A stretch of 64,000 nucleotides of DNA from the human T2T-CHM13v2.0 reference genome, Homo sapiens. Of this stretch, positions 1 to 64,000 are shown one piece after another. The notes below the pieces were generated by a model. That model had not been told where the DNA came from. It saw only the letters and a program-made list of their open reading frames with translations, and did no database searches. How positions within the stretch are numbered: position 1 is the first letter of the stretch; each line of letters begins with the position of its first letter. Both the position numbers and the translations under genes were made by a program. The stretch lies in assembly GCF_009914755.1 (NCBI RefSeq), contig NC_060939.1. One strand, 5' to 3'.

Positions 1-146
1 GGTACAGGCCTGTAGTCCCAGCTACTCAGGTGGCTGAGGCACAATAATCTCTTGAACTTGGGAGGCAGAGGTTGCAGTGAGCCCAGATTGCCCTACTGCA
101 CTCCAGCCTGGGCAACAGAGAGAGACCCTGTCTCAAAAAAAAAAAA
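1..146 (+). mobile_element. Alu right arm (cut by the window edge)
   Basis: cctgtagtcccagctact...cactccagcctgggcaacagag...gtctc followed by an A tail. Confidence 0.9.
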
Positions 147-299
147 TAATAAAACTATCTGAGTGTAGAGTGCCCAGTTCAGGACTTGTCCCGCAGTAAA
201 TGCTCAACAAATGTCACTTTTCTTTTCTTCCCGCTCTAGATAACTTGTACATCAATAAACAAATGACAAATTGCTTCTTAGTTAACTTAGTCCAATTAA

Positions 300-604
<305 letters not shown>

Positions 605-1273
605 CAATTAACTTTCAATAAATTGACTAAGGTATTTGGTGGGATAATCCAAATTAAAGCATTGGCACATTAAGAAGACACCATTTTTTCTTTTATGCCA
701 GTTTCAACTGTGACCTGTAGATGTCTTTGCGAATCTTCCTCTGTATCCAGTTATGGCTAAAGTTACAGAAAACAGCTCAGCCATTGGTGTTAATGATTAG
801 TCATAAAAGAGTCTGTGCGTGAGAAGAGAGCTCAATTCACTCTGCCCATCCATGTAGCCATCTCCATCCCCCACCACAGGAGGAGGAAAGATTTTCCTCG
901 TTTGGGCCCTTTAGACTGCATCTACTCTTGGCCTTAGAGTGGGGATATAACCCCAGCGCAGGGGACTCTGCAGGTGGAGCATCCAAGTCTGCAGGGTCTT
1001 TCTGATACCCCTGAGGGCTCAGCCAGGATGGTAGCCCAGGGCAAACACCTGTTTGGAGCTGTCCTGTGGCGCATTTTCCATGGGAAGCTGGTTTTTTTCC
1101 AGGAGACATGATTTGACTTGCATGACTGATCTGGGTAAGAATTAGCTGAGTAAGGGAAGGTTTCTACCAAATCTTGCATTGGGACAAAATAGTGAGCATT
1201 TGTTTCAACTGACCCCAACAGCTGAAAGCAGAATAAATGGACATTGAATAGGTGAGGGAAATGAATTTAATAA

Positions 1274-1733
<460 letters not shown>

Positions 1734-2179
1734 GCAGTCCATTTCATTTTGAAGAGGACAAAATGAGGATTTGCTTTATTTTGGGGTCAGGGCTCTGTAC
1801 TTTCTTCCTAACAAATGACTGAGACAATTTGAGTGGAATATAGTCTGACATTCTACTTTTTGGATTTCCTCTGCCTCTTTTTGTCTTTTCTTCAGTCCAC
1901 TGGAGCTTAGACTGCCCAGTCTCCTTGAGCATCCCTGAGTAGATGGTGATCAGGTCTGCTTCTCTGCATGGAGTTCCCGTACATCTGTTTTGTTCTGCCC
2001 TGCTGCTGGTCTTCGGCAGACAGCAGTGATCATGCAGCAGTTTATCAAGGATGAGACTGAGACAGTGTCTGTGTGTTCTATTATCCTTGGCGGAGGACGA
2101 TCTCTTTCCCTTGGAGACACGAGTGGAGGCTATTAACCTCAGGGAGTCTGTTGGGGCAGAGACACCTGAAATCAGTCAG

Positions 2180-2413
2180 GGCTCACTGCAACCTCTGTCT
2201 CCTAGGTTCAAGCGATTCTCCTGCCTCAGCCTCCTGAGTAGCTGAGATTACAGGCGCATGCCACTTCACCTGGCTAATTTTTTTGTATTTTTTAGTGGAG
2301 ATGGGGTTTCACCATGTTGGCCAGTCTGGTCTCCAACTCCTGACCTCAAGTGATCCACCTGCCTCGGCCTCCCAAAGTGCTGGGATTACAGGCATGAGCT
2401 ACTGCGCCCAGCC
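2180..2413 (-). mobile_element. AluS lacking its 3' end and poly(A)
   Basis: Starts abruptly at ggctcactgcaacc with no T tract. Confidence 0.85.
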
Positions 2414-2839
2414 TTGTAAATTGCTTTTTTTACTAAAAAATGTATTTAAGTATTCCTCTGTTAACAGGTTGTTACCAATGTTTGGCCACTACAAATCATG
2501 CATATACATACTTGTTTCCGATATACTGCATTTATTTGTTTTCTTCTCTGCCAATGAAGAAATCACAAGGGGAAAAAATCATAAGATCGGTGAGATGATT
2601 AAATGAGATAATGCTTATAAAAGCATGTAATACAGCACCTGGTACAGAGTAAATGTTCAATCAAGCCCCTATTATTATCACTTAAATATTACCGGTTCCA
2701 TAAATTACTTTTTCTTGTCTCAGAAAGCCTTCGCCGTAGGGGCTTCTGACTAGTGGAAATAGAGCCCTATGTCCTCAAGGTCATGGGCAAGGGCAGGTCA
2801 TGGGCAAGGGCAGGGCATGTCTGTATAAAACGCCTTCCT

Positions 2840-3305
<466 letters not shown>

Positions 3306-4636
3306 TCATCTGCAAAGCGTAAGGTTCCAAATACCTAGAGAGGTGAGGCTGTGAGAGATGGGAGGATGAGAGAGGTCGTTCAAAGGCTGCGAAGGAGAAT
3401 GAGATAGAAGAAGTGGGCCTGCCACTCTTGGAACGTGAGCTTTGTTTGGAGGAACTCCTGTAGAGACTGGAGGGGGAAGTGGCAAGGTAAAGAGCTGCCT
3501 CCACTTTTATGTTTCATAATACGTTTTTTAGATGTTTCTTCCCAGCCAGAAATTGTCAATATGATTAAGAGTCAGCTGTCTGACCTCAAAAGAAGGTGGC
3601 CAGCTGCCCTTTAAATATGTCTCTGCAGTTGAGGGCATCCAATAAAAGCCAACTTGGTATGAAAAACCAATTTTTTTCTTTGCTGTTTATGTTTTTTTTT
3701 CTTAAAAAGCTTTGAACAACATAGCAAAAAATAAGAAAGGAGGGCTGTGCTCCAGATGTGCAAGCTTTCCTAGAAGAAAAAAAGATCTAAAAAGCTTCTT
3801 CACCACCTGTCCTGGTGAGGCAAGCAGAGGACTTGACTCCACATGAGAAAGCTAATCAAAGAAAAAACTCTACTTGTCAGAATTTTCTCTCTAGTTTTCA
3901 TCCTACAGAGGCACATCCTGACAAACTATAGAGTCCCTCCACTGACCAAAAGCGAAAAACAAAAAGACAAAGTAGCTTAAAATAGGGCTGAGTAGGACTG
4001 AAAGTTTAAGGAACTATTAAAAACAAAGGAAACACGCTAATTCTACCCAACAAAGAAATAGGAAACACGTCAGAAGACAGAAGGGAAAGAAAGAAAACCT
4101 GCTACCCATGTTTAATCTTTGTCTACTCCCAGAAGACTCACAAAATTTAAAACAAGTACAAATGAAAATACAGAACACACTTTAACAAAAACAGATCAGT
4201 AGGTGGTTACCACGTGCCTACTTAGAGCAGCCCCTATTTCTCAGGGCCACGAGAGTGATAGCACAGATGAATTAAGCCCACACGCCCAAAGCAAAAATTT
4301 CATTTTGGTCTTTAGTCTTATTCTCTTCTCAACTAGAGACTAACAAAAGTAAGTCAAACCACTTCGAGTTTCAGCAGTTTTCCTTCCTATTTCTGTACTA
4401 AAGAGTTATGAAAATGGCTCTTGGCAAATATGAGGAAAAGGAAAAGCAACAAGCCTTATTTGACTGCACTGAGGCTGTCTGTGCAGACTTTTCAGAGGTG
4501 GGGTTGTCAGTGCAAGAGACGAACAGCACATAGGGCTCTTAGCCTTGCCACTTTGTTTGAAAGGCTATAGAAACTGACTGGTAGGTGCCAGGCATTGTGA
4601 TAGTTATTTTATATATATATATATATTTGCATTTAA

Positions 4637-5029
<393 letters not shown>

Positions 5030-5345
5030 TCAAGTATCATGGTCAAAGTCATGTATTCTAAATGGGGGTGGGCCAATATTTGAACAAAGATCAGAGAAGA
5101 AGCAATGTATTTGCTGTGCTGTGAGCAGGCATATTTGCTCTGAAATTTGAACTGAGAGGCAGTTCTGAAATGTTCTGCAGACTGGGGCCCAGAATTGGTG
5201 CCCTGACAAACCAGAGCCACAGGCATGATGGTATAGTAGCCAAGGAATCAGCTCTCTATGGCAGGAATGAAGCACAGGCAGAGAGAAGGAGAGACCAGGA
5301 GCCACTGAGGGACAGGTGTGTGTGCAACATTTAAAGCTACAGATA

Positions 5346-5770
<425 letters not shown>

Positions 5771-6096
5771 TTAAAATGACTTTGACCTTCCCCAGACACC
5801 TTGTCCTTTCTACTACACCTCATTGCCCTTATCTAAGCATAGAAATGCAGTGATTAATTCAGGAAAAAGGTAACAAAAAGAAGGAGAATACAAAAAGAAG
5901 GAATCTGATGGCTAGAAGCGTCCTCTCAGCTCAGCTAATGACCACTTTTGTGGTTATTTTTGTTTAACATTGTCAGAGTTTGCTGAAAGAATGTGGAATC
6001 TCATTTCTTGAATATTTGCAAAGAGGACATGTAGCCACCTACCAGAATGATTCCAGTGCCAATGCTTCTGCCTGAAAATCAATGAGTGTGTCTTTC

Positions 6097-6395
6097 TGTT
6101 TTTTTTTTTTTTTCTCCAGACGGAGTCTTGTTCTGTCACCCAGGTTGGAGTGCAGTGGCATGATCTCGACTCACTGCAACCTCTGCCCCCGGGTTCAAGC
6201 GATTCTCCTGCCTCAGCCTCCCGAGTAGCTGAGACTACAGGCACATGTCACCACGCCTGGCTAATTTTTGTATTCTTAGTAGAGACGGGGTTTCACCATG
6301 TTGGCCAGGCTGGCCTCGAACTCTTGACCTCATGATCTGCCCACCTTGGCCTCCCAAAGCGCTGCGATTACAGGCATGAGCCACCGCACCCGGCC
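6097..6395 (-). mobile_element. AluS
   Basis: TSD GAGTGTGTCTTTC at 6084-6096 and 6396-6408. Confidence 0.9.
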
Positions 6396-6431
6396 GAGTG
6401 TGTCTTTCAAGTCCCAGTCCAAGGATGTTAC

Positions 6432-7145
6432 TGAAACCGCCTTTGCAAAAATTATAAATGAGAAAATTATGACTGATCTAACTGACTCCATCTTGCTTCT
6501 AACCTCCAAGCTGTCTTTGTTCATTCCTGGGCGTGGGCCCAACTAACTTTGGAAGAAATTTAGTTTACAGTTTAGCTTTCAAACAAAGACAATAACAGCC
6601 CTTTCGCAAAACAAACCCCCTTCCTGCCTGGGGACGAGACTGCTTTTTTAGAACTAGCAAATTAGCTACAGGATTAGAAATTATGGTTTAGGAGTCACGC
6701 AGCTGGAGATTCTGAACCTCCTCAAATTGTTCCTGGGGATAACATCACTATTGTAAAACCTAAGATCAGTGCTTAACATACTTTGCAGACCCTACACTTG
6801 ACGGATCAGCTGGCACCACCCAGACGGATAAACTGGCTCATCCTGTCTTGTGGCCCCCACCCAGGAACTGACTCAGCGCAGGAGGACAGTTTCAACTCGC
6901 TGTGATTTCATCTCTGACCTGACCAATCAGCAGCTCCCCACTCTCCAACCCCCTACCCACCAAATTATCCTTAAAAACCCTGATTCCCGAGTTTTCAGGG
7001 AGACTGATTTGAGTACTAATAAAATTCCAGTCTCCCATACAGCCGGCTCTGCGTGAATTAAACTCTTTCTTTATTGCAATTCCCCTGTCTTGATAAATTG
7101 GCTCTGTCTCAGCAGCGGGCAAGGTGAACCTGTTGGGCAGTTACC
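6432..7145 (+). mobile_element. Solo ERV1 LTR, LTR8-like
   Basis: Begins TGAAACCGCCTTTGCAAAAATTATAA, contains actccatcttgcttctaacc and an ATTAAA PAS, and ends ggtgaacctgttgggcagttac. Subfamily assigned from recall. Confidence 0.8.
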
Positions 7146-8266
7146 TTATTTGTTAAATGCCATACGAAGTTCCTTGCAGTATGTGCATATTCGGCCTCCT
7201 GGCTCTGATAAAAGGAGACATATACATGGGTTATTCTAAAAGATACTAATTCCACACATCACCAGAAGAAAATTATTTTGATGGCGAAACTTTTCTACTT
7301 ACCTATAACCTTCTAAGGAGGATGTGCCTTAATGAGAAACCTTGTTTTGCTGAGTGAGGTAAAGGGAAGGAGGATATAATTTTGGAGCAAGGAGAGAACT
7401 AAATTGTTTTGCATTAGAAAAGAGATATGGGGGAGGAGAAAGGCTAGAGGGGTTTTCAACCTTAATTTCCCATTAGAATCTCCTGGGGAGTTTTTAAAAC
7501 TAGGAAACCTGAGTTTCACTTTCAGCAATTCAGATTCTATTAGTCTGGATGGGCCCCACCTGGGTATTTTTGAGAACCAGTGGTAAGCAGAGAGGAGGAC
7601 TTGGTGGTTGGTGTTTTCTAGTGAAACTGCTGTGCCATATAACATCTGTCTTTCTAGAATATGCCTCAGAAATCTAGACTAATCATTAACACTTTGGAAA
7701 TTTGATTTCTTTCTTTCTTTTTTTTTTTTTTTTTAAATGGAGTGAAGTATCATGTTTGGCCTCAAAGTGGCTGTGGAGGGCAGAGTGTGCTCATGGTCTT
7801 GGTGGTACTGGGGCAAAACATATTTTACAGCTGCAAAGAAGCAAAGGGCAGAGAAGTTTCAGAAGCTCACAAGTGAATGTATTAGCAGTCTTGTATGTTT
7901 TATTGCTTCTATCAAATAAAAAAATCTTTTGAGGTACAGAAGGTTTTTTCTTGGTGGCATACAAGTATAGCACTCACATTCTAAACAAGGCATTCTAAAT
8001 AAAATGAAATAAAATAAAACACAGCAAAGCCAACATCAACAGAAGATTACCCTTTCTCTTTGACTCATACTTTGTCTTAGACATTATATGATTCAAGGGA
8101 TGAATGCGTGGTTTGTAAATTTCCCAGACCTTTGTTTCTCTGGACTTGAGATATGTCACTGCCCTTCTGCAGAAAGTGGAGATGTAGTGACAAGCAATGG
8201 AAGAAAAAAGGATTCCTAGACTAGTATAAGACAGCCCTCCTCTACTCCCATTGGTCTTACAGGTGA

Positions 8267-8890
<624 letters not shown>

Positions 8891-9110
8891 ATCTTTCAGC
8901 TTTTAAAGATAAAGAGGCCAGGCCATGAAGGGTAAGTCAGTTCATTCTGCCATCCACCTGGAATGCTGACAAAGTATTGTTAGTAGGGCAAGTTGAAAAC
9001 TTTAAATACAGTGGTGATTGATCTCAATCAATTTTTGGTGTTTTGTTAGATGCTTGATAAATATACTAATGGAGGATAATGGCACATCCATTCATTAAAA
9101 ATATTATTTA

Positions 9111-9275
9111 GGCCGGGCGCGGTGGCTCATGCCTGTAATCCCAGCTACTCAGGAGGCTGAGGCAGGAGAATTGCTGAACCTGGGAGGCAGAGGTTGCAGT
9201 GAGCCAAGATCGCCGCACTGCACTCCAGCCTGGGCGACAGAGCGAGACTCTGTCTCAAAAAATAAAATTAAGTTA
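9111..9275 (+). mobile_element. Monomeric Alu (left-arm start fused to right arm)
   Basis: ggccgggcgcggtggctcatgcctgtaatcccagctactcaggaggctgaggcaggagaat... followed by an A tail. Confidence 0.8.
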
Positions 9276-10786
9276 AATTAAATATATATATATAATTTAT
9301 ACAATACTTTTTCTATGCCAGGCACTGAATTAACCACTGAAGAGAAAATAGTTCTCACCCTTCTGGTCTATTTGATTGTTCCCAGGCTTCATTCCTTAAG
9401 AAAATACTCAGTTGCATTTTTCAGAACAAACCATTTACGACTGAGTTTGGTCTGTTACTTAAGAACTGATATAGAGATGCTGATCTAGAGGAATAGTTGC
9501 GTTCAAGACCCTTCCCCCTCCCTGCCGCCCTCTTCTCTCCCCTCATTTGTCCAGGAATATATCACTTCACTGAGTATCCAAAATAAAGCTAAGGTTTTCC
9601 TGTTTGAAGTACTGAATCTAGGGTTCATAATAGAATTTTTTATCTTGAAGAAGAGTTTAAGTCATAATCAGTTCTCTTAACAGTCAAAACAAAATTAAAA
9701 TCACCCCATAGGGTTACCAAAGTTCATACTAATAATATTATAGAATGTAAAATTTGTATTAGTCACATTACTGCTCTTACTTATGGCTTATTATGATATA
9801 TGTAAATTAAAAAAAAAAGAAAAACAGATTCTACCACTTAAAGCAAAGGAATAGTAACAAATCAAACCAAGGCATATCCAGAAAATCCAACGTACGAATT
9901 CCTAGGCTCCACAACTAATGCTGAGCCAAAGAGGCCAACGACATAACTCAACATGCTGCAGAGGTAGTCATGTTGATCTCTGGGAAGGGTCCATGGGTGT
10001 GTGTGCCAGGAGGGGAGGACCTGAGGTTACAGAGAACAGCAATTATGGTCCTCTATTGAAGCAAACAGAATCCAGGTCCGCTTTTCCAACGTCAACCTAT
10101 CAACTTAAGGCGGATTTGTCTCCTGTCCTTTTTTCAAGAACATTGCCTAAGATGGTGGCTTGTTTATTTATGTCTTAGATTTATGGATTGACTTTCCTCC
10201 AGAAGGCCTCTCTGCTAAAATGTAAACATGTTTTAGATGTCTTCTTCCTGTCGTTGTCACCCAGCTCAAAAGAGAGAGTAAGAGAGCCGTGTGCTCCTGC
10301 TGTGCAATAATAATTGAGTGTTTGCAAACAACCCCATTTGACACATGCATTTATTCTTACATATTAGAACATCTTTTTTTTTTTTTTTGGAGAGGAAAGA
10401 TTGACAACAATTTTCAGTTAGACATAATGTGGTCTTATTCCGTATTGTCTTTTTCGGTTTGCTCCCTACTCAGCCTGGGGGTAGATTATTTTCCTTTCCC
10501 ATCACCTGTGTTTCTTCCTGAGCCTTTCCAGCTTTTCATCTGGGCTGCTTTTCATTTCTTTAAACAACTCGCAAATTCAGCCTTCTCTGGTCACAATTTT
10601 GAAGTCACAATCTAAATGTTTTTTTCAGCTCAGTAAGCTTTCTTCACTTAAATAATAAAATAAAATAAAAGAGGATTAACAGGCACTGGGAAGACAGTGC
10701 TGTATCTTGGCAAGAAAGATCAGGCTTTTCTCAACAGTATCATGAAATTCGGAAAGGAAAAGACACTACAGAACTGGCCAATTTTT

Positions 10787-11139
<353 letters not shown>

Positions 11140-11762
11140 CTAATTATGTGTGTGTATCTATGCATGGTTGCAAGTCCAGAGACAGCCAGTGGTAAGGGGC
11201 CCTATATGGCAGTGACAGGATTTTTTCCTACCCTGTGGAAATTGCAGCAAGTAGGACTCTTCCTCTATGACAATTTCCTACTCCTCTTTACAGAGGTCAG
11301 ACTTAGACTTCTAGAATATTCTGTTGTTGGGTCACCCAGCCACAGATGAAACAGTATGGTTAAGTGTGCTCATGACTGGGAGAGAATCGGTCACTACACT
11401 ACCTTATGATGAACTCCTGTTCATTACTAGTTCAGCGTGAGATTCTAGGGTGATGGGAAACTCCAGCATGGAGCCACCTGCCTTGTGAAAATGTCACATA
11501 TTACTGAGCCTAGATTGGAATTCTGGGCCATCCAGGCTCTGCAAGCCTTTTGGCACAGAGCCTTTTATGGCTCTCCCGGCAGGAGATACATTCAGGCTGA
11601 ATCTGAAAGTGGGCAAAATTGGCAGAAGATAGAACAAATAGAGTCGGTAGAAGCTGATTTTTAATGAAAGGGTTATTGGGTCTCTGGAGTGTATTTTCTC
11701 TTCATATCCCTAGGACCTAGCATAGTGCCTGCATGTAATAGATACTTAAGAACTGTTGTCTG

Positions 11763-12122
<360 letters not shown>

Positions 12123-13394
12123 TTAAGACAGGTGGCTTGAATGCCTCATTGTACAAAGATGGTCTTTAGAGAATCCTAAGCCTCACTTATCCATCCATCC
12201 ATTTAAGAAATATTACTGAGCATCTCCTATGTGTTCCTTAGCACTTTCTCTGACATTATCTGCTTCATTTAGACTTCTTACCCCCACCCAGCTGGGTCCT
12301 AGAATGTAAGCTCCTTGAGGGTAGTGAGCTTCCTGTCCTTATTGCTATGTCTTTAGCACTTAGACCAGAGCTTTAGGAACGGGGAGAAGTCCTCAAAATG
12401 CGATAGATTGAATTTTCTGCCAGCTAGTATTGTCTGACTTGCCAATGGCTCCAAATTGTTCCCTGTATTAAAACCCACTGGTGGCTGGGGGAGGTGGCTC
12501 TTGTGTTGGGCTTGAGATCTTCACCTGTCAAGGACCACTTGCTCATCTACTGATCAGCCTCTGCTGTTATTCCAGACCATGTCCCATGGCCACCTTGCAT
12601 CTTTCCCCATCTCATTTGATGAGAGCTGATATACAAACTCCGGAGTTTTTCCATATTTTCTAAAAGTTCAGTTTTTTAAGTGTAGTGTTTGGTATTCCTT
12701 TGTTTTGGCCATTTCTGTTCTCATTGTATTTCATACAATTCAAAAAATGCTGGAGGTTAAAAGTGCAACTTTCCTCCAGTAGGAAAATGTTTAATGCCTT
12801 TGGCAAAACTGTTTTTTCTCTGTGCTGCTGAGATAGGATGGGTCTCATAAATCTCCCAGAGTTCAGGCTAGAGAAGAGTAACTCCTAGACTACAGACTGC
12901 CTGCAAGAATTGCCCCAGCTTCCTGGAGCGTCCTTTATTCTGCGTTTGCTTCTTGAGTCCCTATTCTGAAATCTACTTTCTGTTACAGACGGGAAGAAGC
13001 CAAGAGGAAGAAAGATATTTGCATAGAACTCCACAGTTTACAAAGCCTTTTCACATGTTATCTTTTAAAAATCCTTGCCATTAAACTGTGAAATGTGTGC
13101 TATCTCCGTTTAGAGATGAGGAAATAGAGGCTTAGAGAGGTTAAATAACACGCTAACAAGGAATGAAAGTGTCATTTCAACCCAAATCTCCCAAATATGA
13201 ACCTTACATGTTTTTCTACTCCCAAACGATGTCACAAATGAGCCTCTTAAGTTTGCTAGATTTTTGTTTCCTGGTTACTTCTCTGTGGATGTTACGGTTC
13301 CCCAAACTTGCCCTCTCCTCTATGTGTTTACTGTCACTTATATTCATCCCTATTCACATCTCAGCTCACACAAGATAGTGGAAGACAGTGGTAA

Positions 13395-13817
<423 letters not shown>

Positions 13818-15267
13818 TAATTACAATGCTTATTTTCAAGGGCTGGCAAAGAAAGAATACAAGTATCTAATTGCTTAAAGAGTATTCCATTTGCTGTGAT
13901 TCCCTCCCGATTTTGCACATCACCCATTTCCCCTGTTTCTCAAAAATCGCCTTTTGATCATCGTGGGAATTCCAACCAACCACCCCTACCAGAGAGAGGA
14001 AAATGAAAGGAGAAAAAAGAGAGGAGAAAAAAGGGAAAATCATGGAGCAAATGGGTAGAAGTGTCAGATGTAGAGAAAACGTTAAGACAGCCAGCTGAAT
14101 TGAAAGAAGAAGGAATATTAAAATAAATGTACAAATGTTGTTCTGTGGAAGGTTGAGGAGAAGAGAGGAGAGAAATAGCTAAAAATGGCACTGCCTGTCC
14201 TGGCAGACATGTCCTGGCTCAGAAGGATCTGCTGTGAATCCAGGAACTAGCAGAGGAGCGTGGAACCCAACTCAGCAACTCTGCGGGAGCAGAGGAAATG
14301 ATGAGAAGAGCTGGCTTGGGCAGGAAGGAGGAAGGATGACAGGAATTGTCTCTGTAGAAATCCAAGTGGCAGTTGGGATGTATTTGCGTTTTAAGAAATT
14401 ATTTTTTTTTTAAAAAAAAGGACAACAAGCTTTTTATACACTCTTTTGCTTAGCAACAAGAGCCACCAAAGGCATGTGTTCAGTCAAAATGTCAGTTGCT
14501 CAGCTCATTAAAATATTAAGTGAAACACTGACGACAATTACACAGCATTGAGCCTTTTTGTCTGCCAAAGCGTGCCTTCCAATGCACAACAAAGTGGGTC
14601 AAAAGTTTGTTTTGTTATTTTATCATTTCTTTTTATCTTAGATTTTTGATGGAGTTTCTTTTCAGTAGGTGAAATGGTTGCCAAGTTTGGCAGGGATAAT
14701 TTGAGGACAGGGGCACTTCAATAACTCAGACATCTATTTCTGGATGGCCAAGGAAAAGAAAGACTCCCCTGAATTTCTTTCTGTCATAGAAATTCACTCA
14801 CTCAACAAATATTTTCTAAGCTTCTGCTGTGTGCTAGACCTTGTGCTAGATGTTGGGAATAAAGTTGTGAGCAAGACAAATACATACCATGTTCTCATGA
14901 TGAGATTCTTGGGTCCTACTCAAATTTGTTTACCTAGACAACAACTCATGTTCAAAATCTCTCTTCCAATCACGTAAAATGTACACCTCCTAAGATTTCC
15001 CTTGCCAGGCTCTGCTATGAGAAATGAACATTGATTACCAGGGGATGTGGATAGATTATGAGGTGTCCATAGCAAAGAACAGCTATGAAAGTAATCTCCC
15101 TATGGGCCCTTGTACCTGGAATATATAAAAGCATACACTTTGAAATATAAAGCCTTAACCCACAGGACTAAATTCCTGCTCGGGGGATTTCAAGCATACA
15201 CACACACATTTATTTACGTGGCTCTCCCAGTGGCATACCTGTATTTTGATGGTTATAATGTAAGTAG

Positions 15268-15964
<697 letters not shown>

Positions 15965-16274
15965 TTAAATCGTATAAGGTTTGAAGACCTGTAATAGATC
16001 TGAGATTTTGCTCTATTTCCAAGCTTCTGGATGCTGGCAGAAGACAGTAGACTTCTGGGTCAGAGGCAAAGGACATTATTACTCATGGCTCAGCCAGCAG
16101 CATGAGCATGAGTACATTTGTACAGCTCCCCTGGCCTGAAGTTTCAAGGGGTGCCAGCAAATGGTGGATTGTGCTCTAGGAGAAGAACTCTAAGCTTAAA
16201 AAACCTGAATCTTTTATAATGGGCAGTAAGCAGACTGCCCTTTGCTCTGGAGGGAGACATTATTTCTATATTTC

Positions 16275-16550
16275 TTTTTTTTTTTTTTTTTGAGACGGAG
16301 TGTCGCTCTGTTGCCCAGGCTGGAGTGCAGGGGTGCGATCTCGGCTTACTCCAAGCTCCGCCCCCTGGGTTCAAGCGAGTCTCAGGCCTCAGCCTCCCGG
16401 GTAGCTGGGATTACAGGCGCACGGCACCATGCCTGGCTAATTTACAGGGTTTCGCCTTGTTGGCCAGACTGGTCTCAAACTCCTGACCTCAGGTCATCCG
16501 CCGGCCTCGGCCTCCCAAAGTGCGGGGATTACAGGCGTGAGCCACTTCAC
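16275..16550 (-). mobile_element. AluS with linker deletion
   Basis: Alu consensus, but ggctaatttacagggtttc lacks the tgtatttttagtagag linker. Confidence 0.85.
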
Positions 16551-16814
16551 CTACCTACAGCTTTCATTTTCAAAACTTCCTTCAATTATGCAATCTGCAG
16601 TTACTCAACTTTTTGGTAAACCATACAAGAAGTGCAAAAATGATATATTCATTTCCCTGAGGAAAATTTTGACAATAATTACACATTTGTTTAACCAAGT
16701 CAAAGACACTGAGTTGAAAAACTGCCGATTTTGTTATTTTTTACTAGAACTATAACATAGGCTTAGTATATACCGTCACAATTCTACTTTAAATAAGTAG
16801 AATTTACATGTTAG

Positions 16815-17188
<374 letters not shown>

Positions 17189-17194
17189 TTTATT

Positions 17195-17880
17195 ACAATT
17201 TTTATTGAGATAATTTTGATATGCAGTTGTAAGAAACAATACAAAAAGGTCCCTTGTACACTTTGCCCAGTATCCTCCAATGCTACCATTTTGCTAAACT
17301 ATGGTATATTGCAACTAAGATATTGACATCAATACAATCCACTGACATTATTTGTATTTCAACAATTTTACTTTTATTCGTTTGTGTGTGTATTAAGCTC
17401 TACACAATTTTATCACCCATGTAGATTCGTGTATCAACCAATACGATCAAGATATTGAACAGTTCTTGCCCTTTTATAACCACACCTACTTTCCTCCGGA
17501 TCCCCCATCCCAATACGACCCGTGGCAACCACTAATCTGCTGTGTATCTCTGTAAGTTTGTCATTTTATGTAAATGGAATCTATAGCCTGTAATCTTTTG
17601 GAATGGGCTTTCTTTTTCACCCAGCAAAATTCCCTGGACATACATCCAACTTGTGTGTATCAATTGTTTCCTCCTTTTGATTACAGAGTAGTATTTCATG
17701 GTATGTATGCGCCACAGTTTATTTAACCATTCACCTGTTGAAGGACATTGATGCTGATTACTTTTTTTGCTGTTACAAATACAGCCACTAGGAGCATTCA
17801 TGTTTTTGTGTGACTGTGTTTTCTTTTCTCTGGCATAAATGTCCAGGAGTGCAATTGCTGGGTTAGATTTTAGTTGCATA
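17195..17880 (-). mobile_element. Old L1M 3' fragment
   Basis: Typical L1M 3' sequence (caaccactaatctg..., gtagtatttcatggtatgtatg..., tttatttaaccattcacctgttgaaggacatt). Confidence 0.7.
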
Positions 17881-17974
17881 TTTTCATTAGTGTTTACATG
17901 TACTGTAAGTGTGGGAGTATGTGTGAGAAATATCATAAAATTTTATCCCATGTGTAGATTAAAAACTTTTTAAA

Positions 17975-19610
<1,636 letters not shown>

Positions 19611-20184
19611 GATACAGACGTGTATATGGCAAATCTAAATAGCTTAATCCGATCAGTTGTTATACTAAGATACTTTATGCTTTGTTCTCCAACTCCAAAT
19701 TGGCTCCTTAACCAAGCGGAAATGCTATGAAAGGTAGAATATAAGAAGACTAAGAGCAGTGAACGCCCCGGACCTGATTTGCCAATAGTGAGCTGTGTAA
19801 GCTTAAGCCAGATGCTTACTTTTAGCTTCAGTTTCTTGGTCTCTTAATAGGGCTGAAAACATGATATATATATTTTTTCTACTAGTGCTAATTGGAATAT
19901 GATTCTGATCTAGTGAATTCTATTGAGAAGCCAGTACTTAGAGCCAAGTTGTACACTCTTTATGTTTGTATTTACTTTAGTCAGACAGACCTGGGTTTGC
20001 ATCCTAACTCTGCTGGTTGTGTGACTTTAGGGGAAGCTGCTTAACCTCTTTGAGGTTCTGTAAAATTAATATGACAACACTCTCTTTTCCATAAATATTT
20101 CTACACACTCAAGTCTCTTGAATTAAAAAAACAAAGAACAAAAAACCCTATTTTGACCTCACGTTTCTGTTCTTTTATCAACAC

Positions 20185-20493
20185 CTCTCTCTTTTTTTTT
20201 TTTGAGACAGTCTCGCTCTTTCGCCCAGGCTGGAGTGAAGTGGCGTGATCTTGGCTCACTGCAACCTCCCCGCTCACCCCGCCCCAGGGTTCAAGCAATC
20301 CTCCTGCTTCAGCCTCCCAAGTAGCTGGGATTATAGGCACCTGCCATCACATCCAGCTAATTTGTGTATTTTTAGTAGAGACGGGGTTTCGCCATGTTGG
20401 CCAGGCTGGTCTCAAACTCCTGACCTCAGGTGATGCACCCACCTCAGCCTCCCAAAGTACTGGGATTATAAGCGTGAGCCACTGTACCCAGCC
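20185..20493 (-). mobile_element. AluS
   Basis: Full dimer with T tract. Confidence 0.88.
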
Positions 20494-20499
20494 AACCAT

Positions 20500-21885
20500 C
20501 TCTCTTGCTTTCCTTTCAGAGCAAGCTTCCTAAGAACTGTTGGCAGTATTGTGTCTACGTTCCCCCTTTCCTTTGACCCTATAGCAATGTGATTTCTACT
20601 CTTATTACTTCCACTGAGACTATTTTCACCAAGGTCACTAATGACTGCCTTCTTCCTAAATCCAAAGAACAGTTCTCCATTGTTGCTCAGCAAAATTCAA
20701 CATAGTCAACAACTATCTCCTTGAAACACCCTTTTCCTTTGGCTTCCAAGAATTTATTTTCTACCTCTGTTCTTCTTTTTTGCTCTGTTTCCTTTGGGGC
20801 CTGTCTTCTGTTTACCCCTTACATATGTGGTTGTCCTATAGGGTTCTATTCTAGATCCTCTATTTCTCTACAAAATCTTCTGGATATCTTATATATTTTC
20901 ATGTCTTCAAGTACCACCTACCATGTATGCTAATGCCTCCTCAATCTTTATCTTTAGCCGATAGTTTTTCTGATCTTCATATCCTTATACACAACTGCAC
21001 TCTATTTCCACTTAATTGTCTTATAGACATGTCCCACCACATGTCCAAAATAAAACTCATTATCTTTCTACCCATATTAATGCCCTTATATTGGTGAAGG
21101 AATCACCATCCACTCAGTGGCTCAAGCCAGAAACTTGGGCATTATCCTTTCCTTTCCCCTACCCTCATGCTCCATATTCAATCAAGGAAGTCTTGCTGAT
21201 TCCAGCTTTTACATATCTCTTGAATCCATCCATCTTCTCCATCTCAATGGCCATTTTCTGATTCAGACCACAATCGTCTCTCATCTCGATGACTACAACA
21301 TTCTCCACATTGATCTCATTGATCAGTCTTGCTGCCATTTTCACACTACAGCTGAATTATCATATCATTTCCCTGATTACAATCTTGCAACAGCTTTACA
21401 TTGCCCTCCAGCTAAATTTCAGACTCTTGGCAATGACTTACAAGACTCTTTGTGATGCGGACTCTGCTCACCTCTGTAGCTTCATCTTTCTCTCCTCTCA
21501 CTGTTCTGACACCATACATTTCATGTTCCACTGAAACAGAGCTCCTTCCAGTCCCTCAGATGAACCACGGGGCCTGTGGGTACACGTTATCCTCTTAGCT
21601 AGAAAACTCCTCTCCAAGCTCTCCACAGGTCTATATCTATATCACCACCTCCAACAAGCAAACCTTCCCTGATCCACCACGCTCCTGCTGGGTGGATCAG
21701 GACATATTCTATGTTCCCCTCTGTGTTCACCCTATCGTCATATTTGGTACATTGTACTATCAGTATCTCTTACTACACTGACCTCCGTGAAGGCAAAGGC
21801 CCTGTCCATTTCACAGGTATTCCTTGTACTTAGCAGAGCCTGACACGTAGTGAGAACACACTCCACAAATGTCTATTGACTGAGC
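20500..21885 (+). mobile_element. L2 fragment(s)
   Basis: Pyrimidine-rich L2-like sequence (caaggtcactaatgac, ctccttgaaacac, ctcaagccagaaacttgg) ending in an L2 3' motif (cttagcagagcctgacacgtagt). Confidence 0.6.
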
Positions 21886-22625
21886 ACAGGTACAGAAGTC
21901 ACACATTAGCTTGTTTAATAAGCTAATTTCTGCTCTGTCACCAGAATAATAGAATAGCAGAGTATTTCAAATATTGGGATTTTAATAGGACAGTAGAATA
22001 GGACAGTCAGCCAGTTGGTTTCTATCTGTGTTCAGAAGTCCTGTGGCTTGACAGAGGGAACTTGGGGGTTCTCATGATGAGAGGGGGGTAGAAGGGGAGA
22101 GGAGAATGGTAAAGGAAGCCCACTGGGCAGGTTTTCGGGTCCCTAACATGGCTTTAACCAGAAGAGCTCAAAATTGTTTTGTTTTATCCACTAGAATGCC
22201 ATTTTATATTTCATATGGGAAAAAAAGGAATGATAAAGGAGACAAAAAGAAAATGAAGCCCTGATCTAAGTAGGCTATCAAACCAGGTCTTCTAAAATGG
22301 TTCTGCGACTAAGTCAAAAACACTGAGAAATGGAGGCAGATATTGTGGTCACTATGACATAGCGTATACTGATATTACCCAAAAAATGTACAGTAAAACT
22401 TTCCTGGTACAACGATATGTACTCATAAGTTTATGTCGTTTATTAAATCAATTAAGTTAAATGAAACTACCAATTGGCATTTTATTATGCACAACACTGT
22501 GATAATTTTTTTATCATCCTGTGCCTTTCTATTTCTCTTCTGTATATTCCTATTGTTTTAGAAGATTGTACCTACATACACTAGGATTTTTTTCTGAGTA
22601 GACAAGGAGAAACATATATAATCAG

Positions 22626-22930
<305 letters not shown>

Positions 22931-23867
22931 AATTAGACTTTTAAAAATTAAATTAAACCCAGTACTGGGAATTTACAATGCCAGTCTGCTGCCTCTACTG
23001 ATGCATGGGCAGAGATTTCACGCCTTATAGTTCCCTAGTGGAATGCTTCCCATAGTGTCATGTCCCACCTTTCTAACGCTGGAGATGGTAAGGTGTTAGA
23101 CAAAAAGATTGCTATTGGAAGAGAAAGCTTAGAAGTTAAATATTCTCTATCATTTATTCAAAAAATTTATTTAGAGCCTACTGTGTGCCAAGAACATGCC
23201 AAATTTCTAGTGTTTGGAGACATATAAGTGAAAAAAATAGACAAGGTCTCTGCTGTTACAAAGCTTGTATTGTGATGGGGTGTGGGGAGAGAGAGACATT
23301 AAATGAGTAAATAAGCAAAAAGATAATTTTGAGGCGTGATGAGCTGCATGAAGCCGATAGAATGATAATGTGCTGGATGTGGATACTCAGGGAGGGTGTC
23401 AGTGGAGTGGGACTGCTCTAGCCAGGTGGCCTCTGGGCTGAGCAACCTGGGGAGGAACCAGCCTCCTGAGGGAGTGAGGGAAGGGTCTTCCCATCGAGGG
23501 AACAGTGAGGGCAACTTTTCATCTTGTGCCTTTCCTACTGGGTCCTCAAGTAGCCACAGCCTGAGGTGTAAAGCAAGTTCTAAGCTTCCCCAGGTGACTC
23601 CAAGACCCATGGCCGGGTGGTTTATTAGGAAGGCCCAAAAGAGTGTGCCTGTGTACAAGGGGACATCAAGGAAAAATCAGTGAGGAAGGGGAGAGAAGAG
23701 TCACATGCATGCTTTTATAAGAAGTTATGCACTTGGGTAAAATGACTATTTTGTTTTCTTCTTAATATTTAAAAGAAGGCACTCTTAAAACTGGAGGTGC
23801 AATCCAAAATAACAAAAATGGCCCTAAATTTTAAGGGGATTTAATTGAAGCTTGCGCTCATCCTGCT

Positions 23868-23886
23868 TGGCCACTAGAGAGCAGTA
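23868..23886 (+). promoter_or_regulatory. Candidate CTCF site
   Basis: TGGCCACTAGAGAGCAGTA versus consensus TGGCCAC(C/T)AG(A/G)(G/T)GGCAGTA; one core mismatch. Confidence 0.4.
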
Positions 23887-24009
23887 TTGCCTATCAAATG
23901 CACCACAAGGCCCACGCTGCAGGCTGACATTTAGAGGGAGAAAATCGGTGCCACAGGTAAATCTCTTCTCTCATCTTGATTTCCCGCTCCTCCCCTACCC
24001 TCCCCATAA

Positions 24010-24395
<386 letters not shown>

Positions 24396-26127
24396 TAAAT
24401 CTGTGATTTTTTTTAGCTAAGAATAAAATCAGCACATTTAACCATGTTGGAAGTATTTTGACCCTTCCCTCAGCTGGAGACTCTCAGTGGCCAACAACCC
24501 CGGGTCTAGGTAGCCTTTGGAGCAGTAGTGGGTTCCTTTTTCCCAGTTCTTTAGAATTAGACCCCTTATTTGGGGGAACGGGTTCACATTTTTAGCCTAG
24601 AGAGCAAGGAGTGTTGTTCCTTCCATGTGTTGTTAGATCGACTGTCTGCTGGTAGGTTGGTGGCCAGCAGAGACCTACTCTGCCCGACCTGGCCTCAGTG
24701 GACGCCAGGACCTTGCTTCCTTCTTCCTCAGCAGCCCAAGCTCCCGCTTCCTGAGTGGAAGTCTTGTGTTCTATGTGTTGGGGCCTTTTATGAAACAGTA
24801 TGCAAGATAATGGGTTCACCAAGAGAAAAAGGAGGAGAAAGGGATGACAGAATTTTAGCCATAGCCACACAGGCAGAGCAAATGAAAGAATTTCAAATAT
24901 GGTGTAAGAATATATTCCAAAAGAGGTAGGAATTTATAATATGGACCCTGCTTTCTTCCATAGAAAGATTTGAGGCATGCTACAGCAAAAATACACATCA
25001 AAAACACACATCGCTTGGAACATAATTTATTCATTCAAATTATATTAACTGCCCTACTTTCATGTGCTAGGAGCTAGGCCTATACCTGAACAAGATGGAC
25101 ATAGACCCTGCTCCTATGCAGCTTCTACTGGAATTGAGTAAGGTTGCAAATGAAATCAGAAATCACACAAGAAAGTTTGTGTCTGTTGGGGTGGTTCAGA
25201 GCTGGAAGGAAACAAAATGATCATCTCCAATATTCTTTATCTTATAGATGAGGAAATAGTGGTTCAGAAATATTGTAACTGATCCAAAGATGAAACAGTT
25301 TTTTCATTTGAGCACGAAAATTTGCTCTGAGGAAATAGGAAAATATCTATTACCTGGGTTTCCTGGCTTTCGGTGCTTGATTAAGAGAGAATAGTTAGGG
25401 AAAGGAGACTTCTTTGGGGGGATGCTAATTTATGAAAAAAATGATCTGGATCCTTATATCACAGACATGAAGAGACAATGAAACATTCTTAATATGACTA
25501 TATAAAATCGTTAGCCCTTCATGAAATTGAGCCATATAGTATTGTGTTGTATTTTAGTGAAGAGATTTCTGTATGGGTTTAAACTACTGCATAGTTCAAG
25601 ACTGTAACTTTGTTTAATCTAACTTGACATAAGAATGTAACCAAAAAAATCTGGAAAAATGTTTAACTCTTTTAAAGTCCAGCATCGAGCAGCCACTCAG
25701 CCAATATGATGACTGAAGCTCTTCAGATGAAACCACTGCCCCCACCCAGCTGTCTGGTCCAGTCAGGTCCTTTTTTAATAGCATGTTTTGGGGTCCTAAA
25801 TTATCTGTGTAGTTGTCTCAGTAGAAGGGAAACTGACGAGAAAAAGAAACAGGGATGTTTGAATATGTTGTTCTTACTTTTATTAGAACATAGACTCCTA
25901 GAGCTGGAATTGTATCTTGGATTTTTGGTTCCGCTGGTAGCACACCGTGCTCAATAAAAATTAATCCATCAATCAACAGGACAGAAAATCCCATCCTGCC
26001 AGAAGCAATACTTCCTGTTTGTCCCATACAAAGCCAATTAGAGTGTTAGGATGTTGTAATGGAGACAGAAACTAAGGAAAGCGGCAAAAATAAAAAAATT
26101 CCCCCAAAACATCAAATAGAAAATGTA

Positions 26128-26341
26128 GGGGTAGGGGGATTGGGGGCACAAGATGGGTTGAACCAGATAGGGAAGATCCCCCAGTGTTGTCCTGCTCCCA
26201 GTCCAGGTTTGGGAAAATGCCGGCAGCGTTTCCCTGTGTCTTTCCCTCACAAAGTCTCCAAGTCTCTCCTCGAATGAGCTCCAAGGCTTGGGAGAAACAA
26301 TCTCTTCCTCTGCCCGGGTTGCGTGGATCTCCAGTGGAAAG
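26128..26341 (+). other. Leader exon of the captured transcript (TPTE2 pseudogene-type first exon)
   Basis: Lies between the 5' TSD and the TPTE2 coding exon and ends in AAG| like an exon end. It encodes MPAAFPCVFPSQSLQV...[18 protein letters not shown], which I recall resembling the N-terminus annotated for TPTE2P1 (unverified). Confidence 0.6.
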
Positions 26342-26682
26342 GAAGAACCGGAACTATGGTTTGTGCGCTCCTTATTGCCTCCGAAATATTTTTAACTGCA
26401 GAGGAAAGCCTGTATTATTTTGGAGAAAGGCGAACAGATAAAACCCACAGCAATAAATTTCAGGGAGTAGAAACTCCTTGTCAGAATAGATATGTTGGAT
26501 ATTTTGCACAAGTGAAACATCTCTACAACGGGAATATCCCTCCAAGACGGATACTCTTTATAAAAAGATTCATTATTTATTCGACTCATGGTGTTGGAAC
26601 AGGTGATGTATGTGATCTACAATTCCAAATAGTAATGGAGAAAAAGGTTGTCTTTTCCAGTACTTCATTAGGAAATTGTTCG
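26342..26682 (+). pseudogene. Processed fragment of TPTE2/TPIP-family phosphatase coding exons captured by the SVA
   Basis: Translation [55 protein letters not shown]...[14 protein letters not shown] matches the TPTE2 PTEN-like phosphatase C-terminal part and the start of C2. It is intronless and the catalytic HCKGGK segment is absent. Confidence 0.88.
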
Positions 26683-26720
26683 CTGCCTCCCTTGGCCTCC
26701 CAAAGTGCTAAGATTACAGC

Positions 26721-28110
26721 CTCTGCCCGGCTGGCACCCCGTCTGGGAAGTGGGGAGCGTCTCTGCCTGGCCGCCCATCGTCTGGGATGTGGGGAGCCCC
26801 TCTGCCCGGCCACCCCGTCTAGGAAGTGAGGAGTGCCTCTGCCCGGCTGCCACCCCGTCTGGGAAGTGAGGAGTGTCTCTGCCCGGCCGCCCATCGTCTG
26901 GGATGTGAGGAGTGCCTCTGCCTGGCTGCCCCATCTGGGATGTGAGGAGCGCCTCTGCCCAGCCGCCCCATCTGGGATGTGAGGGGCATCTCTGTCCGGC
27001 CGCCACCCCGTCTGGGAAGTGAGGAGCGCCTCTGCCTGGCTGCCCCACCTGGGAGGTGAGGAGCGCCTCTGCCTGGCTGCCCTTCGTCTGGGAGGTGGGG
27101 AGTGCCTCTGCCTGGCCGCCCTGTCTGGGAAGTGGGCACCTCTGCCCGGCCACCCCATCTGGGAGGTAAGGGGTGTCTCTGCCCGGCTGCCCCGCCTGGG
27201 AAGTGAAGAGCGCCTCTGCTCGGCTGCCCTTCGTCTGGGAGGACGGGAGCGCCTCTGCCCGGCCGCCCCATCTTGGAGGTGAGGGGCATCTCTGCCCAGC
27301 CACCCTGTCTGGGAGGTGGGGAGCGCCTCTGCCCGGCCGCCCATCGTCTTGGATGTGAGGAGCACCTCTGCCCGGCCGCCACCCCATCTGGGAGGTGAGG
27401 AGCGCCTCTGCCCGGCTGCCACCCCGTCTGGGAAGTGAGTTGCGCCTCTGCCAGGCCGCCCCTTCTGGGAGGTGAGGAGCGCCTCTGCCCGGCCGCCCTT
27501 CGTCTGGGAGGTGGGGAGCGCCTCTGTCCGGCTGTCCCATCTGGGAAGTGGGCGCCTCTGCCCGGCCACCCCATCTGGGAGGTGAGGGGCGTCTCTGCCC
27601 AGCCACCCCACCTGGGAAGTGAGGAGCGCCTCTGCCTGGCTGTCCTTCGTTTGGGAGGTGGGGAGTGCCTCTGCCCGGCCGCCCCGTCTGGGAAGTGGGC
27701 GCCTCTGCCTGGCTGCCCCATCTTGGAGGTGAGGGGCGTCTCTGCCTGGCCACCCTGTCTGGGAGGTGAGGAGCGCCTCTGCCCGGCCGCCCCGTCTGGG
27801 AGGTGGGGAGCGCCTCTGCCCAGCCGCCCATCGTCTGGGAGGGGAGGAGCGCCTCTGCCTGGCCACCCCGTCTGGGAAGTGGGGGTCGCCTCTGCCCGGC
27901 CGCCCCGTCTGGGAGGTGGGGGGCGCCTCTGCCCGGCTGCCCATCATCTGGGATTTGAGGAGCACCTCTGCCCGGCCGCCACCTCGTGTGGGAGGTGAGG
28001 AGCGCCTCTGCCCAGACGCTACCCCATCTGGGAAGGGAGGTGCACCTGTGCCCGGCCCCTCTGTCTGGGAAGTGAGGAGCGCCTCTGCCAGGCCGCCCTG
28101 TCTGGGAAGT
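26721..28110 (+). repeat. SVA VNTR, ~35-45 bp GC-rich units
   Basis: Tandem cctctgcccggccgcc...cgtctgggaagtgaggagcg units with many CpG>TpG/CpA changes. Confidence 0.95.
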
Positions 28111-28398
28111 GTACCCAACAGCTCTGAAGAGACAGTGACCATCAAGAACGGGCCATGATGACGATGGCAGTTTTGTCGGAAAGAAAAGGGGGAAATGGGA
28201 AAAGAAAGATCAGATTGTTACTGTGTCTGTGTAGAAAGAAGTTGACATAGGAGACACCATTTTGTTCTGTACTAAGAAAAATTCTTCTGCCTTGGGATGC
28301 TGTTAATCTTTAACCTTACCCCCAACCCCATGCTCTCTGAAACATGTGCTGTGTCAACTCAGGGTTAAATGGATTAAGGCCGGTGCAAGATGTGCTTT

Positions 28399-28436
<38 letters not shown>

Positions 28437-28868
28437 AAGCTGTATATTTACTCATTGAAACACTCGGTGAAATCAGGGTAAAATCAACTAAAGGAAAAAT
28501 AGTTGTTTCATTCATTTGAACTTAAACCAACTAAAGTAGTACTCATGTCATTACGACGCAGCAAATACGAGACCTCTTTCTACAAAGATTAGCACAACCA
28601 ACAAATTAGGGGATATAGCAAAACAGAGCCAAAAACGGTAAGAAATCAATTAAGTATGTTACAGCTTAACCCTTTACCTCAATAGTTTTTAAAAAATAAG
28701 CAAAGCCTCCCAATCCCAAACAATACGAATACATCTTCATCACCAATTTGTACTTGTATTTCTTATTCTTGAGGTTAGATTCTAAACCCTAAAGATATCC
28801 AAACTCGTATTAGATCTACTTATCTATAGCCAGAGACGGCAGCCAAGGTTATTAAAATGTCTTTTCTA

Positions 28869-29314
<446 letters not shown>

Positions 29315-29395
29315 CTATGAGGGATGGGAGGAGGGGAGAGGAAGGATTCAGCCAGTGTCCAGACTGAAATTGAGTAATATCAGTTTCACTCATCT

Positions 29396-30313
29396 TCACA
29401 CGTCTTCAGGTTGCATGTTCATGGAGTAGTTTAGGAATAAATCCATGGTTTGTGGAGTACTAAAATACCTAGTGGTCTGCTGTATTACATTAAGGCCTTC
29501 CCCAGCAGCTTCCAAGGCAGCCTCCAAGTCACTGGCAGGAGAATTTGGCTGGAAGTGCATGCAGGACTGCAGAGATTCCTCTCCACAGTTATAGAAGGGA
29601 CTGTTCCAGGCCTGATTGTTCCAGGATTGGGTGCACCAGGTCTGAGTGTTCCAGGAGTGGTTGCTCCAGGACTGGATGTTCTGGGTCTGGTTGCTCCAGG
29701 TTGAATTGTTCCAGGTCTGGTTGCTCCACATTGGAAGGTTCCCAGTCGGGTTCACCAGGCATCCCTGGTGGTAGGAAGAGTAGAGGCTGGGGTAGGTAGG
29801 TGCTGAGGCCTTCTGCGTCACACCATTGCTATTCTTCGGCCAGTTGTTTTTCTGCCACCTCTTAGATTTCATTCTCTGGTTCTGGAACCAGGTCTTCACC
29901 TGTTTGTAGCTGAGGTTCAGGATGTTGGAGAGTTCTTGCATCTGCTGGAGGCTGAGGTATTTCTGTCTCTGAAATCTATCATTGAGTACACACAGCTGGG
30001 TGGAAGAGAACACAGTTCTGGTCTTCTGTTTCTTGACCGGGACCTTGTCTTCCTTTTTTGCGACACTATTCTCTGCAGAAGTGGGTTGTTTGCCTTTGGG
30101 ACTGGTGGAAGAATCAGGGCTGTCCTGAATAAGCAGATCCATGGAGGAAGGAAGAGGAGAGACAGTCTCTGTGTGAGGCATCTCAGCAGAAGACATTTGC
30201 AAGGATGGATAGTTTTCTTCAGGCCCACAAATCACAGGCATAGGTGAAGATTCTTTACAGTCGGATGCTTCAAAGCAAGGCAAGCTTTGGGGACAAGCTG
30301 GATCCACACTCAT
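29396..30313 (-). CDS. NANOGP8: NANOG homeobox retrogene, intact intronless 305-aa ORF
   Basis: [13 protein letters not shown]...MQPEDV with homeodomain ([13 protein letters not shown]...[15 protein letters not shown]) and Trp pentapeptide repeats. No introns. His253 (CAC, 29557-29555) replaces NANOG Gln253, the known NANOGP8 diagnostic. Asn82 at 30070-30068. Confidence 0.97.
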
Positions 30314-31600
30314 GTTAGTATAGAGGAAGAGGAGGAAAAAATTTAAGAGGTGGACTGGAAAAAAGGTTAAGGCAGCTTTAAGACTTTTCTGGAAGATGTT
30401 AGAGAAATAGGACCTCCAGAAGGAAAAGTATCAAGAAATTGGGATAAAGTGAGTTGCCTGCATAATAACATGAGGCAACCAGCTCAGTCCAGCAGAACGT
30501 TAAAATCCTGGCAAGATGTGCTTTGTTAAACAGATGCTTGAAGGCAGCATGCTGGTTAAGAGTCATCACCACTCCCTAATCTCAAGTACCCAGGGACACA
30601 AACACTGCTGAAGGCCGCAGGGACCTCTGCCTAGGAAAACCAGAGACCTTTGTTCACGTGTTTATCTACTGACCTTCTCTCCACTATTATTCTATGACCC
30701 TGCCACATCCCCCTCTCTGAGAAACACCCAAGAATGATCAATAAATACTAAAAAAAAAAAAAAAAAGAAAATGTAACTGGACACAAACAGGTAACGGTGG
30801 AAAGCCACTACCCAATTCCATTTTCCCCTTGACACTTTCTTTCAACTTATCCTCAATGTAATAGAAGTTTGACTGCAGAGTGGCATCTTGGACTGCCCAC
30901 GTTTCCTGGTCAGTGTTGGGCAGGGGAAGCTGTCTGCCTTCCTAACAGCTCACCCAGAGGGCACTCACTGCGGCGCTCCCAGCAGTCTTCCCATCTACCT
31001 GACGCCCCCACCTGGGCACCAGCTCCTGAGTTCTCCTTGCTCAGCTTTGCTTGGTCAGAAAACAAGAAGGACAATTCATCTGGGAAGGGATAAATAGGCA
31101 GCTGGCAAGAGAGAGCAAGCTAGTTACTACTGATAAGGGAGGGTGGGTGTGGGAAGGAAAGCGAGACAGGCAAATTGGGAATTCTTTGTGTCATGAACCC
31201 TCTTGAGAATTGATTAAAAGCTACCAAGGCTTTCTCCAGAACACAACCATATGCATATGTGCACACAATTTTGCATTCATTTCATGAGTTCCCATCTCAC
31301 TTTCACACAAACATACCTCTTGTTCTAAAAACAAACTCTAGAAGCTATAAGCTTCCAAATCTTACTAACCAAGAAATTCTGAAAGACTTTTTAATCATGG
31401 CAACTTTTTAATATCAAGGATTCTCCAATTGTAGTCTTATATGTTTCAAATATAATCAGTTTCAAAAGCAATTCCTAAAACACTAAAAATGGTCAAAATG
31501 GACACTTATGGTAAAAAATACTTGTTACCAATGTTTCGTCCCACGTTGCAAAGCACGCTGTATTTCAAGTTTCTACATATGCATTTACATAAAATTATTT

Positions 31601-31903
<303 letters not shown>

Positions 31904-32111
31904 TAAAGAAAAAAGACTTCCAAATCTTGGATGGTGGTTGGGTGGTGGGGGTGTCAAATCACCTGGTATTTGACTATTCAGGGCTCTTTTATGGAAATAA
32001 AAAGCACAAAAGCAAACAAAACAGTTTTGTCCATCTACCAGGCTCATACACTCTGTGTCCTGAAAGGAGGGGGAACATCTCCAAGTTCAACTAAAAATGT
32101 ATTAACTGCAA

Positions 32112-32238
32112 GCTGGGCGTGGTGGCCCACACCTGTAATCCTAGCCCTTTGGGAGGCTGAGGAGGGCAGATTGCTTGAGCTCAGGAGTTCGAGACCAGCC
32201 TGGGCAACATAGCAAGACCCGTCTCTAAAAAAAAAAAA
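32112..32238 (+). mobile_element. Free left Alu monomer (FLAM/AluJ-like)
   Basis: Single left arm plus A tail, flanked by aaaaatg..taactgcaa repeats. Confidence 0.8.
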
Positions 32239-35200
32239 TGCTAACTGCAAATTGCACATTCTGCAAATGGTTCAGCGTAGGAACAGAAGGCTTTTTCTGA
32301 TCTCTTCTTGAAGGTAGGTCCAGGGCCTTTGGCTTATCTTCTTTTCAAAGACCATATAGGAAGAGGTTTTCAAACAAGGATGGAGCAAGAGGGCAGCGGC
32401 GCTTGGACCACCTGCAGGCAAAGACACAGGAGAAACCCCACCTGCCCTCACAGCATGTGGGAGAGCAGAAGGGGCAGAGATAACCGCTGGCAAAGGGAAC
32501 ATGTGGGAGAAAGTAAGGGGAAATCAATAAAACAGAGTTTAAAAAAATAATGTGCTTTCCATGCCATGAAGGAAAGTCATGATGAAGGCCCAAGTTAACT
32601 CCCCAAATGCTTTCAGGATCACAGAAATGACACTGTCAAATACAACATTAGTTTTCTGAAGCCTACGGGCTGAATTTTATTTATGTTAAGTTAACTCCCA
32701 TTTAAAAAGATAGCATATTCTACATCAAAGGGAAAAAAACTTTTCCTAATGTATCCATTTCTCTTCTGAAGCACACGAGCTGTTGCTATATAATGCTTTG
32801 TGGTGTTTTCTCAACTGTACTTGCTTTTCTCTGTATCAGGAAATGCACAGTAAACAGGCTCAAGCCTGGGTCTGCTGCTTCTCAATGCCAAACCGGCAAT
32901 CGTTTGATTGTGTGTGTGTTTTTAAATGCATTGTTAGTTTTAACTAAGATTTATATATGTTCCATGAATGATGTTTCAAAGCAGGAGAGAAAAAGAGGAT
33001 CAGGCATCGCTATAAAATCAGTTCCTGGTAAATTGTGTAAAAGTGCAAACCATAAGCTGTCAAGAGGATTGGACTGGGGTGGCCTTTGGGGAATGATTCA
33101 GGTTTCTGCGGTGACTGTTTTGTTCTCCCTGGAAGTTCAGCTGGTGGTTTCCTGGGTCTGATCAAAACTTCACCACCTGGTGAAGATAAGCACTAGCTGT
33201 CTACCAGCTTTCTGGATATGGTTTTCCTGGCCATCAGAAGAGACTAAAATTTCCATCTTTCTGAATTGCTGGCCTTCTCATTGTTCTCCAAATATACTTT
33301 GCTCATTTCTGAGTCTGAGTGCTAGTTAGTTTGAACTAGTTAGCTAGTTCTTTTCCGAGTGTAGAGAAGTCAATTTTAGTGTAAACACAGTGGATAAGAC
33401 CATGGACTTGGCAGTGGGATGGCCTGGATTAACTCTCTGGTCTGCCATTTACTGGTCCATGTCTCAGTTGAAAATGGGGATAATACGATTATCTACCTCA
33501 CAGAGGTATTAAGAGCAAATAAGTAATATGTAAAAGTTATTTAGAATAGTACCTGGTACATAGTGAGTTCTTTATTTTAGAGTGTTTGCAATGATGATGA
33601 TTGTTGTAGTTGTTATTTTTCTGGTGACCTCATTACAGTTTTTTTCTCTGGGGAGCTGATCTTGTTCTGACATGGCTTAGATGGAGCTGACCTCACCTGC
33701 CTCTGTTCTACGGGTGGGCACATAGCCCAGACCTGGCCAATCAATGAATTCTGTCCTCCCAGCTACAGTGATTGCCTCAGGGATAGGAAAGTGATATAAA
33801 TTGGTCCAATCAGGGGATCACAGGAGTGTTTTTAGAACTGTTGAGAAAGAGAGCTTATCTTTTGTGTTGGGGTAGTTAGGGAGTAGGATGTAAGCCAGAA
33901 GATGCAAGGGGCTACCTGTGTGCAGTCAGGCTGAGACTGAAACCAGTGTAGAGGAAAGCAGAGCCAGGTGATGAAGGGAGAAAGAGGAATCAACTGAAAT
34001 TTTAGGACCCCATGGCTCTAGCCATGCCTGAAGCCCTAGGACCACTCTTTCTGCACAAGTCAGTTTGCGTTGGGTTTCTCTCCTTGGCTGTCACTAACTC
34101 AGCCTCCCCTATGACACAATCTATCTCCTCTACCCATTCATATGCAACCCATCCTTTGAGGCACTGTACAAAGCCCACACCTTCAGGAAGTAATGCTTCC
34201 TTTTCTAAGTTCCTATAGTACCTACCCTCTGGGCCATCAATCTAGTACTTATTATTCACTTTAGAAAGTATATCTTTGCCAATGCAGCTATGGCATCTCT
34301 TCAGTGCTACAGATTGACTCCGTGTTTTACTGTTTGGTGATTTCCATAACCGTTTGCACATCTGGCATTTTACAGCAAGCTTGCCAGTATTTATTATTTT
34401 AATTCCTTCTATCCTCTTATATCCATCAGAAGTGGATTAAATACTTCAGTATGCAAAGACATGTAAGCATAGGAGTACATGAAGTAAACTGAAGATGGGG
34501 CAAACAAAGTTATATTGTTCATGTAGGTAACTTTCAAGTGAAAAGCCCAGCTTCTTGTCACATGTGAGAAGCAGCAGTAGGATGTGGACTTGTTTATATT
34601 TGTCCCATCAGGTTGTAGGCTTCATAAGAGCAAGGACTAGCTCTATTTTTTAAACACTGTCCTTAGTGCTTGGCTCAGTATATGGCACATTGTATATGCT
34701 CAGTAAATACTTGTTGAGTGAATGCTGCATGTTGTAGTATAGGGGGCTTCCATTAATAACTAACCCTTACCAACATGTAAAGGAAATGAACTAAGGAACT
34801 AAGAAAGGAATTGCTAGTTCTGTGAAGCCAACACCTTCTTTCCATTATTCTGAGCTCTTTCTACCATCACCTCATTTCTCCAAATTACAAGAATAAATTA
34901 AGGCATTCCCTAGGATGACAGATGAGGTGTAACGACAATAGTATGTTTGGAATTTCCAGGTCTGTAAGAAAATTGGTATGAATTCCAGATCCAACAAGGA
35001 AAGGCTTACGATCTTCAGAATGAGTGAGTGGAGGAATATGAAAGTTGAATCACAGGTTTATAAAAAGGCACTGTATTGAAATGTTCACTATATACAAAAA
35101 AAAAATCTGGGTTTGGATCAGTCTTATTTTCTTGGCATCATTATACAGCATCAGTTCTATAGAAGCTTTATGTACTATAAATTGAAGAAAATACATGCTC

Positions 35201-35737
35201 CTTTTCCTTTAAACTAGTTGATTTTCTCCCATAGAAAGTATGAATATATTAGTTATTCCCTTTCCCAGCACAATATTTTTTATTCATCCTTTATTATTCA
35301 CATGGCAAAATTATCATTAAAAGCTCATTTTATTAGGTCAATAGTCTTGAAAACATTGTTGCTCCTTCACCATAAAATGCAAGCTAAATCAGACAGCCAA
35401 GGCCTTCAGTAATTTGACCCCAATCTACCTTTCCATGGCTGAACTTTTCCCCTGTCCCCCATACAAGCCTCTAATCCATTTACCTTTGTCTATTTACTGT
35501 CTCTCTCACTTGATTCATACCTTTGTTCTTCTGAACCTTTCTGCCTATTCAAACATGTGTTTTCTTTTAAGTAACATTCTTTAATCACTCCAACTGGAGG
35601 TAGGCTGTAGCGTTTATGACCTGCATCACTAGTTCCTTGTGTTGTCTCAGCATTTCATGTGAATGTGTTCTATGTCTTTTACTATAAACTTTTTAAAGGC
35701 AGGGATCACATCTTAGATTTACTGATATTTTTCTTTC

Positions 35738-36035
35738 TTACTTTTCTTTTGAGATGGAGTCTCACTCTGTTGCCCAGGCTGGAGTGCAATGGTGCAATCA
35801 TGGCTCACTGCAGCCTCAACCTCCCTGGGCTCAGGTGATCCTCCCAACTCAGCCTCCTGAGTAGCTGGGACTACAGATGTGTGCCACCATGCCCAGCTAA
35901 TTTTTCTGTATTTTTGGTAGAGATGGGTTTTCAACATGTGGCCCAGGCTGGTCTCAAACTCCTGGACTGAAGCACTCCACCTGCCTCTGCTTCCCAAAGT
36001 GCTTGGATTACAGGCGTGAGCCACTGTGCCTGGCC
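35738..36035 (-). mobile_element. AluJ
   Basis: Diverged dimer (ctgcagcctcaacctccctgggctcaggtgatcctccc). Confidence 0.85.
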
Positions 36036-36596
36036 CCTCTTTGCATTTTTCTTTACATATAATATAAATTATTTCAATGATTATTATGGTAATAACTCTG
36101 GTAATACATAGCTAAGGATTTTCACTGTTCATGTCTGGGGAGGTTTTGCTCTTTCTCAGGCAGTAATGCCAAGTGCAATAAAGTTTTCAAATTTATAAAC
36201 TATCCTTCATGATTGAAGTTAATCAAAATTGCTTTCCAAATCTTCTGTTTCACAAAGATCTTAATAACTGAGAGCTTTGCAAACCAATAAGCAAAAGACA
36301 AAATACCTAACAGAAAATTGGGAATGGGATCTTTATACTTAATAAATAGCTACTAAAATATGGAAAGATGCCAATCTTTACTTAAAATTAAAGGTGAGAA
36401 AATAAAAAATGAGATTCTGTCTTTCCACTCTGAGACTGATGAAAAATTTTAAACATTAAAATTGCCAGTTAACAGTGTGGGGAAAGGTATAGGGAACTAG
36501 GAACCTATATACACAGCTGGTGGGAGTACAAATCTGGTATAATGACTTTGGAGGGCTATTTAGCAATATATATGAAAATTTAAAATTCACCTAATC

Positions 36597-36920
36597 TGGC
36601 CAGGTGTGGTGGTGCACGCTTGTAATCCCAGCATTTTGAGAGGCCTAGGTGGGTGGATCACCTGAGGTAAGGAGTTCAAGACCATCCTGGCCAACATGGT
36701 GAAAGCCCATCTCTACTAAAAAATACAAAAATCAGCTAGGCGTGGTGACAGGTGCCTGTAATCCCAGCTACTCGGAAGGCTGAGGCAGGGAGAATTGCTT
36801 GAACCCTGGAGGTGGAGTTGCAGTGAGCTGAGCTCGTGCCGCTGCACTCCAGCCTGGGCAACAGAGCGAGACTCTATCTCGAAATAAACATAAATAAAAT
36901 AAAATAACATAAAATAAAAT
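36597..36920 (+). mobile_element. AluS inserted in an old L1M fragment
   Basis: TSD AAAATT(C/T)ACCTAATCT. L1M-like flanks (gctggtgggagtacaaat...actttggagggc). Confidence 0.85.
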
Positions 36921-36957
36921 TTACCTAATCTTAGATTGAAGAAGTCTACTTTTGGGT

Positions 36958-36970
36958 ATGTGTGTGTGTG

Positions 36971-37022
<52 letters not shown>
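36958..37022. repeat. Compound (TG)n(TA)n(TG)n(TA)n microsatellite
   Basis: Read directly from the sequence. Confidence 0.95.
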
Positions 37023-37644
37023 CATATTTAAAATTATTTAAATGCATAAATATATGTATATGTAAAAAGTTGCCCATTGTAGTATTATATACAATAGCAA
37101 AAGACCACCTAATGCTCTTCAGTAGGGGATTAACCCGAGGTTAAGTAGCAAGCTGTGGTGGGACCAGGATTTGAATCCAAGCTAACTCCACATTTATAAA
37201 TACAATGCTTTACTGCTGTCAACTGAAATAGGGCCATTTTCTTAGAAGCTCAAAATGCTCTATTACACGTTGTTCTGGGTTTTGGCCAAAGGAAGAGTAG
37301 TTAGAAATATGTCATAAACATTACTAAAGTCATTAAACCAGTCAGTGACAGAGACAAGATTAGAATTCCCATGTTCTTGAGTCTCAATCTATGAAGCACC
37401 CTGCCGTTTCTCATCTCAGTTTTGAGTTGACACACATTTATTTAACTTAGTTGCATGTCTGTAAAAAAAAAAAAATATTCTAATGAATCTTTCAAGGTGT
37501 TCTGCTAGCTGCTCTGTTTTGAAGTATATCTGATGCATGATTTATGTATTAGATTGATTAAAAACACGTCCATTACTTCGGGGCCTTTGGTGGATTTTTA
37601 AAGGAAGAATATGACATATTCAATCCAGCAGTTAAGATTCTCCA

Positions 37645-39133
<1,489 letters not shown>

Positions 39134-40583
39134 GCTCTGAGGAGATAAGTAGACTTGACCTCTCTAACTCAAGATGCGGAAACAGAGCTACCACAGTCTT
39201 GCTTCCATTCCTTATGGCTCAAACCTTCAAATGTCTTTTGCAAAGGCAAGCAACTGATTCTTCTCCTGCCAGGCTTAAGTTATTAAACTCCCATTACATT
39301 TAGACAAAATGCAATTCTCAAAATAGGATGCTAACACAAGTGCCAATGTGCCTAGTAAACTGAAGGAAGGAAGAATGATTGAAAGTACAAAGATCTTTCA
39401 AAATCAACATTGTGTACAACAGATTCATAATTCCTTTTAGAAGTTAGCTCTGGAAGGGGCACTAGATGGACAGAACATAAGGGTTCATTTCTGTCTCCCT
39501 GACTCTGTTTTTCAATTAAGTTTTAGGACTTGCCAAAAATATTCTAGGGTTTGGAAGAGAAAAAGGTAAAAAGGTTGCAAGAGTGCAAGATTTCAAGATT
39601 CATCTTTGAAAGCTAGGTTAATGGATTAGTCTGCCAAAAATATGAAAATATAAAAATATTATAAATTAGTCAGATGTCCATGGCTGTAATCTGTTTGCCT
39701 GATGCCAGATGTACTTATGATAGGAAAAACAGGCGGCTTAAAAATAGCTAGAAAATGTTAAGTACTTATATAACACATTTTTTTGTTTTAAGTATCAAAT
39801 GGGTTGTTATCTTATTAGGGTTTCCAGTAAAAGAAGTGCCTATGATTTAACTTGGACCAATGGTAAGTTTTCCCATTTTAGGATTTCAGTGTTCATTTAG
39901 GGAACTATAATACTATGTAGTACAAATCCTTTATTAAATCAATGCATTCATTATCTGAAATAAAAGTTTTATTCAATCACTGTGTTTTGATAGACTAGAC
40001 TATCGCACACAGGCAGGAGATAATGGATTGAAGAGAGTGTCCTTGAAGGAGAGGAGCTCACAGCTCCTTTCTTATACATTCCCAGGAGACAGTGCATTTC
40101 TGAAACTATCAAGATTTCAGAAGGCTGGCAAGGACTGTGAGCCAGCCCTATGTGGTATAACAAATCAGCACATGAAGGAGCTAACCATATAACTAGTGAG
40201 AGGAAAAAAATGAAATCACCTCTGCTTAAAATCTCTCGATGTCATCTTTTAACTTATTTAAGGTGATTGGCTCAGGTGGCTTTATGGCGACCCAGCCACA
40301 TGTATGGTAAGGAGTCACTAGAAGCCATCATCAAAGTTAGCAAATCTATTTCTGCTCTCTGCAAGCTTTACTCACTTAGATTGATCTGCCCATCTCTCTT
40401 ACTGCCCAACAATTAGGGAAAGAGCAGGAAGCGCTCTTAGGAGAGGGAGGAGAAAGAATACGAGGGCTACTAGGCAGATATGCACAAACACAACACAGAT
40501 CCAGAAAAAAGATGCTAATTGGTATTTTTACATTGGTATGCAAGAGGGAAATCAAGGCTCATTTAAGAAAATGCTCACTTTCT

Positions 40584-40880
40584 GGGCTGGGCACGGTGGC
40601 TCATGCCTGTAATCCCAGCACTTTGGGAGGCTGAGGTGGGTGGATCATGAGGTCAGGAATTCAAGACCAGCCTAGCCAAGATGGTGAAACCCTGTCTCTA
40701 CTAAAAAGACAAAAATTAGCCAGGCATGGTGGTGGGTGCCTGCAATCCCAGCTACTCGGGAGGCTGAGGCAGAGAATTGCTTGAACCCGGGAGATGGAGG
40801 TTGCAGTGAGTGGAGATCATACCACTACACTCCAGCCTGGGCGACAGAGTGAGACTCCATCTCAAAAAAAAAAAAAAAAA
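40584..40880 (+). mobile_element. AluS
   Basis: TSD AAAATGCTCACTTTC. Confidence 0.9.
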
Positions 40881-41060
40881 TGCTCACTTTCCCATAGCTG
40901 CCTACAACTTTGTGCACTGATAGGGTCTTACATATTTTTGTGTTTTGGATGCTGGGATAGTCATCAACATACACTAATTTTGATGCTGATGATCTCTAAA
41001 CTCTTCTGGCAAGAGGGCATGGTTAATAAAAGTTAAAAAAAAACAGAATAAAATGGATTC

Positions 41061-41122
41061 ATATATATATGTGTGTGTGTATACATACATAAATATATAT
41101 ACACACACACATATATATATAT
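41061..41122. repeat. (TA)/(TG)/(CA) microsatellite
   Basis: Read directly from the sequence. Confidence 0.9.
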
Positions 41123-42052
41123 AATGTTTAGAACCGAAATCAAATATATATTTGTGTACGCTAAGAGAAAACCTTGTTAGTTAAATATTGATGTGAGGGT
41201 CTGTCACTTAGTGGCAAAAATTCTTCAAATTTCAAATCTTAAAGATCTCTTCCTCAGTTGTGGGTTTCTCGCAATCATGTGCTGGATGCATACACTACTA
41301 CAAAGATCTCTGGGAAATGCTCTTTGGCAGCAGGACTTGGAAATTATGACGAAAAAACACTCACTAGCACAAGTTGTGTAAAAAGATGTTGATGCTACTT
41401 TCTGAACATTTAATAGCTGTTTGCATTTATTTATACACATAAGTGGCATCACCATATTAATATAAACTGTTTCTATCAAAAGTCGAAGGAAGTGAAAAGG
41501 AGAAGAGGGAGATTCCTAGAGAAAAAAGGGAAGCACAGAATCAGCAGCCTCTACCTTCCAAAAACATTTCAAAAATCACTCTACCCATCAGGAGGATTTT
41601 ACATTTTCCCACTTTATAAAAGGAAGGGAAATAATTCTCGATTGGAGAGAAAGTGACCTTATGATCAAGCCATTGCATTGTTTCCCCACTTTTCAACTTG
41701 TAAAGAGGGCAAGACATAGCTACCCACCTTCTGAAGCAAGGCAGGCCTGAGGTTGCACTTGCTTCATGTGCAGTTCACAGTCAATGTCACATCTACTGTG
41801 TCTTCCGCTTGCAGCTCAGATGCAGTCCTGAAATGCATTAGATGGCATGTGATGGCTTTTTCTGGGTATAGTATCAGAGTGATTCATGAGAAAGGGATCA
41901 GAAATGGGTTGAGTCTTGCAGTGCACAGTGTCTTCATACCCCTGACTAAAATGCTAACAAGGGAACTTTGCAGGGCTCTAAAACAACTCTCAGTCATACT
42001 GTAGTATATACAGTGCTCCCCACTTTGGCCTGGGATTAAGATCCTTTTGAAA

Positions 42053-42143
42053 GGCCAGGCGCGGTTGCTCATGCCTGTAATCCTAGCACTTTGGGAGGCC
42101 AAGGCAGGCAGTTCATCTGAGGTTGGGAGTTCGAGACCAGCCT
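42053..42143 (+). mobile_element. 3'-truncated Alu fragment
   Basis: First ~90 nt of a left arm only. Confidence 0.8.
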
Positions 42144-42665
42144 CACTGTTTTTTTCATATGAAAGGAACCATTCACATCAATGGGTGCTTTGCGGGCCCT
42201 GGGGTCAGAAAATAGGCAGACGTACAAGGCAGTAGGTACCCGTTTCCATTCTTAACTAGGCTAGCATTTTTCCAGTTGAAATGCCCAACATATGCACCTT
42301 TAAATGCCTTACTTAGGCTTTGAATGACTGCAAAAAACAAGTTTTGCTTACGAATTTAGTTTTCCTGTTTTCTCAGTGCTAGGGAAGGAGCACTTTCTTC
42401 TTCTTCTTCTACTGACAATGAGGCTCAGCTCTTGACAATTTAAACTCTGTAAGAAACTCTAGAATTTTGATGCACTGTTGTATTCACTCATTAAGGAACA
42501 AAGCCCCTTTCCAAAATAAATAGACTTGAGGTCTAGATCATGAAGGCCTGAAGAAGTAAAGTTAGGTGCAGAAGAGCCGTCTTTTGAAGAAGTTCACCAT
42601 GAAAATAGTGCACGGGCACAGAGTGGCTGCAGTTATTGCTTATGAGGATAAATGAGATAATGGAT

Positions 42666-43071
42666 ACTCACGGGCTGAATTGTGTCTTTTCCCCACAACC
42701 CCTGTCCCAAATGCACATGCTGAAGTCCTGACTCTCAGTACCTCAGAATGTGACTGTACTTGGAGATAGCACCTTTAAAGAGGTAACTAAGATAAAATAA
42801 GGTCATATGAGTAGACCTTAATACAATATGATTGATATCCTTATAAGAAGAGGAGATCAGGACACAGTCCACACACTGAGGAGTGACCATGTGAGGACAC
42901 AATGAGAGGAAACCATCTACAAGCCAAGGAGAGAGGCCTCAGAAGAAACCAAACCTGCCAGCACCTTGATCTTGGACGTCCACCCTCCAGAACTGTGGGA
43001 AAATAAATTTCTATTGTTTAAGGCACCCCATTTGTGGTATTTTGTCGTGGCAGCCCTAGAAAACTAATACA
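42666..43071 (+). mobile_element. ERVL-MaLR solo LTR (MLT1A/B-like)
   Basis: cctcagaatgtgactgta.ttggagatag, caagccaaggagagaggcctcagaagaaacc, aataaatttct.ttgtttaag, ending gcagccctagaaaactaataca. Confidence 0.8.
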
Positions 43072-46000
43072 GATTTGAAAATATTGGTAATTTATAAAGT
43101 ATTATTATACAAATGTTAGTTATCTTTATTATTATGTGATTGTGTTGCACTGGAATAATGTTATTATTCTAAAAATAAGAGTGAGGGAGGAAGACATATC
43201 ATGAAGGAGCTAGGGAGTGGAAAGTGACCTGGATGTTAAAAAGGAACGTAGTTGAGTAAAAACAGATTGAATGCTAGGTGCTTGGTAGTACCAAGAAGAG
43301 TAAAGTATGCATTTTGACCCCTAGCAAATGTCAACATGATAAGGAAGATGCTGAAAGAAGCTTGGGGAGTGGGGGAAAGGCAATTACTTCTTGTTGGGTG
43401 TGATGAGTGGAGGTGGGGAAGAAGGAGTTTGCAAAGTTTTCATAAAAAGAAAGTAACATTTAAGGTTCAGAAATGAAGACTTTTCTAAGTCAATCAAGTG
43501 AAGGCAGAGGAGAAAGCAAGTTCAGCGGCACTATTACATGAGTGTGCCGTGTTCCTGGGAAGAGCACACACTGTGCCAGCAGGACATGAAACAGAGGGGA
43601 CAGTGCTAGGGGATAAGGTTGAGAAATGGTCGGCATCAATTTGTGAAGGGCCTCGAATGCTGTGTGAAGGGACCTGGACTTTACCTTATAGACAATGAAG
43701 AAGAAAAGTATATATATGTTTTATTCTCTCAATAGTTCTTTACTTTCTGATTTTATCTGTTTTTCTCACTTTCATCTTCATACCTTTACCCAGACTTCAA
43801 GTGCTGTCTCTCCCAGCCTACTGGGTTCCATCAGCCAAATGCTCCTTTAAGTCCATCTTTTCTGAAGATTTAACTGATTTTCCATTGAGTCCATTCTTGA
43901 AAGCTAATCAGTAACCTGGATGTCCTACCCTGTGCAAGGTTTGTCACCAATATGATGGATCTTTTAGGAAAAGTCATTTTAGCAATTTGTTAAGAACTGA
44001 CAATAATGGTCATTTACAGAGGTCTTGTGAGCCAAAGTGTGATGGGCCCAAAACATAGATTAATTGGGAGAGTAAAATGTGTCTAAAAGTTGACATATAC
44101 CCTGTTGTCTAGTCTGGGCATTCTCTCCCTCTCTGTATCTGAATTAAAATAACATCCATCAATTATGGAGCACAGCCAAACAGTTAAATATAAGTTATGA
44201 GATTAATTGGAAATGCATGCCAATTCTTGAACAAGTTTCAAGAGAAACCTTTATTAATTCATGTTTATATATCACAGAGAATAATGAAAGTCACATTCAC
44301 CCTTTACTTAAAACAAACCCTCATCACATCTACTTAAATAGCTCTACAGAACATTTTGACTATGGTGGGTAAGCTGTAACACTACAGAACATGCATCTCA
44401 CCAATAATCTGGTGAAAAAATGGGCTGAATGTCTAAAAAGGCAGAAAAACTCTTATTACCACATTTTCTGCTCCCATGTACCAACTCGTAAATTAGAAGT
44501 AAATGTACCCCGCCTCTGATCTCAAACTCTATCTTCAGTACACTAATAAAATGCTTCCATATTGGCCAAGAGTTAGTTTTTATATTTTTAGAATTTATTC
44601 TTCTAATAAATGTAAAAAATTTAATACATAATTTTAGTTATAGAAAGGAAATTCTTAGAGTATCAGTATAAATGAAGTGGTTAGGAATAAGAACTTTGGT
44701 GTCAGATTACCGAGGTTCAAGTCCTGGCTCTCCAGTTTGTAATGTCCTTGCCCAAGTCAGTTTTAATCTCCTTGTACCTTAGAGAATTACCAAGAAGATT
44801 AAGTAAGGTAATGCGCTACAATGCATGCATAGCACAATAGTGGGTAAAAACAACAAAGTGCTGTATAGAAAAAAATTATTTTCTGCTAGATGCTGGGTCT
44901 CTAAATAGATTTTGAAAGCTCTAGTGTACACCTGTCTCTTTCCACATGGAATGAAGTGAGTTGACAAGGAAGTCATACCGAATGCCCGATAAGACTCCCA
45001 TCTACAACTATAACTCCTCTGCCAGTGGGCAAGAAATGATAATGCTGATGTAATTGATAAGTCACAACTGCAGAAAAGTCAGTTCATTTACAAGTTTCAA
45101 CAAGTGGCTCAGAAGAAGTTAACTTTTACGCAGCTCTAAGCATGGAGGTCAGGGAGTTTGTGTTGACAGAGAATACTTTCGAACCTTTGAAGCAAAAGAG
45201 ATGTTCATACCTAGGCAGAAAGGTTTATTTTGGGTCTTGCCATTGAATAAAAGAGGTGCAAAGTGTAATGTTAAAATTCTTAGTCCAGCTTTGCACCAGG
45301 AGACTGTGCTGAGAACAGTTAGAGTGAAGATCTCACTCCTCAAGCTGGGTGGTGGAGTTGTTGTTTGTTGATCGAAATGTTAAACCAGCATGCTGCATGG
45401 ATAATTTCTCCTCTGGGTAAATGGGTCACAGATACCAGAAGCAGCGCAGATGCCATCTTGTCCATCTGTGCTTCCAGCAGTGTCTGCAACTCTTAAGATT
45501 CCAAAATCGAAAAACAATAAGTTTTCACTGTTGATCTTGAACAGAGCAGGTACACAATCAACAGCTGTTCCACAAACTCATCTACCACTGCAAAGTTGAT
45601 TTCTTTGGGGGTGAGATGTGGATAAAGATTCTCCTATCTTTCTGACACTCAGCACCCATTTTGTCTGGTCCTGTGGTATGTTTTGCTTGAGGAATTTTCC
45701 ATTATCACATCAAATAAAACTAATGTTAAAATATTTGCCATGTCCTCAATTTTTCTGGTTTTTCATTTTAGCAGAAATTCTACTTATAATATGATTGAAA
45801 TGAAAATGCCTTTCTCTAGTTCTGAAAATGATATTCAGGTTATGGTTATTAAAAATAAAACAAAGAAATGGAACTCTAAATAAACATTTAAGACAAAATC
45901 TAATGATGACAAAAATCAGCAATATCAGAGGGCACTTGCTGTTAATTTGATGATGTCAATCAGAGAGGTGAGGCATATGATATGGCACCTTATAAACATG

Positions 46001-47094
46001 GGGCAGGGGAAAAAGTATATATTTTTTATTAATAAATAATAAAACCACAAGAAGAAAACAAAATTCTTTCCACAATACTGTTCAACTTACAAGTTCAATA
46101 AAAATTTCTCATATGGCAGTTTCCTCTCTAAACTGAGAACTTCTCTTGTAACTAAAACTGTCATGAAGTTGCCACATTAGACTAATGATCTTTAGTTATA
46201 ATTGGATAATCAAATTTTAAATTGTCAAGAAATGGAACTGAAATTCATGGAATTTGCCAAGAGAATAACTCTTTGATACACATTTGACAATCTGAAAAAT
46301 ACCACAAGCTTCTATTGCATTATCCAAGGGCAAAGCAAGCACTTGAATATTCTTTTTAAAAGCATTTCCCTCCATGATCTCAGGATTAAAAAATATCTCA
46401 GCCACGTTTGATGAATTTGTAATACATTTGCTTCAAGTTTCCTTTGGAGTAATTTTATCAGAGATGACTTTTCATGAATCCGGTCCTTGGTATAGGTTAA
46501 CTTACAGCTAACCTCTTATTGTAATGACATTTAACCACATACTCACAATGTTGCCCAGTCTCCAATTATTAACTAAGAATATGGAAGAAACAATTCTTGA
46601 ACTGGGTGAAATTTGTAATGAATAGGAATTAAACATTTTTAATGTGTGTGGATTAAGAAGACTATCCTTTACTGAATTTATTTCACATTGAACTGTTGAC
46701 ATTAGAGGTGATATTGACAAAAGTGGGGCTAATCAATATTGAACTCTAAGGGTCAAAGGACTTCATGTTTGGTGTAATAAGCAACTTAGTTTAGGTATTA
46801 CAGTGTTTCAGCAAAGTAACAATTATTAAGGGTCAGGGGAGCTTTCCATTATAAACTGTAATTTGGGGAGGCTTGCATATTTCCAGTCTCCAAAGGAAAG
46901 TGATTGTGTGATCAAGCAAGATGGTGGCTTGGAAATAAAGAGAAAGCGAGTCATTAAATTTGAATTTGAGGAATTAAATTACTTCCATTTTTTAGATTCA
47001 AAACCTTTCTTTTCTTACCATCTCCGTAGATCTTTAATGAAATCACCAAACCCAGGAAATTTTGGATGAAAGGTAAATCTCATTTAAAATTTTA

Positions 47095-47458
<364 letters not shown>

Positions 47459-49056
47459 CTATAAATTATAAATACTACCGAAAGGAGCTCTGTATCAATT
47501 CAGCTAGATATGGTTCAATGAAACATCTTCTGCACTTTCCACTTAGTCCCTGTGTAGAATGTTAGCACCATATGGAGATCGTTACTCTTCACTCAAACAT
47601 ACTTGATCATGCTTGCCTACTCAGTTGCTTAAGATTTCATTTTTCTGCAAATACTACTGTTTATTTAACTAAGAAATAATGCTTTAATTATTTACTGAAA
47701 ATTTTATGTTGGACACATTGTGATTTGAACTTCAGAAAAAGCAAACAATAAGGTAAATATAATATATACCAAATATTTTATAAAAAATAATGATGAAATA
47801 AAAATGGGTAACTTCTTAGAAGTAGATACTGCCTGGCTTAGAATTCAACAACATAATTCATTCCCTTATTATTTTGTTAAATTAACATGAAAAAGTTTAA
47901 GATTATGGACTTTGGGTTTAATAAAAATTGCATATCTGAGCACAGAGGAGGAGGCCCTAGAGTACTAACTCCAGTACTGTCTGTCTATACCGGGCCCAAA
48001 TAAACAAAACTTCTGAATCTTCAAGTCCTTCCTTGGGCAGACACTAAGTGCTCTGCCCTCTTGTGACACTTCTTTTTTGAATTTAGAATGTATAGATACA
48101 TTCAAACAACAGAAGTGGGCATTGATCAGTCAGGGAAGAAGCCATGTACTTTCAGTTTCCATTACATTAAACAAAATACTCATTAGTGCTTGGCATTTTC
48201 CCAAACAAACACAATCAAGGTGTCCACTGAGGGCTCATTGTGCAGTTAAGAAGTTTAAAAAGACCTTCTAGACATCAGCTAGGGACAATTAAGAGATGGG
48301 TTAAACTACTCCGGGGTAAGAAGGCGGGAATTACTGGAAACAAACACATGTAGAAAATCAACTGCAAATAGACAAGCCACTTTATTTTTAAGATCAGTTA
48401 GATATTCAAAGAGAGAAAGACTAAAGATTCCTCTGCTTAATAATTATTGCCCTCCTTGATGAAATCACAATACACTTTACTATGGGAGTATTCAGGTACA
48501 TTAAAACTAAGTCACGTCTAGATATGTGGCAGAAAAAAAAAAACCTAATGGAAATCTGTCATCACAACATAATTGTTCCCATCCTTTACTCAACAAGTGA
48601 ACTAAGTGCTACTACTACTAACAGGTCATAATAATGTAAGTTGTCTCAGAAATCTATATCCATTAAAACTGTTGAAACATGTTTTATGCTAAACATCCAC
48701 CCCCAGATCCTCTTAGAACAGCTTCTAGAAAATATTACTGAGAGCAAATACTTGCATGCAGATCAGATCAACTAAACTGTTTTTTCCAAGTGTTTTCTTC
48801 TTTCTTTCCTTCATTCTTTCTCTTTTTCCCTTTGTCTCTTTCTGCCATCCACCCATCCATCCAACATTCATTAAGTACTATCTGCCAGGCACTGTGACAA
48901 GTGCAAAGCCTCTAAGAGTGAACAAGACAGACAAGGGTTATGCGTACATGAAGTAACAGGCTAGCACATGCTGTAAAAGCTTTTATATGACCTTTGTTGC
49001 TGTTGGTATTAAAACAACTACATTTGAGAAATCTTAATTCAAGACTAGTATCATAA

Positions 49057-49466
<410 letters not shown>

Positions 49467-50563
49467 TAAGGTGACGTTTATGTTTGAACTTTGGCTGATG
49501 CAATCTAATTTACTAGGAAGTTCTAGGAAGAAATGTTAAATATAAACTGTTTCTCAAAAGGATGCTGTGGAATCTTTTCACAAGGAGTGTATGAAAGAAT
49601 AGGCAAAAGGAAAGGACGCATACTTAACATGGAACATGAAAACCTCCTTGAGTTTGCCACAGTATACTCTCCCTGCTTTTTAAGTCAAAGACACCATTCT
49701 ATCAGTACTTAACACGGATCTTTAAATCCCAGACCTAATAATGCTTCCCAGCTACAGCTGGATGCATCTGACAAGCAGCATGTAGTAGGAAACCTCACAG
49801 GGGATAAGGTTCCTAACAGTCAACTAAGGGTTCAAATCCCAAAAGAGATGCCCCTGGAGTGCAGAGCACTTAACCCTTCGACCAGTACCAACATGACTAT
49901 TCACAAATTATTGATGCTGCTAAATCCCTGGCAGATTGCAGACAGTTCTTGTATCCATTGAAGCTGAAGCATATGGCCACTAATGAGATAGATTTTTAAA
50001 AAATACATATACACATTCAGTCTTTGCTACATGAATGTAAATCCACTGAAATGCTAGAAGGTGATTGAACTGGATGGAACACTGTTAAATACATGTTACG
50101 GATCATTTCCATTGACATCTATCTGCATCCTCAGTACAGTTTAATTAAAGCTGTCTGGAACACGTCTGCCCTCTAAATGATCAGCAGTGCAATGAAAAGG
50201 TGACATCTGAGGAGGCTTGAGGCCTTTTCTGTAAAGCATTCAAATGACTGTCTCTGTGGTTGAGAAGAGCAGCAGAGAAGAAATTCATTTTCAAAATTAG
50301 CCAGCCATTTTACATTTTTTTTTTTTTTTTGCAAAAAAAGGCAAAGCTTCTTCTGATGTCATCTTGAAATACTAGCAGCTGAGTTAGTTAGTTATAGCAG
50401 ATCTTAAGAACTCAAACTGGACCATGTTCTGGTCCCAAATAAACATGTTTTTTTGGCTTGAAAACAGTAAATACTGTAGCAAACTTTCTTATTAGTATTT
50501 TATTTTGCAAAACAAAACCCCCAAATTGAACAATTTTGCATAAAATAATCCCTTAAGACAATT

Positions 50564-50582
50564 TTGCGACTAGATGGCAGGA
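50564..50582 (+). promoter_or_regulatory. Candidate CTCF site
   Basis: TTGCGACTAGATGGCAGGA versus core CCACTAGATGGCAG; one mismatch. Confidence 0.35.
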
Positions 50583-52204
50583 ACATCATCTGTTAGATAT
50601 TTTCAAACAATTAAAATGTTTATTGAATCTCTGATGTTTCCAGCACTTGTTATCAGGGGAAAAAGAATAAAATATGGATCTAGGGCATAAGAAATGTGAG
50701 ACATGAAAGACTGGATTTTAGATTTATTAATTTATATTTATTTTCTGTGGCATTTTCCTTTATTATGATCTTATTTAACTATATGTAGATCATATTTGTT
50801 CTTTAATTCCAGAATTAATGGTACTTTATAAAAGTATCAAAAAGACTGTCATATTTAAATATTTTTTTCATTGGCTTTTCCACACAAATCCATCAGTTAT
50901 GGTGTAGGCTTTTTCTTTTCATTTCATATTTGATATCTACTTCATATAGGACACTGAATTATACTGTGTGCCTAACAGCCACTACCTGCCACCGCAAAAC
51001 AAAAATAGTCTCTCCCTGTCTATTATAACATGTTCATCCAGGATGGGAAAAACTTAAGAGTATCACTAACCCAAAAAAGCATCCCTAAATTCACTCCATT
51101 CAGGAGTACAGATGATTTTAGCCCTGATGTCTCATAGAAATTAGTCAGACCTAAAAGATATTATATTGAAGCAAATAAGCAATATTTATTGAGTGCTTTG
51201 TGTGCATTGGCACTGTGGTGGGAACTGTGGGGAATAGGATTCAAGTACAAGCTTCCTCAATGAACTTACAAACTGGGAAAACAGACACATTGAAAGTCAC
51301 CAAGGAATGATAGGGTCAGGTGAGTAAAAACTGGAGTGATGCTGAAAGGCATTTTGAGGAAGATGAAGCTTGAGCTGGGCTTTGAAGAATGAGGCCAGAG
51401 GTCCAGGCCAGAAATACCATAACAGGCACATAGGGGCTGAAGGGCCAGGTACAAAATTGCCCAGCCTGGAGTGGATACTTTGTGTTGAGAACAGCTGGGA
51501 TCTAATCAGAACAGAAACTACTTGAGTTTATTTTAAATAGAAGGAATTTAATACAGGGAATTTACTTTAAAGGTGATCAAAGCCTGGGATGATGAACAGG
51601 AGACAGTATAGCAATTTAGAGATGAGCAACTTCAGGAAGCTGTCAGCAATGCTTTGGTTGGAATGACAAGGGAGAATACAGAGTTTCTGGAGCTCAGAAA
51701 CCAGGGTCACTCAGAGGATGATGGAACTAGAGAAGGCTTAACCAGTTGGATCTGGAGCACAGGAGGTATAAAAATGCAATCATTTCCAGAGATCTGCATG
51801 AAGCAGAGAGAAGGAGAAATAACTTGACTTCTGCCACCCCCTAATCTCCCACCAATGTCTCCTATTTGCCAGGCCCAGTCTGAAGTTGACAAGGAGCCTA
51901 GGAAAAACATCCTGCAGGGGTCAGCTTCCCTGTGATACAGAACAGAGTAGGGGAAGGCGAGGACTATGTAAGACAAACAGACTAATGATTAACAAACAGA
52001 GACTAATGCAAAATTAGGTAAGATTATTATAGTAGGACCCTTTTATATAATGAGTTATGAATGTCAGGGAGAGGAATTTAAACCAAATAGGCTAGAGGAA
52101 GCCATCTTAGGTTTTTGAGAAGGGGGAAGATAGAATGAAATTGAGATTTTGGGAATATATGGCCAGAGTATGAAAAAAGATTTGAGGCAGGGTGACCAGT
52201 TAGG

Positions 52205-52700
52205 AGGTAGTAACAGATTAAAGATGGCCACAAGCTCCTTGAAATTCCTCCCCTTGAAAGGTGGGGTGTATTTCCTTTCCCCATGAATCTCAGATGGTCC
52301 ATGGAAGAAGTGACACTGTGCCAGCAGGCTTTAAGAGGACTGGGAGATTCCATTTTGGTATCTTGGAGTCCTGAATTGCCATATGAGAAGTCTAACCATC
52401 CTGCAGAAAAAGATCATCTGGAGAAGCCCAGAGAATATGGGGCAGGCAAAAGGGCTCAGGTGAATCCAGTTGTCCAGCTGTTGCTCACCAAGGCACCAGA
52501 CATGTGAGTAAAGCTGCCTTAAACCCTCAAGACAGGCCCAGCTACCAGATGAATTCCAATGACTGACTGTTGTTAATGAATCATTCAGCTGAGCCTTGCC
52601 CAAATTTCTCATCCAAAAAATGATGAGTTATAATACAACGGTTGTTGTTTAAATTCACTAAGTTTTGGGGTATTCTATTATGCGGCAGCATATAACTAGA
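52205..52700 (+). mobile_element. ERVL-MaLR LTR (MLT1G/H-like)
   Basis: attaaagatggccacaa...cccttgaaaggtgggg start; cagctgagccttgcccaaatt; gttgttgtttaa..cactaagttttgggg end. Confidence 0.65.
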
Positions 52701-52816
52701 GTGGAGGCCACGCAGTAATATGAACATATCATGATAAATCCCCCAAATTAAAGTTGTAGTAGGAATGGAGAAGAGGCACATTTTTTGGAAGAGATCCTGA
52801 GTTTTTTTGTTTATAA

Positions 52817-53037
52817 TGGGTCGACAATTTTTTTTTTCTGAAGATGGTCACGTAGCAAATATTTTTGACTTTGTGAGCCAACATATCTTTGTTGCTACTA
52901 CTCGACTCTGTCGTAAGGCAAAAGAAGCCACAGACAATATGTAAATGAATATGTGTAGCTGAGTTTCAGTAAAACCTTATTTACAAAAACAGGTGGCTGA
53001 CTAGCATTGGCTGTGGGACATACATTGCTGACCTCTG
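52817..53037. mobile_element. hAT-Charlie MITE (MER58A-like)
   Basis: Degenerate TIRs gggtcgacaa / ttgctgacctctg. 8-bp direct repeat GTTTATAA at 52809-52816 and 53038-53045, the TSD length typical of hAT elements. Confidence 0.75.
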
Positions 53038-54648
53038 GTTTATAAGGTTTGAAGTAGGGAGGAAAATTCAACTGGAGATATGTTACATCTAGATAACACA
53101 CAGGAATGGAGCTTTGTGACGTGTCAGGGCTGTAGTATAGATTGAAGAATAGCTAAATATTCTGGAAGAGGGACTACAACATTGGTGTTATATCTTTTTA
53201 AGGTTGCTTCTGCTTTGTTGTTTCTTTTAAGTGACATTAGGATAGTTAGTAAACACACTAGCGGGCTCAGGAATTACTTTAATCTATAAGATGGTTCCAC
53301 TGAGCCAGGGAACTTATAACATGGAGACAATCAGAGAACAACATTAAACAGACTTTCAGTTACATCTAGGTCTGCTCTCAATGGTTTTCAGATTTGTACA
53401 ATTTCAACCCAATATATTTTATGAGTAAAGTGCACTGTTCTAGAACTATTTTTTTCCCTGTGTGTGGCTAATACCATTCTAATTTTTAATTTATATCACA
53501 TTCATGATTTATTTGAACAATTATGAGTTTGGCAATATTTCTTGCTCATACTTGAAGAGCATCTACAATATCAATCCCAAAGTATTTATATCCTAAACTA
53601 TCCTGAGAAGTCAATGGTTATTTTCCATAAATTTATGATATATTGAAGGCATTTTGTCATGCTATTTACTGTTATGTCATGGGAAAAAAGCATGACCTTT
53701 GAAGAAATAAAACAAGCAGTTTTTTTAGTTCTCCTGCATATCTGTTAAGCTTATGGATATTTAGGCTTTATAAAACTTCTATCAGGCAGCTAAACAATTT
53801 AGACTCACACAGCATGTAAATTCTATCAAACAAGGGCTCTTTACCCTTTCACCTATTGCCCTACATGTGCTTGGCACAGTGGTACAACTATTCAGAACAA
53901 ACACTAATAGTCTGCTTAAAATCTTAAATACAAGTAATGCAGGCATGCTAGAGGATTCTAGTGAATATTGAAAGGGGTTTTTACCCATTTAAGGCAGAGA
54001 ATGGCTTGAACAGTTCTGTTTGGAGCCAGAAAAAGAGCAACCTGGTTCAGAGGTGAAGGCTTCTTATAGTTCCTGTATTTGATAAAATACAGGCGTTGTA
54101 GCATTCCCTCATAGACCTGTGACCTCAAGCCCTGGCCTTTAGACTTTTTCCCTCCTTGAGAGTGAAATGATTAGTGAGGTCCTTCTATTAGATATGTTAG
54201 CAGTTTCTGCAAAAAAGAGGATTTTAATAATACTAAATTGCAAAGAATTATGAGGCAGGGCTTACTCCTGGATACTAAGACAAACCCAGTTGAAGCTGAC
54301 TACATAAGCTCCTATGCAGGGCCATCTGTTTAGTTCTAATAGTATTTTCTTTCTTTTTCTTTTTTTTTAAAAAAAATCTTTGTAGCTTGGTTTCAAACCC
54401 TGTCTGGGACACCTGCTCAATGTGAAATGAGATTGGTGAGTCTCAGTCCATTTGTGGCTGGCTGAAATTTTCCATCTTCCATTCCAGAAAAATGGTCCAT
54501 AAGGAAATTAAGTGAAAAGAGTTAGACGTCGTCACACATGGATTCACATGTAGGTGTACTGAAGGCCTAGAGAATCTTCCTGTGTGAAAAGTACAATATA
54601 AATTCAACACTGGTTCATTGGTTCATCCACTTCTCCTCTCAGCAGCTC

Positions 54649-54906
54649 TCTAACACCTGAGGTCTCTGATACCCTGAAGAGGATGCAACTTTAGGGACAT
54701 CTTTTTACTATTCTAAGCCACTGCATAATTTGAACTGAGATTGTAACATGGTTTGAAATTGGCTGTATTTGCTGCTTCTAACACCTGAGGTCTCTGATAC
54801 CCTGAAGAGGATGCAACTTTAGGGACATCTTTTTACTATTCTAAGCCACTGCATAATTTGAACTGAGATTGTAACATGGTTTGAAATTGGCTGTATTTGC
54901 TGCTTC
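54649..54906. repeat. Perfect 128-bp tandem duplication
   Basis: taacacctgagg...tttgctgcttc starts at 54651 and again at 54779, identical by eye, with 2-bp TC microhomology. Confidence 0.95.
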
Positions 54907-56344
54907 ATTTAAACAGGAATGGCGTATGAAAATAGTATAAGAGGTACATGTTCTGTGCTTTTCTATATTATGTAAATAGAGATTTAAAGTCTCTCTAAAT
55001 AATAATTAAAGAATATTCATAGTTTAAGAGGAAACAGATTAGATGCCTTCAGACCATATATTACCCAAGAGAGAAGGTGGACGACCATAATTTATTATAA
55101 CCCAAGGCAATATTACCCTAAAGTGGTATGAATTTTGATTTCAAAAGTCAATAGGGTCTTTTCCGTATAAATTTAAAGTCACCAAAAATTTCCATGAATT
55201 TACTAAATACACAATTAGTTTCTTGTTACAGATAATTTCTATTGATCCAAATCTGGTTTGTCAGCATGGATTAATCACAATCGTCCGGGATTGAGATCTC
55301 TATGGCTCAAGGGATCAGTTTCTGGGCTAGGAGCCTCTCACCCCCAGGTCACTGTTTCCAATGCATAAAGGAGTTTTGAAAGGCCTATTTGACAGCTGGT
55401 GTGAAACCAACCAGCACTTTCAACTAAGTCTCCTGCATAGATTCATTGTCCCTTATATTAAAAGACATTAGCACCTACTGTCTGAGGGTATATGTAAGGT
55501 GAAAAATTATTGCATTGTCACCAATCTTATTATTCATAGCTATGCCCATATTTATAATCTCCTATGGTAAGCAATAGCAGTTGCTATCTTCAAGGCCTGC
55601 CGTATCTAGTTATAAAATATTTATCTCTGCATGACATTTTCCTGCAGTTGAAACCAGCTGATCTCTGATAGACCAAGCTATTGTATATTCTTTCTTTTCT
55701 AGAATAAACTGTAGAAATATTTATTTTCTAGACAATATATGTGTGTGCAACTCCTTTCTTTGTTTGCCTTTCAGGTCTTCCCTAAAGTGTAGGTTATAAG
55801 GTTCTAATCTTTTATCACTACATAAAAACTTCAGGCCCAGGTCTTTGCCAGGCTTCCCTAAAGAAAATACTGTCCCTGGCAGTTCCTGGGTTAGATGATT
55901 GTCCTTCACTTGCTCAGTCTTTAGGAGGCTTTTAACCCCACCTGGGCATCCATAATGATCTATTGGGTAGATCTATGGGGCAGATCAGGGTATTACATAT
56001 GCCCTGCTCTGTGGCCACATATTTCATCACTCTAGGTCAAAGAAACCCTCTGAAGATTCTCTTCCCTTCAGCCTTCAACCTGTAAAAGCCCTTAGTAGCC
56101 TTGTTTATTCAAGGTGAGTCAGGCAACCTGGTTTTCAAGAGTTTTCTAGTTCCAGCCCCATAGATTTTTGTTGTCAAGGACCAAACAACCTGTTCTTTTC
56201 CTGTCTTTGTAGAATAATGAATAGGCTTTTACTATAATGATATTAGCCATTCTCCTAGTTAGGAAAGAAAAAAAACCCGGTTACCCTGAATTAAAGAAAG
56301 GAGGTTCTAGCCATGTTGGATCATGTATTAAGTTTTGCTACCTT

Positions 56345-56637
<293 letters not shown>

Positions 56638-56788
56638 GTTTTGCTACGTTTTCTTTACTAAGGTATTTTAAACATATGGTTCTTCTATGAAACTGTACAT
56701 CTAGGAAGCTCAACTTAGTGACTTGTGCCTATAGTGACTGTTGTACTGTGAATGCAAGTTCATGATTCTTATTCATACAAAGCATGAA

Positions 56789-57335
<547 letters not shown>

Positions 57336-60300
57336 AAAGAATGAAAAGCATGTAGTGTTTTCTGATCTATTCTCAGTGGGGGGTCATGGTGATCTTTGGA
57401 TGTTGTGTAGAAGACAGTATAGTTCTTGACTACTGGGCCATGTCCATACAATGAAGCCAGCTTGGCAGAATGTCTCAGTGATAGAGGTCATGCCCACAGG
57501 AATTGGTGGCTTTGGTACTAGTTATCCATACATCTGTGGCTACTTAATTTCAAGTATCTTTGCTGTGGGATCAGAAAGGAAGGTGTGGGGGATCTAATTA
57601 AACCAAGAAATTTGCCTTCCTGGATTCCAGATGTCAGGGAAGTAGCCCAAGATAATTATCTTCCAATTCCAAATTGTTGACCCAAATTGCTCCAAACTGA
57701 CTTGAGTGCTCCTGGCCATAAAGCTAGAGGTGTGGGAAGAAGGAGGAAGCTCCTTTGGTTTCAGGTAAATGAGTGGAGTTGACCTAGCTAAGTGGCTTCC
57801 TTCTCAGTCCAGGGAGCGGGAGGCAGACAGTTACATTCATAGAATGTCTTAGCTGAGGACAAAGAGCTGCTGGATTCACCCTTAGGGGATTTACTGTTGT
57901 CCTAGAGAAGGCCATCACTAAGTAAAAACACTGAATTCTTTGGAATTTAAATTTTTCCAGTGTCCTCATAGCACCTTGTATACATTTCAATTACATCATC
58001 ATAGTGAACTTCAATCATTCACCGGTTTTCCTTCCCAATGAATAATAAAGGCAGTGACTATAAATTATTTATCTTTACAGAACAAGGATAGAATCTGATA
58101 TATTACCTGCACTCAAGAAATGTGTGACAAATGAATGCATGGGAGAATCCAGAGAGGAACATGACATGTTCCATACTTCTTTCTTATCCTATTCTTTCCT
58201 TTTGGTGATGGTGACTTAGAGATGGAATCATTACATTATCAGTGTAGTAGAGTTGGTAAGCCCTCAAGTGCCCTGTGCTTAATTTGAATTCTGATTTTTA
58301 ATACTTTTTAGTTATGTGATTTTGAACAAGAATTAAATCTCTTCATCTGTAAAATCAGAATAATGCTTATTTTATTTGGATGTTGCGAGGATTAAATAAC
58401 ATACAGTTCTTGACACCTATAAGTTACATTATTAGTAATATCACTGCCATCAAAGTGAGAATATGTCCAGCTTGCTGCTGTTGAGCCTCGGTGAGAGGGA
58501 GAAATCATTTACAGCATCAAGTAAGAGTGCCTGATTTATTGTCTTGGATCATGCTAAAGAATGGACTAACCCCCAGTTATTGTGCATCCCCTGGGTGATT
58601 GGATTTACCACGTAGAAATACGTGTCTTCCCTATTCTAATTTCCTTTAGAGAAATAAAATCTGATTATTTAGTCAAGGAAATTCCTTCTTTCTTCTGGGT
58701 GGCCAAGGTGTGTGTGTGTAGGAGGGAGGTGGGTAGAGCCTGATATGAACCATGTTTCAGTGTCCAGCAATCCTGGGGGCACTGAGGAAGAGTGTGAGTG
58801 CATAAATATGGGATGCTGACATTCTGAGCAAGCCAGAGAATGCACCTAGATTCCCAGTGTGGGCTAGAAACACAAGGGAAAGGAGGCACTGATTAACAGA
58901 AAGTTCTTGAAGAAGTCTGACATTGGAAGGGTAGACTTTCCAATGGAGTGAATATGGAGGACGCCTGGAGAGGAGAAAACATCTTAGCCTAGAATCTTTG
59001 CACACAGTAGCAGAATGGTAGTCTGCTAAATAGTAGAGGTAATAAGTGCCCATAAAACCAATATAAGGTAAGAAAAAAATATTTCTAGAAACATTAGACG
59101 ATCTCTAGAGTCTAAATTTCCCTGGGTAAATGTAGTTATTTCATATTTACTAGGTTTCTTTTCATCAAAAAGAAACATTTACTTGAGTCTATATTACCTC
59201 TTTTTTACTTAGTTTATTTGCATTTATAACTCTTCTAAAATAAATTGGTAACCTGGAAACACACAGGTACCATTTTTTTTCTTGCCACCGGCCAGTTCTA
59301 AATTATCAATAAATAAAAGAACTTCTCATACCCAGACCTTGATTTGAAAGATACCCTGAAGATTTACAATATGCTAAACCAGGGAAAAACTTGGGAGTAA
59401 TCAGTACAATACATTTTGCTCTCCATCATAATCAGTTTTTCAGCCTCCATGTCGATAAAACTTTTTCTCCTTTTTCACAATGGTTTACAACTTAAATAAT
59501 TTAATACAACAGTTGTTATATTTTTATTGCAAGCTTATAAAACCGGTACTATAAGTCTTTTCTATGCAATATATTACCAAAAAGTGACAGTGGAGAAGGG
59601 GAACTGATGATTACTAAAACTGTAATTCAATCTTCAAGTTCTGAAGATGTCATAAAAATGTCTTCTGCTTTACTTGCATATGGCAGATACTATCAGGATG
59701 CCTCAAATGAACTCTCTCTGGATATTCAATCTCTCCTTAGGCATTATTTCCTATACAATAAAAAAGGGATTTCACAATGCAAATGCAACTGTGATTCAAG
59801 CCCAATAGTTCTTTTTGTCAAATAGGATTTTCTTTTATGAAGTTTCATCTTAGAATTAATTTTGATATCAATGCCTGTCAAGCTGTGGAAATTGAGCTGA
59901 ACCAAGTGAGCCTATTCCTCTTTGCGCTGACTTGTAGGAAGTGGTAATTAGAAAAAATGCAGAGATTTTGTACTGTGCTAAAGAAAATTTAACTCATCAT
60001 GCTACATATTGTCAATCTTGTCGAAAGTATAGAAGTGGTACATAGCAATATTCTATAAATGCCTATTTTATCATATATTTTTTAAATCCCCTCTTTACTA
60101 CTTTTCATCTTACATTAGTTGCATGAAAATTATTTTCTAATTCTGACCAATTGCTGCTATGATCTGAAAGGTCTGTGAAATTAAATAACAGATTCCGATA
60201 GTGTTTATGATTAACAATGTTCCACAAAGCTTAGGACACTAGCATGGAAGAAAACGTATTTCATTAGATAAAGAGGATGGCTAGTTATTTGTACATTCTT

Positions 60301-61667
60301 GCCAACTGTTCTCACTCAGTGGTCTCATCACATGTGTACTGACTTCAGTCTAAAACAAAGAGGCATCAAATTCCCCAAATCTCTTCTTTGAATGTCCAAC
60401 ATACAATTAATCTAATGATGTTGCAAATAAAATTAAAGAACTCTTATCTTTGTATTAACAGAGTCACTTTGCCTTCTGTATCAATGCTGTAAAGCAATAC
60501 TTTACAAAATCCTTTAAAAATCTTCCTAGGATGAGAATAAATTAGTTTTTATAGGGAGGTGGAGGAATCGAACTTTCATAATATGGCTGCCTGGAGAGCA
60601 ACACATACAGTTGGAAGGTAAAATTTTCCATTTATCCCCCAGCCTGAGAGAGTGCAGGTGGTGCTCTGTGGGTTTCTGCACTTTGTCTCCCAGCCAATGC
60701 AGCCCTGGCTGACTCCACAAGGGGTGAAAGGTCACAGACGCTATGTGAGTGGTGTGTAATTCTCACCACAACAGAGGCTGCTAATCACATAACATTAGGG
60801 TGAATTATGATAATTATAAAAAGCTGAACAGAGAGATTCAACAATAACAACAGCACGACCACAGCTGTGATGGTAGTGATGAAAAGGTGGTGCTTTCACG
60901 GCCCATGGTAATGGGTTTGATTGAGATTCTGGCAACCTTTGGTGAAAGACACTTTGCCCCTTGCAGGTTAGCTTTTTCTAAACCACCTCTATAATAAGTA
61001 GAGTAAAAATAACCCATTCAAACAGTTTCTAGTGTTGGAAGGAGCTCAAAACATTATCCTGTAGCATGCTGAAGTCCTATTCGTCTACAGAGTAAGAATT
61101 TATTTCAGAGTCACTGCTTTCCAGCAGGTCTCAACTTGTACAGCTGTTGGCTTCTGAGCCTTACATGAAATTTTAATTTTTCTGATCCCATTTTACTCTT
61201 CTACATATGTAACCCCCTGTAATGGATTTTATTTGCCCTAGGAAAATTTGGAGAACAATAAAGAAGAGCCTATTCTTAGGAGTTTTCAAATTCAGGAAAA
61301 ACTGATGGCAAATTTTGAAATAGGAAAAAGTCAGGCAATGGGTATGAAGTGCAATAAAGAAACTAACTGATAGAGTTAGTCCCTACTGATTAGATAGTTT
61401 GCTTTTCACATTTTGGGGGCAAAGAAAACATCATAGCCTTTTGTTGCTCACCAAGTTGAAATGCCTTGCAACATTAGTTGTTTTACTGAATCAAGAGAGG
61501 CAGAGATATTTAGAAGCCACGAATTGCAAGGGGAAGTTGGGCCACCATTACCCCCAAAGTTTAGCGCTAGGGCTGGCTTCTAAGTAGCACTTACTAACCG
61601 CACTCCTTGAATATACAGAAGATGCAGTATGTTTAAAATAAAAACACAGGGCTTCAGCCATATTTAT

Positions 61668-61904
61668 GTATTTATTTATTTGAGACACAGTCTCGCTCTG
61701 CCGCCCAGGTGTCACGATCTCGGCTCACTGCAACCTGTGCCTCCTGCGTTCAAGCGAGCACCTCCAGATAATTTTTGTATTTTTAGTAGAGATGGGGTTA
61801 CACCATTTTGGCCAGGCTGGTCTCGAACTCCTGACTTCAAATGATCCACCCACCTCAGCCTCCCAAAGTGCTGGGATTACAGGCGTGAGCCACCACACCC
61901 GGCC
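61668..61904 (-). mobile_element. Alu with internal deletions
   Basis: Right arm shortened (ttcaagcgagcacctccagataatttt), flanked by ccatatttat repeats. Confidence 0.85.
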
Positions 61905-64000
61905 ATATTTATAAGCTAATGGTAGCACACCAAATCTTACTAGGAAGTGAAAAAGTAGTCCTGGTTGACAGATAAATGAAATGATACATATACTCTATGC
62001 AAATAATGCCATAAAGCAAATAGTCTCATATGTTCTAGGTAAGGCATCTGGGTAGTTTTTAAAGACTTTTTTTCTTCTTAAAATATGATGATCCAATGTA
62101 GTGCTAATGAAGGTGGTAAAATCCACTACAAAATCTGAGTCATGAAGAAAAAGTTCAAAACTCTTTGACACAGTTCAGTAGAAGAGGCACCAAGTGCCTT
62201 TAAAATATCATGTTATCAAGCCCAGCTGCTATGAGGTTGGATAATTCCAAACCAGGGTCTAGGCAATTTATCCCAGTTGCATACTAGTAGCCCACCTATT
62301 CTGGCTGATTTGATATTAGCTTGGAAAGGCAGTTTTGGGCTAAATAGTGCTGGGGCTTACAGTAAGTTCATTTTAAACTTTCAGCTGACATGAAAACATT
62401 TATACTGAGAAGTTACATAACTACATAGGCAAATGGCTACTTAAATGCATGCATCTTTATTTGATTCCTGAACCACAAGAGGTAATGATGATGATAACCA
62501 TAATAATGACAAAAACTAACAGTATTTAATATCTACAGGCGTTGTATTAGGTGTATTGACTGCATTATCTCATTCTCACAACATCCAGAGGCCGCCTTTT
62601 GTTTTATTACGCCTATTTTACATATGAATAAATTGAGGCTGAGAGAAGTGAAAAAACTGGGCTTTCTGAATTGAGTGAAAATTTGGGCTCTACTGAGTAT
62701 CAGAAACATTCTGGGATAACAAATGGAATCATCCTGCTCTGCTGTGATTATTGGCTCTTAGCAGCAGTGCAGCTTTAGGAATCAATACAGTGCACGAGTT
62801 CTATAAATGTGCCTCTTAATAAGTTAATAAAACAGAGATATTCTCATTGCCTCTCCATCAAAGTTTCAGGGGAAAAATGAGAATATTAAATGCAGTAGGA
62901 TAGGGAAGATCTGCTCCATTTGCTCTGCAATGATAATCTTTTACAAAAGAGGATTTTTATTATTAATTCTTTGCCTTCTGGGGATATTATAATTTTCTAG
63001 AATGTAGAACTGCCTTAAGCACAGTAATTTGCTGAGCTAGACTGAATCTCAAAATGTTTCAAATGAGCTGATAAACAATTGCATAATTAGCCATTAGTAG
63101 ATCAAGTCTGTATGTTACTGATAGCCAGATAAACAAACCAATGGGTAGGCAAATTGTAGATATAGTTTTAAAAACTAAGAGCCTGTGTTTTATTTTTACA
63201 CGCTTTGTAACTTGTTCTTTAAAGAATTAAAAACCACATTTCATTTGCCCTTTAAAAAAAGAAATTTAGGAGATTATTCTATCAAATAAATCCTTAGAGA
63301 CTTAATCATTAAATACATACTGCCATGTATGAATAATGAAGGATTTGTGTGGTGAATGCAACTCATGCTCTAAAAATGACTAGATGGTGGGATTTTTCTT
63401 TTCAATTAAAACTGGCCTCAAATCTATTGCTTGCATGGGTAATGCTCTTTCATCCTCCTTTTGAGTTTTGGTTTAAGTCCAAAGTATGAAATACATTTGG
63501 CCTTGATTATGAAAATAAAAGGTTTTGCATGTTCAAATAAGAAAAGGAAAATACAGTCAGTTTTTAGGCTTAAACGCTCATACCTTATTCAAGTGGCTGG
63601 CATCCAGTCCAAAATGTATCCATGTTACAATTCAACCTCTCTTTCTTCTCATTTTTCAAGAACTTCTCACTGGATCATACAACACCTGGGCTGGAATTTG
63701 TCATGCAGAGTTACAAGCTAGGTGTAGGATTTTTGTTTATTTGTTTTAATATTAAAATCAACTCAGCAGTTTTGAGGACCCAATAAAGAAAAGAGGAAGA
63801 TTTAATTTAAACAAGGTTATACTTTATGTTCTGAACTCAGAGGTCACAAAGCCAGACAGATAAATGTACCAGCAGAAAGAAAAGCAGCAGCAATTTTCCT
63901 GAAGATTTACAAATTAGAGAATTCATATTTTATCTTAAATGGCTTAGGTGTCCTCCTGTTTGGGGGGCAGACCAGGTATAATTTCTTGAGATTCTTTGCA

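What the first reader, a model, noticed from the sequence alone, without database searches (positions are those of the whole stretch)
26128..26730. Exon-trapping junction: the SVA hexamer head is replaced by a spliced host transcript
Seen: there is no (CCCTCT)n and most of the Alu-like domain is missing. TPTE2 sequence stops at ...AATTGTTCG (26682) and continues as CTGCCTCCCTTGGCCTCCCAAAG. From my recall of the SVA consensus (…cctcccAG|ccgcctgccttggcctcccaaag), this is immediately after an AG acceptor. The leader joins the coding exon at GGAAAG|GAAGAACC (26341/26342). Inference: the source is an SVA inside a TPTE2-family gene or pseudogene, transcribed from the host promoter. The insert begins with GGGG, compatible with full-length reverse transcription to the cap.
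Basis: partly seen in the sequence, partly recalled or inferred. Interest (0 to 1): 0.7.

Follow-up and report, generated by a model that had tools for sequence, protein, structure and literature searches.

The report
SVA jumping gene carrying TPTE exons
An old SVA jumping gene on human chromosome 15 begins with five spliced exons of a TPTE-family phosphatase gene in place of its own head, likely because a gene transcript spliced into an SVA and was copied back into DNA; the mechanism is known, but a second copy on chromosome 3, probably of separate origin, joins the same exon end to a different SVA.

Summary
Observation confirmed. 26128-26682 is five TPTE-family exons with introns removed exactly. 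Its last base is a GT donor in 9 of 9 paralogs. The next base, 26683, follows a CAG in 4 of 4 intact SVAs, with 1 nt of shared sequence. A 10-bp target-site duplication encloses exons, SVA body and the nested NANOGP8 retrogene. This is exon trapping of the MAST2-SVA_F1 kind. No SVA lies in any of 9 paralogs from the leader to about 10 kb past the donor. The GGGG is templated, with a 2-nt microhomology, so it does not show a cap. The leader is antisense sequence of an old intronic L1, not the CpG-island promoter. Extra finding: a chr3 element joins the same TPTE donor to another SVA acceptor, in another SVA subfamily, from another paralog lineage (AU p=0.0012). A lost intronic SVA is the likeliest source; trans-splicing is not excluded. 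The two 2009 papers most likely to list these loci were not readable.

The parts
26118..26127 (+). 5' copy of target-site duplication AGAAAATGTA; bottom-strand cut TTCT/AT, an L1 endonuclease-type site
   Evidence: the same cut motif is listed for an SVA insertion in the table of PMC4859970
26128..26341 (+). E1, non-coding leader exon, antisense sequence of the 5' end of an old L1 in a TPTE-family intron; ends at GGAAAG|gt
   Evidence: 97% identical to chr13:18.63 and chr13:23.79 Mb
26342..26403 (+). E2, TPTE-family coding exon (starts inside the phosphatase motif, GRTGTMV)
26404..26484 (+). E3, TPTE-family coding exon
26485..26590 (+). E4, TPTE-family coding exon
26591..26682 (+). E5, TPTE-family coding exon (start of the C2 domain), long form; ends at the GT donor
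26683..26718 (+). last 36 nt of the SVA Alu-like domain, starting right after the SVA's CAG acceptor
26719..28111 (+). SVA VNTR, about 37 copies of a 37-nt unit
28112..28401 (+). SINE-R, 5' part, with the 16-bp segment of the small old SVA subfamily
28402..30510 (-). NANOGP8 retrogene nested later in the SINE-R, between 17-bp duplications at 28385-28401 and 30511-30527
   Evidence: annotation; PMC3484675
30528..30765 (+). SINE-R 3' part, AATAAA at 30740-30745, poly(A) from 30750
30766..30775 (+). 3' copy of the target-site duplication
26356..26829 (+). open chimeric frame of 157 codons (109 TPTE-derived, the rest SVA), preceded by three upstream ATGs; no evidence of expression

Best explanation
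This is an SVA retrotransposon insertion whose head is five spliced TPTE-family exons joined exactly from an exon's splice donor to an SVA splice acceptor, likely made when a germ-line transcript of a TPTE-family copy spliced into a sense SVA in the next intron and was then copied into chromosome 15 by L1 proteins. Shown: exact intron removal, donor-to-acceptor junction, poly(A), target-site duplication, later NANOGP8 insertion. Inferred: the source SVA sat in cis in the roughly 4-kb intron after E5 of a TPTE2-like copy or allele that is no longer in this genome; the RNA ended at the SVA's own poly(A) signal; it began in or upstream of an antisense L1 5' end, possibly at an L1 antisense promoter; the copy may be 5'-truncated. 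A second capture, inferred to be independent, of the same donor by a younger SVA gave the chr3:100.18 Mb element. Neither founded a subfamily: only these two processed copies were found.
For: Exons map as five blocks; all five donors are GT in 8 of 9 paralogs (the chrY copy has lost the E2 donor), and the E5 donor is GT in 9 of 9. The junction follows CAG in 4 of 4 intact SVAs, with 1 nt shared. At this acceptor the paralogs' own antisense Alus have no AG in the aligned hits, so the acceptor is SVA-specific. The TSD encloses everything. Lost or rare source SVAs are common: PMC12593883 found sources for 84% of transduction-bearing SVAs and none for the rest, including two transductions from chr13 (passages). 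No extant paralog could make this RNA as it stands: chr13:18.63, chr21, chr14, chr13p and chrY lack the E5 acceptor it used, and chr13:23.79 and 24.17 Mb lack the E4 AG. That points to an ancestral or lost template. The element is shared by human, chimpanzee and gorilla and absent in orangutan (PMC3484675), old enough for a source to be lost. TPTE-family RNA is testis-expressed (PMC3229583).
Against: The cis source SVA was not found in 9 of 9 paralogs; a tenth, at chr13:40.05 Mb (87% identical in E5), was not read. Two separate SVA insertions into the same short intron of two paralog lineages, both captured and both lost, is a demanding coincidence. The exon parts of the two chimeras differ by 19 of 329 nt and their SINE-R parts by 31 of 524, nearly the same rate, as a single duplicated source would give. 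The start site of the RNA is untested.
Confidence: 0.75

Rival explanations
1. Trans-splicing: the E5 donor of a TPTE-family pre-mRNA was joined to the acceptor of a separate SVA RNA, perhaps brought close by pairing of the SVA's antisense Alu-like domain with sense Alus in the intron after E5. No SVA ever sat in the gene.
For: No source SVA in 9 of 9 paralogs. The same donor is used twice, with two SVA subfamilies and two acceptors 50 nt apart. Each of 9 paralogs has a sense Alu in that intron, and 7 of 9 have two. Trans-splicing has been proposed, not shown, for the origin of gibbon LAVA (PMC5174737, passages).
Against: Sense Alus also lie after E2, whose donor was not captured. Missing sources are routinely explained by loss. 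Trans-splicing is rare in mammals (own knowledge). No direct evidence here.
Confidence: 0.13
2. One ancestral TPTE copy with one intronic SVA, duplicated with the segmental duplications, gave both the chr15 and the chr3 chimera through alternative first exons and acceptors.
For: Same donor; equal divergence of exon and SINE-R parts (5.8% and 5.9%). SVAs are known to co-amplify with duplications (RHOT1 group, PMC9132208).
Against: The SVA bodies differ by a 16-bp indel that splits the family into 121 and 2083 genome matches. The data reject a chr15+chr3 clade (AU p=0.0012; the pair was named after a first tree had been seen). chr3 uses the short E5 acceptor and groups with the chr21/14/13p copies, with weak support of 86/80. 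No duplicate carries the SVA.
Confidence: 0.05
3. Template switching by L1 reverse transcriptase from SVA RNA to a spliced TPTE mRNA, or DNA-level deletion or recombination, made the join.
For: Template switching between an SVA and a processed pseudogene is reported (PMC12593883). For the chr3 element only, intronic antisense Alus of the paralogs have the same CAG acceptor and share its first 11-22 nt, so splicing to such an Alu followed by a switch cannot be excluded there.
Against: At chr15 the join hits both a donor and an SVA-specific AG with 1 nt shared; chance about 1.5e-4.
Confidence: 0.05

Closest known systems
MAST2-SVA_F1 (human), with the MRPS18A-SVA insertion at the same acceptor
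   Same: [quoted passage not shown]
   Different: Old SVA_A body; five exons, four of them internal coding exons, not a GC-rich first exon; leader from antisense L1; a single copy, no subfamily. Whether the AG is the very same base as in SVA_F1 was not tested (figures not held).
STK40 pt_SVA_D6 (chimpanzee)
   Same: First exon of a testis-expressed gene spliced to the Alu-like region (PMC6139936).
   Different: 94 copies against 1; there the acceptor could not be reconstructed, here it is exact.
RHOT1 SVA transduction group
   Same: SVA carrying host-gene sequence; cited from the 2009 papers in PMC9132208. That it holds several spliced exons on an SVA_A is my recall.
   Different: Spread by segmental duplication; different gene.
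SVA_A host of NANOGP8 (PMC3484675)
   Same: The very same element: SVA_A, shared by human, chimpanzee and gorilla.
   Different: [quoted passage not shown]

Membership tests
SVA retrotransposon | VNTR of about 37-nt GC-rich units | tested here: met
   26719-28111, 36.8 copies
SVA retrotransposon | SINE-R, poly(A) signal and tail | tested here: met
   493 of 524 nt identical to the chr3 SVA's SINE-R; AATAAA 30740, tail from 30750
SVA retrotransposon | target-site duplication at an L1-type cut | tested here: met
   10 bp, 26118-26127 and 30766-30775
canonical full-length SVA | 5' hexamer array and whole Alu-like domain | tested here: not met
   no array; 36 nt of Alu-like sequence left
SVA_A subfamily | 16-bp segment at the SINE-R start that younger subfamilies lack (the link of this indel to SVA_A is recalled) | tested here: met
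   present; 121 genome matches against 2083 for the deleted form; labelled SVA_A in PMC3484675
exon-trapping (spliced 5'-transducing) SVA | host part is spliced, introns removed exactly | tested here: met
   four internal joins at GT/AG boundaries
exon-trapping (spliced 5'-transducing) SVA | host part ends at an exon's donor | tested here: met
   GT follows in 9 of 9 paralogs
exon-trapping (spliced 5'-transducing) SVA | SVA part starts right after an AG | tested here: met
   4 of 4 intact SVAs
exon-trapping (spliced 5'-transducing) SVA | sense source SVA downstream in the donor gene | tested here: inconclusive
   absent in 9 of 9 paralogs of one genome; a tenth not read; other haplotypes and apes not available
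exon-trapping (spliced 5'-transducing) SVA | transcription from a host promoter up to a capped start | not testable with these tools
   no CAGE or RNA data; G run templated, 2-nt microhomology
SVA_F1 subfamily | MAST2 exon 1 leader on an SVA_F body | tested here: not met
   leader is TPTE-family; body has the old-subfamily segment
plain processed pseudogene of TPTE/TPTE2 | runs to the gene's own last exon and poly(A) | tested here: not met
   three further C2 exons follow E5 in the chr13:18.63 copy but are absent from the insert

The most novel reading that the evidence does not exclude
The TPTE-family E5 donor is a recurrent trans-splicing partner of SVA RNAs in the germ line, guided by pairing of intronic sense Alus with the SVA's Alu-like domain. 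It was captured twice, by two SVA subfamilies and from two paralog lineages, without any SVA ever sitting in the gene. SVA exon capture would then not need an intronic insertion.
Probability: 0.13. Interest if true: 0.72.

Novelty: new member of a known kind. Interest (0 to 1): 0.35.

Why it matters
The mechanism is established, so the chr15 junction alone is a clean extra example. It adds a detail to a much-studied locus: the SVA that hosts NANOGP8 is a three-layer composite (L1-derived leader, TPTE exons, SVA) and preserves a splice pattern that no TPTE copy in this genome can still make. The pair matters more. Two captures of one donor with no source in nine paralogs is a natural test of whether source-less exon-trapped SVAs come from lost alleles or from trans-splicing, answerable with complete ape genomes and testis long reads.

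Tried and rejected
Cap-derived G: not supported; the G run equals the source's. HERV-K-like hits behind E5 at chr13:23.79 and 24.17 Mb as the source SVA: rejected; they are a solo LTR of about 940 bp without VNTR. chr20:55.37 and chr22:38.86 Mb hits as further chimeras: rejected; they are genomic copies of the CpG-island exon running on into its intron. TPIP-C2 cDNA as the source transcript: rejected; its 5' UTR is Alu plus L3/CR1 with an extended exon (PMC3229583). The 14-nt stretch in the chr3 tail as a tag of the source: the only exact match is itself, plus 2 two-mismatch hits against 1 in the control. Selection on the 157-codon frame: not claimed; with about 15 differences in 341 nt an open frame is unremarkable. 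Literature: six searches with TPTE or RHOT1 and SVA terms listed no paper on TPTE-SVA chimeras (20 of 23 hits listed, 28 of 31, 25 of 31). Damert 2009, Hancks 2009 and the 2010 SVA review are not held. The one supplementary file of PMC10681720 held as text had no hit; locus tables that I could not see may list these elements.

Full report
What is there. The window holds one retrotransposon insertion from 26128 to 30765 between copies of a 10-bp target-site duplication. It consists of 555 nt of non-SVA sequence, 36 nt of SVA Alu-like domain, a VNTR at 26719-28111, a SINE-R and a poly(A) tail. The NANOGP8 retrogene sits inside the SINE-R between its own 17-bp duplications. PMC3484675 (passages and section 13 read) calls the element SVA_A, present in human, chimpanzee and gorilla and absent in orangutan; it does not mention TPTE.

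The head is a spliced RNA. Searching the genome with 26129-26682 gave one other continuous match (chr3) and exon-sized blocks at nine loci on chr13, 14, 21 and Y. I read about 20 kb of each of the nine. The head splits into E1 26128-26341, E2 26342-26403, E3 26404-26484, E4 26485-26590 and E5 26591-26682. All five blocks end at GT in 8 of 9 loci; the chrY copy has lost the E2 donor. E2-E5 translate without a stop into the end of a phosphatase domain and the start of a C2 domain, closest to a TPTE2 structure (E 6.7e-33; PTEN_C2 E 3.5e-4, under the cut-off). Gene names for the paralogs (TPTE2 at chr13:18.63 Mb, TPTE on chr21) are recalled from position and come from no call.

The junction. E5 ends at its donor in 9 of 9 paralogs. 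The top SVA matches to 26640-26790 begin at query base 43, the last exon base. In 4 of 4 intact SVAs fetched (three top matches and one), the base matching 26683 follows CAG; only the G is shared across the join. This is a splice junction, not a deletion or template switch.

The 5' end. The paralogs read cagccctaGGGGTAGGGGGA, so the G run is templated and the last two TSD bases repeat the source. PMC3287187 (passages) reports both untemplated G at full-length SVA insertions and 1-2-nt microcomplementarity at 5 of 11 insertions; this junction shows the second sign and cannot show the first. The leader is part of an interspersed repeat shared at about 80% with chr2 and chr7 loci. On the opposite strand, upstream, lie L1 ORF1 remnants: 2 of 5 frames scanned hit L1 ORF1 families (E 8e-5 and 6e-3). 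The leader therefore runs antisense through an L1 5' end, starting about 465 nt and splicing about 250 nt from it. An antisense-promoter start is plausible by analogy with young L1s (PMC4859970, passages) but untested; a pyrimidine-rich AG 256 nt upstream would allow an internal exon instead.

The source. The head differs by 20 of 555 nt from both chr13:18.63 and chr13:23.79 Mb, and the tree leaves these unresolved. Five paralogs, 18.63 among them, lack the E5 acceptor that this RNA used; 23.79 and 24.17 lack the E4 AG; the two that keep both are 86% identical. For the five, my E5 row includes 12 bases that are intronic in those copies. No VNTR was found in any of the nine, through the 4-kb intron after E5 and past the last C2 exon; two carry a solo HERV-K LTR. 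A tenth paralog at chr13:40.05 Mb (87% in E5) was not read.

A second chimera. chr3:100,183,947-100,185,513 (minus strand) has a 15-bp duplication, a 202-nt, 78% GC first exon spliced straight to E2, then E2-E5 and an SVA. Genomic copies of that first exon end at a GT donor. It uses the same E5 donor, but an SVA acceptor 50 nt further upstream, again after CAG in 4 of 4. Its SINE-R lacks a 16-bp segment that chr15 has; the two forms have 2083 and 121 genome matches. It uses the short E5 and groups, weakly, with the chr21/14/13p copies; a clade of the two chimeras is rejected (p=0.0012; named after the first tree). Against independence, exon and SINE-R parts have diverged equally. For chr3 alone, splicing to an intronic antisense Alu followed by a switch to SVA RNA remains possible.

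Mechanism. Splicing into an SVA acceptor followed by L1-driven copying is shown by anatomy (about 0.95). That the SVA lay in cis on a lost allele or paralog is inferred (0.75 overall); PMC12593883 (passages) found no source for 16% of recent transducing SVAs. Trans-splicing is the boldest reading left (0.13); PMC5174737 (passages) proposed it for LAVA.

Comparison and novelty. It works like MAST2-SVA_F1 and STK40-pt_SVA_D6 (PMC6139936, first fifth and passages read) but belongs to neither. No held paper on TPTE-SVA chimeras appeared in six searches. The two 2009 genome-wide papers could not be read; I have an unverified recollection that TPTE exons appear among their examples and put the chance that at least one of these loci is already listed at about 0.6. 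PMC9132208 and PMC3229583 were read as passages; of PMC10681720 only one supplementary file was searched.

Verdict. Real, correctly described, known mechanism; new member of a known kind. Interest 0.35, carried mainly by the twin capture without a source.

Noticed in passing
L037 (G000:C3:100183947-100185513, minus strand): Second TPTE-SVA chimera: CpG-island first exon spliced directly to E2, skipping the exons between (the chr21 and chr13p copies of the two exons lie about 68 kb apart), younger SVA, short VNTR, stop codon in E5, and 14 non-A bases inside the tail with no source found.
   Followed up: yes
L032 (G000:C13, about 23,799,660-23,800,590) and L035/L036 (G000:C13, about 24,164,830-24,165,770): Solo HERV-K-type LTR of about 940 bp inserted in sense into an antisense Alu about 2.2 kb after E5, shared by two paralogs and absent from the other seven.
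   Followed up: partly
window 28402-28614: The NANOGP8 retrocopy extends about 210 nt beyond the annotated transcript end (28615) to its poly(A) at 28402-28430, and carries an Alu at about 28871-29170 in its 3' UTR.
   Followed up: no
window 25864-26395: The predicted lncRNA LOC105370765 has its last exon antisense over the leader and most of E2, starting inside the TPTE-derived sequence.
   Followed up: no
L053 (G000:C20:55365750-55366620) and L054 (G000:C22:38862450-38863260): Genomic copies of the TPTE CpG-island first exon and intron start on chr20 and chr22, with no E2-E5 match on those chromosomes; the chr20 copy has about 56 extra bases near the donor.
   Followed up: partly
L033, L038, L040, L042, L044: A 3-nt deletion removes the upstream E5 acceptor in five paralogs that do not form one clade in the exon tree, a hint of gene conversion among TPTE copies.
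   Followed up: no
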